Shown here piece by piece: positions 1-64,000 of a stretch of 64,000 nucleotides of DNA (the first letter of the stretch is position 1; every line of letters begins with the position of its first letter). The notes under the pieces were generated by a model. The model was given only the letters and a program-made list of their open reading frames with translations, ran no database searches and was not told where the DNA came from. Made by a program: the position numbers and the translations under genes. The DNA lies in NCBI GenBank assembly GCA_030740155.1, contig JASLXV010000085.1, forward strand, positions 32,001-96,000, in the 5' to 3' direction. The stretch is from Dehalococcoidia bacterium (GTDB lineage: Bacteria > Chloroflexota > Dehalococcoidia > Lucifugimonadales > UBA3495).

Positions 1-482
1 TCGTACAGTTCATCCACCTGATCGTCGGCCTGGCACACGTGGTGGGCCTTGACGATGTCCCGGTCGAGCAGGGCATCCATGCTGTCGCGCAACATCTGGG
101 TGGATTTTTCCGCCATGAGCGGAATGTCGATGAGCGGCTTGACCGGTGGGGCGCCCCCCATCAACAGGCTTATCTTGGCGATGCCCTCGGCGTAATCCCC
201 CATCCGTTCCAGCTCCACCACAATGTGAAGCAAAGAGATTATGGTCCTCAGGTCCCGGGCCATGGGCTGCTGGGTGGCGATCAGGTCGATACACCGGTCT
301 TCGACCTCGAAGCGTTTCTGGTCGATGTAGTCGTCCTGCTCGACCACCTGCCTTGAAGCGTCCATGTCCCGCCGCTTCAAGGCATCCACCGCCTGGTGAA
401 TGGCCTTTTCCACGATCCCGGACAGGACGACCACGTCCTGTTGGAGTGAGCTAAGCTGGTGGTCCAAGTCTACCCTGGCCAT
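1..482 (-). CDS. phoU: Phosphate signalling complex protein PhoU (3' end truncated by window edge)
   Basis: Not in the ORF track. Manual translation from ATG at 482: MARVDLDHQLSSLQQDVVVLSGIVEKAI...DDYIDQKRFEVEDRCIDLIATQQPMARDLR...ELERMGDYA...ADDQVDELY. QPMARDLR and ELERMGD are PhoU motifs. GGGAGG SD upstream. Confidence 0.95.
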   Translation of the reverse strand, partial: MARVDLDHQLSSLQQDVVVLSGIVEKAIHQAVDALKRRDMDASRQVVEQDDYIDQKRFEVEDRCIDLIATQQPMARDLRTIISLLHIVVELERMGDYAEGIAKISLLMGGAPPVKPLIDIPLMAEKSTQMLRDSMDALLDRDIVKAHHVCQADDQVDELY

Positions 483-1203
483 AATCCCCCCTTCCTCCCG
501 AGGAACATTCGCATATATCTCGAGTGTGCTCTGGAGCATTCACCGGCGCGCTTCCACTGGCTGGCTCGGCGCCTCGAATGCACCCCTGGTGTGCGCCGCG
601 ATGAGATGAGCCGGATTCTACAACGGGGCGGGCCTCGATCCCCCCGCGTTCAGATTTACCGCAACCATCTTGAAATCGGTCTTCGATCGTGGAGTGATCC
701 GGGAAAGCCCTTCAGTTGCGCTTGGTGGGATGCTTTCGGACACCCGGATCTACTTCTTCGTTTCCGAGGCAGTGATCGGGTGATCTGTTGACTGGCCCAT
801 ATCTAATATCGGCATTCCCGCCCCGATACAAACCTTTGCCGCCGCGATATCCAGCACCCACCGGCCCGTGGGACGCGCCATTGCAGTTTCTGAGCTGGAT
901 CCTTAACTGCGGCGCTCGGTCGCCTCGATCGCACCTGTAGGCGTCCTCCGCACCCCGATGTCACCTCGTGCCCCACACTTACCACACCATCAACTCCGCT
1001 GTACAGGCGGACCGGCGCGCAGCGCCTGGTAAAGGCGCAATTATTGCATATATTGGTGAAGATGCCTAAAAGTGCATAACGCAAAGAGCCAGTTGATGCA
1101 GCCAGTTAGGAAGCCCGAGTGGCCCCGCGGCACATAGCCTTTCGGGGCCGGCCGGCCTTTGCCTGATTACCGCCACACCGAGAAGCGAAGCGACGAAGGG
1201 TTC

Positions 1204-1287
1204 GCCACGGAGGCACAGAGGCACAGAGACGCAGATCAATCAAGTCCTATCAATCTCCGGCCCTCCGTACCTCTGTGCCTCTGTGGC
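1204..1287. repeat. REP-like inverted repeat, family A (9-bp periodic arms)
   Basis: GCCACGGAGGCACAGAGGCACAGAG ... CTCCGTACCTCTGTGCCTCTGTGGC; second copy at 27450-27519. Confidence 0.8.
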
Positions 1288-1542
1288 TAATTCACTTCCG
1301 GGCAGCTGATTGGGCAGGCGCCGCCAGGAACAGCCTTGCTTCAAATAGGCGTCAACGGTGTGGAGCGCTGACCGGGCTTGCGCAAGACGCTTCGTTCCGC
1401 GCGAAGAGAGAGATCTCCTGGATGCGATTGACAGGCAAGGCGGCCGGGTATAGGGTCTGACACGGGCTTGACCCCGTGGCCAGAGGCCCTCGGGTTGGGC
1501 GCCGGACTGACCAAAATGGAGAGATTCGGAGGGAGCACCCCC

Positions 1543-2403
1543 ATGAAAGCCCAACGGTTTGAAAGCAACCCAATCATCAGTCTTGAATCGGGCGACGACC
1601 TTGGAGGAAACATCAACGGGCCCTCGCTCATCCTGGCCCCCTCTTGGCTGGAGAACCCGCTCGGCAAGTATTACCTCTACTTTGCCCACCACAAGGGCTC
1701 CTACATCCGCCTCGCTTATGCCGACGACCTGAAAGGCCCTTGGCGGGTCCATGAACCGGGAACGCTGCGTCTCGAGGACTCTCACTGTTACAACCATATC
1801 GCCTCTCCCGACGTTCATGTGGACAATGAGAAGCGCGAGATACGCATGTACTACCACGGGTGGGTGGCGGAGCGTGACCAGAAATCCAAGGTTGCCCTCT
1901 CCAAGGACGGCATCGCTTTTACCGCGTTCCCGGAGGTCCTCGGCGAGCCGTATCTCAGGGTCTTCAACTGGGGCGGGTACCACTACGCGCTGGGAATGCC
2001 CGGCGTGTTCTACCGGTCGAAAGACGGGCTAACCGGGTTCGAGGAGGGACCGACTCTCTTCACTGAGGATATGCGGCACGCGGCGTTCCGCTTGGAAGGC
2101 GACACCCTCGAGGTCTATTATTCGAACGCGTTCGATTGTCCCGAGCAGATTCTCCTGGCGACCATTGATCTGACGCCGGACTGGGCGGAGTGGAAGGAAT
2201 CCCCTCCGGTCACCGTACTGGAGCCGGAGACGGAGTACGAGGGCGCCGGGATGCCGTTGGAGCCGTCGGCCCGGGGATTGATCATGGGGAAGGTGCGCCA
2301 GGTCCGGGACCCGGGGATATTCCGTGAAGGGAATGACTCTTACTTGCTGTACTCGGTGGCCGGAGAGTACGGGCTCGCCATCGCGAAGCTGCTCCCTGCC
2401 TAG
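1543..2403 (+). CDS. Five-bladed beta-propeller glycoside hydrolase-like protein (GH43/32/130 clan)
   Basis: NPII, NINGPS, YYLYFAHH, ASPDV and RDPGIF...YLLYSVAGE blade motifs; GGAGGG SD before ATG 1543. Confidence 0.7.
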   Translation: MKAQRFESNPIISLESGDDLGGNINGPSLILAPSWLENPLGKYYLYFAHHKGSYIRLAYADDLKGPWRVHEPGTLRLEDSHCYNHIASPDVHVDNEKREIRMYYHGWVAERDQKSKVALSKDGIAFTAFPEVLGEPYLRVFNWGGYHYALGMPGVFYRSKDGLTGFEEGPTLFTEDMRHAAFRLEGDTLEVYYSNAFDCPEQILLATIDLTPDWAEWKESPPVTVLEPETEYEGAGMPLEPSARGLIMGKVRQVRDPGIFREGNDSYLLYSVAGEYGLAIAKLLPA

Positions 2404-2440
2404 CCTGGGCGGCCGTGGATCAGTTCTCGCTCCCCCGGCC

Positions 2441-3523
2441 CTAACCCTCTGCCGCCTTCAGCACCATCTTTTCGTCCAGCTCCACGCCCAGGCCGGGGCC
2501 TGAGGGCACTTCCAAGTAACTGCCCTTGACCTCCAGCGGCGTTTTGAGGATTGGCCACTTGTCGCGAATGGAGATGGGTTCGATGTTGTACTCTTGGGCG
2601 TAGGGGATTTGCGGGTAGGCGGCGCAGACGTGTAGATGCGCCACCGCGCTGATTGTCGGCTGGGTGTTATGGATAGTGATGGGCTTGCCGAAGGACGAAG
2701 CCAACGCCGCGATCCTCTGAAACTCGGTAAAGCCGGGTACCTTGACGATGTCTGGCTGGATGATGTCCACGCGCCCCTGGAGGATCAGGTCCCGGTACTG
2801 CCAGTGGGTGAAGATCATCTCCCCGGATGCGATGGGAATGTCCAGGGCATCGGCGACGGTGGCCAGCCCCTCCAGGTCGTAGAAGGGACGCGGCTCCTCG
2901 AAGTGGAAAACCCCCAGTTGCTCCAGGGCCCGGCCGATGCTGATGGCGTGGTGGGTGGAGAAAGCGCCGTTCACGTCCACCAGGATCTCGATCCCGTCGC
3001 CTACGGCGGCCCGCACCTCCCGCACCGTGTCTATGGTTTGGTCGGCGGGGTCGTCGATGGATCCTGGGACCGCGCTGTGGAGCTTGTACCCGGTATACCC
3101 GGCGTCGACAAAGGAGGCCGCCCGGCGGGCCTCTTCAACGGGGGTCATATCCCGGCGCATGGAGCTGGCATACATTCTTACACTGTCCCGCACCTTGCCG
3201 CCCAGCAGCTGATAAATGGGAAGGCCCAGGGCCTTGCCTTTGAGGTCCCAAATGGCGATGTCCAGCCCGGCAATGGCGCAGAAGATCGCGCCCCCCATCT
3301 CCACCGCCGATCCGGCCCGGACCATATCCCTCCAGCGCAACTCGGTGTCGAGCGGGTCTTTGCCCTGTAACACCGGTTTGAAGATGCGGTCCACCTGCAT
3401 CTTGATGAGATCAGGCTGGCGCCGGAAACACTCCCCGATCCCCACCAGACCCTCGTCGGTGTAGATTCGGACGAGGGGGAATTGCCGGTCCAACACCAGG
3501 CACTCTACATCGGTGATCTTCAT
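2441..3523 (-). CDS. Mandelate racemase/muconate-lactonizing enzyme family (enolase superfamily)
   Basis: MKITDV..., AIAGLDIAIWDLKGKALGLPIYQLLGG, metal ligands in VDVN/FEEP/SGE, DIIQPD; AGGAG/GAGG SD before ATG 3523. Confidence 0.9.
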   Translation of the reverse strand: MKITDVECLVLDRQFPLVRIYTDEGLVGIGECFRRQPDLIKMQVDRIFKPVLQGKDPLDTELRWRDMVRAGSAVEMGGAIFCAIAGLDIAIWDLKGKALGLPIYQLLGGKVRDSVRMYASSMRRDMTPVEEARRAASFVDAGYTGYKLHSAVPGSIDDPADQTIDTVREVRAAVGDGIEILVDVNGAFSTHHAISIGRALEQLGVFHFEEPRPFYDLEGLATVADALDIPIASGEMIFTHWQYRDLILQGRVDIIQPDIVKVPGFTEFQRIAALASSFGKPITIHNTQPTISAVAHLHVCAAYPQIPYAQEYNIEPISIRDKWPILKTPLEVKGSYLEVPSGPGLGVELDEKMVLKAAEG

Positions 3524-3639
3524 CCTCTTCTTCTCCTCATCTCCGGGGCGCCGGCCTAATGGCGCCGCCTGGCCCGTCGCCGAACCGGCGATCGTGATGG
3601 CAGGCCTCACCGCAGGTTCGAACGCCTCTCCCCGGCTGC

Positions 3640-4677
3640 CTAGGCCGGGTCCCGCCACGGCGACGGTACCTGGCGGTAGGTCCCCGGCATCTGCTCGGCC
3701 ACCAGCAGCCGGAGGGGCTCGTTACCCGGGTTGGCCAGGCTATGGCGGGCCCCGGACGGAACAAAGACCAGGTCTCCGGTTCCCATCTCCAGGGTCGTGT
3801 CTTCAACGGTCTGCAGGCCCGTCCCGTTCAGGCAGTAGCGCACGGACTCGCCATGGCTGTGACTGGTAGAGTCCTGGTAATGCGCCGGTACTACCCGAAT
3901 AGAAACTTGGAGGGTGAAGATGTTGAACCCCAGCTCCGGCGCCACCAGGGGGACCGGCTGAGAGGCGGCGTTCACTTCCCAAGGGATATCACGCCAGTGT
4001 ACGACGTAGCGAGTCTGCTGCCGCCGCCGGTTGAACTCATCGTCCAAGACCCCCAGCTGATGAAGGAAATGCTGTCGGCGTGAGTACAGGGTCGCGGAGT
4101 CCATCGCGGCCGGGTCTTCCTCCGCCGCCGAAGCCAGGAAGCTAGCCAAGCTGCTGCCGCCGAGGTCTGAGGCATGATACTGCCAGGGCGCGGGAACCGG
4201 GAGGTGAGTACCCGGCAACTGGTGGAAGGCGATGAACACCATGGGCTCCTGACCGGTGTTCTCCGTCCCATGCCAGATGTTGGCCGGGATGAAGGCCAGG
4301 TCCCCCGCCTCCACCTGGTACTCCTCTTGCCCGATGATCTCCTTTCCCTTGCCGTGAAGGTAATACTTTACCGCGTCCCCGTGGGTATGATATGCGCCCT
4401 CCACGCCACCACCGCCGATCTCCCGCTGGAAAACCCGAAAGGTGTGGATGTTGAAACCCAGCTTCGGAGAGATGATGCGGGCCAGGCGGTGCCCTTCCTG
4501 CTGAGTCGGGTGTACCGCCGAGGCGGATTCCCACCGGATGTCGGCTGCTCGGGCCAGCAGCCGGTTCTCCCGGCGTCTCCGATCGAACTCCTCTTCGATG
4601 CGGCCAAACCGTTGGAGGATCGAGTCGCGTCTCTGGGCCAATTGGTCCGGACTCAGGGCATCCAATTCATCTGGCAT
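3640..4677 (-). CDS. Bicupin (two cupin domains), possible dioxygenase
   Basis: Two HxH...GD.FxP..H cupin motifs (YHTHGD...IWHG; SHSHGE...ARHS); AAGGAG SD before ATG 4677. Confidence 0.8.
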   Translation of the reverse strand: MPDELDALSPDQLAQRRDSILQRFGRIEEEFDRRRRENRLLARAADIRWESASAVHPTQQEGHRLARIISPKLGFNIHTFRVFQREIGGGGVEGAYHTHGDAVKYYLHGKGKEIIGQEEYQVEAGDLAFIPANIWHGTENTGQEPMVFIAFHQLPGTHLPVPAPWQYHASDLGGSSLASFLASAAEEDPAAMDSATLYSRRQHFLHQLGVLDDEFNRRRQQTRYVVHWRDIPWEVNAASQPVPLVAPELGFNIFTLQVSIRVVPAHYQDSTSHSHGESVRYCLNGTGLQTVEDTTLEMGTGDLVFVPSGARHSLANPGNEPLRLLVAEQMPGTYRQVPSPWRDPA

Positions 4678-4890
4678 CGGCACACTCCTTGGTCTAGAGT
4701 CAAGGCGTGGTTCGTGAAGACTGTTTCCAAAAAGTAGCACCTAAATTTGAAACTTGGATACGCGATTACCCCCGCTCTCCTTCTCCCAACGTGGCAATAC
4801 CGGAGCGCCGGGGCCGTTGCCGCTACCCGGCGGAATAGGTATACCAGGTACGATTCCCGAAAGCGGCGAGCCGCCCCCGATCCCCTTCAT

Positions 4891-5436
4891 TCAGGAGAGG
4901 GGCGGAAGCACGACGCCCGTCCCCGGCGGCAGGTCCCACGCTTCATCTTGCAGGCCGCGGATGAAGTCGATCTGGCCGTGGTGGTTGTTCTTGTGGGTCA
5001 CGAGATGACGCAGCGCCGAGGCCACCGTGTGCTCCGGCCGCGACGGGTCGGGCGCGATGTCGAGTCCGTCGGCGGTCAGCGTGGCGAGGTAATCCATGGT
5101 TTGCTGGTAAGCGGCCTTGGCGAAGTCCGTCAGGACCGAAAGATTCGGAATCGGCAGGCTTCTCAGTCCCATCCTATCGCCGGGGGCGGGCGCGTCCACC
5201 GGCTGGCCGAACTTCTTGTGCCAGCCCTCTGAAACCCAGAGCGCGGCTGGCCCGCCCCGGAGGGAGGAGGTCCGCCGGTCTTCTCCGCGGGCCACGTGCC
5301 ACAGGATCCACCCGATGTTGTTGGAGGTGGGGCCGGGACGCCAGAGAACCTGTTCTTGGGTCAGGCCCTCGCAGGTGGCGAGCAGGCGCAGTTGGACTTG
5401 CCTCAAGCTTTGGGTGATGAAGTTCACGGCATCCAT
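4891..5436 (-). CDS. DinB family protein
   Basis: NNIGWILWHVARGED and HKNNHHGQI His-triad motifs; GGAGG SD before ATG 5436. Confidence 0.9.
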   Translation of the reverse strand: MDAVNFITQSLRQVQLRLLATCEGLTQEQVLWRPGPTSNNIGWILWHVARGEDRRTSSLRGGPAALWVSEGWHKKFGQPVDAPAPGDRMGLRSLPIPNLSVLTDFAKAAYQQTMDYLATLTADGLDIAPDPSRPEHTVASALRHLVTHKNNHHGQIDFIRGLQDEAWDLPPGTGVVLPPLS

Positions 5437-5604
5437 GTCGGCCTCCACGGCGTTTTCTCGGTTCCCCGAGGATTTTCGCCTGCCACCCGAGAGGGCGGGT
5501 TCGGCGTGTTTGGCGCAATTGTAACCCCAAAGCGGCCCCAAGGGTATGCCTGGCGGGCGGGCCCGCCCCCCAGCCGGCTACCTTACTGCGCTCCGAGTCT
5601 GGGA

Positions 5605-6924
5605 TCATTCCCGGGAGAATGGGGCATCGCCGGTCCGGTTTTCGGTAAACCGGGCCGCCCACATGCACCCCACGGCCAGTAAGCCCAGCGAAATGGCCAG
5701 GGGAAAGGCCACCGTGTAGTCGCCCTGGGCGTCGAACAGAACACCTCCGATGACCGGGCCGGCCATGATGCCGATGCCCCGTCCCAGGTGCACCAGGCCC
5801 ATCACCGAACCAAGGGTTCCGGCCGGGAACAGGTCGGCGGCTTTGGCGCTCACCATCAGCCCTCCGATTCCGTCACTGAGCCCCAGCAGTCCGGCGAAAA
5901 GAATAATCGGCCATAAGCTCTGCCCATCTCCCAGCATGTAGATGGTCACCATGGCGAGGACGTGCATTCCTTGCCCGGCGGTGTAGATTGATTCACGGCC
6001 GGCATGGTCGGAGAGGGCTCCGGTGACCGGCCTGCCCACCAGCCCCACGAGTCCGGCGCTGGCTATCGCGGTGGCGGCGGTGAGCGGGCTGTACCCCGCC
6101 GCCAGCAGGAACGCGACCAGGTGGACCCGGATCAACTGGCGGCCCAGTGTGGCCAGTAGGCGAGTCAACACCAGGAACCATAGCGGAGGCCCCAGGAGAA
6201 CGGCTCGCCAGAGAGATGGACCGGAGGCTGGTGCGGGGCCGGCAACTCCGGCCGCGGCGGTGGAGGCGCCGGGAGTGATCACCGGCCCGGGCTCCGCGGT
6301 GGTGTGACTGCCGGGAGGGCGCCTCTGGAATAGGAAATTGGCCGGCGTAACCAACGTGAAAAACAGGATCCCCAGGACCCAAAAGGCGTCCTTCCAGCCG
6401 ATTGCGGAGATGAGCAGCTGGGCCACCGGCAGGAAGACCAGTGAGCCCAACGGGTTGCCCGCGTCGGCCAACCCGAGAATGCGGCCTCGGGCGTTGGGAA
6501 ACCATGGAGCCAGGTTGGCGGTGGTGGTAAACGAAGAGACCATGCTTTCGCCCAGGGTCGCGAGCACGCTGTAGAAGATCAGCAGGTGCCACAGCTCGGT
6601 CCCGAAACTGCTGGAGAGGTAGCCTGCCAGTATGAGGACCCCGCCGGCGGCGAAAAAGTAGCGAGGCCCCAGCCGGTCCAGGAGGGCGCCCAAGGCCGGA
6701 GCGCCAAGGCCGCTGACCAGACCGGCCACGGAAAATATGCTCGAAGTGGTGGTGGCGCTCCATTGGAAGCTGTCCCGCAGGGCCACGTAAATCACGGGTA
6801 CGGTATTCTTGATCCCGCCTTCCACGAAAAGGTTCGAAAAGCTCAGCCCGAATATTGCCCACCCGTAGTGGCGACTAACCGTGGTTGTGTCCGCGCGACT
6901 CTCCAACAGACGAAACCGCCTCAT
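5605..6924 (-). CDS. MFS transporter
   Basis: About 12 hydrophobic segments; motif A GALLDRLGPR and GALSDHAGR. Confidence 0.9.
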   Translation of the reverse strand: MRRFRLLESRADTTTVSRHYGWAIFGLSFSNLFVEGGIKNTVPVIYVALRDSFQWSATTTSSIFSVAGLVSGLGAPALGALLDRLGPRYFFAAGGVLILAGYLSSSFGTELWHLLIFYSVLATLGESMVSSFTTTANLAPWFPNARGRILGLADAGNPLGSLVFLPVAQLLISAIGWKDAFWVLGILFFTLVTPANFLFQRRPPGSHTTAEPGPVITPGASTAAAGVAGPAPASGPSLWRAVLLGPPLWFLVLTRLLATLGRQLIRVHLVAFLLAAGYSPLTAATAIASAGLVGLVGRPVTGALSDHAGRESIYTAGQGMHVLAMVTIYMLGDGQSLWPIILFAGLLGLSDGIGGLMVSAKAADLFPAGTLGSVMGLVHLGRGIGIMAGPVIGGVLFDAQGDYTVAFPLAISLGLLAVGCMWAARFTENRTGDAPFSRE

Positions 6925-7052
6925 CTCCGGTTATGGGTGTGTTTCAACAGAAGGACTGGCCTTCGCCGGTTCCGGTGTGCCCCCAAGAAGCTCCATCGGC
7001 GCCAATCGGCCAAGGGGTTGGAACTGCCCGCGGCAAGCCTCTGGGGCTGGTG

Positions 7053-7517
7053 CTATGCCTCGACCTCCACCACCATTTCAATCTCCACGGGTATTCCGTA
7101 GGGCAGGCCGGCCATGCCCACGGCCGAGCGGGCGTGACGGCCGGCTTCCCCGTACAAGTTGACCAGCAGGTCGGACGCGCCATTGGCGACCTTGGGCGGA
7201 TCTACGAAGTCGGGAACGCAGTTTATCATGCACAGGAGTTTGACGATCCGCTTGACCTTGTCCAGGTCGCCTATCTCCCCCTTGAGGGAGGTTAGAAGGT
7301 TCAACATGGTCTGCCGGGCGCAGTCGTAGCCCTGTTCGATGGAGACGCCGGAACCCAGCTTTCCTTGGAACAGAAACCCGCCGCCGGGGATACTCGGCCC
7401 TTGTCCCGACAGGAAAATGAGGTTGCCGGTCCGGACCGCCGGGACATAGATTCCGGCCGGTGACGGCGGCGGAGGCAACTCGTATCCCAATTCACGAATC
7501 TTCTTCTCAATCTCCAC
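7053..7517 (-). CDS. RidA/YjgF family protein (Rid1-like)
   Basis: YVPAVRTGNLIFLSGQ, ANGASDLL, GRHARSAVG, PVEIE; GTG start after GAGGGAG. Confidence 0.9.
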   Translation of the reverse strand: MEIEKKIRELGYELPPPPSPAGIYVPAVRTGNLIFLSGQGPSIPGGGFLFQGKLGSGVSIEQGYDCARQTMLNLLTSLKGEIGDLDKVKRIVKLLCMINCVPDFVDPPKVANGASDLLVNLYGEAGRHARSAVGMAGLPYGIPVEIEMVVEVEA

Positions 7518-7907
7518 GTTAGACTCCCTCCATAAGAAAAGTTCGCCCAAACCCGGTCGATCTGATGCACATTGCATTTTGCCGTGGTTGCGATCCAGGA
7601 TCATAGCCGGTCAGGCGCCGATCATTCTCGGCGGATAGCGCCAGACGGATAGCATAGGTGGATCGGGGTCCCCGATCATGTTCGGCCGATCAGAGGAGAG
7701 TCATCGGCGGTTCGGAAGAGAACCGTGAGGTATCCGCTATCCAGGAATTCAATCTGGACGTGCCGGCTGGAGCTACCGCCGATTTCAGGAGGCCGGTTCG
7801 CCCTCGCGAACAAACATCCGGGGAGAGCGAGTGTCGAGGCAACTGCCCGCTCCGCGGGCGGAATTTGGCGCCCCGGTAACCGTTCTCCATGTGGGCCAGG
7901 CCGCCGC

Positions 7908-8498
7908 TCAGGAGCCTCCCAGCGCCCGGATCAGCTCCTCCGACGTGATTACGTCGGCCTGCCGGGGAAGGATACGCTGGGTCAGGAAGTCGTGGACCTC
8001 AGGGTCCGAGTCCCAGCAGCAGTCCTCGACGACGAGGAGACGGTAGTCCAGATCGGCGGCGAATCGCGCGGTGGACAGAACCACGCCGCCGGTGGCGTAG
8101 CCCGTGATGATCAGCGTTTCAATGTCGTTAGCCCGCAGGACCACGTCTAATCCGGTGCCGTACAGCGCGTTGACCCGGTGCTTGCCGACCACTATCTCCC
8201 CTTCCGCGGGTCTCAGCGAGGGGTGAATCAGCTTCAACGGGTCGCCCGCCGCCGGCTGGCCCGAGGTTTTGCGCTGGCGGAAGATCTTGTTCCGGTCGCT
8301 GATTTCCGGGTAGCCGGGCCGGAACACGGTGGCGCTGTAACAAACCAGAATTCCGGCATCCCGGGCCGCCTTCAGCACGGTCTGGGCTTTCTCCAGCACC
8401 TTCCGCTCCACCGCGTGGGAAAGGTTGAGTATCATGTCCTCGTAAAAGTCGCCCATGAGTATGGCGGTCTTACCCAAGTCCAGGGATACTTCAGCCAT
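7908..8498 (-). CDS. Isochorismatase family protein
   Basis: KTAILMGD, VGKHRVNAL, LIITGYATGGVVLSTARFAADLDY; AGGAGG SD. Confidence 0.9.
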   Translation of the reverse strand: MAEVSLDLGKTAILMGDFYEDMILNLSHAVERKVLEKAQTVLKAARDAGILVCYSATVFRPGYPEISDRNKIFRQRKTSGQPAAGDPLKLIHPSLRPAEGEIVVGKHRVNALYGTGLDVVLRANDIETLIITGYATGGVVLSTARFAADLDYRLLVVEDCCWDSDPEVHDFLTQRILPRQADVITSEELIRALGGS

Positions 8499-8513
8499 TG
8501 CGAGCCTCCTAAA

Positions 8514-8555
8514 CAGCCTTCAGCTATCAGCCCTCAGCCAAGCTGACTGCTGAAA
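8514..8555. repeat. Heptamer (TCAGCNN)n repeat with inverted copies
   Basis: CAGCCTT CAGCTAT CAGCCCT CAGCCA then GCTGACT GCTGAAA; related tracts at 11551-11580 and 32657-32691. Confidence 0.65.
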
Positions 8556-8558
8556 AGA

Positions 8559-8870
8559 TCAGATTGGCACATCCACGTCCATCAGGGGCCCGTGCTGCTG
8601 GGCGCCGTAGACGTCGGAGTCTTCGACCGCGCCGGAGCCGTGGAGCCGGGGGATAGTGGCTTTGATGGCGTTGGCCGGCGGGAACTCCACCAGCAGAACG
8701 TCCTTCTCCCCCACGCTGTAAAGCCGGGAGATGAGCCCCTTGTTGATCACCCCGGAGGAGCGCACCTTCTCGAAGGTCTCCTTGTCGGGAAACACCATGT
8801 CCAGGGTAAGCAGAAAGGGGTTGGCGTTTTTGCTGCGGCAGATCACGGCCAGGTCGCGAATCCTAGTCAT
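8559..8870 (-). CDS. DUF4387 domain protein (AtuA partner)
   Basis: LAVICRSKNANPFLLTLD and D.DVYGAQQHGPL, typical of DUF4387; directly downstream of the AtuA-like gene. Confidence 0.85.
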   Translation of the reverse strand: MTRIRDLAVICRSKNANPFLLTLDMVFPDKETFEKVRSSGVINKGLISRLYSVGEKDVLLVEFPPANAIKATIPRLHGSGAVEDSDVYGAQQHGPLMDVDVPI

Positions 8871-8922
8871 ATCACGCACTCGGGGTTGATTTGGGCAGTC
8901 AGTCCTCGGTTCGGTTGACCGC

Positions 8923-10299
8923 TTATACCGTGACGTATTCTATGGGAAACATCTCGAGGGGGTCGTCCGGTTGCACCGCGTGCAGGATGTTGAACTCGTA
9001 GACCGGGCCCACGGGGATGTCCGAAGGGGAATAGGGGTAGGTCAGGCAGCCCTCATCGCAGAGCTTGCCCTCGTAATGAAGATTCTTGCTTGCCTGGCGG
9101 GCCAGTCCCAGGATCTCGTTGGCCAGGTCTTGGGTCGGGGCTACCGCCTCCATGATGACCCCCAGTTCGTGGGCCAGCACTTCCTTGACTGGCTCCCGCT
9201 CCCCCATCACGGCGTTCTTGCCGATGACGCGGAACACCAACTTGTAGTCGTTGGGGCCGACGCCCATGCCGTCCACCCGGCGGGTGACCAAGGACCGCAC
9301 GTCGGCCAAATAGCTGTCGATGCACTGCACCAGCACCGGGTCGCGGGTATAGGAGATGCAGATGCACCGGTAGCCCACCAGTTCCACCCCTTCCAGCCGG
9401 ATGGTGTACTTTTCTCGAGGGAGGAACCGGGCGCCGGTTATCTTCACCGTCCGGCCGTCCACGGCCTCGCAGTTCAGATCGCTGAGGTCCAGGACCCCCG
9501 ACGGCTCGGTGTGATAGAGGGGTGTCTCATTCTCGTGCAAGAAAAAGGTGGAAACGCTGAGAGGGGTGCACGAAAGACCGGGATGGTTCGGCTCCACCAC
9601 GATGTGGTCCTCCCGCAGGGTGACGGTGATGCCTTCGCTGCCGTACTTCTGCCGGGGGACGGCGCAGGCCGCGCCGCACTCCAGCAGCTTGCCCGCCACC
9701 CAGCCCAGGGCGGGGTCGAACTCCTCTTTGATGGGTAGCGCGGCGAAAATGGCGGCGTCATCGGACCGCCCGCACAGGATCACCTGGGCCCCCTCGCCCA
9801 ATGCCTCGATGTAAGGCTCAACCCCGGCCATGCCGACGATGGTGGAACTCCGGTCGATCACTTCCTGGCGCAGTGGCGGCAGGGGCCACAAGGGCTCCAC
9901 TCGGTCCTGTTCCAGTTTGAGGGCCACGTACTCCCTGGACTGCTCCGAGTGGATGAGGGCCATTCGGAAGTGTAGGTTGTTCTCGTGGGCTATCTCTTCG
10001 ACGATCTCCCGGGTCCATTGCAGGTGGGCGTCCGCGCCGGCGCCGCCGCTGGTGCCGACGACCATCGGTATTCGCCGGTCCACGGCGGCCTGGAGCATCA
10101 AAGCCAGGTCCCGCTTGGCGGCGTCCCGTCCGACGAAAGCCTTGCCCATCCCCAGGTAGTTGGGTCCCGGATCAGTGCTCCCCCCGTCGCAGGCGATCAG
10201 GTGGGGGTCCTTCCGGAGCACCCGCTCCAGGGAGCTTTCCTGGAAGCCGTAGCCCACGATGGCGGTGGGAGCCACTATTCGCAGTTCCTGGTCGGACAT
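8923..10299 (-). CDS. Acyclic terpene utilization AtuA family protein (DUF1446)
   Basis: IVGYGF, IACDGGSTDPGPNYLG, GRSDDAAIFA, AGKLLECGA. Confidence 0.85.
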   Translation of the reverse strand: MSDQELRIVAPTAIVGYGFQESSLERVLRKDPHLIACDGGSTDPGPNYLGMGKAFVGRDAAKRDLALMLQAAVDRRIPMVVGTSGGAGADAHLQWTREIVEEIAHENNLHFRMALIHSEQSREYVALKLEQDRVEPLWPLPPLRQEVIDRSSTIVGMAGVEPYIEALGEGAQVILCGRSDDAAIFAALPIKEEFDPALGWVAGKLLECGAACAVPRQKYGSEGITVTLREDHIVVEPNHPGLSCTPLSVSTFFLHENETPLYHTEPSGVLDLSDLNCEAVDGRTVKITGARFLPREKYTIRLEGVELVGYRCICISYTRDPVLVQCIDSYLADVRSLVTRRVDGMGVGPNDYKLVFRVIGKNAVMGEREPVKEVLAHELGVIMEAVAPTQDLANEILGLARQASKNLHYEGKLCDEGCLTYPYSPSDIPVGPVYEFNILHAVQPDDPLEMFPIEYVTV

Positions 10300-10347
10300 G
10301 GAAAGCCTCCTGGGCCCTGTGGCCCCTTGCCGGTCAGCCGTAAATGC

Positions 10348-11394
10348 TCAGCGCAGTTCCTTGACTGCCTTGGAGGTCCGGGCCAGGGCCTCCTCCACGT
10401 CGGCGCCGGAGATATGGCGGTGGGTCACCATCCTGATGGAATGTTTGCCTGGAGAACTCACCTTCACCCCTTCCCGAGCCAGGGCGCCGATAAGCCCCGC
10501 CGCCGGTCCGAGGGCCGGGTTCACATCAAAGATGATGATGTTGGTCTGTATTGCGTCCGGGTCAACGTCGAGCCCATCGATGTTGGCCAGGCCGCCGGCC
10601 AACTGCCGGGCGCGGGCATGGTCTTCGGCCAGCCGCTCGATCATGGTGTCCAACGCCACCAGCCCGGCGGCGGCGAGGACCCCGGCCTGCCGCATCCCGC
10701 CGCCGACCATCTTGCGCCACCGGCGGGCCTGGTCGATGAACTCCTTGGAGCCGCAAATGACCGAACCCACGGGACAGCTCAGGCCCTTGGACAGGCAGAA
10801 GCTGACATCGTCCACGTCCTTGACCAGCTCCGCGGCGGGGACTTCGAGCGCGACAGCCGCATTGAAAATACGGGCGCCATCCATATGCACGCTGGCCCCG
10901 GCGGCGTGAGCCACCTCACAGATCTTGCCGGTGTCCTCGGGGGTCTGCACTCCACCGCCGCACCGGTTGTGAGTGTTCTCCAGGCAAACCAGAGTGGTCG
11001 GTGGAAAGTGGATGTTGCCCGGGGGACGTATGACGGCTTCCAGGTCGGCGGCTTCGATCCGGCCCTGGGGACCGTTGGGTATCAGCCGGAGTTGGGCTCC
11101 GGCGAGGGCCGCCACGCCCGCCGACTCGTTCCAGAATATGTGGGCCTGGTCGCCCATCACCACTTCGTCGCCCCGGTGGCAGTAGGTCAGGCCGGCGATC
11201 AGGTTACTCATGGTGCCGCTGGGCGTGAGCAGCCCGGCTTCTTTGCCCAGCAGCTCCGCGGCCCGCTCCTGCAGCCGGTTGATGGAAGGGTCCTCGGCGA
11301 AAACGTCGTCGCCAACCTCGGCGTCGGCCATCACCCGGCGCATCTCATCGGTGGGGTGAGTAACCGTGTCGCTACGGAGATCAATTACCCTCAT
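10348..11394 (-). CDS. ltaE: Low-specificity L-threonine aldolase
   Basis: IDLRSDTVT, VGDDV, SGTMSN, ENTHN, HMDGARIFNA, PLP-lysine motif CLSKGL. Confidence 0.95.
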   Translation of the reverse strand: MRVIDLRSDTVTHPTDEMRRVMADAEVGDDVFAEDPSINRLQERAAELLGKEAGLLTPSGTMSNLIAGLTYCHRGDEVVMGDQAHIFWNESAGVAALAGAQLRLIPNGPQGRIEAADLEAVIRPPGNIHFPPTTLVCLENTHNRCGGGVQTPEDTGKICEVAHAAGASVHMDGARIFNAAVALEVPAAELVKDVDDVSFCLSKGLSCPVGSVICGSKEFIDQARRWRKMVGGGMRQAGVLAAAGLVALDTMIERLAEDHARARQLAGGLANIDGLDVDPDAIQTNIIIFDVNPALGPAAGLIGALAREGVKVSSPGKHSIRMVTHRHISGADVEEALARTSKAVKELR

Positions 11395-11639
11395 TCGGGC
11401 CTCCACTTTCTGGAAATATGGGCTATTCTAGCAGGATTCTCATTTGAACACTACGGCGAACACCGCTTTCCGGAACAAGGCGATCCACCCCCTCCTTCGT
11501 AAATAGGGGATGACGCAGCGGGAACTATTTCGCGGGTCCCTGGCCCGGGGTTGAAAGCTGACTACTGACCGCTGCCTGCTTCCTTGCTAAACACCACCGG
11601 TTCTCCTAATATGGAAATAGCTTCTAGGAGGTCAGAGCG

Positions 11640-12281
11640 GTGCGTCAGAGTGCCGTGACATTCAAGACCAATGGCCTGAATTTCGAGGGCGTGGTCGCCC
11701 AACCCGAGGCCCACGCCGGTCCGATGCCGGGAGTTGTGGTGTGTCATCCTCACCCGCTCTACGGTGGTAACATGGACAGTAACGTGGTGCTGGCGGTGGC
11801 CTTTGCTCTGGCGGAACGAGGGTTTGCGACTCTACGGTTCAACTTCCGTGGCGTGGGCAGCAGCGAAGGACGGCACGGCAAGGGGCAAGTGGAACAACAA
11901 GAAGTGCTGGGGGCGCTGGATCTGATGAAAGCTTGGCCAGGGGTCGACGGGCGGAGGCTGGGAGTGGCTGGCTACTCTTTCGGTGCCTCGGTTGTCTTGG
12001 ATAACCCGGCGTTGCATCGGAAAGCACGGGCCTTTGCCCTGATCTCGCCGCCGTTACGCGCCCTGGAGAGTACGGAACTGGGAACCAACGATCACCCCAT
12101 CCTGGTCGTCGTCGGAGACCAGGACAAGCTGGCCCAGTCGGACCGTTTTCCCTCGGTACTGGAGTCCTTCGACCATCCGCCAACCTGCCATGTCGTTGCA
12201 GGCGCCGATCACTTCTGGTTTGGATACGAGGATCAGCTTGCGCCCCAGGTGGCCGAGTTTTTCTCCGGGACGTTGAAGTAG
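11640..12281 (+). CDS. Alpha/beta hydrolase superfamily protein
   Basis: HPHPLYGGNM, RFNFRGVG, GYSFG nucleophile elbow, GADHF. Confidence 0.9.
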   Translation: MRQSAVTFKTNGLNFEGVVAQPEAHAGPMPGVVVCHPHPLYGGNMDSNVVLAVAFALAERGFATLRFNFRGVGSSEGRHGKGQVEQQEVLGALDLMKAWPGVDGRRLGVAGYSFGASVVLDNPALHRKARAFALISPPLRALESTELGTNDHPILVVVGDQDKLAQSDRFPSVLESFDHPPTCHVVAGADHFWFGYEDQLAPQVAEFFSGTLK

Positions 12282-12287
12282 CCGTTG

Positions 12288-13034
12288 ATGATCCGGGATA
12301 GTGAAGCCACCGGGCCCGCTCCCTCGCGGCGCTTTCCAATCTACAAAGACCTGCTCCTGCTCCAGTTAGCGGCACTGGTCTTTTTGACCGACCAGTTCAC
12401 CAAGTTTCTGGTGCGGGAATTCCTCGCGTTCCGGGAATCGTATCCCGTTGAAGGGTTTCTTCGTATCACCCATACCTTCAATACGGGCAGCGCCTTCGGT
12501 TTGTTCCGCGACCAGAACGTCCCGCTCATCCTGGTGTCCGTGGTCGGGATCACCGTGCTAGCGCTGATCTACCGCAGTCAGCGTCGCCATACCGATCTGC
12601 TGCGGCTCAGCCTGGGGTTGCAGGTCGGTGGGGCTACCGGAAACCTGCTGGACCGGCTGCGTTTGGGCCACGTGACCGATTTCATGGACGTTGGGTCCTG
12701 GCCCGTGTTCAACGTGGCCGATGCCTCCATCGTGACCGGCCTGGCGCTGCTGGCGTGGATCCTCATCAAATCGGATCGGGAACGGGAGTTGGAAGGGAAA
12801 GCCGCCCGCCAGGCGGCGCTGCTGGAGGTCTACGACTGGTGCCCGGTGTGTGACGGCGAAATGGTGCCCCTGCCCGTGGGCTGGCGATGCTCCACCTGTG
12901 GCGTGAGGGAAAGAGTCGACGCCGCTGGGGTGGCCGCTGCCGATCCACCACCGGCCCCGAGGTTCGACCCATTGCCCTCGGCCCCCTCCTTTGGTACCGG
13001 GGATGCTGAGGATGGGCCGGTAGCCGCCCCTTGA
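12288..13034 (+). CDS. lspA: Lipoprotein signal peptidase II with C-terminal zinc-ribbon/Pro-rich extension
   Basis: DQFTK, NTGSAFG, GGATGNLLDR, VTDF, PVFNVADA motifs; tail contains CPVC-x10-CSTC. Confidence 0.9.
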   Translation: MIRDSEATGPAPSRRFPIYKDLLLLQLAALVFLTDQFTKFLVREFLAFRESYPVEGFLRITHTFNTGSAFGLFRDQNVPLILVSVVGITVLALIYRSQRRHTDLLRLSLGLQVGGATGNLLDRLRLGHVTDFMDVGSWPVFNVADASIVTGLALLAWILIKSDRERELEGKAARQAALLEVYDWCPVCDGEMVPLPVGWRCSTCGVRERVDAAGVAAADPPPAPRFDPLPSAPSFGTGDAEDGPVAAP

Positions 13035-13122
13035 AGCCTCAACCCCAACCGGAGTCGGGCTTTGCCGCTGCCCCCGGAATGGATCAAGCCGGGCCCTTCC
13101 CCGGTGGCTGGAGAACGCTGAT

Positions 13123-14049
13123 TTGGCCTCACAGGTTGGGACCACCAGGGAGTTCAAGGTCGAGGCCGGCGGGCCGCGGCTGGACCAGTTCCTGGCCGGC
13201 TGGGAGACCGGGCTGACCCGCAGCCAACTGCACCGGCTGATCGTTGAGGGCTCGGTCCTGCTCAACGGGGCCCGGTCCCGGCCCTCCCAAAGGGTGCAAC
13301 CGGGAGACCGGGTGTCTTTGACTGAGCCACCACCCCGGCGGTTGGACCTGGTCCCCCAGTGGATGCCGCTGACGGTGGTGTACCAGGATTCCGACATAGT
13401 GGTAATCGACAAACCCTCCGGCCTGTCGGTTCACCCCGGTCCGGGGCACCCGGACCACACACTGGTCAACGCCTTGCTGGCCCGATGCCCGGACATCCAG
13501 GGAATCGGGGGAGCCATCCGGCCGGGCATCGTGCACCGGCTGGACAAAGATACCTCCGGGCTGATGATGGTGGCCAAAACCCATCAGGCCCACCAGGCCC
13601 TGTCGGCTCAAATAAAGGACCGGCAAGTGACCAAGGGCTATCTCGCCTTGGCCACCGGGGTGCTCTCGTCCCGCGAGGGCCGAATCGACGCACCGATCGG
13701 CCGGGACCCGCGACACCGCAAGCGCATGGCGGTGGTGCTGGGAGGGCGGCAAGCCGGGACCCGCTACCGCGTTCTGGAGACCTTCTCTGGTCACAGCCTC
13801 CTGGAGCTGTACCTGGAGACGGGCCGTACCCACCAGGTGAGGGTCCATCTGGCCTACTTGGGACACCCCCTTCTGGGTGACGCGGTCTACGGGAGACCCA
13901 GTCCCCTGCTAAGACGCCACTTCCTCCACGCTCACCATCTGGGCTTCAAGCATCCGGTGACGGAAAACCCGGTCGAATTCCGGTCCGAGCTGCCGGCGGA
14001 TCTGGCGTCGGTGGCGGACCTGATTCGAGAGGGCGCGGTTACCCGATGA
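13123..14049 (+). CDS. rluD: RluA-family pseudouridine synthase (RluD-like, S4 domain)
   Basis: RLDQFL S4 domain, DKPSG, HRLDKDTSG, TGRTHQVRVH; lspA-rluD adjacency is common. Confidence 0.9.
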   Translation: MASQVGTTREFKVEAGGPRLDQFLAGWETGLTRSQLHRLIVEGSVLLNGARSRPSQRVQPGDRVSLTEPPPRRLDLVPQWMPLTVVYQDSDIVVIDKPSGLSVHPGPGHPDHTLVNALLARCPDIQGIGGAIRPGIVHRLDKDTSGLMMVAKTHQAHQALSAQIKDRQVTKGYLALATGVLSSREGRIDAPIGRDPRHRKRMAVVLGGRQAGTRYRVLETFSGHSLLELYLETGRTHQVRVHLAYLGHPLLGDAVYGRPSPLLRRHFLHAHHLGFKHPVTENPVEFRSELPADLASVADLIREGAVTR

Positions 14050-14133
14050 CTCCTCAGAGTTCCCGGCGTCCGGAGGCCATTCAGCCGCGGCATATCATGA
14101 TAAGATTAGGCACAACTATCTAGGAGAATCACC

Positions 14134-15606
14134 TTGGCTGAAGCCGTCCGCGTCAGGTTCGCCCCCAGTCCCACCGGTTTGCCTCACATCGGCAACATCC
14201 GCACGGCCCTGTTCAATTGGCTCTTTGCCCGGCATCACGGCGGCAAGTTCATAGTGCGGGTCGAAGATACCGACCAGGACCGGCTGGTACCCGGGGCGGT
14301 GGATGCCGTACTGGAATCCCTGGAATGGCTGCACCTGGACTGGGACGAGGGCCCACGGGTAGGCGGCCCTTTCGCTCCCTACCGCCAATCCGAGCGCCTG
14401 GACACCTACCGGCGAATGGCCGAGCAAATGATTGAAAAGGGGCGCGCCTACCGCTGCTACTGTAGCGAGGACCGCCTGCTACAGATGCGGGAAGAGCAGC
14501 AACGGCTGAAGCGATCATCCGGATATGACCGCCGTTGTCGCCACCTGGACCCGGAAGAGCGCCGGACTCTGGAGGCAGATGGCGGGCCGTCGGTAATTCG
14601 GTTCGCCATGCGGCTTTCCGGCACTACCAGAGTCCGCGACATTATCCACGGGGACGTGGAGTGGCAGAACGAACTGCTGGACGATTTCGTCCTTTTGAAG
14701 TCCGACGGCTTTCCCACTTACCACCTGGCGGTGGTGGTGGACGACCACTTGATGGAGATCAGCCACGTCCTGCGGGCCGAGGAATGGCTGCCCAGTACGC
14801 CGCGCCACCTGCAAATCTACGAGGCTTTGGGCTTCGACCCGCCCCGGTTCGGCCACCTGCCCATGATCTTGGGCCCGGACCGTTCCAAGCTGTCCAAGCG
14901 CCATGGGGCTACTGCACTTTTGGAATATCGCGACGAAGGGTTCCTGCCCGAGGCCGTGGCCAACTTCTTGCTTCTGCTGGGCTGGTCGCTGGATGACAAG
15001 ACGGAGATCATGGGGCCTGAAGCCGCCATAGAGGGTTTTTCCCTGGAACGGGTGAGCCGGTCCGCGGCAATTTTCGACCACGACAAGTTGACGTGGATGA
15101 ACGGGGTGTACATCCGGCAGCTCTCGGTTGAGGAGCTGGCAGACCGGTTGCTGCCAATTCTTCAACAGGGCTTGCCTGCCGTCCTGCCGCCGGTGAGCCG
15201 GGACCAACTGCTTCGTATCGTCCCTCTGATCCAGCAGCGGACCAAGCTGCTCTCGGAGGCGGTGGACTTGACCTCCTACTTTTTCCAGGCCGAAGTGGAA
15301 TACGATCCTCTCAATCTGGTGCAGAAGGGCATGGACCGGGAGAGCGCCCTGGCGGCGCTGGGGGCTGCCAAGGAAGGATTGGCCAAGGTCGCCCAGTTTG
15401 AGCACGAAGCCATGGAAGAGCTGCTGCGGGCCGAGGCGTCTCGCCTGGGCCTCTCGGCGCGCCAGTTTTTCGGCACGCTCCGGGTGGCCGCCACCGGCCG
15501 GGAGACATCGCCGCCGCTGTTTGAGACAATGGAGGTCCTGGGCCGGCAGCGGGTGCTCGCGCGCGTCGGGTCCGCGATCGAGCGGCTAAATGCTGTCCCG
15601 CATTAG
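14134..15606 (+). CDS. gltX: Glutamate--tRNA ligase
   Basis: RFAPSPTG.PHIG, RVEDTD, KLSKRHG, SPPLFE. Confidence 0.97.
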   Translation: MAEAVRVRFAPSPTGLPHIGNIRTALFNWLFARHHGGKFIVRVEDTDQDRLVPGAVDAVLESLEWLHLDWDEGPRVGGPFAPYRQSERLDTYRRMAEQMIEKGRAYRCYCSEDRLLQMREEQQRLKRSSGYDRRCRHLDPEERRTLEADGGPSVIRFAMRLSGTTRVRDIIHGDVEWQNELLDDFVLLKSDGFPTYHLAVVVDDHLMEISHVLRAEEWLPSTPRHLQIYEALGFDPPRFGHLPMILGPDRSKLSKRHGATALLEYRDEGFLPEAVANFLLLLGWSLDDKTEIMGPEAAIEGFSLERVSRSAAIFDHDKLTWMNGVYIRQLSVEELADRLLPILQQGLPAVLPPVSRDQLLRIVPLIQQRTKLLSEAVDLTSYFFQAEVEYDPLNLVQKGMDRESALAALGAAKEGLAKVAQFEHEAMEELLRAEASRLGLSARQFFGTLRVAATGRETSPPLFETMEVLGRQRVLARVGSAIERLNAVPH

Positions 15607-15627
15607 AATGGAAAGAGGACACTGAGT

Positions 15628-17328
15628 ATGACCATGCCCGAAACTCACCCTTCCGCCGATTTCGTACGGAGCATCGTGGCGGAGGACCTGAAGAATAACA
15701 AAAACGGCGGCCGCGTCGTGACCCGGTTCCCTCCCGAACCGAACGGCTACCTGCATATCGGCCACGCTAAGTCCGTCTGCCTCAATTTCGGCATCGCCCG
15801 CGAAAACCAGGGTGTCTGCCACCTGCGGTTCGACGACACCAATCCTACCAAGGAAGCGCTGGAATACGTTGAATCCATCCAGGAGGACGTGCGCTGGCTT
15901 GGTTGGGATTGGGATGATCATTTGTACTTTGCTTCAGACTACTTTGAAACTTTGTATGATTATGCGGTGAAGTTAATCAAAGCGGCGAAGGCCTATGTTT
16001 GCTGTTTGAGCCCCCAAGAGATCAGGGATTACCGGGGTACCCTGACCGAGCCGGGGAAGGACAGCCCATACCGGGACCGCCCGATGGAAGAGAACCTGGA
16101 CCTGTTCGGCCGGATGCGGGCCGGGGAGTTTGAAGAGGGCAGCCACGTGCTCCGGGCCAAGATCGACATGGCGTCCCCCAACTTGAACCTGCGCGACCCC
16201 GTCATCTACCGGATTCTCAAGGCTTCACACCATAGAACCGGGGACCAATGGTGCGCCTACCCCACCTACGACTTCACCCACGGCCAGTCGGACTCCATCG
16301 AAGGTATCACCCATTCAATTTGCACGTTGGAATTCGAAGACCATAGGCCCCTGTACGATTGGTTCCTCGATGCATTGGGTATCTTTCATCCCCAGCAGAT
16401 CGAGTTCGCCCGGCTCAACCTAACCTACACGGTGTTGAGCAAGCGGAAGCTGGTGGAGCTGGTGGAGGGAGGGTACGTCACCGGCTGGAACGACCCGCGG
16501 ATGCCCACGGTGTGCGGCCTCCGGAGGCGCGGCTACACCCCGGAGGCGATCCGCAACTTCTGCGAGCGGATTGGTGTGGCCAAGCGGGATAGCGTAGTGG
16601 AAGTCGCGCTGCTGGAGCACCATCTAAGGGAAGACTTGAACCGGCGGTCTCCCCGGGTCATGGCCGTGCTGCGGCCGCTGCGGTTGGTCATCGACAACTA
16701 CCCGGAAGGTCAGGTGGAGGAACTGGAGAGCCAGAACAATCCGGAGGACCCCGGCATGGGGTCGAGAAAGATCCCGTTCTCGCGGGTGGTGTACATCGAG
16801 CAGGAGGATTTTCGCGAGGACCCGCCGAATAAATACTTCCGCTTGGCCCCCGGCCGGGAGATACGCCTGAAGGACGCCTACTACGTTACCTGCGTGGACG
16901 TGGTCAAGGACGACTCGACCGGCGAGGTGCTCGAGGTGCATTGCACCTATGACCCGGAGACGCGGGGAGGGCGTTCCCAAGACGGACGCCGGGTCAGAGG
17001 AACGTCCCATTGGGTCTCCGAGGCCCACTCCGTGGAAGCCGAGGTCCGCCTCTACGACCGCCTTCTCCTGAAGGCGGATCCCAGCGAAGATGATGACGGG
17101 GCGGACTACAAAGACTACTTGAACCCGAACTCGCTGGAGACGCTGACCGGGTGCCGCGTTGAGCCGGGTCTGGCCGGCGCCGCGCCGGGTAGTCTCTTCC
17201 AGTTCCTGCGCCAGGGCTACTTCTGTGTCGATTCTGTCGACTCCACCCCCGGGGCCCTGGTCTTCAACCGAACCGTGCCACTCCGCGACTCCTGGGCCAA
17301 AATGGAAAAGGCCGGCAAGGGAATCTAG
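15628..17328 (+). CDS. glnS: Glutamine--tRNA ligase
   Basis: [56 protein letters not shown]. Confidence 0.97.
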
Positions 17329-17764
17329 CACCTCTTTCCAGTACCGCCACAATGTGAATGTGATGGTTGCGGGTTGACCCCCTCTTGGATATCCCCATTC
17401 GCAAAAGGGACAGAACCGTTCCTTCCCCTTCCGCGGAGGAACGCTAGGAAGGGGGGTCTTGGGCAAGCACCAGCCCTACCCGTGAGGGGTGCTGCCTAAC
17501 TCGGCGGGGTGGAAACTTTTTCCGATGCCGCCGATTTGCGGAGGTCCTCCGATCCGGCTGGCAGGCTATCCGCGCCTCCGCCTGGACGGCTTTCCCCCTC
17601 GTCCCTCTTACGGCCCAACTCGGTTGCGGTGGGCAATCTTCCAGGCGCGTTTTGGCTCGGCTGAAGGTTGAGTTAGATACGGAAGTTGAACAATTGCTAG
17701 AAGTGGTTTAAGAGAAATGTTCAAAAAGATTTTAGGAATTGCTAAGAATTCATCGATTTCTGCC

Positions 17765-17794
17765 TTGACAACGGGTATGTCTCTCTCCCATTAT
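17765..17794 (+). promoter_or_regulatory. Putative sigma70/SigA promoter
   Basis: TTGACA-18 nt-CATTAT, preceded by an AT-rich tract (about 17686-17760). Confidence 0.5.
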
Positions 17795-18135
17795 CGTTGT
17801 TGAACTATAAGGGGGTAATGCCGGGGGCATCCGGTAGACATAATATGCCCCGGCTGGGCCGTCCCTTCGGCCGGCAGAGCGGCGTCGGCCAAAAGGAATC
17901 GGATCAGAGGAGGTGGCCACTGAGCAAAGTACATGGCTTTTTCAAGGACAGGCGCATCGGCTGGAAAGGCTGGTGCTAGGCCCCGTCGGGAAACGTCCCT
18001 CAACATCAATGTTGCCTTCATAACATTTGTAGATACCATACGTCATCATAGATATTAGTCCTTCTTCCTGGAATGGGGATAGCTTCGACGGGTGCGAGAT
18101 TTAAGCAATTTTTGCGAAGGGATTGGGTGAATAAG

Positions 18136-18966
18136 ATGATGTCGACAGCTGTCAAGATCATCAGTGATGGTGTCATCAAGCTAGATGGCGGTTCAATGTT
18201 TGGGCAGGTGCCCAAAATGGCCTGGGAAAACAACGTGGTTACCGACCGAAAGAACCGGATGACACTAGGGCTGAACTGCACGCTGCTTCAAGTTTGTGGA
18301 CGCAACGTGCTGGTGGATGCGGGAGTCGGGTCGAAAGACGCCGACAATGACAAGGAAACCCTGGGACTGGTTCCCAGCCGGCTGCTCAAAGGCCTCAAGG
18401 CGATGGGGCTAACTCCCAAAGATATCCATGCAGTAGTTCTTTCTCACCTTCATTTTGATCATAGCGGCGGTTGCACCCGGCTGGACCGCGCGGGCAACGT
18501 GATGCCCACCTTCCCGAAAGCCACCTACTACGTTCAACAGGCCTGTTGGGACGAGGCCCGTCACCCCAACGAGCGCTGCCACGCGATACACCGGGCGGAT
18601 AACTTCCTGCCCATCGAGGAGCGAGGCCAACTGGAGTTGCTGGATGGGGACACGGAGATATTCCCCGGGCTGAACGTGATCGTGACCGACGGCCACGCCA
18701 AAGGCCATCAAATGGTAATGTTCAATCACGGTGGAGAGAGGGTGGTCTTCTTGGGAGACATTGTCCCCACGCCGCATCACCTGAACCTGCCGGTGATCTC
18801 CGCCTTCGACAGCTCTCCTGAGGTGACCCTGGAGCAGAAGCGCGACCTGCTGAGCCAGGCGGAGCGCCAGGGCTGGCTGTTGGTCTTCTACCACGGGAAT
18901 GACACCAAGGCGGGTTATCTGGAACGGAGGGGTGACGCAAACTATCTGCGGCCCGTCGCGTTGTAA
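18136..18966 (+). CDS. MBL-fold metallo-hydrolase (YtnP-like)
   Basis: LDGGSMFGQVPK, SHLHFDHSGG, GHAKGHQ, FYH. Confidence 0.9.
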   Translation: MMSTAVKIISDGVIKLDGGSMFGQVPKMAWENNVVTDRKNRMTLGLNCTLLQVCGRNVLVDAGVGSKDADNDKETLGLVPSRLLKGLKAMGLTPKDIHAVVLSHLHFDHSGGCTRLDRAGNVMPTFPKATYYVQQACWDEARHPNERCHAIHRADNFLPIEERGQLELLDGDTEIFPGLNVIVTDGHAKGHQMVMFNHGGERVVFLGDIVPTPHHLNLPVISAFDSSPEVTLEQKRDLLSQAERQGWLLVFYHGNDTKAGYLERRGDANYLRPVAL

Positions 18967-19140
18967 TCCGCTAGCTTCCTGGTATTCCCCCGGTCGGGGT
19001 ACGGCGGCTGTCTCGCTTTGACTCTCTGAAGCGCAAGACAGCCGCCGCTGCATTTAGGGGCAGGTCGGCCCTGGCCGGCCGATGCTGATGCATTGCTCGG
19101 AGAATAGCCCTGCATCGGCGAATTTGTGCAACACCCCCCC

Positions 19141-19209
19141 CCGTCTTTCCGGCGAAGGCCGGAACCCAGAGAAGCGTGGAGTGGACCCCGGCGTTCGCCG
19201 GGGTGACGG
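19141..19209. repeat. REP-like double-hairpin element, family B
   Basis: GTCTTTCCGGCGAAGGCCGGAACCCA...TGGACCCCGGCGTTCGCCGGGGTGAC; degenerate copies at about 19270-19325 and 46331-46412. Confidence 0.75.
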
Positions 19210-19345
19210 ATTGGATACCGGGCCAGTTACGAGATACTTGCCCTGGCGATCTCCCGCGTCATCCCCACGGCCGTCTTTCCGGTGAAAGATGGAATCCAGA
19301 TCGGCGCCAACTGGACCCGGGTCTTCAATAGGCGGGCGGCCCGGG

Positions 19346-20722
19346 TCACGACGCCAGCGTGGTTACCGAATCTCCGGCAAGGCCGACCAGCCGCGCCGGA
19401 GCGATCGTGTTGCGCAGGTCCCTCCGGTCTTCGGTACTGACCCGGATGTAGTTATCCGTCAGTCCGCTCCATATCGGTACGGCACCGCTTTCCCGCGCCA
19501 CTTCCCACAGCACGGGCCGGGTCTGCCCCAGTTGTTTATGACGAAAGGCCTCGAAACCCCCGGCCGCGACCTCGAGCATTTCCGCGGTCCGGGCCTTCTT
19601 CACGAGGTCCGGGACGTTCACGGCAAGGTAGGCGGCGCTGGTCCCCGGTCTGGAGGAGTAAGGGAAGATGTGCATGTCACTGAACTGCATGGATTGGGCG
19701 AAGCTATGGCTCTCGCGGAACTCGCTATCTCCTTCACCGGGAAACCCCACGATCAGGTCGGTGGTGATTCCGGCGTCGGGGACCTCCTGCCGGACCAACT
19801 CCACGGTGCGGGCGAAGTGCTCCGTATCATAACGACGCCGCATCGCCGCCAATATTCGGTCGCTCCCGCTCTGCAACGGCACGTGGAAGTGGGGGCACAG
19901 ACGGCGGTCCGCCCACAGCTTCAGCAGTTCCGGGGTGATCTCCTGGGCCTGCAGAGAAGAAACCCTGATGCGGGGCACGGCGCTCTCCGCCAGGATGCGC
20001 CGCAATAGATCAATGAGGCTGGCCCCGGCGATGTCGTAGCCGTAGGTCCCCAATTGGGTCCCGGTGAGGACGACCTCCCGGCAACCCTGGTCCACCCGGT
20101 GAATAATCTGCTGAACCACGGTGTCCGGAGGGACGCTGCGCTCGCGTCCCCGCACTTTGGGCACGATGCAATAGGCGCAGACCTGGCCGCACCCCTCTTG
20201 GATCTTGATCATCGCCCGGCTGCGCCCGGAGGCGGACCGAACGGTGTCGGCTTCGAGTTGGTCCCGTTCCTCCCCGGCAGGCCTCGCCTCCGGGGGATCC
20301 TGGGAAGGTTCGCTCCGCGAGCCGCCGCGACAGGCGAGGGTGGCGGTGACGGCCGAGACCAACTGGTCTTTCCGAGTGTTGCCTATCACCAGGATCGCCG
20401 GACCCAACCTCTCGAGGTCGTGGGCGGCCCGTTCGGCATAGCAACCGGTGGCGACGATGAGGGACTTCTGGTTGTCGCGCCGGGCGGCCCGCAAGGCCTG
20501 TCGGGCTTTGGCGTCGGCCGTCGCGGTGACCGTGCAGGTGTTCAGCACCAAGACATCGGCGCCGGCCGGCCATTCGACGATCTGGTATCCGGCTTCAGCG
20601 AAATACCGGGCCAGCGTTTCACTGTCGGCCTGGTTCAATTTGCATCCGTGGGTGTGGATGGCCACCGTGCCGCGATAGCCACCAGCCGCGGATCGCACCG
20701 CCGACGGATTAGTCTGGGTCAT
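19346..20722 (-). CDS. mtaB: tRNA t6A37 methylthiotransferase MtaB (radical SAM)
   Basis: GCKLNQAD, NTCTVT, ATGCYA, radical SAM motif CGQVCAYC, C-terminal GLTDNY TRAM region. Confidence 0.92.
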   Translation of the reverse strand: MTQTNPSAVRSAAGGYRGTVAIHTHGCKLNQADSETLARYFAEAGYQIVEWPAGADVLVLNTCTVTATADAKARQALRAARRDNQKSLIVATGCYAERAAHDLERLGPAILVIGNTRKDQLVSAVTATLACRGGSRSEPSQDPPEARPAGEERDQLEADTVRSASGRSRAMIKIQEGCGQVCAYCIVPKVRGRERSVPPDTVVQQIIHRVDQGCREVVLTGTQLGTYGYDIAGASLIDLLRRILAESAVPRIRVSSLQAQEITPELLKLWADRRLCPHFHVPLQSGSDRILAAMRRRYDTEHFARTVELVRQEVPDAGITTDLIVGFPGEGDSEFRESHSFAQSMQFSDMHIFPYSSRPGTSAAYLAVNVPDLVKKARTAEMLEVAAGGFEAFRHKQLGQTRPVLWEVARESGAVPIWSGLTDNYIRVSTEDRRDLRNTIAPARLVGLAGDSVTTLAS

Positions 20723-21101
20723 CCTGGGGTACCATCTCCCAAAGCCGCTCCACCGCCGAGCTGATGTCTTCGAGTACCGGAACCAGGCGGTCCACCCGGT
20801 AACGCAGCTCTCGGACCCGCTCGACCCAGTCGGCGAAGGTACTCAAATGGGTGAACGCGTCCCGGATGCGCCGGTCCCGATGTTCCAGGCCCAGTTGGGT
20901 GGCGTACTCCCGCACCGCCTCTTGGCCCTCGATCTGTTCCGCCCGGCTCAGGGCCACCCCTTTCACGGCCAGGGTAAGGCTGCCCCAAAGGAAGTCCTCG
21001 GTGCGCGACCAGCGGCCCCCACGCATCTCGTCGAACGCGCTATCCAGGTATTGGAAGCTCTGTCTGCGGTAGCGGCGGATTCGTTGGCGGTCCACGGCCA
21101 T
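20709..21101 (-). CDS. Small helical hypothetical protein, PaREP1/HEPN-like
   Basis: YLDSAFDEMRGGRWSRTEDFLWGSLTLAVK resembles the PaREP1 A.EKLWGA...AVK pattern; overlaps the mtaB start by 14 nt. Confidence 0.55.
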   Translation of the reverse strand: MAVDRQRIRRYRRQSFQYLDSAFDEMRGGRWSRTEDFLWGSLTLAVKGVALSRAEQIEGQEAVREYATQLGLEHRDRRIRDAFTHLSTFADWVERVRELRYRVDRLVPVLEDISSAVERLWEMVPQDDPD

Positions 21102-21278
21102 TGCTTTTTCGTCTTCGCGGCGTCGGTGAGAGCCGGCTGCGGTATTTGCCACGCTGGACGTGGTGGCGTGCCAATTTATTCTAGCATGAGTTCACGGCTC
21201 CGGAGGGGAACCACTCGTTTATCTGCGTCCGCGCAACTACGAATCCGGGCCGGGACCAGGCCAAGGAGGGATCGCTCT

Positions 21279-22931
21279 TCATCGGGCCGGATGGCCGGAT
21301 CCCGGAGGCGGAATTTGGAACGGCGGCAACAGGACGGGCAGGGGCACCTCGATGACCACCGGCCGCTGGGCGCGGAGGGCGCTGCGGAGGGCATCTCCCA
21401 GCTCCTGGTGGCCGGAGAGCTTCACCCCCTGTGCACCGTAAACCTCCGCCAGTTGGGAGAAACTGGGGTTGTGGAGCCTGGTCCCGATGGCCCGTCCGCC
21501 GAGGCGGTCCCGCTGCTCGCTGTAGGACGCGCCTAGGGCCCCGTTGTTGAACACCAGGGTGACGGCGTTAATCTCCTCCTGCACCGCGGTGGCCAGCTCG
21601 CTGGAGGCGTACCCGAACCCGCCGTCTCCGCTGGTGGCCACCACCTGCCGGTGAGGGTTGCCCACCTTAGCTCCCAGAGCCGTGGGGAAGGCGTAGCCCA
21701 GGGTGGCGAAGTACCCCGAGGTGATGTAGGAGCGGGGCTTGAGGACCGGGAACGCCAGGTGGCTCCAATACCCGATCTCGGTGGTGCCGCTGATCAGGAT
21801 GGCGTCGTCGTCCAGCTCCCGGCGGATGGTCTCTATGATCTCGACCTGCAAGGGAGCTATCTCCTTGATCTTCTGGTAAGAATCCTGCCGGATCGAGGTC
21901 AGTTCCCCGCCGGTCCACTGGCTGGACCCGGTGGCGCCTCCCAGCTCGTTCAGCAGCGCCTGCAGGGCCAGCCGTCCGTCGGCGGTTATGCCCACGGCCA
22001 GGGGTAGGTTGCGGCCCACCTCCTCGGGGTCGGCGTCGATTTGGATTAGCTTCTGATGGGGCTGAATGCCCCAGGGGAGCTTTGGCGCAAAGTGCATCCG
22101 GCTGCCCACGGCCAGGATCACGTCCGCTTGGGGCAGCACCTGGTGTCCGGGACCGTGGGCGTAATAATAGGCGCCCAGGGACAGGGGGTTGTCTTCTGGA
22201 ATGGCGCCTTTCCCCTGAGCCGTGGTGATTACCGGGGCATTCAGGGCCTGGGCCAGTCCCAAGAGTTCTGCCGAGAGGCCGGCCTCACGGGACCCGCCTC
22301 CGGCCCAGATCAGCGGACGCCGCGCTTCGGCCAGTAGCCGGGCAGCTTCCTTTATGTCCGGCGGCTCCGGGTGCTGCTTGGCAAAGACCTCCCGCTCCGG
22401 CAGCTCCGCCTCGGCGGTCGCCGGTAGGACGTCCCACGGTATCTCGATCTCCACCGGCCGCGGTCTCCCGGTTGACAGGTGCTGCATGGCGGTGTGGACC
22501 AGTCCGGGTATCTCTTCTACCCGGGAGGTGCGGGCACACCACTTGGTGATCTGCCGGAACACCTCCATCTGTTCCCCGATTTCGTGGAGGGCGCCCCGGT
22601 TTTCTCCCAGGTTGTAGCTTTCGATCTGGCCGCAGATCAGGAGCACCGGCGACGAGGTGGCGTAGGCGGTACCCAGTCCGGCGGTGGCGTTGAGGGCCCC
22701 CGGTCCGGGAACGACCAGGCCGACACCTGGCCGGCCGGTGGTGCGGGCGTAGCCGTCGGCCATGTAGGTAACCGATTGCTCGTGGCGCACCAGCACCAAG
22801 CGGATGGCAGGCTCGTCGTACAACGCGTCGAAGGCGTCCATTATCTGAACGCCGGGAAGGGCGAAGACCACGCCGACGCCCTCGCGGGCCAGTGAACGAA
22901 TTAAAGCCTGGGCGCCGCTCATCATCGGCAT
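21279..22931 (-). CDS. Thiamine pyrophosphate-dependent enzyme (acetolactate synthase-like, probably catabolic)
   Basis: RHEQ, GPGALN, TPP motif GDGG...NN; lacks the GQHQMW motif of biosynthetic IlvB. Confidence 0.9.
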   Translation of the reverse strand: MPMMSGAQALIRSLAREGVGVVFALPGVQIMDAFDALYDEPAIRLVLVRHEQSVTYMADGYARTTGRPGVGLVVPGPGALNATAGLGTAYATSSPVLLICGQIESYNLGENRGALHEIGEQMEVFRQITKWCARTSRVEEIPGLVHTAMQHLSTGRPRPVEIEIPWDVLPATAEAELPEREVFAKQHPEPPDIKEAARLLAEARRPLIWAGGGSREAGLSAELLGLAQALNAPVITTAQGKGAIPEDNPLSLGAYYYAHGPGHQVLPQADVILAVGSRMHFAPKLPWGIQPHQKLIQIDADPEEVGRNLPLAVGITADGRLALQALLNELGGATGSSQWTGGELTSIRQDSYQKIKEIAPLQVEIIETIRRELDDDAILISGTTEIGYWSHLAFPVLKPRSYITSGYFATLGYAFPTALGAKVGNPHRQVVATSGDGGFGYASSELATAVQEEINAVTLVFNNGALGASYSEQRDRLGGRAIGTRLHNPSFSQLAEVYGAQGVKLSGHQELGDALRSALRAQRPVVIEVPLPVLLPPFQIPPPGSGHPAR

Positions 22932-23105
22932 GGCACTCCTCGGCGGGAACTGGTTATCAGGTTCGTTGAATCACCCAGGGAAGCTGCATCTCATGATAGA
23001 CGAACGGCCTCGCCTGTCAACCGGACCCGAAGGCTGGTTGCCAAAAGGACGGGGGAATGGCAACATAAGTGCCAGACCAAGAACGCAACGCGGTGGGAGA
23101 CGACT

Positions 23106-24311
23106 GTGCCAGGTCCGAACAGTTTTCGCATCTCAGGGTACTCGATTCGAGTCCATGCCGGGGACGACGCCATCGCCCGGCTGAGCGATGAGGCGGATCG
23201 AGCCCGGGCCAAGCGGGTTTTCGTGGTGTGCGGCCAGTCGGTGGCTCACCGAACTGATTTGCTGAACCGGGTAAGAGACGTGCTGGGAGGCCGGCTGGCC
23301 GGCGTGTTCGACGGCGCCCAGACCGGCTCGCCCGTTCCCTCGGTGACGAAGGGCGCGGCCATGGCGGCTGAAGCCGGTGCGGACCTCATTGTCGCCGTGG
23401 GCGGAGGCAGCGCCGTCGTCACCGCCCGGGCCATCACCATCCTTCTCGCCGAAGGGGGCACGGCCCGCGACCACGCCACTAAGTACCCGCAAGGCCTGCC
23501 ACCGGTCAGCCCGCGCCTGATGCAGCCAAAAATTCCCAATGTCCTGGTGTTGACCACTCCCACCACGGCGGCAACCCGGGCGGGCACGGCGGTTATCGAC
23601 CCGGAGACGGGACACCGGCTGGAATTGTTTGACCCCAAGACCCGCCCGGCCGCTTTGATATGGGACACGAGGGCTCTGCTGACCGCGCCTCCTTCGCTCT
23701 GCGTGAGCGCCGCGGCCTCCTGCTACAGCGGAGTGGTGGGGGCCTTGCAATCCCGTGAGAGACTGAACCCGCTGGCCGGGGGGGACCTGGTTCAGGCGTT
23801 GCGGCTGCTCCAGGAGAACCTGCCGCTTGTGGCGCTGCGGCCGGACGCCGGGGAGGTGCGGCTCAACCTGTCCGCCGCCGCCTTCCTGTACAATCGTGCC
23901 GGAGACAGTGGCGCGGGCGGGAGCGCGGTTGGAGTGGTGAGCGCCATGGCCCACTCCCTGGATACGCGCTACCCGGAGTGCGACCACGGTGCGGCCTACG
24001 CCATCCTCACGGCGCCGGGGATGCGGTTCAACCGGGATCACAACCTTGCCGGGCAAGCCCGGCTGGCCTCTGTAATGGGTGTGCGGCAGCATTCAATGGA
24101 AAACGATGCTGCCGCCAGAGCGGCCGCGGATGCCGTGGCCCAGACCTTCAACTCTCTCGGGTTGCCGGCTCGGCTAAGCCAGGTGGGAGTAGGCGAGGAA
24201 GGAGTGAAGCTGTTGGCGGAGGACACGATGACCGACTTCGCCTTGCACCGTAACGTCCGGCCGGTCAAAGAGGTCTCCGAGTTGGAGGAGCTGCTGCGGG
24301 AGATTTGGTGA
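23106..24311 (+). CDS. Iron-containing alcohol dehydrogenase family protein (divergent)
   Basis: VGGGS, PTT, AHSL...DHG, LGLPARLS; first metal-ligand motif degenerate. Confidence 0.8.
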   Translation: MPGPNSFRISGYSIRVHAGDDAIARLSDEADRARAKRVFVVCGQSVAHRTDLLNRVRDVLGGRLAGVFDGAQTGSPVPSVTKGAAMAAEAGADLIVAVGGGSAVVTARAITILLAEGGTARDHATKYPQGLPPVSPRLMQPKIPNVLVLTTPTTAATRAGTAVIDPETGHRLELFDPKTRPAALIWDTRALLTAPPSLCVSAAASCYSGVVGALQSRERLNPLAGGDLVQALRLLQENLPLVALRPDAGEVRLNLSAAAFLYNRAGDSGAGGSAVGVVSAMAHSLDTRYPECDHGAAYAILTAPGMRFNRDHNLAGQARLASVMGVRQHSMENDAAARAAADAVAQTFNSLGLPARLSQVGVGEEGVKLLAEDTMTDFALHRNVRPVKEVSELEELLREIW

Positions 24312-24626
24312 GGGGCTTCCTTCCAAGAACCCGACCAAGAGGGAAAACGGGAACAGAGCGGGTAACCGTAACCGATGACCGGCCTGGCGGCACGTTGACC
24401 GGGCGGCTTGGAGACCCTGGCCGCGAGCATGTCTGTGAAGAAACCGGGGACGAGGCCATATTGATGTAGGACCGGGACGGACGAGTTATCGGCTTCGAGA
24501 AACCGCAAACTTCGATCCCAAACAGGGAACGATTGGCAGTAACCTTCGAAGCCGTGGGATGAGGGCCGTTAGATGCCCTTCAGTCGAGCAGATCTTCAGC
24601 AGTCTTGGCAAAAGGACGGTGATTCA

Positions 24627-26051
24627 ATGACAACTGGCGACAACAAGGTCAGAATAGAGCGAGACTCCATGGGACCCATGGAAGTCCCCGCCGGCGCTCT
24701 CTACGGCGCCTCCACCATGCGCGCGGTGCTGAACTTTCCTATCAGCGACCTGCGCTTTCCCCGGTCTTTCATCCGTTCCTTGGGTCTCGTGAAGCTGGCG
24801 GCGGCCAAGACCAACATGGCCCTGGGTCTCCTGGCGGTGAAAGAGGGCAACGCCGTGGTGGCCGCCGCCCAAGAGGTGGCCGACGGAAAACTGGACGAGC
24901 ACTTCGTCCTGGATGTTTTTCAGACCGGCTCCGGCACCTCCACCAATACCAACGCCAATGAGGTCATCGCCAATCGGGCGTCCCAGATACTAGGTGGCGA
25001 CCTCGGGTCCGGCCTGGTCCACCCCAACGACCACGTCAACATGGGTCAGTCGTCCAACGACGTTATTCCCACCTGCATCCACCTGGCGGCGCTGATGGCC
25101 GCCACGGAGGACCTGGTCCCCGCTTTGGAGAAGCTTGAGGGAGCGCTTCGGAAAAAATCCGAGGAATTGTGGCTCGTCATAAAAACCGGCCGCACCCACC
25201 TCCAGGACGCAACCCCGGTGCGGCTGGGCCAGGAGTTTCTGGGCTTCGCCGGCCAGGCTGGATACAGCATTCAACGTCTGGGCAGAATGACGGATGCCCT
25301 GGCCGAGGTGGCACTGGGCGGCACCGCCGTGGGCACCGGGGTCAACACCCACCCGGAGTTTTCCGCCCGCACCTGCCGGCTCCTGTCCGAGATTACCGGA
25401 GTCCAAGTCCGAGAGACGGACAATCACTTCCAGGCTCAGGCAGCCCTGGACGGCGTGGTGGAGGCCAGCGGCATCCTCAAGACCATCGCCATCAGCCTGC
25501 ACAAGATGGCCAACGACATCCGCTTCCTGGCCTGCGGCCCCCGCGCCGGGCTCGGTGAGATACTGGTGCCTGAAGTGCAGCCGGGCAGCTCCATCATGCC
25601 GGGCAAGGTCAACCCGGTGATCTCGGAGTCGGTGATCCAGGTGGTGGCCCAGGTGGTCGGCAACGATGCCACGGTAACCCTGGCCGGCCAAGGTGGCTAC
25701 TTCGAGCTGAACACCATGATGCCGGTGGCCGCCTACAACATACTGCAATCGATCTCCCTGTTGGCGGCGTCCGCCGACAATTTTGCCGAACAGTGCGTCA
25801 AGGGCATCCAGGCCACTGAGACAGGGCCCCAGATGGTGGAAAAGGGACTAATGCTCGGTACCGCGCTGACTCCGGCCATCGGCTACGACGCCGCGGCCAC
25901 CATCGCCAAAGAGGCAGCCGCGACCGGCAGCACGATCCGTGAGATGGCCAAACTCAAGACCAGCCTGTCCGACGCCGAGCTGGACAATCTGCTGAACCCC
26001 GCGGCCATGACCGAGCCGGGCCTGGGGTCCGGCGTTGGTGGCGGGGGCTAG
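24627..26051 (+). CDS. fumC: Class II fumarate hydratase
   Basis: RIERDSMG, FQTGSGTS, HPNDHVN, GRTHLQDA, GSSIMPGKVNP signature. Confidence 0.95.
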   Translation: MTTGDNKVRIERDSMGPMEVPAGALYGASTMRAVLNFPISDLRFPRSFIRSLGLVKLAAAKTNMALGLLAVKEGNAVVAAAQEVADGKLDEHFVLDVFQTGSGTSTNTNANEVIANRASQILGGDLGSGLVHPNDHVNMGQSSNDVIPTCIHLAALMAATEDLVPALEKLEGALRKKSEELWLVIKTGRTHLQDATPVRLGQEFLGFAGQAGYSIQRLGRMTDALAEVALGGTAVGTGVNTHPEFSARTCRLLSEITGVQVRETDNHFQAQAALDGVVEASGILKTIAISLHKMANDIRFLACGPRAGLGEILVPEVQPGSSIMPGKVNPVISESVIQVVAQVVGNDATVTLAGQGGYFELNTMMPVAAYNILQSISLLAASADNFAEQCVKGIQATETGPQMVEKGLMLGTALTPAIGYDAAATIAKEAAATGSTIREMAKLKTSLSDAELDNLLNPAAMTEPGLGSGVGGGG

Positions 26052-26214
26052 ACCCTCCTCCGGCCGGACCCGCAGCACGGCCAATCCGATTACCGGAAGG
26101 GCGGCCCTGGCCTCCCGATCCTGGCCCATGCCGGGAAATGTCTGGGACCCTGCCGGGAACTTTCCGGCGACGCCGGGCGTCTTTGATGGAAAGATTAAAG
26201 ACAGAGGTGGCCCC

Positions 26215-27402
26215 ATGATGAAGCTAATCGTTTTTCTCACATTGGCCGTATCGATCTTCCTGATGGCGTGCTCGGCGGGGGACGACCCACAAGCATCTGT
26301 TGGGTCGTTCGGGGAAGACTCCGCCGAGAACAAAGGAGGCGCTCGGGACGCCGACATGGCACTCCTTTCGGTGGCTTCGGCGCCCACGGCAGCGCCCGCG
26401 GCCACGGCGGCGCCCGGCGCTTCATTCGCTGCCCTGGCCGCGGGGGATGGCCGGGTATCCGGCGCCGCCCTGGAAACCGCCCAGAGGATGGTCATCTCGA
26501 CGGCTTCTATTTCCATCGAGGTGGAGATGGTGCAAACCGCCATCGCCGAGGTGCGGGCCATCGCCGAGAGCCTTGGGGGGTTCGTGGAGCATCTGGACAG
26601 CTCCGGAGGGCCGGAGCGCCAGCGGGCCTCCATGACCGTTCGCGTTCCTCAGGCCCAGTTTGAAACCGCGCTGGGGCGCATCGAAGTACTGGGCGAAGTG
26701 CAAAGCCGTAATGAGGGCGCTTAAGACGTATCGGAGCAGTTCATCGACTTGGAAGCTCGCCTGAAAAGCTCGCTGCGGGAGGAGCAGAGCCTGCTGTCTT
26801 TGCTGGGGAGAACTGGGACGGTGGGCGAAATCCTGACCATAGAACGGGAGTTGGCCAGGGTCCGGTCTGAGATCGAGCGATTCCAGGGCCAGCTCAATTT
26901 CCTGGAAAGGCGAGTGGACCTGGCTACCATATCAGTGTCGCTCTTCCCTCCGGATGAGGAAGTCTCCGAGGCTCCCTCGGCTGCCCTGGTGATCCGGGTA
27001 TCGGATGTCGGCGCCGCCGTGGCGGAGGTCAAAGGCCTGATCGGCACCTATGAAGGAGTCGTGGAACGCGTCTTCCTGTCGCAGCGAAATGACCAGGAGG
27101 AGGCGACCCTCTCCCTCAAGGTGTTTGCCGGCGAGTTCCCGCAGGTAATGGACCTACTGGAAGCGCAGGGCGAGGTGAAGAGCAAGGAAGTGCAGGAGGG
27201 CAGAGTCCCGCCGGGCGGGACGCCAGAGCGTGCCAAGAAGCCCGACGCCAGGATAGACCTCTCTCTGGTTGAAAAGGATGAAGACTCGAACGACGCCCTG
27301 ATAGTGATAATCATCGCGGCTATCGGCGGGGTTTGGCTGATAGCAATTCTGGGGGCCCTGGTCTTCTTGGGCAGCCGCGCGGCGCGACGCCGAGGAAACT
27401 GA
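26215..27402 (+). pseudogene. DUF4349 domain lipoprotein interrupted by an in-frame TAA
   Basis: Lipobox LMAC; the same frame reads EGA*DVSEQFIDLEARL (TAA at 26722-26724) and continues to a C-terminal TM helix. Could be a sequencing error. Confidence 0.75.
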
Positions 27403-27449
27403 TTCCGGGGCACTGTTAAGGCGGTGCCGCTGGGAACCCACGAGAGGTT

Positions 27450-27519
27450 AGCCACGGAGGCACAGAGACACGGAGCTATTACGTCCTATTTATCTCTGTG
27501 CCTCCGTGGCTCTGTGGCT
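27450..27519. repeat. REP-like inverted repeat, family A (second copy)
   Basis: AGCCACGGAGGCACAGAGACACGGAG...CTCTGTGCCTCCGTGGCTCTGTGGCT between convergent genes. Confidence 0.8.
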
Positions 27520-27638
27520 TATCTAGTTCCAGGCACAGTTTTCGGCAGGCGCGGGCGGAAAAGGCTTGCCTCAAAACTGTCAATCCGAGTCGTCATGCCC
27601 CGGTGAGACGCCACCGGCAGACGGAAACACCTGATGCC

Positions 27639-27675
27639 CCCCTCTCCCACCGGGAGAGGGGCTGGGGGTGAGGGG
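27639..27675. repeat. REP-like element, family C (CCCTCTCCC-N-GGGAGAGGG...GGGTGAGGG)
   Basis: Further copies at 52365-52398 and, reversed, at 56108-56151. Confidence 0.75.
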
Positions 27676-27684
27676 CGAATCCCT

Positions 27685-29385
27685 CTATTGAGGCCCGGTC
27701 CCGTTATGCTGCAGCGGGTTTTCCATGGTATCGCCCAAACCGCCGCCCGGCCGTACCATTGGGTACACGTTGGCCGAGCCGTCGACGACGAATTCGATGA
27801 GGAAGGGGCCTTCGTGGGCTTGGGCCTGGCGGAGGGCAGGGAGGACATCCTCCTGCTCGTTTACGCGCACCGCGGGTACGCCGTAGGCCTCGGCCAGCTT
27901 GACATAATCGGGGCCGGTCAGTTCGGTCGCCTTGATATGCTTTTGAAAGAACAGCTCCTGCCACTGGCGGACCATTCCCAGGGACCCGTTATTGAACAAC
28001 GCGATCTTGATCGGCAGATTCGCCTCGGTCGCCGTCGCCAGCTCTTGCGAGGTCATCTGAAACCCGCCATCGCCGGCGATACTCCAGACCGGCGCGCCGG
28101 GCCGGCCCGCTTGAGCGCCCAGGGCCGCCGGCAACTCGAATCCCATGGTGCCCTGGCCGCCCGAAGAGACGAAGGTGTTGGACTGATTGAAGTAGAGGAA
28201 CTGGGCGGCCCACATCTGATGCTGGCCCACGCCGGTTACCACGACGGTCTCCGGGTTCTCCTGAAGGAGTTCGTTCAAGCTGGCCAGCACCTGCTGGGGT
28301 TGCAGGGTATCGGACTGGGGGATGGCCAGGCATGGATGATGGACCCTCTCGCCGTCGATGAAGTCCATCCACTCCTGCCGCTTGGCGTAGGTCACCAGGG
28401 GCAGCAGCTCCCGAAGCACCCCTTTGGCGTCGCCGACCAGAGGCACCTCCACCGGGACGTTCCGGCCGATTTGAGATGCTTCGATATCCAGGTGAATGAT
28501 CCGGGCGTGGGGCGCGAAGGTGGAGGCCTTGCCGGTGACCCGGTCGTCGAAGCGCATCCCCAGGCCGACGATGAGGTCGGCCCGGTCCACCGCCATATTT
28601 GCCCAGTACATGCCGTGCATCCCCAGCATTCCCAGGCTCAAGGGATGATTTCCCGGGAAGCCGCCGAGGCCGAGAAGGGTGGTGATGACCGGGATGCCCG
28701 TGGTCTCCGCTAGGGCCTTGACCTCTTGGGAGGCGCCGGAAGCCATGACGCCGTGTCCGCTGATGATGAGGGGCCGTTGGGCCTCGTTGATCAGCCGTGC
28801 CGCCCGCTGCACCGCCTCGAAGGTCTCCGGGGACAGGGAAGAAGAAGCCGGCTCGGCGACCTCGGGGAACTCCAACTCGGCTTCTTCAAGTTGAACATCC
28901 CGCGGTACATCGATCAACACGGGCCCCGGCCGTCCCTCCATCGCGGTGGCGAACGCCTCACGGATGGTGGGCGCCAGGTCTTGGGTGGACAGCACCATGT
29001 AGCTCTTCTTGGTGCACGAAGCGGTGATCGAGCAGATGTCGCATTCCTGGAACGCCTCTGATCCCAGCGAAGTCCGGGCCACCTGGCCGGTGATGACCAC
29101 CATGGGTATCGAGTCGGCTTTGGCACTCATGATCCCGGTGACCAGGTTGGTGCCGCCGGGGCCGGAGGTGGCCATGCAAACGCCCACCTTGCCGGTCACG
29201 CGGGAGTAGCCGTCGGCGGCGTGGGCCGCGGCCTGTTCGTGACGAACCAGGATGTGCCGCAGCTGGGGATAACTCCAGAGGGCGTCGTAAAGGGGAAGGA
29301 TAGCCCCTCCGGGATACCCGAAAACGACTTCAACGCCTTCCCGAAGAAGGCTCTCGCAGATGATTTCCGAACCTTTTAGTTTCAA
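27685..29385 (-). CDS. ilvB: Acetolactate synthase large subunit, biosynthetic type (stand-alone paralog)
   Basis: FGYPGGA, RHEQ, ATSGPG, GMLGMHG, RFDDR, GQHQMWAAQ, GDGG, LGMVRQWQ; TTG start. Confidence 0.93.
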   Translation of the reverse strand: MKLKGSEIICESLLREGVEVVFGYPGGAILPLYDALWSYPQLRHILVRHEQAAAHAADGYSRVTGKVGVCMATSGPGGTNLVTGIMSAKADSIPMVVITGQVARTSLGSEAFQECDICSITASCTKKSYMVLSTQDLAPTIREAFATAMEGRPGPVLIDVPRDVQLEEAELEFPEVAEPASSSLSPETFEAVQRAARLINEAQRPLIISGHGVMASGASQEVKALAETTGIPVITTLLGLGGFPGNHPLSLGMLGMHGMYWANMAVDRADLIVGLGMRFDDRVTGKASTFAPHARIIHLDIEASQIGRNVPVEVPLVGDAKGVLRELLPLVTYAKRQEWMDFIDGERVHHPCLAIPQSDTLQPQQVLASLNELLQENPETVVVTGVGQHQMWAAQFLYFNQSNTFVSSGGQGTMGFELPAALGAQAGRPGAPVWSIAGDGGFQMTSQELATATEANLPIKIALFNNGSLGMVRQWQELFFQKHIKATELTGPDYVKLAEAYGVPAVRVNEQEDVLPALRQAQAHEGPFLIEFVVDGSANVYPMVRPGGGLGDTMENPLQHNGTGPQ

Positions 29386-29408
29386 AGCAGCCCCTTCTTA
29401 AAGACAAC

Positions 29409-29436
29409 AAAAAAACCCGCCCCCTATAGGGACGGG
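29409..29436 (-). terminator. Intrinsic terminator of T-box leader 1
   Basis: Minus strand CCCGTCCCTATAGGGGCGGG followed by T7. Confidence 0.85.
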
Positions 29437-29682
29437 ATTTCTAAGCTCCCGCGGTACCACCCTATTTGCCCCGACATAGTCGAGACCTCTCAGTGAGGAC
29501 ACTAACATGCCCCGCCATCTCTAACGGGCGGCGACCCCGGCTCAGCTTACCTGCCTTTCCAGTTCAGGAAGGCCTCAGCTGGCGGCTCCGGAGGGATTTT
29601 CGAATAAGCTCGGCACACCTGCTCACACCGCACCAGGCTCGCTTTGCGCCTACCCTTATCTACTCGTCTCCATCACAGCTTC
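29409..29682 (-). ncRNA. T-box riboswitch, probable Ile (AUC) specifier
   Basis: Stem I with AGUA/GAA S-turn, AGCGA and GGUGUGA distal motifs; specifier AUC at 29597-29595; T-box AAATAGGGTGGTACCGCGG at 29467-29449; terminator follows. Confidence 0.9.
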
Positions 29683-29691
29683 TAACTGCGT

Positions 29692-29721
29692 AAAGTACCA
29701 CAAATAGTGCCTAGCTGTCAA
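29692..29721 (-). promoter_or_regulatory. Promoter of T-box/ilvB
   Basis: TTGACA-18 nt-(TGG)TACTTT directly upstream of stem I. Confidence 0.65.
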
Positions 29722-29772
29722 TACGGGCTACTTGCGGGCTCGCCTCAATCCTGCCCCGCGTGTCCCTGCCGG

Positions 29773-30796
29773 TCAGACGCTCTCGGACGTGCCGGACCGC
29801 ACTGCTATACCCATCCACCAGTGGCGTCCCTGACCCCTGCGGCGACGGCGGAAACCAAGACCGGTAAGGGCCCAAGCCAAAATTTCGTTGGCGCCACGGT
29901 TTTGCCCGGTTCTCATCGCACCATCTGAGATACGCAACGTAGAGGTCTCTAGCGGGCGCAGCCTGATCGGAGGATACGAGGCACGCCTCCGCTACGAACC
30001 GATTCAGCGAATTGGCCTCCGGCGGGCCGGTGACAGGGGTGCCGCCATCCGCATCCTCTGGTGTGTCCTCTCCCAGGCCGGGAGGCGGACCGGAATCCTC
30101 TTCCTCCAGGGGGGTTACCCTGCGCCTGCCTCCCACGGTGGTGCCCCGTTGGCCATCGAAGAGCTTGCGGCCGCGGGCCACGTTGATACCCGGTGAACGG
30201 GTCGCCGGTTCCCGGGCCTGATCCGAAGATTCTTGGGGCGCCTCTTCCCCAGTACGGAGCATCCAGGCGTTCTCGGTAGCCGGGTCGGTTAGCCAGTTCT
30301 TCACCACCCGTTGGAAATTGCCGGGGATCTCAACCCCCAAACTGCTGGCGACGCGGTTCATGAAGTTGAACAAACAGGTAACCAGGACGATGGAAAGGAT
30401 ATCCTGCTCGAGGAAGCCCGCGTCCCGCAGCCCATCAAGGACGCCCTCGGTCATGGAGGCCGGCTCCACGGTTACCTTCAGCGCGAAGTCCAGCATCTTG
30501 AGGTCTGGCGCGGACAGTTCCGCCTGAGTGTAGTCGGAGAGCAATTGGCTGGCCAGGCCCGAGTCGCCGGAGTGGCGGCGCACGAATCCTCCGTGGGTCA
30601 AGGCCCCGTACCGGCACTGGTTGGCTACTGCCACTACGGTGGCGATAGCCTCCTCTTGAACTCGGCTCAAGGTCGAACCGCCGAAGGCGAGGGTCTCGTT
30701 CAGCCCTTTGACCGCCTCCAACGCCTCGGGGTTCAACGACAGCGCCTGGAAAATCGCGGGCAAGTCTGGCAGGTTTGCTTCTTCAATCCATGACAT
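29773..30796 (-). CDS. AhpD/carboxymuconolactone decarboxylase-like (peroxidase-related) protein fused to a C-terminal winged-helix; +1 frameshift near 29872
   Basis: N-terminal LSRVQEEAIATVVAVANQCRYG...FNFMNRVASSLG; acidic/Pro linker; RFVAEAC...DLYVAYLRWCDEN...QRNFG continues in the shifted frame as LALTGLGFRRRRRGQGRHWWMGIAVR to TGA at 29773. The unshifted frame ends at 29711. Confidence 0.75.
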
Positions 30797-30927
30797 ATAA
30801 CTGCCTATCGACGAAAACTACCTCTCTAATCCACTCTCCGCCACCGGACTGGAATTTGTCAAGGGTATACGCTGATTCACCCGATTCCCCGATTCGAGTG
30901 TGGTAGTATGGTTCGTGGAGGAAGAAG

Positions 30928-31527
30928 TTGATTGGCGGTTTCCAAGGCCCAAAGAGTCCTGATGTGTACATACGCGACGTGGCGCTACTGCCCGCAGAGA
31001 AGGTAACCCATATCTTCTCCGCCGACCTGGGCCTCGCCGACGAGACCCCGGAGGCCGGGCAGGCTTTGATAACCACCAACCGGCGCATTCTGGCCTTCAC
31101 CAAGCGTGAAGGGCGCGACGTAACCTTCGTGGCCTTCGTTGAAGAGCTGAAGGGCGTGGCCGTGAAGGCCGCGTCCCGAAGGGGCGGATCGCTGCTTCAA
31201 AGCCTGCTGCTGGCGGCAGGAGGAATCCTCCTCTACGTGGCCTTCGCCTACTGGGTGACCGGCCGGATTGGCGGCCCGAACATTCCGATCCTCAACATGG
31301 ACTTTGGGCCTTTCATTTTATTGATCGGGGCGCTGCTCGGCGCGGTATTCATCGGCCGGTACTTCTACAGTCAGGGAGATGGCTCGGTCACTTTCCAGGG
31401 AAGTAGCTGGAACTTTGTTTTCGCCTTCAACGGTAACCTCGCCAGTGAAGATATCTACCGGGTGGTCAACACGCTCTTTGCCACCCGCGACTCCTCCATC
31501 GGCTACTCGCTGCTCTGGAAAGACTGA
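30928..31527 (+). CDS. Hypothetical membrane protein (PH-like beta domain with a two-TM hairpin)
   Basis: GGAGGA SD plus TTG; LITTNRRIL bPH-like motif; two hydrophobic helices. Confidence 0.65.
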   Translation: MIGGFQGPKSPDVYIRDVALLPAEKVTHIFSADLGLADETPEAGQALITTNRRILAFTKREGRDVTFVAFVEELKGVAVKAASRRGGSLLQSLLLAAGGILLYVAFAYWVTGRIGGPNIPILNMDFGPFILLIGALLGAVFIGRYFYSQGDGSVTFQGSSWNFVFAFNGNLASEDIYRVVNTLFATRDSSIGYSLLWKD

Positions 31528-31615
31528 GTACGCATCCACGGCAGAACCGGAGAGATCCGGCCCGCCGATAATGGTGCGCGGCATCGGCCCGGCCCGGGCC
31601 CACGGGCCATCGCCT

Positions 31616-32653
31616 CTAGCCCAGGGGCAGGCTGGGGTCGATGTCCAACTCCATGCCGGACTGCTCTCCCCTCTGATTCATGAAATAGGCGCACGCCGCG
31701 ATCATCGCCCCGTTATCGGTACACAAGACCGGAGGAGGAACGATGACCGGCAAGGGGGAGCGGCGGGTTATTTCCTGACGCAGCCTGGAGTTGGCCGCGA
31801 CGCCTCCACCCAGGATGAGGCCACGAGCCCCATACTTTTTGGCCATGTCCAGCAGCTTGGCCGTCATCACTTCTACCAACGACTCCTGGAAGGCGGCGGC
31901 CAACTCTCGGACCAGGCTGGTGGTGCCGGCCTGGTCCAGGGCCCCACCCCCCGGCGGATAAACCCCTTTGGCCTGGGCCAGGTGCAATAGGGCCGTCTTC
32001 ACGCCGCTGAAGCTGAAGTCCAGCGTATTCTTCATCCAGGCCCGGGGCAACCGCTCGGTTCCGGCCGCTCCCTCGGAGACCCGCTGAATCTCCGGGCCCC
32101 CGGGAAAGCCCAAGCCAAGGATGCGGGCCGCTTTGTCGAAAGCCTCTCCCGCCGCGTCATCCCGGGTGCGGCCCAACAGCTTGTAGACCCCGTGGCCTTC
32201 CATCAGGATCAAGTCAGTGTGCCCGCCGGAGGCCACCAGGCAGGCCAGCGGGAACCCCGGGTCTTCCTCAGGCCGGTTTTCGGTGAGCCAGGAGGCATAG
32301 ATGTGGCCCTCCAGGTGGTTTACCCCGATCATGGGCACGCCAAGGGTGTAGGCAATGGCCTTGGCCGCGTTGAGCCCGGTGATCAGCGACCCGGCCAGCC
32401 CCGGCCCATAGGTGACGGCGACGATGTCGGTTTCCTCCAGCGACTGGCTGCCGTCGGCCAGCGCTTTTTCCAGGACCGGCACGAGGTCCCGGACGTGCTG
32501 GCGGGAGGCCACCTCGGGGACCACGCCTCCAAAGGGGGAGTGCAACTCCACCTGGGATGCGATGACATTGGACCGCAAGCGTCGGCCGTCTTCCACGACG
32601 GCGATCGCCGTTTCATCACAGGACGTCTCGATGCCCAGAATCTTCAGACCCAT
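31616..32653 (-). CDS. tsaD: tRNA N6-threonylcarbamoyltransferase TsaD
   Basis: ILGIETSCDET, GGVVPEVASRQH, NHLEGH, SGGHT, DDAAGEAFDK, TDNGAMIA. Confidence 0.97.
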   Translation of the reverse strand: MGLKILGIETSCDETAIAVVEDGRRLRSNVIASQVELHSPFGGVVPEVASRQHVRDLVPVLEKALADGSQSLEETDIVAVTYGPGLAGSLITGLNAAKAIAYTLGVPMIGVNHLEGHIYASWLTENRPEEDPGFPLACLVASGGHTDLILMEGHGVYKLLGRTRDDAAGEAFDKAARILGLGFPGGPEIQRVSEGAAGTERLPRAWMKNTLDFSFSGVKTALLHLAQAKGVYPPGGGALDQAGTTSLVRELAAAFQESLVEVMTAKLLDMAKKYGARGLILGGGVAANSRLRQEITRRSPLPVIVPPPVLCTDNGAMIAACAYFMNQRGEQSGMELDIDPSLPLG

Positions 32654-32656
32654 TTT

Positions 32657-32691
32657 TCAGCCATCAGCAGTCAGTAGTCAGCAGTCAGCAG
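32657..32691. repeat. Tandem heptamer TCAG(C/T)NN x5 in the tsaD 5' UTR
   Basis: TCAGCCA TCAGCAG TCAGTAG TCAGCAG TCAGCAG, ending 3 nt from the tsaD ATG. Confidence 0.8.
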
Positions 32692-32814
32692 AAACATGAT
32701 ATGGGCCGGCTCCTTGGGCGTCAACTTTACACCCCAACAGGCCGATGCTATTATCGTGGCACAGCCTAGGGTGGGCAGCGCCCCCCCTCCGGCGACTGGA
32801 GGTGTTTCCCGAAA

Positions 32815-34098
32815 ATGGATGCCGCCGACTTATGGAGGCTAGCCCTACTGCTTCTTTGTCTGACCATATCCGGCTTCTTCTCCGCCTCGGAAACTGCCTT
32901 TATCGCCCTCCCCAGGGCGCGGCTGATGCACCTTGTGAACATCGGGCAGCCGGGCGCCGGACGGGTGGCCCATCTCATGCTCCGGCCGGACAAATTTCTG
33001 GCCACGGTGCTGCTGGGCAACAACTTGGTGAACACCGCCGCCGCGGCGTTGGGAACGGTTCTGGCAGTGAGCCTGATCGGCAACACCCCCCTGGCGGTGC
33101 TGGTGGCCACCCTCGGCGTCACCCTGGTTCTGCTGGTATTCGGAGAAACGATGCCCAAGACCATCGCCTGGCAGCGGTCCGAGAAGGTCGCTTTCGCCGT
33201 CTCCCGGCCGCTGGCAATGGTGGAGACGACCTTGGCCCCGGCGACCCGAATACTCCGGCTGGTAAGCTTGGTGACCAACAAAGCCCTGGGCATCAGCGGC
33301 GCTGCTCCCCAGGTGGGGGTGGAGGAGATACGGACCCTCATCGCCGCCGGCGCCCGCTCCGGCACCGTGGAACCGGAGGAAGCCGCCCTACTGGAAAAGG
33401 TCTTCCGGTTCGGAGATCAGCAGATGCGGGAGATAATGACCCCCAGGCCCGAGATCGTGTGGATCGAGCGGGGGACCACGCTGGAAGGGTTCCTGCGGAT
33501 GTACCAGGACCATTCCCACACCCGCTTTCCGGTCTACGAAGGCTCTACCGAGAACGTGGTCGGCGTCCTGGCAATCAAAGATGTGTTCATGGCCATGGGA
33601 CGGGGAGAGCTTGAACTCCAGGACCCCATCACCGGCAATCTGCGGCCGGCCTATTTCGTTCCGGAAACCAAAGCCCTCAGCAGCACCTTTGGCGAGATGC
33701 AGCACAGCGGATATGGCCTGGTGCTGACGGTGGATGAGTTCGGAGGTATCGCCGGCCTCGCCACGCTGAAGCAACTGCTGGAAGTTATCGTGGGTCAGGT
33801 GGGCGAAGAGGGCGCCGCCCCTGATAATGCCTATACCCCGGTGGACGAGCATACCTTCTGGTTGGACGCCGGCGTCGGTATCCTTGAAATCAACGAGGAG
33901 TTGAAGTTGGGCTTGCCGGAAGGAGATTACCAGACGGTGGCCGGGTTTATTCTGGACTGGATGGGGCGGATTCCCGAAGAGGGCGATGTGCTTGAATACC
34001 GCAACTTGAGGTTGACAATTAAGAAGATGGCCGGGGTCCGAATCGATGAAGTCGAGTTGCGCAAAATCCTTGGCGGCCAAGATGGAGATGCCGGATGA
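32815..34098 (+). CDS. Hemolysin/CNNM family (DUF21-CBS-CorC) Mg2+/Co2+ transporter
   Basis: GFFSASETA, GETMPK, EIMTPR, HTRFPV, VDEFGG, YQTVAG. Confidence 0.93.
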   Translation: MDAADLWRLALLLLCLTISGFFSASETAFIALPRARLMHLVNIGQPGAGRVAHLMLRPDKFLATVLLGNNLVNTAAAALGTVLAVSLIGNTPLAVLVATLGVTLVLLVFGETMPKTIAWQRSEKVAFAVSRPLAMVETTLAPATRILRLVSLVTNKALGISGAAPQVGVEEIRTLIAAGARSGTVEPEEAALLEKVFRFGDQQMREIMTPRPEIVWIERGTTLEGFLRMYQDHSHTRFPVYEGSTENVVGVLAIKDVFMAMGRGELELQDPITGNLRPAYFVPETKALSSTFGEMQHSGYGLVLTVDEFGGIAGLATLKQLLEVIVGQVGEEGAAPDNAYTPVDEHTFWLDAGVGILEINEELKLGLPEGDYQTVAGFILDWMGRIPEEGDVLEYRNLRLTIKKMAGVRIDEVELRKILGGQDGDAG

Positions 34099-34712
34099 AG
34101 CTGGTCTTGGTGCGCCACGGCGAAACCGAATGGAACAAGCTGGGCAGGTTCCAAGGGCATCACGATGTCGAATTGAACGAAAAGGGAGCGGCTCAAGCCC
34201 GGGAGACGGCCCAGGCCGTGGCCAAATGGCAGCACTCAGCGGTCTTCTCCAGCCCCCTGCATCGTGCGATGCGGGTTGCCGAAGAGATATCGCTACTGAG
34301 CGGAATGCCCGTGGTGCCGGTGCCGGAGTTCATGGAGCTGAAGCTGGGCGACCTGGAGGGGATCACCGGCGCAGATTTACGAAAGACCTGGCCCGAACTC
34401 TCAACCACCTGGCGAAGTGACCCGGGCCGGGTGGTGATGCCCAACGGCGAGTCTTTGGCCCAGCTTCAGGAACGGGCCTGGTGCGCCCTCATCGACCTGG
34501 AGCAGAACCACCAGGGAGATGAGACCGTGATCGTCGTATCCCATAATTTTGCCATACGGACCATGATCGGCAAGCTTCTGGGGATGCCGCTTTCCAACTT
34601 CCATCGCATGTCGCTGAACTTGGCCTCCATCTGTGTCATCGAATGCGACCGGCGGGGCCGGCGGCTGATTTCCTACAACTCCACCTTTCACCTGTCCCCC
34701 GAAAACCGGTAG
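34095..34712 (+). CDS. Histidine phosphatase family protein
   Basis: LVRHGETEWN, SSPL.RA, GESL, VVSH; ATGA overlap with the upstream gene. Confidence 0.92.
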   Translation: MKLVLVRHGETEWNKLGRFQGHHDVELNEKGAAQARETAQAVAKWQHSAVFSSPLHRAMRVAEEISLLSGMPVVPVPEFMELKLGDLEGITGADLRKTWPELSTTWRSDPGRVVMPNGESLAQLQERAWCALIDLEQNHQGDETVIVVSHNFAIRTMIGKLLGMPLSNFHRMSLNLASICVIECDRRGRRLISYNSTFHLSPENR

Positions 34713-34721
34713 GGAAAACCC

Positions 34722-36251
34722 ATGGCCTCGGTCTCCAGGCTGGAAAGGCAGGTGGCCGGCGCACTAGTCCGGGCGGGCTATTCCGGCAGTGACACCGTCC
34801 TGGTGGTGGCAGTGTCGGGCGGTTCCGACTCGTTGGCCCTTCTCCATTGCCTGCACCGCCTCAGCAATTCGCACCGCCTCCATCTGCACGTGGTCCACCT
34901 GAATCACGACTTCCGCGGTGAGGAGGCGTTCGCCGACGCCCGGTTCGTGGCGGCGGCGGCCCAGGAGTTGGGATGGCCGGCAACGGTGGAGGAGCGCGAT
35001 GTCGCGGCCCTTCAGCGGGAGCGGCGCATCTCTTCCTTCGAGCAGGCGGCGCGGGAGTTGCGATACTCTTTCCTGGCCGAGGTGGCGGCCAAGGTTGGGG
35101 CCGCCGCCGTGACGACCGGCCACACCGCCGACGACCAGGCCGAGACCGTGCTGATGCATATCCTCCGGGGCGCGGGCCTCCATGGGCTGCGGGGCATGCC
35201 CGAGCTTTCCCTTTGGCCCTGGCCCGGTGATGGCCTCGGCCTTCGTCTGTTCCGTCCCCTGCTCCAGGCAACCAAGACGGAAACCGTGGCTTACTGCCGG
35301 GCCCTGGGGCTCGGCTACCGGGACGATACCGGGAACTACCTCCATCGCTTTACCCGGAACCGGGTCCGCCATGATCTACTGCCGTTGCTGGAATCTGAGT
35401 ACAACCCCGGAGTACGGGAGTCCCTGGCCCGGCTGGCCCGGACCGCGGCGCTGGAAACAGACTACCTGGAGAAAGAGGTGGCCCGGTTGTGGCCTGAGGT
35501 AGCGGACCAGGAGGCCGGGGCCGTGGTCTTCGGTCAACCGGCTTTGTCCTCCCTGCACCCGGCGCTCCGGAGGTTGCTGCTGCGCCGGGGCTATGAGCAT
35601 CTGACGGGGGACACCCGCAGGCTGGGAGAGGGGCATCTGGCCGCGATGGACAAGCTGGCGGGGGACATGGCGGCGGGCCGCAGCCTGGACCTGCCGGGCG
35701 GCCTGAAGCTTCATAGCACCTACGGCTATCTGCGCCTCTCCCGAGATATTGCTCTACCCTGTCCGTTCCCGGGACTGGGCGGAGAACATCGCCTGGTTTT
35801 GCCCTCCGGTGGGGATCCGGAGGTGGCCGCCGAAGCCGGTCCGTGGCGGGTATCCTTCCGAGTCGGATGCCCCCCCAGGATACCCTTCGAAGACCCGTCT
35901 GCCCGGCCTTTCACGGCGGAGGGGAGAGGTCTGGCAGGAGTCGCGTCCTGGTCCGCCTGGCTGGACAGCGGGTGCTTGGGCGACGCGGTGCAAATCCGCA
36001 CCCGGGCGCCCGGCGACCGGTTTCAGCCGCTTGGCATGGACCAGGACAAGAAGCTCCAGGACTTCTTCACCGACGCTCGAGTGCCGGGAGACTGGCGTGA
36101 CCGGGTCCCGTTGCTGGTCTCAAGCCGGGGCATCGCCTGGGTCGTCGGCTACCGCATCGCTCACTGGGCCAGGCTCCGGGAAGGGGGACCGGCTTCGGTG
36201 GAGGCCGTGAGGGTAGAGTTTGAAGCTATTGGTGGTCACGGCCGGCCCTGA
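34722..36251 (+). CDS. tilS: tRNA(Ile)-lysidine synthetase
   Basis: AVSGGSDS PP-loop, ARELRY, GHTADDQAET, RPLL, RNRVR, C-terminal KKLQDFF...R.RVPLL. Confidence 0.95.
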   Translation: MASVSRLERQVAGALVRAGYSGSDTVLVVAVSGGSDSLALLHCLHRLSNSHRLHLHVVHLNHDFRGEEAFADARFVAAAAQELGWPATVEERDVAALQRERRISSFEQAARELRYSFLAEVAAKVGAAAVTTGHTADDQAETVLMHILRGAGLHGLRGMPELSLWPWPGDGLGLRLFRPLLQATKTETVAYCRALGLGYRDDTGNYLHRFTRNRVRHDLLPLLESEYNPGVRESLARLARTAALETDYLEKEVARLWPEVADQEAGAVVFGQPALSSLHPALRRLLLRRGYEHLTGDTRRLGEGHLAAMDKLAGDMAAGRSLDLPGGLKLHSTYGYLRLSRDIALPCPFPGLGGEHRLVLPSGGDPEVAAEAGPWRVSFRVGCPPRIPFEDPSARPFTAEGRGLAGVASWSAWLDSGCLGDAVQIRTRAPGDRFQPLGMDQDKKLQDFFTDARVPGDWRDRVPLLVSSRGIAWVVGYRIAHWARLREGGPASVEAVRVEFEAIGGHGRP

Positions 36252-36328
36252 TTAGCGGCCGGGCCGCCGGTGGCCTCGAGGGCTAATTCCAACCGGCGAC
36301 GCGCGGCACTCCCGTAGCCTATTCCGGC

Positions 36329-37171
36329 CTACAGCCCCAGCAAGCGGGCCGGGTTGTCTTTCACCAGCATTCCCACCTCCACCTCTTCCATGCCGGCTTG
36401 AAGCAGGGTGGCGATGCCCATCCGAAGCCCTTCGGCGGGCATCGGGTGGTAGTCCTGGCCGAAGTCGGTGCTCACGATGCAGTTCTCGGGGCCGATGGCG
36501 GAGATGGTCTCCGCCAGTTCCTTGGGGTTGAGACGGCAAGTAACCGGCATCATAACGTGCACGCAGTGCTCGATGTAGGCCCCCATGCCGGCCAGGGTTT
36601 TCATGTCATCCAGCGTCATCCCCGTCCAGAAGGACATAGTCGTGGCATGGGTCACCACGATGCGGCCGATCCCCAGGTTGCGGGCTTCAGCTACCAACAC
36701 CATGCTCTCCGGCGTGGAGAGATGGCCGGTGGCCAGGATCAGGTCGTGGGCCTTGACAACCTCCAGGACGGCGTACGCTTCGGGCACCAGCCGGCCCCGC
36801 TCGTCGAGCACGGAGATGCCGCCGTTGAGGCCCCTACGCTGATGGTCGGCTCGGGCCGAGAAGGTGGGCATCCAGACCAGCCGGCCACCCATCGCGGCGC
36901 TGCATTCCACCGCCATCGGGTTCAGGCCGCCCACCTGTACGTCCAATGCTACCCCGCCAATCAGGGTAATGCCGGGTACGGCCTGACTGGCGGTATACGC
37001 CACCGGGTGGGTGAGATACTCGTGGCTCTTGAAGACAACGCCCCGCATTCCCATATCCCGGGCTTGCTGGGCGATTTCTATGGCGCCACCCCGTCGTTCC
37101 ACCTTGGGGTCCGGCGCAAAGTGAACGTGGATGTCAAGGGCACCTTCGAGGAGCCGGTCTACGTTGCTCAT
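36329..37171 (-). CDS. Amidohydrolase-related TIM-barrel protein (DUF6282-like)
   Basis: DIHVHFAPD, FKSH, GGLNP, WMPT, ATGH, THA, STDFGQ. Confidence 0.8.
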   Translation of the reverse strand: MSNVDRLLEGALDIHVHFAPDPKVERRGGAIEIAQQARDMGMRGVVFKSHEYLTHPVAYTASQAVPGITLIGGVALDVQVGGLNPMAVECSAAMGGRLVWMPTFSARADHQRRGLNGGISVLDERGRLVPEAYAVLEVVKAHDLILATGHLSTPESMVLVAEARNLGIGRIVVTHATTMSFWTGMTLDDMKTLAGMGAYIEHCVHVMMPVTCRLNPKELAETISAIGPENCIVSTDFGQDYHPMPAEGLRMGIATLLQAGMEEVEVGMLVKDNPARLLGL

Positions 37172-37560
37172 GGTATCCTTTCATGCCCTTTAGAGCCGCG
37201 CCGCCAAGCGGCCACCGGCCAGGGTCCGGTTCGCCGTGGAGAAGCTGACAGCCGGGGCGAAGTTGCGCCGGCTCAAGCCGGGGGCGGCCTGATGACCGGC
37301 GTATGCCTTCGAGATTTAACCCGATTGTAGGTTACCCGGCTATTGAAGTCAAAGTACCCGCACGCGGAATTTCCGGTGCATCCGGACCTGCGGCCCCGGT
37401 TGCTATCGGCAAGCGCCACTCCATGATACGCATCAAGGCCGGTGACGACCGGGCGCCGAACCACGGCCGGACGCCCGGTTCGCGAGTGGCTTTGGAGTAC
37501 AGGATGCTTGGGTGGCGTGCAAATACCCGAGTAGCCAGGCTGCTACCCGTGTCCGAAGCC

Positions 37561-38712
37561 CTACGGGGCCCAGGAAGGCGACTGATCCACGCCGGGGTAG
37601 CTGGTGATGTTCGTCTGGCCGGAGCCGTCGGCGTTCATCACGTATACCTCGGCGTTGTCGCCCCGGTAGGTGGTGAAGGCGATCCTGGAGCCGTCGGGCG
37701 ACCAACTCGGCCCTTCATCCGTGCCTGGGTTGCTGGTTAGTTTGGTGACCCCGGAGCCGTCGGCGTTCATTACGTAGATCTCGGCGAATCCGGTCCGGTC
37801 GGAGTGGAAGGCGATCGTTGCGCCGTCGGGCGACCAGGAAGGCTCCCGGTCCGAGCCCGGGTCGTTGGTTAGCCTGGTGACTTCGGAGCCGTCGGTGCTC
37901 ATGACGTAGATCTCGGCGTAGCCGTCGCGCCAGGAGTAGAAGGCGATCGAGGCGCCGTCGGGCGACCATGAAGGGTGGGCGTCGAATGCGGGTTCATCGG
38001 TCAGCCTGGTTACTTCAGCGCCGTCGGCGTTCATCATGTAAATCTCGGCGTTGCCATCCCGCGAGGAGTAGAAGACGATTCTGGAGCCGTCGGGCGACCA
38101 AGAAGGCTCCCGGTCCACCCCCGGATCGTCGGTCAGCCTGGTGACGCCGGAGCCGTCGGCGTTCATCACGTAGATACTCTGGTTGCCGTCGCGAGTGGAG
38201 GCAAAGACAATCTTGGCGCCGTCGGGAGACCAGGAAGGGAACTCGTCGTCGGCCGGGTCCTGGGTAAGCCTCTCAACTCTGGAGCCGTCGGCGTTCATCG
38301 CGTATACGTCGTACTTGCCGTCCCGCCTGGACGCGAAGGTGATGCGGTCTTGAAGCTGGGGCGCAGCGGGCGCCGGCGACGGAGCGGCGGTGGCGGGGAG
38401 GGGAATCGAAGTATTGCCGGGAGTGGGAGTGGGAGTGGGGGCCGGAGCAGGCGTCGGCGCCGGAAGTGCGGTCGGGGTTGCGGTGGGCACGGGGGCCGGA
38501 GCGGTCGTGGCCGTTGGCGTAAGCGTGGGAGTTACCACGGGAGGTGTAACTGCGGGAAGGGGCGTCGGCGTGGATACCCTTTGACAGGCCGCCAGGATAA
38601 GCGCCAAAGATAGAATTACGCCAATCGGAACCAATTGCTGAAGTCTGCGGGCGATTATTGTGGCTCTTCCTTGTGGCTCTTCCTTGTGGCGCTGGTCGAT
38701 TCTGCCGGTCAC
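37561..38712 (-). CDS. Lipoprotein with Pro/Thr-rich linker and TolB-like PD40 beta-propeller
   Basis: LAAC lipobox, PTPT linker, six repeats of about 44 aa (PSWSPDG..I.F.S.RDG..EIYVMNADGS..TRLT). Start codon uncertain. Confidence 0.85.
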   Translation of the reverse strand: MTGRIDQRHKEEPQGRATIIARRLQQLVPIGVILSLALILAACQRVSTPTPLPAVTPPVVTPTLTPTATTAPAPVPTATPTALPAPTPAPAPTPTPTPGNTSIPLPATAAPSPAPAAPQLQDRITFASRRDGKYDVYAMNADGSRVERLTQDPADDEFPSWSPDGAKIVFASTRDGNQSIYVMNADGSGVTRLTDDPGVDREPSWSPDGSRIVFYSSRDGNAEIYMMNADGAEVTRLTDEPAFDAHPSWSPDGASIAFYSWRDGYAEIYVMSTDGSEVTRLTNDPGSDREPSWSPDGATIAFHSDRTGFAEIYVMNADGSGVTKLTSNPGTDEGPSWSPDGSRIAFTTYRGDNAEVYVMNADGSGQTNITSYPGVDQSPSWAP

Positions 38713-38816
38713 CGGCTCTATTCTACATCCGGCTGTCCAGCGGCTGCCAGAGATTTCACTGCCCTGGATTCAAGGGAGTCACATTGACTGCCCCAAAGGG
38801 GGATGGTATATCTATT

Positions 38817-38850
38817 CTTGGAACTTGGAACTTGGAACTTGGAACTTGGA
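38817..38850. repeat. Tandem heptamer CTTGGAA x~5
   Basis: Perfect tandem tract between a TTGACT-17-TATATC promoter candidate and ATG 38863. Confidence 0.85.
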
Positions 38851-38862
38851 TGGTGTAACCGC

Positions 38863-39288
38863 ATGGCTACTTCGGCGCCAAAGGAATTCGACTACCACTC
38901 GATAGAAATCGGCGAGGATCTGGGGTCCTACGAGTACGTCCTCAGCCAAGAGACGCTCGACAACTTTCGGCAGGCGGTAGACGATCCCGACGCGCGATAC
39001 CCCACCATCGCGGTCAAACACGACCTGACCGCGTTTTTCAAGAGCTACAACGACTCCACCGGTGGCGTCAACGCGGGAAATGAAACCGAATTCTTCAACC
39101 CGCCCGTCCCCGGCAAGAAGATCAAGGTCTTGGCTCGAATCGCCGACAAGTACTCGCGCCGGGACAAGCCCTACCTGGTGACCGAGGCTACGGCCGTCGA
39201 CGAAGACGGGCGGCTGCTGGAGATAACTCGCACCTACATGATGAAGAAACCCGACGAACTGGGAAAGAAGTGGCAGCCTAAGAGCTAG
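38863..39288 (+). CDS. MaoC-like hotdog-fold dehydratase
   Basis: IEIGEDL, FRQAVDD, EFFNPPVPG, KYSRRDKPYL...DEDGRLL. Confidence 0.75.
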   Translation: MATSAPKEFDYHSIEIGEDLGSYEYVLSQETLDNFRQAVDDPDARYPTIAVKHDLTAFFKSYNDSTGGVNAGNETEFFNPPVPGKKIKVLARIADKYSRRDKPYLVTEATAVDEDGRLLEITRTYMMKKPDELGKKWQPKS

Positions 39289-39873
39289 ATTCTGGCCCGG
39301 AGGCCTCGCCGGTATCCAGGCGCACCATCCCGGTCCGGCGGCCAACCTGCCGGACCACTCGACGGCAGTTCGAGAGGGGGCTGCTCCGGAAAGTGTATCC
39401 GCCGTCCAGGTTCCGTCTAAGCATCCCAGCCAACCGGGCCACCTGCTCGTCGGCGCGCTCGCGCAAGTGGCCGACCCAATTCGATGCCGGCTGAAAAGGG
39501 TAAGGCCGTTGCTGGCCGGTGTATACTAGCTGTGGCGCACGAGAGTTGACAGTGGCGGAACGGCCGCCGGATGTTCTAGCCGAAAGATATTCCGGGTCCG
39601 GCGCACAACGGTCCTCGTGCGCGCCTGGACCAGCTCCCGAGACGGGAAGTGTTTGCAGAAATCAAGCTGTAGCGATGACCTGTCTCGGTCTTCCAGGCCG
39701 CGCCGCTATCGGCCCGGAGCCATTCTACGCCCTGATCGACGGACTGTAGGCGTGGATTAGGTCTTGGGCGGCCGGTATCGGGACCAGTCTCGAGCTGGAA
39801 AGCCGACAACCGTTGCCTGATAAAGATACCGCGGCGCTCACGCCGAGCGGAACCATCCCCAAGGGGAGGCGGA

Positions 39874-41448
39874 ATGGGGGCTCCTAAGTCAGACTCTTAC
39901 GATGTTGTGGTGATCGGCGCGGGCCTGGCGGGCATGACGGCCGGCGCCATGCTGGCCAAGCAAGGGATGCGAGTGCTGGTGGCGGACCACCGGCCTTCTC
40001 CGGGGGGAGTTTGCCACAGCTTCGAACGCGAGGGCTTCACCTTCGACGTGGGGCCCCACCTGCTCAGCGGCTGTAGCGATGGATGGGTGGTGGACCAAGC
40101 TTTGCGCCGCATCGGCGGCCGTGACCAGGTGGAGTTCCTTCCGGTCAACCCGCTGGCCCGGGTTGTCTTCCCGGAGCACACATTCGACATTCCCGCCGAC
40201 GGAGAAGCGTTTCTGGATATACTCTCCGAACACTTCCCCGGCGAGCGCCGCCAGCTCGGCATGCTGTTCGGAGAGATGCTGGCCATGTACCGTGAGGTGG
40301 ACGAGCTGCCGCACACCTTCGGCATCTGGCAATACCTGAAGGTGCCGGTCAACCAGCCTATCTTTCTCAAGTATCCGGCCAAAACCTACCAGGATGCCAT
40401 GGACAACTTTGTCCTGGATCCGCGCCTCAAGGCCGCCATGGCGTCTCTGTGGGTCTTCTTCGGCCTGCCTCCGTCCCGCATATCGGCGGTATTTTGGACG
40501 ATGGTCATGGCCACCTATTTCCTGGGCGGCGGGTCCTATCCCAAAGGCGGGCTGTCGCATCTGGCGCAGGCCTTCGCCTCCGGACTGGAGCAGTCTGGCG
40601 GGGAGCTGCTGCTGAACGCCCGCGCCGAAAAAATCCTGGTGTCCAAGGGACGGGTGACAGGCGTCAAATTCACGGACGTGACCGGGCGGTGGCTGCCCGA
40701 CGGAAGAGCCGCCAGCCCGGACGGGACCTCGGGGGAGAACTTTCAGGTGAACGCGTCTCACGTTGTGTCCACCGGGGATGCCATGGACACCCTCCTCAAC
40801 CTCGTTGGAGTGGAGCAACTGCCGGGCAAGTTCGTCAAGGGCCTCAAGAAGTTGGAGCCGTCCCTGTCGCTGGTCAAGGTGGCGCTGGGCGTGGATTTGG
40901 ATATGGCGGCCGCCGGGTTCGGGCGGCACGACACCGTCTTCTACGATACCTATGACATGGATCGAGTCTTCGGCAGGATGATGTCCGGACTTCCCGACGC
41001 CCCGTGCGATGTCACGGTACCTTCGGTAACCGACCCGTCGCTGGCGCCCCAGGGGGCCCACACCGTTTACCTGTGGAACTACGTACCTTATTCGGAGGCT
41101 CGGGACTGGCAGGCCACCGGAGGAGAGGTCGCCAAACGCTTCGTGAAGTGGATGGACGACCGGGCTCCGGGTTTCGCCGGGGCGGTGCAGCAACAGGTCG
41201 TTGCCACCCCGGAGACCCTTCGGGAGTTCGCCTTGACGGTGGATGGCGCTCCCTACGGGTGGGCGTTCTCCCCTCAGCAGATGGGCTTCAACCGGCTTCA
41301 ACCTAGGACTCCCATCAAAGGGTTGTACCTGGCGGGCCATTGGACCACGCCGGGTGCCGGGGTTGCCGGAGTGGTCATGTCTGGGGAGCGCACGGCGAAT
41401 ATTGTGGCGGCAAAAGAGGGGTTCGCGCTATGGCGGAAGAGCGCATAG
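39874..41448 (+). CDS. Phytoene desaturase (CrtI/CrtISO/retinol saturase) family FAD oxidoreductase
   Basis: VVIGAGLAG, GG...F.REGFTFDVG, YPKGG, PSVTDPSLAP, GLYLAG..T.PG.GV.GV..SG. Confidence 0.9.
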   Translation: MGAPKSDSYDVVVIGAGLAGMTAGAMLAKQGMRVLVADHRPSPGGVCHSFEREGFTFDVGPHLLSGCSDGWVVDQALRRIGGRDQVEFLPVNPLARVVFPEHTFDIPADGEAFLDILSEHFPGERRQLGMLFGEMLAMYREVDELPHTFGIWQYLKVPVNQPIFLKYPAKTYQDAMDNFVLDPRLKAAMASLWVFFGLPPSRISAVFWTMVMATYFLGGGSYPKGGLSHLAQAFASGLEQSGGELLLNARAEKILVSKGRVTGVKFTDVTGRWLPDGRAASPDGTSGENFQVNASHVVSTGDAMDTLLNLVGVEQLPGKFVKGLKKLEPSLSLVKVALGVDLDMAAAGFGRHDTVFYDTYDMDRVFGRMMSGLPDAPCDVTVPSVTDPSLAPQGAHTVYLWNYVPYSEARDWQATGGEVAKRFVKWMDDRAPGFAGAVQQQVVATPETLREFALTVDGAPYGWAFSPQQMGFNRLQPRTPIKGLYLAGHWTTPGAGVAGVVMSGERTANIVAAKEGFALWRKSA

Positions 41449-42371
41449 TAGCTCGAAACTGGTCCAGCAAGATCTCGATCTGGTACCGGGAGACCCGTCC
41501 CCCGTTTCTGACGGCCTCGGTCGTGCCCATCCTGTTGGGCACCTGCATGGCTTGGAGCCGGGAAGGCGAATGGGACTGGGGTCTCTTCGCGCTGGCTATG
41601 TTGGGAGGGGTCCTCCTACACGTCGGCACCAACGTCATCAATGATTACTTCGACCATAGGTCGGGCGCCGATAACGTGAACTTCGAGTTCGTACGCCCCT
41701 ATGGCGGCGGGAGCCGGATGATTCAGCTTCAACTGATGTCTCCCCGGGAGGTGCTGCTGGAGTCCATCCTCGCCTTCGCAGGGGCGATACTGGCGGGAGT
41801 GGCGCTTATTTTCCTGGTGGGTATCCCTATCCTGTATATCGGACTGGCGGGTCTCCTTTCGGGTGTTCTCTACACCGTCTGGCTGGTGCGCGTGGGCGTG
41901 GGTGAGTTGTTTGTCGGCCTGAACTTCGGCGTGCTCATGACCGTGGGCGCCTATTACGTTCAAACCCGCGCCGTCTCCACCGAGGTGGTTGCGGCCTCCA
42001 TCCCTCTGGCGCTCCTGATCGCGGTGGTCCTGTTCATCAACCAATTCCAAGACTATACGGCGGACAAAGCTACGGGGAAGCACAACCTGGTGGTCCGCCT
42101 GGGCAGGGCCCGCTCGTCGGTCGTGTTCGCGGCAATGCTGGCCGCCAGCTACCTGTCGTTGATCGTGGGCGTGGCCGCGTTCGATGTCTCGCCCTTCACG
42201 TTGCTGGCGTTGTTGACCGTGCCACTGGCGTGGAAGGCAGGGCGGACGGCCCGGCGCTTCTACGACGATTACCTTCGGCTCACGCCGGCGAACCAGTCCA
42301 CCATCATGGTTCACATGCTCGCCGCCCTTTTGATGACCCTGGGCTACGCGGTCCAGAAGGCCGTCAGCTAG
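41430..42371 (+). CDS. menA: 1,4-dihydroxy-2-naphthoate polyprenyltransferase
   Basis: RPPFLTAS, NVINDYFDH..GAD, GGSR, GVGE, NQFQD..AD...GK.NL.VRLG; overlaps the upstream gene by 19 nt. Confidence 0.88.
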   Translation: MAEERIVARNWSSKISIWYRETRPPFLTASVVPILLGTCMAWSREGEWDWGLFALAMLGGVLLHVGTNVINDYFDHRSGADNVNFEFVRPYGGGSRMIQLQLMSPREVLLESILAFAGAILAGVALIFLVGIPILYIGLAGLLSGVLYTVWLVRVGVGELFVGLNFGVLMTVGAYYVQTRAVSTEVVAASIPLALLIAVVLFINQFQDYTADKATGKHNLVVRLGRARSSVVFAAMLAASYLSLIVGVAAFDVSPFTLLALLTVPLAWKAGRTARRFYDDYLRLTPANQSTIMVHMLAALLMTLGYAVQKAVS

Positions 42372-42812
42372 CGGCTGCCGTTAAAGGCTGCGGGGTCAGC
42401 GCGTGGCCTTTGGCCGTCGCCGCGCCTTGGCGGTGGGACTGGGCCTCCGCCGGCGGGCGAATTGCCCTGAATCGGTTAATCCGGATCGGAGATTTCCCCT
42501 CATCCATCTTTCCTCTCCTCACCCTGGTGGCGGCTGTCATGACCCACGGGTTTTCAGGATAGCCGAGTCGACTGGGGCCGGCTACGGCGACGCTGTTGTG
42601 TCCGGGAGCGAGGCTGCAGATTTAATGGTGTGTCGTAATACACCGGTAATTCTCAGGGGTGTAAAAGGGAAGCGGGTGGCAAGGGATCAATCTCGGGGTC
42701 ATGCCATTGGCGCATTTTCATTTAAGTTAACGAGTTGTATCATAAATACATCACCATGATTGGAGCCGGAGCCGGCGGCTGGCTCGGCGCTGCCAATTTG
42801 GGAAGAGGGCTT

Positions 42813-44654
42813 TTGAGAAACCTGGCGAGCTTTCTGGTGCACCTGTTCGGCAGGGATGAAGACCTGAGCCATGTGTATCTCTCCGTCGTGCACGACCGGT
42901 GCTTGCTGTGTGAGGAGCCCATCAGCGAATCCGCGGCCTACCTGACCTACCGGGTATGCCCATTTTGCCGTTTCCACTACACCCTGACCGCCAGAGAGCG
43001 GATCGAGCAACTGGCCGATAAGGGCAGTTTCAAAGAGTCCCACAAGTACCTCAGTTCAGTGGCCCCCCTCTCGTTTTCCCGGCGAGGCCGCTACCGAAAG
43101 CTGCTCGTCCAGGACCAAAACCGCACCGGCCTAACCGAGGCCGCGGTGACGGGCCGCTGTCGAATCGACGGCTTAGAGCTGATGCTGGTGGTTTTGGACT
43201 TTGGTTTCATGGGCGGCAGCATGGGCAGCGTAGTGGGAGAGAAGGTGGCCATGGCCCTGGAGACGGCAGCCCGCCGGGAACTTCCCCTGCTGGCGCTGGT
43301 TTCCGGCGGTGGCGCCCGGGTTCAAGAAGGTGTCCTGTCGTTGATGCAGATGGCTAAAACCGTGACCGCGGCCAAACGGCTACGGGAGGCCGGAGCCCCG
43401 TTCATAGTGGTGCTCGCCAACCCCTCCACGGGCCAGGCCTACGCTAGCTTCGCCAACCTGGCCGACGTAATTCTGGCCGAGCCGGGCTCTCTGATCGGGC
43501 TATCGCCGTTGAGGACCTTGCGTGAGATATCCAAGGCCCCGCTGCCTCTTGACGCCCACACCGCCGAGGCCCATCTGGGACATGGCCTCTTGGACAATGT
43601 GGTGGACCGGGAAGCCCTGCAGTCACGGCTTTCAACGCTATTGCAGATACTCACCTCCCAGAAGCAGAGCAAAGGGAACCACAAGGACCTGCTTCAGACC
43701 GAGCTGGAGGTGGCCGCGGAAACTGGGGTCTGGGAGGCGGTAACCATCGCCCGGAACGAGGAACGTCCTCTGGCGATTGCCTACATGCGGTCGATGCTGG
43801 ACCCTTTCTTCGAGTTGCGAGGAGACCGTTTGAGCAGCGACGACCGGTCGGTTGTCGGAGGAGTCGGGTTCCTGTTGGGGGAGCCGGTGGTCGTCATCGG
43901 CCAGCAACGCCGCGCTCCGCTACAGGGCCAGCGGTACCACGTGTGCCCCGACGGTCTACGCAAGGCCCAGCGGCTGATCTCCCTGGCAGGCCGGTTCAAG
44001 CTCCCTCTGGTGACGCTGATCGACACGCAGGGAGCCGATCCAAGTCTGGAAGCGGAGGAGCAGGGCATCGGCAATGCCATTGCCAACACCCTGTCATTGA
44101 TGGTCGAGGCGCCCGTTCCGATCGTCTCCGTGATCATTGGGGAAGGCGGCAGCGAAGGGGCGTTGGCTCTTGGGATGTCCGACCGCATTCTCATGCAACA
44201 GTACGCCATCTACTCACCGATCTCGTTGAACCGCAACCTGGGCGGACCTTTCCCCGACCGGATGTTGGACCGGGAGGCGGCGGAAGCGTTGATGCTGACG
44301 GTCCAGGACTGTTCGGAGCTGGGCATCGTCGATCAGGCGGTGCCGGAACCGGAAGGCGGGTCTCACACGAACCCCAGGGAAGCGGCGAGCGTGATGCAGT
44401 TGGCCGTCGTCAAGCAAATTGCGGAACTCTCCAAGCTGTCCCCGAGCAAGCTGCTCAAGCGGCGCTATCAGAAGTACCGCCGGATGGGCGAGCGAAGCGC
44501 GTTTTCTCAGGAAGCCATGAGCCTGGAAGTGGAGCTGTTGATCAATATCGCCGCCCATGGCCAGCGGCAGGGCCGCGCCGTCCGGGCCCAGAAAGTAAAG
44601 GCTCCGGAGGGAGAGCCTATCGAAGCCCTGGCTACCGCCGCGATAGAAACCTAG
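42813..44654 (+). CDS. accD: Fused acetyl-CoA carboxylase carboxyltransferase beta/alpha (AccD-AccA)
   Basis: Zn finger CLLC...CPFC, FMGGSMGSVVGEK, GGARVQEG (beta); RGDR, GLRKAQRL, IDTQGA, GEGGSEGALA (alpha) in one frame. Start uncertain (42735-42813). Confidence 0.9.
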   Translation: MRNLASFLVHLFGRDEDLSHVYLSVVHDRCLLCEEPISESAAYLTYRVCPFCRFHYTLTARERIEQLADKGSFKESHKYLSSVAPLSFSRRGRYRKLLVQDQNRTGLTEAAVTGRCRIDGLELMLVVLDFGFMGGSMGSVVGEKVAMALETAARRELPLLALVSGGGARVQEGVLSLMQMAKTVTAAKRLREAGAPFIVVLANPSTGQAYASFANLADVILAEPGSLIGLSPLRTLREISKAPLPLDAHTAEAHLGHGLLDNVVDREALQSRLSTLLQILTSQKQSKGNHKDLLQTELEVAAETGVWEAVTIARNEERPLAIAYMRSMLDPFFELRGDRLSSDDRSVVGGVGFLLGEPVVVIGQQRRAPLQGQRYHVCPDGLRKAQRLISLAGRFKLPLVTLIDTQGADPSLEAEEQGIGNAIANTLSLMVEAPVPIVSVIIGEGGSEGALALGMSDRILMQQYAIYSPISLNRNLGGPFPDRMLDREAAEALMLTVQDCSELGIVDQAVPEPEGGSHTNPREAASVMQLAVVKQIAELSKLSPSKLLKRRYQKYRRMGERSAFSQEAMSLEVELLINIAAHGQRQGRAVRAQKVKAPEGEPIEALATAAIET

Positions 44655-44670
44655 CGGAGCGCCGTAAAGG

Positions 44671-45480
44671 TCAGGCTGCTTCTCGTCCCAATTCCCGCAG
44701 GCTCTTCTTGACCTCCTCGGCCAAGCGGACGTACTCATCGCCCACCGCCTCGTCGACCAAGGCGGTCGGTCTGGAGTTGTCCTGGTAGGACGACCGTAGC
44801 GCGATGGTTCCCAGGAAAGGTGCTTCAACATCCTGGGCCAGCACCTTGCCGGCGCCCTCGCCAAATATCTCGCCGGTGTAGTTTTCGACAATCCCCAGGA
44901 CGTTCAGGTTGAGCTTCCGGATCATGTTGATGCAACGTTTGGCGTCTATGTTGGCCAGTTGCTGGGGAGTGCTAACGACCACGAAGCCGTCCATGGGCAA
45001 AGTCTGCATGATGGTCAACGGAGCGTCTGAGGTGCCGGGGGGCAGGTCCACCACCAGATAATCCAACTCGCCCCATTCAGTGATCTCCAGGAACTGATTG
45101 ATAGCGTTGTGAATCATCGGCCCGCGCCAGATAATGGCCTCTTCTTCATTCTCCTGGAAAAAAGCCATCGACACCACTTTGACTCCCCATTTTTGTGAAG
45201 GAAGAATCTGGCCGTCGACGAAGTCCGGTTTGTCGGCGATGCCCAGAACCTTCGTTGCGTTGGGGCAGTCGATGTCCACGTCCAGCAGCCCGACCAGCTT
45301 TCCCTCCTGGGCCAGGGTAACGGCCAGGTTCACCGCGACGGTGGTCTTCCCGACGCCTCCCTTGCCGCTGTAAACTCCGATCTTGGTCCCGATCTTGGAC
45401 AGGCGGCCCGTTATTTGGCGCTTTTGCTGCCAGCTTCGTTTGATCTGCTCCAGCCTGGGGTTTCCTTCGGGAGTCGACAT
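44671..45480 (-). CDS. mrp: Mrp/NBP35 (ApbC) family P-loop ATPase
   Basis: SGKGGVGKTT, WRGPM, WGELDYL.VDLPPGTSD, STPQ, GIVEN. Confidence 0.9.
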   Translation of the reverse strand: MSTPEGNPRLEQIKRSWQQKRQITGRLSKIGTKIGVYSGKGGVGKTTVAVNLAVTLAQEGKLVGLLDVDIDCPNATKVLGIADKPDFVDGQILPSQKWGVKVVSMAFFQENEEEAIIWRGPMIHNAINQFLEITEWGELDYLVVDLPPGTSDAPLTIMQTLPMDGFVVVSTPQQLANIDAKRCINMIRKLNLNVLGIVENYTGEIFGEGAGKVLAQDVEAPFLGTIALRSSYQDNSRPTALVDEAVGDEYVRLAEEVKKSLRELGREAA

Positions 45481-45918
45481 GCTTTATTCCTTTCGGCCGC
45501 CATCATCGGTGGAGTTCTGCCGGCGGAGTACGCGGCGTTCCTTCGGGCGAGCCCTGCTATTTGCTTTGGCAGGTTATCCTAAAGCCGCCCGGCCTCACCG
45601 GGCGAAGCGTTGATCGGCAGGTTGAGCACACGATAAGGCCGCAGGGACTGGCCTGCGGCCGGAGCCGGGGACGGACGGCCCCACCAATCTTTCCCGTATC
45701 ACCGGGGGTGTCGAGGGGCGGTCTCGTCGGCCTATCGAGCCACGAGGCCCGTGATTATCTTGGTCAAATCGCCGGGCTTCATGGGCGGCCGGCGCCGCAT
45801 TGAGACTTCTCGGTTCACCGTGGCGGCGGCGGCATCGAATCCGTGGGTCGCCTGGCCGTTTCCCGGGTGCAGCGCGGAATATTCCGGTACAGGCGGGCCG
45901 GGCGACGCGAGATGAGCG

Positions 45919-46227
45919 CTAGATCCCCAACATGGACCTGGCTTCTTCGCTAATCAGGTCGGGCGTCCAGGGCGGATCGAAGACCAACTCTACCTCCACA
46001 TCATTCACCCCTTCGATCTCCTGGATGGCCGTTTCCGCCTGCTGCGCGATGAACGGTCCCATTCCGCAACCCGCGAAGGTCAACGTCATCTGGACATAAA
46101 CATCGCTGCCGGTGACCTGGACATCGTAGATAAGCCCTAGGTCCACAATGTTCACCGGTATTTCCGGATCGAATACGCTTTTTAGGGTCTCAAAGACAAC
46201 CTCTTGCGTTACCGTGGCCTCCGCCAT
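45919..46227 (-). CDS. Metal-sulfur cluster assembly factor (SufT/PaaD, DUF59)
   Basis: VFDPEIPVNIVDLGLIY, MTLTFAGC, LVFDPPW; AGGAGG SD. Confidence 0.92.
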   Translation of the reverse strand: MAEATVTQEVVFETLKSVFDPEIPVNIVDLGLIYDVQVTGSDVYVQMTLTFAGCGMGPFIAQQAETAIQEIEGVNDVEVELVFDPPWTPDLISEEARSMLGI

Positions 46228-46256
46228 TCTCTCCTCCTGCTGCCGGGCCTTAACCA

Positions 46257-46288
46257 ATTATATATAATGTTGACTGAATAGGTCAACA
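46257..46288 (-). promoter_or_regulatory. sufT promoter with an overlapping palindromic operator (IscR/Rrf2-like)
   Basis: TTGACC-18 nt-TATAAT on the minus strand; palindrome TGTTGAC-N7-GTCAACA at 46268-46288 covers the -35. Confidence 0.7.
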
Positions 46289-46457
46289 ATCTGATTTAGT
46301 GTCTCGTAGGCGGCTCGATCCCCAGCCGGCCGTCCCGGCGAAGGCCGGGTACCGGCGAAAACATCTCTGGATTCCGGCCTCGATGGCGTCGGGGACGATG
46401 GCCGGAAGGGCGTGTTACACAGGTTCGCCGGTGTAAAGCTATTTGCCAGACAGGCTA

Positions 46458-47426
46458 CTAGGGAATGAGCAGCATCTTGCCGGTGGTGGCTCGGCCCTCT
46501 AGCTGACGGTGGGCCTCGGCTGCCTCCGACAGGGGCAATACGTGCTCGACCCGCAGCTTCAGTTCTCCGGTCTTCACCCAGTTCAGCACGTCCCCAGCGC
46601 GTTTTTCCAGCTCCTCCCTGGTTACGGTATAATCGCCCAGGCCGGGCCGGGTGAGAAACCGGGAGCCGTTGCCGAGGATCCTCGGGTTCAGAGGTGGCAC
46701 GGGGCCGCTGGCCTGGCCGTACAGCACCATGTAGCCCCGGCGGGCCAGGCAGCTAAGGCCCTTGTCGAAGGTGGTCCGACCCACGCCGTCGTAGACTGCC
46801 TGAACGCCCGCTCCGCCGGTCTCCCGTTTGACCTCCTCAGCGAAATCCTGCTGGGTGTAGATGATGACGTGGTCGGCGCCGGCCCCCCGGGACAGCTCCG
46901 CCTTGGCCTCGGTGGAGACCGTGGAGAAAACGTAGCCGCCCAGGCGCTTGATCATCTGCGTGAGCAGCAGCCCGGTACCGCCGGCGCTTGCGTGGACCAG
47001 AACCCGGTCGCCGTCCTGCACCGGGTAGGTGCTGTGGCACAGGTAATGGGCGGTCATCCCCTGTAGAATGGCCGCTGCCCCCGCCTGGGCGTCCAGACCC
47101 TGGGGCATCTTGATGAGCCGGGAGGCGGGGACCACCGCCCGCTCGGCGTAGGAGCCCGGAACACTGCAGTAAACCACCAGATCACCGGTGCTGACACTGG
47201 TGACACCGAGACCAACGTCCCGCACCACCCCCGCGCCCTCCACCCCGATGGTTCTCGGGAGGGGCGGCCCCGGGTTGATGCCGGCCCGGCTGTAAACATC
47301 GGTGAAGTTGACCCCTACCGCCTGGATTTCTACGACCGCCTCTCCGTCGCCGGGAGCCGGGTCAGGCACGTCTTGGTATTTCATGACCTCAGGGCCACCG
47401 AACTCAGTGATCTGTATCGCTTTCAT
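46458..47426 (-). CDS. qor: NADPH:quinone oxidoreductase (zeta-crystallin family)
   Basis: GGPEVM, GVNFTD, GVEGAG, QGMTAHYL, HASAGGTG, YDGVG, TTGK; AAGGAG SD. Confidence 0.9.
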   Translation of the reverse strand: MKAIQITEFGGPEVMKYQDVPDPAPGDGEAVVEIQAVGVNFTDVYSRAGINPGPPLPRTIGVEGAGVVRDVGLGVTSVSTGDLVVYCSVPGSYAERAVVPASRLIKMPQGLDAQAGAAAILQGMTAHYLCHSTYPVQDGDRVLVHASAGGTGLLLTQMIKRLGGYVFSTVSTEAKAELSRGAGADHVIIYTQQDFAEEVKRETGGAGVQAVYDGVGRTTFDKGLSCLARRGYMVLYGQASGPVPPLNPRILGNGSRFLTRPGLGDYTVTREELEKRAGDVLNWVKTGELKLRVEHVLPLSEAAEAHRQLEGRATTGKMLLIP

Positions 47427-47741
47427 GGCTGCTCCTTTTGAGATCAAAATGAAGCCAAGGCGACAGTATACACCGGATCGGAACGCCGGCACCCGAAGCT
47501 GAACGACAGGAGACGATGCGCGGGATCAACCGAGAGGATGTCCCGCGTGCCACCGCCTACCGGACCTCTTGAACTAAGCACTCGGAGCCGTGAATCTTTG
47601 CGGAGGCGGAAAGGGAACAGGTAGAATGTGAGATGTGTAGAGAGCGCCCTCTCTTCATCGCCGTGACGTATTTACCCGAGGGGAGTGTTGGCCGGGGACT
47701 TTGCCGGCCCTTGAGAAGACGGCGGGCATGCATGGTGAGCG

Positions 47742-47776
47742 AAATCCCCCTGTATCCCCCTTTACAAAGGGGGACT
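47742..47776. repeat. REP-like element, family D (ATCCCCCT..TCCCCCTTT-NN-AAAGGGGGA)
   Basis: Hairpin TCCCCCTTT-AC-AAAGGGGGA; degenerate relatives at about 11483-11510 and 17378-17462. Confidence 0.6.
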
Positions 47777-47880
47777 GGATGGGCACTACTCGTTGGGATG
47801 TCTTGCAGCTTCGGCAAGGATTGGTAACCTGAATGAAAAAGTTGCACCGGCTGCCATCGTGATCCCCATGGACGTAGCAA

Positions 47881-49566
47881 ATGTCTGAACTTCCACATCG
47901 CAGCAGCGGGGAGTGGCGGGCCGCCGGGCCCCCGGACCTTCTGCTGGTAAACGCCCGGGTGGTGACCCTCGAACCGGGACAGCCCAGGGCCGAGGCCGTG
48001 GCGGTGCGCGGCGATACCATTGTCGCCGTCGGCGGCCAGGCCGAAGCGGTGGCCCTTGCCGGACCCGGCACCCGGACCGTCGATTGCCAGCGGATGTGCC
48101 TGCTGCCGGGCTTCGTGGACGCTCACTGCCACCTGATGGCCCTGGCCGCCTCCCTACAGGGGCTCGATTGCGGTCCGGGGGTCGTCTCATCCATGAAAGG
48201 GCTGCAAGACATGCTGCGCCACCGGGCCATGCAGACCCAACCCGGCCGTTGGATTCGTGGTTTCGGATACGACGACCTGGCATTGGCCGAAGGGCGGCAC
48301 CCGGCTCGCTGGGACCTGGACGAGGCGGTTCCCCACCACCCTACCCGGCTAGACCATCGCAGTGGCCACGCCACGGTGCTGAACAGCCGGGGGTTGCGGC
48401 TCGCCGGGATCGACCGGGATACCCCCGACCCCCCAGAGGGAGTGATCGACCGGGACGGCGCCACCGGAGAGCCCACCGGGTTGCTGCTCGATCTGGCGGG
48501 ATTTCTGCGGCAGCGCCTGGGCAGCTTGCGAGACGCCGAACAGATCGAGGAAGGTATCGTCCGGCTGAACCGAGAGTTGCTCGGCTACGGCATTACCTCG
48601 GTTCAGGACGCCGGGCCTGACAACGACCCGGCTCGTTGGGAGTCCTTCGCCAGCCTGCAGGGCTCGGGGAAGCTGCAATGCCGGGTTACCATGCTGGCCG
48701 GGGAGGCCCGCCTGAACGAGTTTTTGGCGGAGGGCCGGCGCCCGGCCGGTGGTGATCGATGGCTGCGGCTGGGCCATGCCAAGGTGATGCTCACGCTGAC
48801 TACCGGAGCGCTCCAGCCAGACCTTGCCAGCCTGGGCCGGATCGTCGTCGAGGCGCATCATGCGGGGTTTCCCGTGGCCATTCACGCGGTGGAGCAGGAG
48901 GCGGTCGCGGCGGCGGCGCGGGTACTCGGGGAAAACCCGTTTGCGCCCCCTCCTGGAAGATTGGGAGATAGGGCTTCGGGGGCCACGAGCCCGCCGGTCG
49001 CCGCCCTCGCGCTCAAGGACCGCATTGAGCACTGTGCCGAGTGCCCGCCCGATCTGGTGATCCAGGTGCGGAGAAGCGGGGCCGGGGTGGTGACCCAGCC
49101 GGGTTTCGTCTACTGGAATGGAGACCGCTATCGGGAGCGGGTGGAAGCGTCGCTGCTGGATCACCTCTATCCGGTGGGCGCCCTGCTTCGCTCCGGCGTG
49201 CCGGTGGCTTTCGGCTCCGACGCTCCGGTCATCGATCCCAACCCCTGGCCGGGCATCTTCAGCGCCGTGACCGGGGCCACGCGGGCCGGAGCGTCGCTGT
49301 CCCCGGCAGAAGAAACCGGGTCCGGAGTGGGCCGTGGGGTTTCCATTCAAGCGGCATTGGAGATATATACCTTGGCCGGCGCGCGCTCCGAAGGCAACCA
49401 GAACAGCAAAGGGACGATCCGTCCGGGGAAGCTGGCCGACTTGGTGCTGGTGGACGCGGACCCGACAATGGCTCCCATTTCCGGCCTGGCGGACATCCGG
49501 CCGGTCTTGACGGTGGTGGGAGGCCGGGTGGTCTGGACCAACGGCCGAGTGGGGATCGATGGTTAG
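47881..49566 (+). CDS. Amidohydrolase 3 family protein (YtcJ-like)
   Basis: LPGFVDAHCH, EPTGLL, IHAV, RIEH, GSDAP, GTIRPGKLADLV. Confidence 0.9.
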   Translation: MSELPHRSSGEWRAAGPPDLLLVNARVVTLEPGQPRAEAVAVRGDTIVAVGGQAEAVALAGPGTRTVDCQRMCLLPGFVDAHCHLMALAASLQGLDCGPGVVSSMKGLQDMLRHRAMQTQPGRWIRGFGYDDLALAEGRHPARWDLDEAVPHHPTRLDHRSGHATVLNSRGLRLAGIDRDTPDPPEGVIDRDGATGEPTGLLLDLAGFLRQRLGSLRDAEQIEEGIVRLNRELLGYGITSVQDAGPDNDPARWESFASLQGSGKLQCRVTMLAGEARLNEFLAEGRRPAGGDRWLRLGHAKVMLTLTTGALQPDLASLGRIVVEAHHAGFPVAIHAVEQEAVAAAARVLGENPFAPPPGRLGDRASGATSPPVAALALKDRIEHCAECPPDLVIQVRRSGAGVVTQPGFVYWNGDRYRERVEASLLDHLYPVGALLRSGVPVAFGSDAPVIDPNPWPGIFSAVTGATRAGASLSPAEETGSGVGRGVSIQAALEIYTLAGARSEGNQNSKGTIRPGKLADLVLVDADPTMAPISGLADIRPVLTVVGGRVVWTNGRVGIDG

Positions 49567-50561
49567 TGGGTGCGCTCCCGGAGGTAGCCAGACAGGTCCA
49601 GCAGGGAGTGCCGTGCCTGGCAATCGGGAAGTTCGTCCAGGGACCTCGATGCCGTCTCACAGTATTGCCGGATGACGGTGTAGCAGTCCTTGATAATGGT
49701 GGAATCGTTTATCATGTCCAGGACCTTTGGCACCTGGCCATCCTGATCACGGTCCTCAGACAACTCCCGGAACAGCTTTTCGATGGGGTTATCCGCCGGA
49801 TACCGTTCCATCAGCATGATGGCCGGCAGCGTCAGCACCCCTTGCCGGAGGTCGCTGCCGACCGGCTTGCCCAGCTCGGCGGCGTCGCCCTGGACGTCCA
49901 GCAGGTCGTCCATTATCTGGAAGGCCATGCCGATGTTGAAGCCATAAGCCCGGAGCGCCTGGGTTTGTGGCTCCGGAGCCCCGCCCAGGATGGCGCCCGT
50001 TTCCGCCGCGGTGCAAAACAGAGAGGCGGTCTTGCGGTAGATGCGCTCGTCGTAGAGCTTGCGGGCCTGCTTGGCATCGAAGGCGCTGAACAGCTCGATC
50101 AGCTCGCCGCTGGCCAGATCCATGATGGTCTCGGAGAACCGGCGGATGACCCGCACGTTCCCAGTTTCGCAAACGAACGTGGCGGACGTGGCGAAGACGT
50201 AGTCGCCGAACAGCACCGCCACGTTCCGGCCCCAAGCGTTGCTGACGGTGGCCTTGCCGCGGCGCAGGTCCGAGTTGTCCACCGTGTCGTCGTGGATCAG
50301 GGTGGCCACGTGAAGCAGTTCCACCGCCGCGGCCATGGTGATCGGATTTTCCGGCTGGTGGGGGTAGAAATCGGCGGCCAACAGGGTGATGGCAGGCCGG
50401 ATCCGTTTCCCGCCGCTCGTCAGTACGTGGTCCAGCAGGGGGCCCAGGTAGGGGCTGTCGTCGGTTTGGCTCAGGCCCCGAAGACGCGCTTCCACACGGC
50501 CCAGATCGAGCTGAATCGGCGTGTAAATTGACGCGGTCCTCTCATCCAGCCCTTTGAGCAA
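49563..50561 (-). CDS. Polyprenyl diphosphate synthase (long-chain trans-IDS)
   Basis: GGKRIRP, ATLIHDDTVD...RRG, KTASLF, FQIMDDLLD, GKPVGSDL. Confidence 0.93.
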   Translation of the reverse strand: MLKGLDERTASIYTPIQLDLGRVEARLRGLSQTDDSPYLGPLLDHVLTSGGKRIRPAITLLAADFYPHQPENPITMAAAVELLHVATLIHDDTVDNSDLRRGKATVSNAWGRNVAVLFGDYVFATSATFVCETGNVRVIRRFSETIMDLASGELIELFSAFDAKQARKLYDERIYRKTASLFCTAAETGAILGGAPEPQTQALRAYGFNIGMAFQIMDDLLDVQGDAAELGKPVGSDLRQGVLTLPAIMLMERYPADNPIEKLFRELSEDRDQDGQVPKVLDMINDSTIIKDCYTVIRQYCETASRSLDELPDCQARHSLLDLSGYLRERTH

Positions 50562-50569
50562 GCTGCCCC

Positions 50570-52255
50570 CTATGCGGTCCCGACGCCTAGCCGCTGCACC
50601 TCATCATCCACCACCTGGGCGTCCAGCTTGGTATACAGCGGCGAGGGCCCGCGCAAGGACTTGCCGCCCTCCACCCCTTTCAGGATCGCATCAAAATCCC
50701 ACTGTTCCTCTTCGACCGGGCCGTCAAATCCCAAGAATTCATGCAAGCGGTGAGCGCTGAACGGGAGGAAGGGGTACAAGATCACCTTGAGGCAATTTAT
50801 CACCGCAATGCTAGTCCACAGGGCGGTGGCGGCATCCTGCCGGGCGGTCTTGATGGATTTCCAGGGCGCCGTGGTGTCCAGGTAGCGGTTGGCCTCCTGC
50901 GCCAGGGAGAAGGCCTGGCCGATGGCAGCCTTGAAGCGGCAATTGGATAGGCTCTGGTCCACGCCGTCCATCGCGGCGCGGGCACCCTTGAGAATCGCCT
51001 CGTCCACCGGGCTCAGCGGCCCCGGCGAGGGAATCTTGCCATCGAAGTTCCGGTAGGTGAAGGACAGTACCCGATGCACCAGGTTCCCGTAGGTCGCCAC
51101 CAGCTCTTCATTGTTCCGGCGCACGAACTCGCCCCAGGAGAAGTCGGTATCGGCGGACTCCGGCATATTGATGGAGAGGACGAAACGGAGGGGATCAGGA
51201 TCGTACCGGGCCAGGTAGTCGGGCACCCAGACCGCCCAGTTCTGGCTGGTGGAGAACTTCTGGTTCTCCAAACTCAGGAACTCGTTGGCCGGAACGTCGT
51301 AGGGCAAGTTGAGGCCGCCGTGGCCCATGAGGATGGCCGGCCAGATGATGGAGTGGAAGGGGATGTTGTCCTTGCCGATGAAGTAGTAGGGCCTGGTGTT
51401 GGGGTCCTTCCAGAACTCCTCCCACTTGCCGGGAGTCCCGGCCCGCTGCGCCCATTCGACCGCCGCCGACAGGTAGCCGATCACCGCCTCGAACCAGACG
51501 TAGATTCGTTTGCCCTCGTATCCTTCCACGGGGACGGGTATCCCCCAGGTGAGGTCGCGGGTGATGGCCCGGTCCTTCAGCCCGTCCTCCAGGTAGCGCC
51601 GGGTGAAGTTGAGAACGTTGGGTCTCCAGTGATCATGCTGGTTTACCCACTCCAGAAGTGGCTCCTGAAAGGCGGACAGCTTGAGAAAGAAGTGCTCCGA
51701 GTCACGAAACTCCGGCGCGGTCCCACATAGGTTGCAGCGGGGCTCCAGCAGGTCTTTGGAGTCCAAGGTGCGGCCGCACGTTTCGCACTGGTCACCCCTG
51801 GCCCGGTTGGAGTGGCAGTGGGGGCAGACGCCTTCCACGTACCGGTCTGGCAGGAAACGGTCGCATGCCGGGCAGTAGGCCAGCAGTGTCACATCGGTGT
51901 AGATGTATCCCTTCTCCCGTAGGAGCCGGAATATGCCCTGGACCACCTCTTGGTGATTCTCGGTGCGGGTGGTGGTGAACAGGTCGAAAGATATGCCCAG
52001 ACGGTCCCAGGTGTCCAGGAACTGGGCGTGGTACCGGTCCACGACCTCTTGGGGAGTCACGCCTTCCTGCTCGGCCCGGACGGTAATGGGGGTGCCGTGG
52101 CTGTCGCTGCCCGATACCATCAACACCTGGTTACCCTTCATCCGATGGTAGCGGGCGAAGATGTCGGCGGGGAGATAGCACCCGGCTACATGGCCCAGGT
52201 GCAGGGGTCCGTTAGCGTAGGGCCAGGCGACGGCGACGAATATGCGCTCGGGCAA
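50570..52255 (-). CDS. metG: Methionine--tRNA ligase
   Basis: PYANGPLHLGH, Zn knuckles, YVWFEA, GKDNIPFH, KFSTS. Confidence 0.97.
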   Translation of the reverse strand: MPERIFVAVAWPYANGPLHLGHVAGCYLPADIFARYHRMKGNQVLMVSGSDSHGTPITVRAEQEGVTPQEVVDRYHAQFLDTWDRLGISFDLFTTTRTENHQEVVQGIFRLLREKGYIYTDVTLLAYCPACDRFLPDRYVEGVCPHCHSNRARGDQCETCGRTLDSKDLLEPRCNLCGTAPEFRDSEHFFLKLSAFQEPLLEWVNQHDHWRPNVLNFTRRYLEDGLKDRAITRDLTWGIPVPVEGYEGKRIYVWFEAVIGYLSAAVEWAQRAGTPGKWEEFWKDPNTRPYYFIGKDNIPFHSIIWPAILMGHGGLNLPYDVPANEFLSLENQKFSTSQNWAVWVPDYLARYDPDPLRFVLSINMPESADTDFSWGEFVRRNNEELVATYGNLVHRVLSFTYRNFDGKIPSPGPLSPVDEAILKGARAAMDGVDQSLSNCRFKAAIGQAFSLAQEANRYLDTTAPWKSIKTARQDAATALWTSIAVINCLKVILYPFLPFSAHRLHEFLGFDGPVEEEQWDFDAILKGVEGGKSLRGPSPLYTKLDAQVVDDEVQRLGVGTA

Positions 52256-52417
52256 CGGCGGACTTCCTCTAGGTGTCTCACGGAATGGGTTCGTTCATTC
52301 TATCATAACCACCAGGCATAATCGCCACACGCTGCCTCGCCCGGCCCAGGCTGCGCCAGGGCATCCCTCTCCCGAGGGAGAGGGAACGAGGGTGAGGGCA
52401 TCGGCGCGTAGCTGTGG

Positions 52418-52447
52418 TTGACAAGCTGACTTTGGTGCTGATAACAT
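52418..52447 (+). promoter_or_regulatory. Promoter of the T-box/ilvBNC operon
   Basis: TTGACA-18 nt-(TGA)TAACAT directly upstream of T-box stem I. Confidence 0.65.
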
Positions 52448-52464
52448 CCACGGGTTACATTGCT

Positions 52465-52750
52465 AAGAAACCCGCTTAGAAAGGGAGTAGTAGGAGTAAC
52501 CGTTCCCAGAGAGCCGGTGGTTGGTGGAAAACCGGTGAAGGCAATACTCCGAACTCGCCCTGGAGCGACCAGCCTGAACTAGAGTAGGGCGCGGCGGCTG
52601 GCACCGTTAACGGCCTTGGAGCAGTTCCGGCATCCGAGTTGGTAATTAGTCAGCCTCAAAGCTGAGTCATGACGACTGGATTCCCGGAAAATAAGGGTGG
52701 TACCGCGGGATCTAACGACTCGTCCCTTTGGGGATGGGTTTTTTTGTTTA
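52465..52750 (+). ncRNA. T-box riboswitch, probable Leu (CUC) specifier
   Basis: AGUA/GAA S-turn, AGAGA and GGUGGAA distal motifs; CUC at 52554-52556; T-box AATAAGGGTGGTACCGCGG at 52690-52708; terminator CTCGTCCC-TTTG-GGGATGGG-T7. Confidence 0.92.
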
Positions 52751-52804
52751 TCGAGGCTCTCACTCCGGCTAAACCAAGCGGAGTGGGAGTCACGGGGAGC
52801 GGGG

Positions 52805-54496
52805 ATGAAGCTAACGGGCGCCGAAATCGTATGTGAAAGCCTCCTGAAAGAAGGGGTGGAGGTTATTTTCGGGATTCCTGGGGGCGCGGTGCTGCCTTTC
52901 TACGGAGCCCTGTCCAAATACCCCAAGATACGGCACATCCTGGTGCGCCACGAACAAGGCGCGGCCATGGGCGCCGACGGCTACGCCCGGGCGACCGGCA
53001 AGGTTGGGGTATGCACCGCCACTTCGGGGCCGGGGGCCACCAACCTGGTTACCGGCATCGCTTGCGCCCAGATGGACTCGGTGCCGATGGTCGCCATTAC
53101 CGGGCAGGTGTCCCGGGCGGTCTTGGGAAGCGATGCTTTCCAGGAGATCGACATGACCGGGATCACCCTGCCCATTACCAAGCACAACTACCTGGTCATG
53201 AACGTCGCGGAAATTGCCGGAGTCATCAAAGAGGCGTTTCACATCGCCCGGACCGGGCGGCCGGGGCCGGTACTGGTGGACCTGCCCAGGGACGTGCTCC
53301 AGGACGAGCTGACGGAGTTCGTCTGGCCCGAGACAATCAGCATTGCTGGCTACAATCCGCCCGGCGATGCGGACCCGGAACAGGTGGCCGAGGCGGCCAG
53401 GCTGATCAACCAGGCGGACCGGCCCGTTATCGTGGCCGGACATGGGGTGCTCATTTCCCACGCCTACGGAGAGCTGCGGGAGTTTGCGGAGAAGACCCAG
53501 ACACCGGTGGTCACCACCCTGCTGGGCATCAGCTCATTGCCCACGGACCACTACCTGAACCTGGGCATGGCGGGAATGCACGGCCTGGCCAGCGCGAGCC
53601 TGGCGGTCGACAAGTCCGATCTGATCATAGCCCTGGGAATGCGGTTCGACGACCGGATCACGGGGCGCCTGAGCGACTTCGCTCCCAATGCCAAGGTGAT
53701 CCATGTCGACGTGGACCCTTCGGAATTGAACAAGAACGTCCAGGCGAATGTGCCCATAGTTGGGGATCTCAAGTGTTTCCTGCAACAGCTCATGCCCCTG
53801 GTGGAGCCCAAGGTCCACATCGACTGGCTGCGTAGCGTCGACACCCTGTGGACCGAGCACCCGACGGCGCACATCCGGCAGACCGAGGAGCTGCTGCCCC
53901 AGTTCGTGCTGCGGAAGCTTTCGGAGGCGACCCAGGGAGACTCGATCATCGTGACCGGCGTGGGGCAGCACCAGATGTGGGCCGCCCAGTTCTGCGCCTT
54001 TAACGAGCCGAACACGTTGATTACGTCGGGCGGGCTGGGCTCCATGGGTTATGAGGTCCCCGCCGCCCTGGGAGCCAAGTTGGGACGGCCGGATAAGACC
54101 GTCTGGTCCGTCGCCGGCGACGGCGGCTTCCAGATGACCTTGTGCGACCTGGCTACAGCCGCGGAGAACAACATCGAGGTGAAGTTCGCCATTCTAAACA
54201 ACGGGTCCCTGGGCATGGTGCACCAGTTGCAGGACCTGTTCTTCGACCAAGACTATTTTGCTTCCCAATACACGGCCAACCCGGATTTCGTCAAGCTGGC
54301 CGGAGCCTACGGGATTCATGGGATTCGGGTCACCGCGAAAGACCAGGTGAACGGGGCAATCCAAGAGGCGATGGAGACTCCCGGCCCGGTGATCATCGAC
54401 TTCCGGGTCGTGGAAGAGAACGTGTACCCGACGATCCCGGCCGGGAAATCCGTCAACGACATGATAGAGGAACCGGCGCCGGAGGGCATTCACTGA
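52805..54496 (+). CDS. ilvB: Acetolactate synthase large subunit
   Basis: FGIPGGA, RHEQ, TSGPGATN, GMHG, RFDDR, GQHQMWAAQ, GDGG; ATG 52805. Confidence 0.95.
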   Translation: MKLTGAEIVCESLLKEGVEVIFGIPGGAVLPFYGALSKYPKIRHILVRHEQGAAMGADGYARATGKVGVCTATSGPGATNLVTGIACAQMDSVPMVAITGQVSRAVLGSDAFQEIDMTGITLPITKHNYLVMNVAEIAGVIKEAFHIARTGRPGPVLVDLPRDVLQDELTEFVWPETISIAGYNPPGDADPEQVAEAARLINQADRPVIVAGHGVLISHAYGELREFAEKTQTPVVTTLLGISSLPTDHYLNLGMAGMHGLASASLAVDKSDLIIALGMRFDDRITGRLSDFAPNAKVIHVDVDPSELNKNVQANVPIVGDLKCFLQQLMPLVEPKVHIDWLRSVDTLWTEHPTAHIRQTEELLPQFVLRKLSEATQGDSIIVTGVGQHQMWAAQFCAFNEPNTLITSGGLGSMGYEVPAALGAKLGRPDKTVWSVAGDGGFQMTLCDLATAAENNIEVKFAILNNGSLGMVHQLQDLFFDQDYFASQYTANPDFVKLAGAYGIHGIRVTAKDQVNGAIQEAMETPGPVIIDFRVVEENVYPTIPAGKSVNDMIEEPAPEGIH

Positions 54497-54497
54497 A

Positions 54498-55049
54498 ATG
54501 AACCGGAACGGAGAGCAGCACACCATTGTTGCCCTGGTGGAGGACCGTCCCGGGGTCCTCACCCGCATCGCCAGCATGTTCCGGCGGCGCGGCTTCAACA
54601 TCGCGAGTTTGGCAGTTGGAAAGAGCGAGCGGCCCGGCCTGTCCCGCATGACCTTCGTGGTCGACGGCGATCAGAACACGGTCTACCAGGTGACCAAGCA
54701 ACTCGACAAGCTCATCGACGTTATCCTGGTTTCCGACATCTCCGCTGATTCGATCGTGTCCAGGGAGTTGGCCCTGGTCAAAGTGAAAACGGATCCGTCC
54801 ACCCGTGGCGAGATCATCCAGATCGTCCAGCTGTTTCGGGCCAACATCGTGGACGTGGGCACCCAGTCCATGGTGATCGAGATCACTGGAGAGGAAGACA
54901 AGATCAACGCCTTGAGCAACCTTCTCGAACCCTTTGGCATTATTGAGTTGCTGCGCACCGGGCGCGTGGCTATGGTCCGCGGCCAGACCAACGGCCGGGT
55001 CACCGACAGTGTTGGAGTCGACCTCGGCGGGAATGGATTCGGCGACTGA
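54498..55049 (+). CDS. ilvN: Acetolactate synthase small (regulatory) subunit
   Basis: ACT domain [39 protein letters not shown]. Confidence 0.95.
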
Positions 55050-55102
55050 GGTGGGGCAATCTCCGGGATTGGAGAATTCGGCGAATTGAAGATGATGGTG
55101 AA

Positions 55103-56104
55103 ATGGTAAAAGTTTTCTACGACGAAGACGCGGACCTGGGGGTCCTGGCGGACAAAACCATCGGCATCGTGGGCTACGGGAGCCAGGGGCACGCCCACGC
55201 GCTAAACCTGAAGGACAACGGGCAGAAGGTGATGGTCGGCCTCTACCCGGGCAGCCCTAGCCGGGTCAAAGCCCAAGCGGCGGGCCTGGAAGTGGCGGAC
55301 GTGCCCGACGTGGTCAAGGCGGCGGACGTGTTGATGGTGGTGATCCCGGACCACGTGCAAGGCGGGGTGTACCGGAAGGAGATCGCTCCTCACTTAAAGC
55401 CGGGCAGCGCCCTCATGTTCGCCCACGGTTTTAGCATTCTCTACCGGGAGGTGGTCCCACCCAGCAACGTGGACGTGATGATGGTTGCACCGAAGGCCCC
55501 CGGCCACCGTATGCGGGAGCTTTTCGAGAGTGGAGTCGGGGTGCCCAGCCTGCTGGCCATCCACCAAGACGCCACCGGTCACGCTCAAGAGGTCGGTCTG
55601 GCCTATGCCAAGGGCGTTGGCTCCACCAGTGCGGGGGTGTTGGAAACCACTTTCAAGGACGAGACCGAAAGTGATCTGTTCGGCGAGCAGACCATCCTCT
55701 GCGGGGGCGTCTCGTCTCTGGTCCGCGCCGCCTTCGAGACCCTGGTGGAAGGTGGGTATCCACCGGAGATCGCCTACTTCGAGTGCATGCATGAGCTGAA
55801 GATGATCGTGGACCTCATGTACCAGGGAGGGTTCTCCTACATGCGCTACTCGGTCAGCGACACCGCCGAGTACGGGGACCTGACCCGGGGGCCCAGGGTC
55901 GTCGACGATCACGTCCGGGATAATATGCGGAAAATCCTGAAGGAAATCCAGGACGGCACCTTCGCCCGGGAGTGGATCGCCGAGAACGACGAGGGTCGCA
56001 AACGGTTCCTTCCCCTCCGGGAGGAGGCGCGCCACAGCCAGATAGAGGAAGTGGGCAAGAAGCTTCGGGGCATGATGACCTGGCTCGACCCAAAAGAGGT
56101 GTAA
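55103..56104 (+). CDS. ilvC: Ketol-acid reductoisomerase
   Basis: [45 protein letters not shown]. Confidence 0.97.
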
Positions 56105-56183
56105 AATCCTCACCCCATCCTTCGATCACCCCTCTCCCAGCGGTAGAGGGGCCGGCGATGAGGAGCCCCTAGGAGAAAGAATC

Positions 56184-56285
56184 ATGACAATGGAGATACA
56201 GACAGTAGTTCACCGTCACACGCTGGTCTTGGCAGGGCTGGGTGCGGTGGACTACGTGACCCTGCCCTTCGTTTCTGCAAGCTAG
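56184..56285 (+). CDS. Putative 33-aa leader peptide upstream of leuA
   Basis: AGGAG SD then MTMEIQTVVHRHTLVLAGLGAVDYVTLPFVSAS*; followed by GC hairpins. Confidence 0.45.
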   Translation: MTMEIQTVVHRHTLVLAGLGAVDYVTLPFVSAS

Positions 56286-56425
56286 GCAAGCCGTTTCGCG
56301 GGTTTGCCGGCCCGGCGCGGCCGAGGACTCTCGGGGTCCGGCTGGTCCGGGAGCATCAAGTCGAATATCCGATTTGCCGTAGACCAAACGATACTGCAAA
56401 ACAGAAAGAGAAAGGGTTGAATAAA

Positions 56426-57985
56426 ATGGCTGAAAGAAAAGTATTGTTCTTGGACACCACCCTCCGGGATGGAGAGCAGTCCGCCGGGATCGGGATGACC
56501 GCGGACGAGAAAATGGAGATCGCCCGGCAGCTACAGCGGCTGCGGGTCGACATTATCGAAGCCGGGTTTGCCGCCAGCTCCCCGGGGGACTTCCAAGCGG
56601 TGAGCAACATCGCCCGGGAAATCCACGGTCCCATCATCGCCTCCCTGGCCCGTGCCGTCGCCGACGACGTTGACCAGGCATGGGCGGCCGTCAAGCACGC
56701 CGAGAAACCCCGCATCCACATCTTCCTCTCCTCCTCGGAGATCCACCAGATGCACCAGCTTCGCAAGAACCGGGAAGAGGTGATGGACATGGCGGTGACC
56801 ATGGTGGCGCGGGCTAAAGGATATTGCGACGACGTGGAATTCTCTCCCATGGATGCCACGCGCACCAATCCAGAGTACCTTTTCGAGATGCTGGAGGAGG
56901 TGATTCGTGTCGGCGCCACCACCGTCAACGTCGCTGACACCGTGGGCTACGCCATCCCTTCCGACTTCGCCAGGCTGCTACTCGAAATTCAGGAGAAGGT
57001 GCCGGGCATCGACAAAGTGAACCTCAGTGTCCACTGCCACAACGACCTGGGCTTGGCGGTGTCCAACAGCCTCGCCGCCATTCAGGCCGGCGCCCGCCAG
57101 GTGGAGGGTTGCATCAACGGTATCGGGGAGCGAGCCGGGAACGCCTCCCTGGAAGAGATAATCATGGCGGTCGACACTCGCCAAGACCTCTTCGCGGTGC
57201 AGATAGGCATCGACACCACTCAGCTTTACCCCGCCAGCCGATTGGTCAGCCGTATCACCGGGATGGCGGTACAGGCCAACAAAGCGGTGGTGGGCGAGAA
57301 CGCCTTCCGCCACGCCTCCGGCATCCACCAGGATGGGGTGCTGAAGGACCGGTCCACCTACGAGGTGATGCAGCCGGAACGGGTGGGCGTACCCGGCAGC
57401 ACGCTGGTGCTGGGCAAGCTGAGCGGCCGGGCCGGTCTCCAGTCCAGGCTGGAAGACCTGGGATACACCCTGAACCGAGAGGAGATCTCCAAGGTCTTCG
57501 AGTCTTTCAAAGTGCTTGCCGACAAAAAGCGCGAGGTCAATGACCGGGACCTGGAAATCCTCATGGATGAGGAGAAACGAGTGGCCACCGAGCCCGTCAC
57601 GTACGCCCTGGACCAGGTCCAGTTCTCGAGCGGCGACCATGACATCGCCACGGCCACCGTGCGCCTCATCGGCCCGGACCAGGAACCGGCTACCGACGCC
57701 GCCACCGGCAACGGCCCGGTGGACGCCGTCTGCAAGGCCATCAACCGGGTAACCGGTTCACCCTGCGAGGTGGTGGACTTCAGCGTCCAATCGGTGACTG
57801 AGGGCATCGACTCGATAGGCAGAGTGACCATCCGGGTCGAAAAAGACGGGCAGGTCTACACCGGCCGCGGGGCCTCCACCGACATTATCGTGGCCAGCGC
57901 CAAGGCGTATCTGAGCGCGGTTAACCGCATGTTGGCGTCCGACGAATCGGACATCCTGCCGCCCGTGGGAACCACGCCCGACTAG
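56426..57985 (+). CDS. leuA: 2-isopropylmalate synthase
   Basis: DTTLRDGEQ, HCHNDLG, GIGERAGN, HASGIHQDG, GNGPVDA regulatory domain. Confidence 0.95.
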   Translation: MAERKVLFLDTTLRDGEQSAGIGMTADEKMEIARQLQRLRVDIIEAGFAASSPGDFQAVSNIAREIHGPIIASLARAVADDVDQAWAAVKHAEKPRIHIFLSSSEIHQMHQLRKNREEVMDMAVTMVARAKGYCDDVEFSPMDATRTNPEYLFEMLEEVIRVGATTVNVADTVGYAIPSDFARLLLEIQEKVPGIDKVNLSVHCHNDLGLAVSNSLAAIQAGARQVEGCINGIGERAGNASLEEIIMAVDTRQDLFAVQIGIDTTQLYPASRLVSRITGMAVQANKAVVGENAFRHASGIHQDGVLKDRSTYEVMQPERVGVPGSTLVLGKLSGRAGLQSRLEDLGYTLNREEISKVFESFKVLADKKREVNDRDLEILMDEEKRVATEPVTYALDQVQFSSGDHDIATATVRLIGPDQEPATDAATGNGPVDAVCKAINRVTGSPCEVVDFSVQSVTEGIDSIGRVTIRVEKDGQVYTGRGASTDIIVASAKAYLSAVNRMLASDESDILPPVGTTPD

Positions 57986-58006
57986 CGTTACGCCGTTGCC
58001 GAAACA

Positions 58007-58034
58007 GTAGGGGCGCAGCATGCTGCGCCCCTAC
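58007..58034. repeat. Perfect 28-bp GTAG-type REP palindrome
   Basis: GTAGGGGCGCAGCATGCTGCGCCCCTAC between convergent genes. Confidence 0.8.
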
Positions 58035-59038
58035 AACATTTTCATCTGAAATCCGGCATCTATCCGCCGGCCCCGTTCATCCAGGTGGACCGCCGGGTAG
58101 CCCTCCTGCCGCAGGTGGGCGGACAGCTCCGGAAACCCGTTGACGGTGTACACCTCTTTGGGGTGCACCCGATGCACGTAGTCCAGCAGCTCGTTGAAAT
58201 CGGCGTGGTCACTGTAGGGAAGGCTGGAGTCTCCCCGCCGGCCCCAGCGCCGGTTGCCCGTGGCCCAACCGGTTAGCTCCATGAAGCGGAGGCCGCGAAC
58301 CCCCTCCAGGTTTGGCCCGCTCCGGGAGCCGGGTGGACAGAGCAACACCTGGCCCTGGGGCCAGCGGCCTTCGAATGGACGCAACTTGCCGGGGAAGATC
58401 ACGCCGGCCTGCTGATAGACCTGGGCTATCCGGTAGACGCTTTCCTCCACCGCCACGTCGAACCCTTGACCCAGCAGGAGATGCAGCAACTCCTGGGCCT
58501 TGCCCAACCGCCACCCCTGGACCACCGGCTTCTCCCCGTTCCCGAGCCAGGTCCTCAGTACCTGGTAGGCCGTGGTCAGCACCTGCTCTTGAGATGGAAA
58601 GGTGTACTGTGGCCTGCCGTAGCAAGCATCCAAGATCAGAACGTCGCAGGCCACCGGTTCCAGGGGTTCGTTGGTGGGGCTGGAGCGGACCTTGAGGTCG
58701 CCGGTATACAGGACCCGCACCCCGCTGGCCTTCGACTCCACCAGAGCCTGGGCCGAACCCAAACAGTGCCCCGCCGGATAGAGGGTTAGGGTGTAGTTCT
58801 CAGTCTCCAGGGGTTCGTGGTAGTCCAGGTAGATGGGGCTGGAATTCTTCAGATAATCCGCAAGAAGTAGCCCCGTGTTCCTGGTCAGCACCGGCCGGCG
58901 GTGCCGGGCGATGTGGTCGGAATGGGCGTGGGATATCAGGCCAAATTCCCTCTGCCGCCGGGAATCCATCCACAGGTCCAGCTCGGGCAGGTAAACGCCG
59001 CGGTAAAATCCTACTTCCAACGATTCTCCGAGCCACAC
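58031..59038 (-). CDS. MBL/beta-CASP nuclease (DNA ligase-associated exonuclease/SNM1-like)
   Basis: ISHAHSDH, AGHCLGSAQ, YTGD, GKAQE, TGW, YSDHADF. Start may be TTG at 59020. Confidence 0.85.
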   Translation of the reverse strand: MWLGESLEVGFYRGVYLPELDLWMDSRRQREFGLISHAHSDHIARHRRPVLTRNTGLLLADYLKNSSPIYLDYHEPLETENYTLTLYPAGHCLGSAQALVESKASGVRVLYTGDLKVRSSPTNEPLEPVACDVLILDACYGRPQYTFPSQEQVLTTAYQVLRTWLGNGEKPVVQGWRLGKAQELLHLLLGQGFDVAVEESVYRIAQVYQQAGVIFPGKLRPFEGRWPQGQVLLCPPGSRSGPNLEGVRGLRFMELTGWATGNRRWGRRGDSSLPYSDHADFNELLDYVHRVHPKEVYTVNGFPELSAHLRQEGYPAVHLDERGRRIDAGFQMKML

Positions 59039-59378
59039 CCTTCATCGCCATTGACGAGGGACCGCCGCCGGGGGTTGCCCCGTTTACCGGGGTGGAGTTG
59101 GGGCGGTGACGCGCCCAAGAAACGGCAACGGCGGAGGCCAAGCCGGCCCAGTATATCACGGGTTAAGCTCCAATCAGGTTCGTCACCGGACACGATGGAA
59201 TCCGGTGTGGTGTTCCTTGAGCCAGGCTGCCATGGTCTACAATCCGGATAAGGCAAGGCCCTGCATGGTGAAGAGAGGAGGATTGGGGCCGGTTGCTGGT
59301 TTCGCGGCCGGAGCAAAATCGAGCCACCCCGGCGAGGGCCGGGTGGGTACCGAAGGGGGATTTATGGCCGCAAAAGGG

Positions 59379-60197
59379 TCAGGTGGCTATTTTCTCCACC
59401 ATGTAGCGGACGGTTCCCTTGGGAACGTTAATGACTACCTCATCACCCACGGACCGGTCTAGTAGCGCCTGCCCGACGGGTGATTTCGTGGAGAGTTTTC
59501 CCGATGCCAGATCCGCCTCCCGGATATCCACCAGGGTGTATACGATTCGTTTGCCGGAAGCGAGGTCTTTCAAACTGACCTTGGTGCCCAACGCCGATCG
59601 CCGGATTCGGGTTGCTCCCTGTTTGGAGAGGATTTGAGCGTTGGCGAGGCTGGCTTCCAATTCCCGGATCCTGCCCTCGATGACGCCCTGGCGTTCTTTC
59701 GCCGCGTCCAACGGGGCGTTCTCCCGAAAGTCTTTGTCCGCCATCGCCTGCCGGATATCTTCCACCACGCTGGTTCGCTCGAGCTTGAGTACCGCCACCT
59801 GGGCTGCCAGGTTATCGTAGCCTTCCTGGCTGAGTTGGGTGCTCTCCTGTTCTTGGTTCGAACCGGAGCCGGCCCGCCGGCCGCTGGTGCGGCGGGTCCG
59901 CGGAAGCCTCAAATGGGCGGCCAGACCGTTCTGAATCCACCCTTCATCCTTCCAATAGCTCAAGAATGACTTTACCGGGCTGAGCCGGTTCGCGGACTCA
60001 ATTCCCCCCAAGCCAATATACTGAGCGTAGTCGGCCACCTCAGACGGAGTCAGGTCAAGTACGTTTCTGTCCCTTCCACACCAGGCGACGAATCGGCCCA
60101 ATTCGTGGTGATTCAGTGGCGCCTTCTTGCCGTTCTTCTTGGCGGCGATAAAACGGGTTAAGGCTTCTGAAAGGGAGGGACCAGAAAAAATTGCCAA
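59379..60197 (-). CDS. greA: Transcription elongation factor GreA with N-terminal extra domain
   Basis: C-terminal LSQEGY..., DFRENAPLDAAKE, S.KSPVGQALL, VPKG; about 110-aa N-terminal extension; GGAGGT SD before TTG 60197. Confidence 0.88.
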   Translation of the reverse strand: MAIFSGPSLSEALTRFIAAKKNGKKAPLNHHELGRFVAWCGRDRNVLDLTPSEVADYAQYIGLGGIESANRLSPVKSFLSYWKDEGWIQNGLAAHLRLPRTRRTSGRRAGSGSNQEQESTQLSQEGYDNLAAQVAVLKLERTSVVEDIRQAMADKDFRENAPLDAAKERQGVIEGRIRELEASLANAQILSKQGATRIRRSALGTKVSLKDLASGKRIVYTLVDIREADLASGKLSTKSPVGQALLDRSVGDEVVINVPKGTVRYMVEKIAT

Positions 60198-60615
60198 CTC
60201 CAACACCTCCGGGGGGCGAACCTGAATCGCGACCACGCCATGCGACCGGCGCATTACGCCAGGCTCCAAGGCATAACCGCGGCGATTGCCAGGCCTGTTT
60301 GGGTGTCCGATGCCGGAGGAGTTGAGAGGTATTCCGATCCCGCCCTTCGGACCTTGTAACCCATGTTAATCATAGCAGTTTCTGCCCGCCATAGCAACGC
60401 GAAGGCCCACCTCCGGCGTCTCGCGGGGCGCCGGCCGGCACGCCGGGCGCGGGCCCGGAGGTTCAGATAGAGCGCGTCCGTCCCCCGGTTCGGGTAGAGG
60501 TGTCTTGCTCCCGGTATGCCGGCCGCCGGAAGATTCGGCGGCGATATCCGGCAGGCGCCCAGAGCTGAGGGTCTGGGTGATACGCGGCCCGTCGGCCGCT
60601 CTGGTGACGCCGCGA

Positions 60616-61146
60616 CTAGCTCCTTTCGACCAACCGGGCCTGCTCTATCTGCTCCTTCAAAGCCGGCACCGGGTTCTGGTCTTGGAAGACGTGTGGGTTG
60701 GCGTAGTCAGGGGCCTGACCGGTCGGGTTCGTAATCCAGACCGACGCTTCGAGGGCGATGCCGTTCGGATCGTGGAAGTAGATAGAGTGGATGAACTTGT
60801 GGTCGATTACCTGCGTCACTTCCACGCCGGCCCGGCTCAGCCGGTCCTGCAACTCCAACAGCCCATCCTCGTCTTCCACGTCGAAGGAGACGTGGTCGAA
60901 CTGCAACCTGCCTCGCGCCGGCTGGCCGGCGGGTTTGTGGAACTCCTCTACCATGCCGGGCCACTCGAAGAAGGCGATGGTGCTGTTTGGTCCCGTCTCG
61001 AAAAAATAGTGGCGGTACGGATACCCCGCCGGCGTGTTTCCGATCGCCGCCACCAACGGCATTTGCAGCACGTCTCGGTAGAAGCGAACGGTCTTCTCCA
61101 TGTCGTTGGTAACCATTGCCAGGTGGTTTACGCCGCGAAATTTCAT
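60616..61146 (-). CDS. VOC/glyoxalase family protein
   Basis: GVNHLA, FYRDVL, DHVSF, SIYFHDPNGIALE. Confidence 0.9.
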   Translation of the reverse strand: MKFRGVNHLAMVTNDMEKTVRFYRDVLQMPLVAAIGNTPAGYPYRHYFFETGPNSTIAFFEWPGMVEEFHKPAGQPARGRLQFDHVSFDVEDEDGLLELQDRLSRAGVEVTQVIDHKFIHSIYFHDPNGIALEASVWITNPTGQAPDYANPHVFQDQNPVPALKEQIEQARLVERS

Positions 61147-61448
61147 TGTCCCTCCCCGAATATTCTCCGGCACAGACCCTGGGCAACCGGCTGCGCCTAT
61201 TGGATTCAATATTAAGATTAGATGCAATTGGAATCGGTTGGATTTCGCCGGCGCCAAAAGCAGGAAGTTAACCAGCCCAAGCTGCTATGATGTTAGGGCG
61301 GCTACCGTCAGGGCTCCCCGGAGCCCGTTGCGGCGGTCCTCGGTCCGGATTTCAAGATCGTGCTTGGGGCCCGCGAATTTGGCTAGCGATCGAAGCGGTG
61401 CGGACCCGTTGGCGCGGCGGGATATGACATAACAGGAGGGGTGTCGGC

Positions 61449-62093
61449 TTGAAAGCGGTTGTCTTTGACTGGGACCTTACCCTATGGAATAGCTGGGATA
61501 TGCACGTCTGGATAATGCACCGGATGGGCGACAGCCTCGATTTGCCCCGGCCGGGGCTGGCCGCCATCGCCCAAGAGTTCTCCAGACCGTTCCTGCAGCA
61601 CCTGGCCTGGTTCTTTGGCAAGGACGAGCAAAGCTTGAGGGACACCTACGTGGGATTCTACCGGGACGCCGTGTCAAGAATGGCCAACTTGTATCCGGAG
61701 ATAGAGGGAATGCTCCGGGCCCTCAAAGCCGGCGGCTACCGGCTTGCGGTCTTCTCTGACAAGCGCACGTCATTCGGATTGTCGGAGTTGGACCGGACCA
61801 ACATCGGCGATTTACTGGACTACACCTTGTTCTTGGCGGAGGGCCGCCCCTACAAGCCGGACCCTCTTGGCCTGCGGGAAGTGATGGCGGCCTTGGACGT
61901 AACCGGCGATGAGACCCTTTACGTTGGAGACGGCCGCCAGGACGTGGAGTGCGCCTACCGGGCCGGCGCCAAGAGCGGCGCGGCCCTTTGGGGGGCGGTG
62001 GACAGGGAGAAGGTGTTGGCCGGTCAGCCGGACTATTCGTGGGAGCGGGCTGCCCAGATACTCGGCACTCTGGGGGTACCGGCCTGCTCATAG
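61449..62093 (+). CDS. HAD family hydrolase (PpaX/Gph-like)
   Basis: FDWDLTL, KPDP, YVGD...D, AALWG; AGGAGG SD. Confidence 0.9.
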   Translation: MKAVVFDWDLTLWNSWDMHVWIMHRMGDSLDLPRPGLAAIAQEFSRPFLQHLAWFFGKDEQSLRDTYVGFYRDAVSRMANLYPEIEGMLRALKAGGYRLAVFSDKRTSFGLSELDRTNIGDLLDYTLFLAEGRPYKPDPLGLREVMAALDVTGDETLYVGDGRQDVECAYRAGAKSGAALWGAVDREKVLAGQPDYSWERAAQILGTLGVPACS

Positions 62094-62244
62094 CGGCGGA
62101 CCCACCGGTGGACCGGCGCCGAGAGGGCGGGTGAGAGCCTTTCTCAGATCGCCACGCTCCCTCGCCGCCGGGGTCTTCGGCCGCGGCTCACGTTCCGTTA
62201 CGGACGGCTCCCGAACCCGGTCACTTCCCTCCTCCGGAGGACGC

Positions 62245-63267
62245 TTGGGTGGCAGGGAGCGAGCTGTAATCGCGGCCGTGGTCATGCTGGCACTGGTAGG
62301 CGTGTTCCTGGTCATTTTGGACTGGCGGGAGGTCCGGGATGTTTTGTCCGAAGGGGAATGGAAGTGGGTACCCCTGGCCCTGTTCATAACCGGTCTCTCG
62401 TACCTGTTCCAAGGTGGCAGCTTCAGCCTGATCAATCGGTCGTTCGGTATCCAACTAGGTTGGGAGGACCTGCTTAAAGTCGGGTACCTATCCGCCGCGA
62501 TGATCGCCGCCGTCGGCGGGCTGGCCGGCCACTCATTGCGGCTGTTGCTGATGGTGCGCCGCGGGATGTCGGCAAGTGATGTCATGGCGCCCTCTCTTTT
62601 CCACGCCTACCTGGAGAGCCTGCTGTTCGCCGCACTGATACCGGCTGGCCTGACCTACCTGCTCCTGACTCACCCCCTATCCCCCGAGGTGGCGGTTGCG
62701 TTGGGCATCGGCGCCGGGGCCCTGGCGGTGGCCTTCGCCTTGACAGCGGTGGTCTTCTTTTACGGGCCTGTAAGGTTGATAACCCTGCGGCTGGTGCGGG
62801 TTCTCTGGCGTTGGACTACTCGACACGAACTTGGGCCACCCCTGGACCGCTTCGAGACCACCCTGGCGCGGGGATTGGCTGCGGTGCGGGAGCGGCCCCA
62901 GGTACTGGTCCTGCCCGTGGGCCTGGTCCTGGCTGACCGAGTCGCCCGGGTGGCAGTGGTTTGGATCTGTTTCCAGGCCTTTGGCAGCAACGTTGAGCTT
63001 GGCGTGGTTGTGACGGGGTTCGCCGTGGGCGTGGCTCTGGGGGTCATGTCCATGGTGCCGGGAGGCTTGGGTGTTCAGGAAGGCTCCATGGCCGCGACTT
63101 ACCATTTCTTAGGGATGCCCTTGGAAGAGGCCGTCCTGGTCTCCGTTCTCTTCCGGGTGGTCTACCACTTGGCGCCCTTCAGCGTTAGCTTGGTCTTCTA
63201 CCGGGGTATCCTATGGGGAGGACGCCGGGGCCAGGTTCACGATGGGGCGACGGCCGGCGCCGGCTGA
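62245..63267 (+). CDS. Lysylphosphatidylglycerol synthase TM/flippase-like (UPF0104) membrane protein
   Basis: Multi-TM protein with PGGLGVQEG...LFR motif. Start uncertain (62131-62284). Confidence 0.8.
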   Translation: MGGRERAVIAAVVMLALVGVFLVILDWREVRDVLSEGEWKWVPLALFITGLSYLFQGGSFSLINRSFGIQLGWEDLLKVGYLSAAMIAAVGGLAGHSLRLLLMVRRGMSASDVMAPSLFHAYLESLLFAALIPAGLTYLLLTHPLSPEVAVALGIGAGALAVAFALTAVVFFYGPVRLITLRLVRVLWRWTTRHELGPPLDRFETTLARGLAAVRERPQVLVLPVGLVLADRVARVAVVWICFQAFGSNVELGVVVTGFAVGVALGVMSMVPGGLGVQEGSMAATYHFLGMPLEEAVLVSVLFRVVYHLAPFSVSLVFYRGILWGGRRGQVHDGATAGAG

Positions 63268-63532
63268 GGAGACGATGGATTACGTCTCAGGGCCGAGTTG
63301 ATGCGAAGAAAGCGTTGCCGTCTGCGTGCTTCCGGGAGCCGGGTATTGCTGAGATCCCCTGAGCCCAGGGCGGGACCTGCTCATTACGGGGGAGACAGCT
63401 GCTCCCCTCCGGCACCAGGCACCCGGTCCCGGCGCCCCGGCGGACCCGCCAGGCGAGCCCAGACGCCGGCCCGCTCGCCGTCCGTGACGTGGTAGTATTC
63501 GTGCCGTGGTATCCACCAAACGGAGGGGGGCT

Positions 63533-64000
63533 ATGAAAATCGTGAACATCGAGACGTTCATCGTGGATGCGGGCTGGCGTCCCTGGACCTTCGTCAAAGT
63601 TGAGACCGACGAGGGCATCACCGGGTTCGGCGAGTGCACCAGCAGGACTCCTTACGGCGTCGCCGGTGCAATTCAAGACCTCAAGCGGTTTCTGATAGGT
63701 ACAGACCCCCGGGCCTATGAGATGCGTTTCTGGGACATGTATCGGGCCACGCGCTCCAGCCGGGGCGGCATAGCGGCCGGGGCAATCGCCGGGATTGAGC
63801 TGGCGCTGGTGGACATCAAGGCGCGGGCCCTGGGTATCTCGGTGGTTGAGCTGTTCGGAGGCCCAACCCGGGAGTCGGTTCGCCTTTACTGGTCTCACTG
63901 CGGCTCATCCAGGGCACGTGTTCCCGAGATTCTTGGCACGCCACCGATACGGACAATGGAAGACATCACGGCTCTGGGCCGCGAGGTGGTCAGGCGGGGC
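63533..64000 (+). CDS. Mandelate racemase/enolase-superfamily protein (partial, runs off window)
   Basis: Manual translation MKIVNIETFIVDAGWRPWTFVKVETDEGITGFGE...AIAGIELALVDIKARALG.SVVELFGG...YWSH; GGAGG SD. Confidence 0.9.
   Translation, partial: MKIVNIETFIVDAGWRPWTFVKVETDEGITGFGECTSRTPYGVAGAIQDLKRFLIGTDPRAYEMRFWDMYRATRSSRGGIAAGAIAGIELALVDIKARALGISVVELFGGPTRESVRLYWSHCGSSRARVPEILGTPPIRTMEDITALGREVVRRG

Follow-up and report, generated by a model that had tools for sequence, protein, structure and literature searches.

The minus-strand open reading frame at 30796 to 29711 of the window (the whole 64,000-nucleotide stretch that was analysed) encodes 361 aa in the deposited frame and joins an AhpD-like domain to a C-terminal winged helix (wHTH). 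The AhpD-like/wHTH fusion is a conserved architecture and not a chimera. Sequence comparison indicates that the ancestor of the enzyme half was a CxxU selenoprotein, the SECIS-like stem of which has decayed here, and the fusion is probably a lineage-specific, accessory and dispensable nucleic-acid-binding protein of one SAR202 family.

Overall architecture of the fusion

The elements of the fusion gene and its conserved neighbours are positioned in the window as follows.

30251 to 30796, minus strand: AhpD-like domain (TIGR01926, peroxidase-related), aa 1–182, from profile matches and the residue equivalence given in PMC4674687
30605 to 30616, minus strand: CRYG motif, aa 61–64, with Gly64 at the position of the in-frame TGA of close paralogues (CxxU)
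30578 to 30594, minus strand: remnant of a decayed SECIS-like stem, 4 of 7 pairs remaining by pair count
30011 to 30250, minus strand: acidic/Pro/Gly low-complexity linker, 80 aa (aa 183–262)
29873 to 30010, minus strand: N-terminal two thirds of a D5/P4-type wHTH, in frame, aa 263–308
29871 to 29873, minus strand: GGG run with one extra base, absent from intact alleles by allele comparison
29773 to 29871, minus strand: remainder of the wHTH (end of the putative recognition helix, basic RRRRRGQGRHWW wing and stop), out of frame
29711 to 29872, minus strand: out-of-frame tail of the window allele, 53 aa (aa 309–361)
30928 to 31527, plus strand: 199-aa gene, function unassigned, divergent, conserved upstream neighbour
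29425 to 29685, minus strand: T-box leader of ilvB, conserved downstream neighbour, with its terminator at 29436–29416
27685 to 29385, minus strand: ilvB-like acetolactate synthase large subunit, conserved downstream neighbour

An earlier sequence-only reading had described an AhpD domain with CRYG in place of CxxC, a linker of about 80 aa rich in acidic residues and proline, and a P4/D5-type wHTH with its last part in the +1 frame, and this layout holds. The deposited ORF scores 110.9 bits against TIGR01926, above the cut-off of 81.8, and the best matches of the AhpD-like domain to PDB sequences reach E 1.5e-24 (2PRR at E 7e-19). E49, C61, Y63 and H68 of the proton relay are retained; Gly64 (codon GGG, 30607–30605) occupies the second redox position, and the CxxC or CxxU dyad is missing from the protein. 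The linker of the window ORF contains 16 D/E, 9 K/R and 11 P, and among 70 homologues it ranges from 36 to 235 aa and is not alignable. Profile searches found no D5_N or SF3 helicase domain within the fusion ORF, and PADLOC anti-phage defence models matched 0 of 5 proteins.

Conservation and breakage of the fusion

A protein search returned 106 matches, and 88 of the best 94 bear the motif; the remaining 12 of the 106 are ordinary CxxC proteins at 32–36%. Among the 88 motif-bearing homologues the wHTH is found in 70 and is complete in 66, a recurrence that excludes the chimera which the sequence-only reading had proposed to check for by seeking the same architecture in other genomes. Many orthologues carry PF03288. 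The relatives' genomes are those of Dehalococcoidia, Chloroflexota or SAR202, apart from two of uncultured bacteria, and one homologous protein is labelled Acidobacteria.

The gene order tsaD, 199-aa gene, fusion, T-box and ilvB is conserved and often extends to tilS and DUF4349. Two tandem DUF4349 genes lie at 26035–27402 (plus strand) of the window, and three acetolactate-synthase-like TPP enzymes are encoded within the 64 kb (21279–22931, 27685–29385 and 52697–54496). A TTGACA-N18-TACTTT site was seen by eye before the T-box (29692–29721, minus strand), below the threshold of the promoter scanner (0 found), and the frameshifted ORF reaches into its −35 box. Regulation of ilvB by the fusion, or leucine sensing as in Sestrin2, is unsupported; ilvB has its own T-box and wHTH-less CxxG genes lie at the same place. 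By eye, no shared operator was seen upstream of 17 fusion genes (family A) or of 16 genes of the related family B described below.

Among 120 other genomes of the family, 15 have an uninterrupted non-Sec copy at E<=1e-40, comprising six long fusions, six stand-alone and three truncated copies as judged by open-frame length. The AhpD part was unmatched in the one same-genus genome searched, which is 90% complete. Of 43 loci examined, 19 hold both domains, 11 intact and 8 broken by about six separate events, with the window locus counted as broken; the automatic measure had reached only up to the shift and scored it as intact. Part of the fusion breaks may be assembly errors, and breaks in tsaD, ilvB and the upstream gene of the same loci number 0 in 53 observations. 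The broken loci, together with the loss of the wing from the window allele, mark the fusion as accessory. In six genera the wHTH is nonetheless kept, evolving about as fast as the enzyme domain. Its tree is 1.18 times the length of the AhpD tree (68 fusions) and 15 wHTH columns are invariant across 45 sequences, which together argue for purifying selection on the wHTH; R317, R319, W326 and W327 of the wing are invariant in the 45 sequences.

Two further arrangements were seen among wHTH-less CxxG genes. In one of them (L056:5459-8170), about 2.7 kb of foreign sequence interrupts the gene near codon 90. A gene for a 101-aa CMD-family protein (PF02627; L096:3641-3946, and upstream in L100 and L185), a possible partner, often precedes stand-alone CxxG genes.

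A common frameshift allele

A single extra G after Leu308 (GGG, 29871–29873) shifts the frame in the window. The next frame after Leu308 gives ALTGLGFRRRRRGQGRHWWMGIAVRSGTSESV, which completes the wHTH and ends at the TGA at 29775–29773, exactly where the sequence-only reading had ended the gene; this out-of-frame part corresponds to aa 309–340 of the intact allele. Recognition helix and wing were assigned by alignment to 1dp7; on this alignment the shift interrupts the putative recognition helix and the basic wing is lost, so that the window allele is probably unable to bind DNA.

The frameshift is a natural, common population allele and the majority allele in the species. In the 90% cluster of 13 same-species proteins, 10 have the shifted tail and 3 are intact 340-aa proteins, and the contig records behind the cluster, which may repeat samples, include 31 shifted and 4 intact. 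Among the four sequencing runs compared, from which small-share runs were left out, X11 (which may be the source of the window DNA) and X14 have the extra base and X13 is without it. One depth-2 contig of the RNA library X15 is also without it; RNA-library contigs span only parts of the fusion gene and are no evidence of transcription. Locus L168, which shares 99.7% identity with the window, is intact, and both alleles are found on three amino-acid backgrounds, which could reflect recombination, recurrence or consensus mixing.

An assembly error or chimera is excluded, as each allele was recovered from separate assemblies and runs and the architecture recurs. Programmed frameshifting or phase variation is unsupported: the run differs only as 2 versus 3 G, and in-frame alleles exist. 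Nor is an error-rich genome indicated by the split of the adjoining DUF4349 genes, since the identical split is present in three relatives.

Selenoprotein ancestry of the AhpD-like domain

The sequence-only reading had taken CxxC to be the ancestral motif; the lost residue is instead selenocysteine, as the close paralogues are CxxU. Motifs could be read at 159 of 160 loci, with TGA at the fourth position in 120 and another codon in 39 (35 Gly). A wHTH, ilvB or tsaD neighbour is found at 0 of the 120 CxxU loci, whereas ilvB adjoins 22 of the 39 non-Sec loci. Six of the 39 use GGA, one step from TGA. In the 88 homologues position 4 is Gly in 82, Asn in 3 and Ser, Glu or Ala in one each, with Cys in 0 of 88, and more distant homologues are likewise CxxU.

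In the CxxU paralogues a SECIS-like 7-bp stem follows the TGA at a distance of 10 nt. All 7 pairs are present in 55 of 64 distinct sequences, with compensatory changes at one pair, and in 0 of 26 non-Sec sequences. CxxU and CxxG could not be told apart by the folding-energy z-scores of five short stretches; the pair count separates them. The compact SECIS-like hairpin is conserved in SAR202 AhpD-like selenoprotein genes (loci L101–L167 and L193–L247), and several genomes hold multiple CxxU paralogues. CxxU AhpD-like families are described as abundant in marine metagenomes (PMC2398784), and TIGR01926 CxxU selenoproteins are listed in PMC13188914; the SAR202 CxxU paralogues could already stand in supplementary selenoproteome tables.

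The CxxU sister group forms a clade (96/99) and the fused members group only at 71/76, while a single clade of the CxxG set is neither supported nor rejected (p-AU 0.305). The first AhpD tree had its root among the fused members, where a long outgroup branch joined, and this root was disregarded. The host genome retains selA and tRNA-Sec, and a CxxU copy stands beside a CxxG copy in at least six genomes; CxxG therefore looks like divergence after duplication. Codon and SECIS are both decaying, leaving a clear record of a selenoprotein that abandons the Sec code while moving towards a new role.

Identity of the winged helix

The C-terminus is supported by profile matches as a wHTH of the P4/D5-primase type, as had been read from the sequence alone. 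A profile of 20 wHTH sequences matches the C-terminus of a D5_N primase at 99.3% (hhalign; primase identity confirmed) and human RFX1 (1dp7) weakly, at E 0.048. On the deposited ORF, Pox_D5 reaches E 1.3e-3 (19.5 bits, the cut-off being 21.4) and the TIGR01613 primase_Cterm model E 5e-4, well below its cut-off, and PHROG primases match a 52-aa piece of the wHTH region at E about 1e-5. For the intact natural allele P0110 the Pox_D5 score is 21.2 bits against the same cut-off and RFX gives E 0.042; a search of P0110 in the Atlas gave no usable match. The isolated pfam03288/RFX-type wHTH of pRN1 ORF904 is reported to bind single- and double-stranded DNA weakly (about 2 uM) and cooperatively, with no sequence preference and no site found (PMC2777425).

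The same type of domain was also seen elsewhere. P0152, of 584 aa, joins an ECF-type sigma factor (sigma70 r2 and r4) to three D5-type wHTHs alternating with HTHs, an independent recruitment of this domain into a transcription protein. P0188, P0209, P0210, P0220 and P0283 consist largely of three or four D5-type wHTHs in tandem and have no helicase, and P0205, P0212 and P0204 carry a wHTH of RRRxGxxHWW type on other N- or C-terminal partners, outside families A and B. Non-primase D5-type wHTH proteins are encoded in other Dehalococcoidia families as well (L084, L085 and L087; L069, L071, L072 and L074). These last, non-primase proteins suggest that the D5-type wHTH has been domesticated repeatedly.

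A resident family B as the probable wHTH donor

Family B (G000:C54:25859-26749; L041:5899-6753) combines a tentative HEPN-like domain with the same wHTH of RRRRGxGRHWW type. It is present in the window's genome and in the 16 relatives examined, a zinc-dehydrogenase gene usually lying upstream (14 of 17 loci). The wHTH subtype occurs in 182 of 200 family genomes, mostly as a single copy, and the N-domain of family B, single-copy, in 51 of 60 family genomes versus 1 of 300 genomes of the phylum, there as a stand-alone protein. Family B is mostly intact, with a complete wHTH in 113 of 117 members. The HEPN assignment comes from an Atlas lead to PF18736 at 0.87, below the 0.9 mark, with no Pfam HEPN match and nothing meaningful for the family B profile among PDB sequences. 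The stand-alone homologue L249 has RNAFAH, a motif of the HEPN type Rx4-6H as defined in PMC3710099; at these columns family B has Arg in 0 and His in 7 of 117 sequences, so the motif has been lost.

The sequence-only reading had proposed capture of a DNA-binding domain from a mobile element. The primase-type ancestry stands; direct capture is disfavoured, as the window wHTH is 47% identical to the family B protein of the same genome versus 24% to its D5_N primase. Median identity of the intact window wHTH is 58% to family A, 48% to family B and 38% to primases. The nearest wHTH relative is thus a resident chromosomal protein, and we infer that the wHTH was probably acquired second-hand from family B and not directly from a primase. 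In 300 genomes of the class the best matches other than families A and B lie at E>=1e-18; 19 of 27 such loci have an in-frame Walker A, and D5_N was confirmed in all four scanned. The best 150 matches among 1.8 billion representatives comprise 7 of family A, 28 of family B, 38 primase-like and 77 others, 23 of the 77 bearing the motif and being mostly linker-plus-wHTH fragments by eye. The wing/wHTH pattern was confirmed in 0 of 22 viral contig candidates.

In a 74-column wHTH tree, short branches unite families A and B, and most primases lie outside this group (80/97). Family A is not resolved from family B there, and five primase-type or other rows fall among them with weak support; it is accordingly similarity and distribution that point to family B as the donor. 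Direct recent capture from a primase or prophage is disfavoured by the identities, by the distribution and by the gene content of the window. In line with the sequence-only reading, no phage gene was found nearby: of the window's 81 ORFs >=200 aa, the 51 searched matched neither a primase nor an integrase nor a structural phage family at E<=1e-20, and gave one ParA-like match. The window has no tRNA gene and no GC anomaly, and the sole D5_N primase of the genome is on another contig (C84).

The Cys61 site

By spacing, E49, C61, Y63 and H68 correspond to Glu74, Cys86, Tyr88 and His93 of 2PRR (PMC4674687), and the proton relay of AhpD-type proteins is described in PMC3141380. The Sesn-A domain of Sestrin2, which has the first Cys only, reduces cumene hydroperoxide through a reversible sulfenic acid (PMC4674687), and CRYG need therefore not be dead. 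The fusion likewise has the first Cys, Tyr and His with no second Cys (C61, Y63, H68 and G64). The Cys itself varies in the fusion family: C61 is kept in 82 of 88 homologues and replaced in six (Ser in five, Tyr in one), on six separate tips that all keep the wHTH. Over a tree length of 15.0 these are six changes among 88, versus 0 among 108 CxxU paralogues over 14.4. E49 and Y/F63 are kept in 88 of 88 and H68 in 87 of 88; E48, E49, A65 and R148 never change, H68 changes once, and 81 of 180 sites are at least as constant as C61. By this comparison the pocket is more strictly kept than the thiol.

Model for the origin and function of the fusion

From the architecture, distribution, synteny, motif states and allele polymorphism, all observed directly, we infer an order of events, oligomerisation, DNA binding and a possible regulatory role. 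A primase-type wHTH would have been domesticated once in the family ancestor, as family B. Separately, a CxxU AhpD-like selenoprotein would have duplicated, one copy losing Sec (now Gly) and its SECIS; this copy may then have settled before T-box-ilvB and, in a subset of genera, gained a family-B-type wHTH by way of a long acidic linker. The AhpD-like domain would no longer be a two-thiol peroxidase and would chiefly provide a platform for oligomerisation, in which the invariant E48, E49, H68 and R148 may surround a ligand pocket. Several weak wHTHs presented together could bind DNA avidly, as a regulator or a nucleoid-associated protein. AhpD-like proteins are oligomeric in the cases described, 2PRR as a dimer and PA0269 as a hexameric ring (PMC4674687, PMC3141380). 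We tentatively prefer this reading, in which the degraded AhpD-like scaffold, possibly ligand-binding, multimerises a domesticated wHTH into an accessory DNA-binding protein, and hold it to be somewhat short of probable.

For the redox or ligand sensor proposed by the sequence-only reading, Cys61 stands in a Sestrin-A-like setting, but its weaker constraint than in the enzyme paralogues argues against an obligatory thiol switch. As a one-component sensor, a hydroperoxide would sulfenylate Cys61 (cf. Cys125 of Sestrin2) and alter the release of the wHTH from the acidic linker or its DNA binding. The match of E49/C61/Y63/H68 to the 2PRR relay, the activity and sulfenylation of one-Cys Sestrin-A (PMC4674687) and the retention of C61 and H68 in 82 and 87 of the 88 homologues favour such a switch, but the Ser or Tyr at C61 on six wHTH-keeping tips, against none in 108 CxxU paralogues, weakens it, and tight allosteric coupling is hard across an unconserved linker of 36–235 aa; we consider it unlikely. 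The protein might instead be a one-Cys alkylhydroperoxidase that is still active and that a non-specific wHTH keeps at the nucleoid, protecting DNA locally as a Se-independent back-up of the CxxU enzyme. Four of the five relay residues are kept, the pRN1 wHTH has no sequence preference (PMC2777425), and wHTH-less CxxG forms at the same ilvB locus imply that the CxxG domain has a use alone. This proposal appears decidedly improbable, given the relaxed constraint on Cys61, the CxxU copy kept by at least six genomes and the conserved neighbourhood, in which no reductant partner was seen.

The breakage pattern bears on a nearly neutral passenger, a duplicated wHTH added to a dispensable paralogue in a fusion that is now decaying. 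The 8 of 19 broken loci against 0 of 53 neighbour-gene observations, the frameshift allele in 10 of 13 proteins of the species and the same-genus genome with no match to the AhpD part (90% complete) are all as expected of a passenger. Conservation of the wHTH across six genera at about the enzyme-domain rate, however, needs long purifying selection, and some breaks may be assembly errors, so we rate a passenger as quite unlikely. The wHTH could also be a protein–protein module through which the fusion heterodimerises with the wHTH of family B and modulates it. Winged-helix homo- and heterodimers are reportedly described in a paper on the P4 origin-binding domain, and family B is near-universal, present in the window's genome and 47% identical in its wHTH; against this, conservation is highest on the basic Arg/Trp wing, a surface expected to contact nucleic acid, and the two genes are unlinked, which leaves heterodimerisation very unlikely. 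If the intact protein binds DNA, the reuse of a replication-origin domain of mobile elements as a host DNA-binding module can be traced here twice, on a catalytically degraded enzyme in each case. That the fusion is patchy and often broken tempers its significance. The regulon is better sought through family B, which the majority of the family's genomes carry and which is almost absent from the other genomes searched; family B is probably the more important protein of the two.

Comparison with known systems

One-component regulators in which an inactivated-enzyme sensor is joined to a DNA-binding domain are a known class, and ECF41 sigma factors are reportedly linked to CMD genes (PMC3426412); in both, as in the fusion, an enzyme-derived domain is joined or linked to a DNA-binding domain. 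Literature searches, covering few subscription journals, found no AhpD-like fold or D5-type wHTH in such regulators and no description of the AhpD-like plus wHTH architecture. Each domain is known, and their combination is probably undescribed.

P4 alpha, D5 and pRN1 ORF904 (PF03288) and the RFX proteins (PF02257) give profile matches to the wHTH and share its pattern of F..C, LY..Y..WC, FG..L..GF and W.G. The fusion lacks the primase and helicase domains of the P4/D5/pRN1 primase-helicases as well as a mobile element around it, and its derived RRRRGxGRHWW wing, common to the fusion and family B, distinguishes it from primase wHTHs. Family B has the same wHTH subtype C-terminal to a variable linker and a degraded-enzyme-like N-domain, but this domain is unrelated to AhpD, and family B is near-universal and mostly intact. 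HEPN domains dimerise. Both SAR202 proteins thus join a degraded and probably oligomeric enzyme fold, by way of a flexible tether, to the same wHTH. A broader proposal, which we regard as speculative and unlikely, is that the origin-binding winged helix of a phage or plasmid primase founded a class of transcription factors specific to one SAR202 family, parallel to RFX, with two members on disarmed enzymes (one HEPN-like and near-universal, the other an ex-selenoprotein acting as a Sestrin-like one-Cys sensor of peroxide or a ligand).

The members of the TIGR01926 family (2PRR, 2PFX, 3C1L, 2OYO and 6K40) share the relay Glu, Cys, Tyr and His with the fusion, which scores above the family cut-off; the fusion differs from them in having no second Cys or Sec, a decayed stem, and an added linker and wHTH. 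Sestrin2 Sesn-A likewise combines an AhpD/2PRR-like fold, in which the first Cys is the only one and Tyr and His are spaced alike, with an effector part that is not catalytic (PMC4674687). In the fusion, likened to it by residue spacing, the effector is a wHTH and not a second AhpD-like domain, and the Cys varies. The resemblance to Sestrin2 is likely a convergence, and the parallel in motif offers a bacterial test of one-Cys AhpD chemistry.
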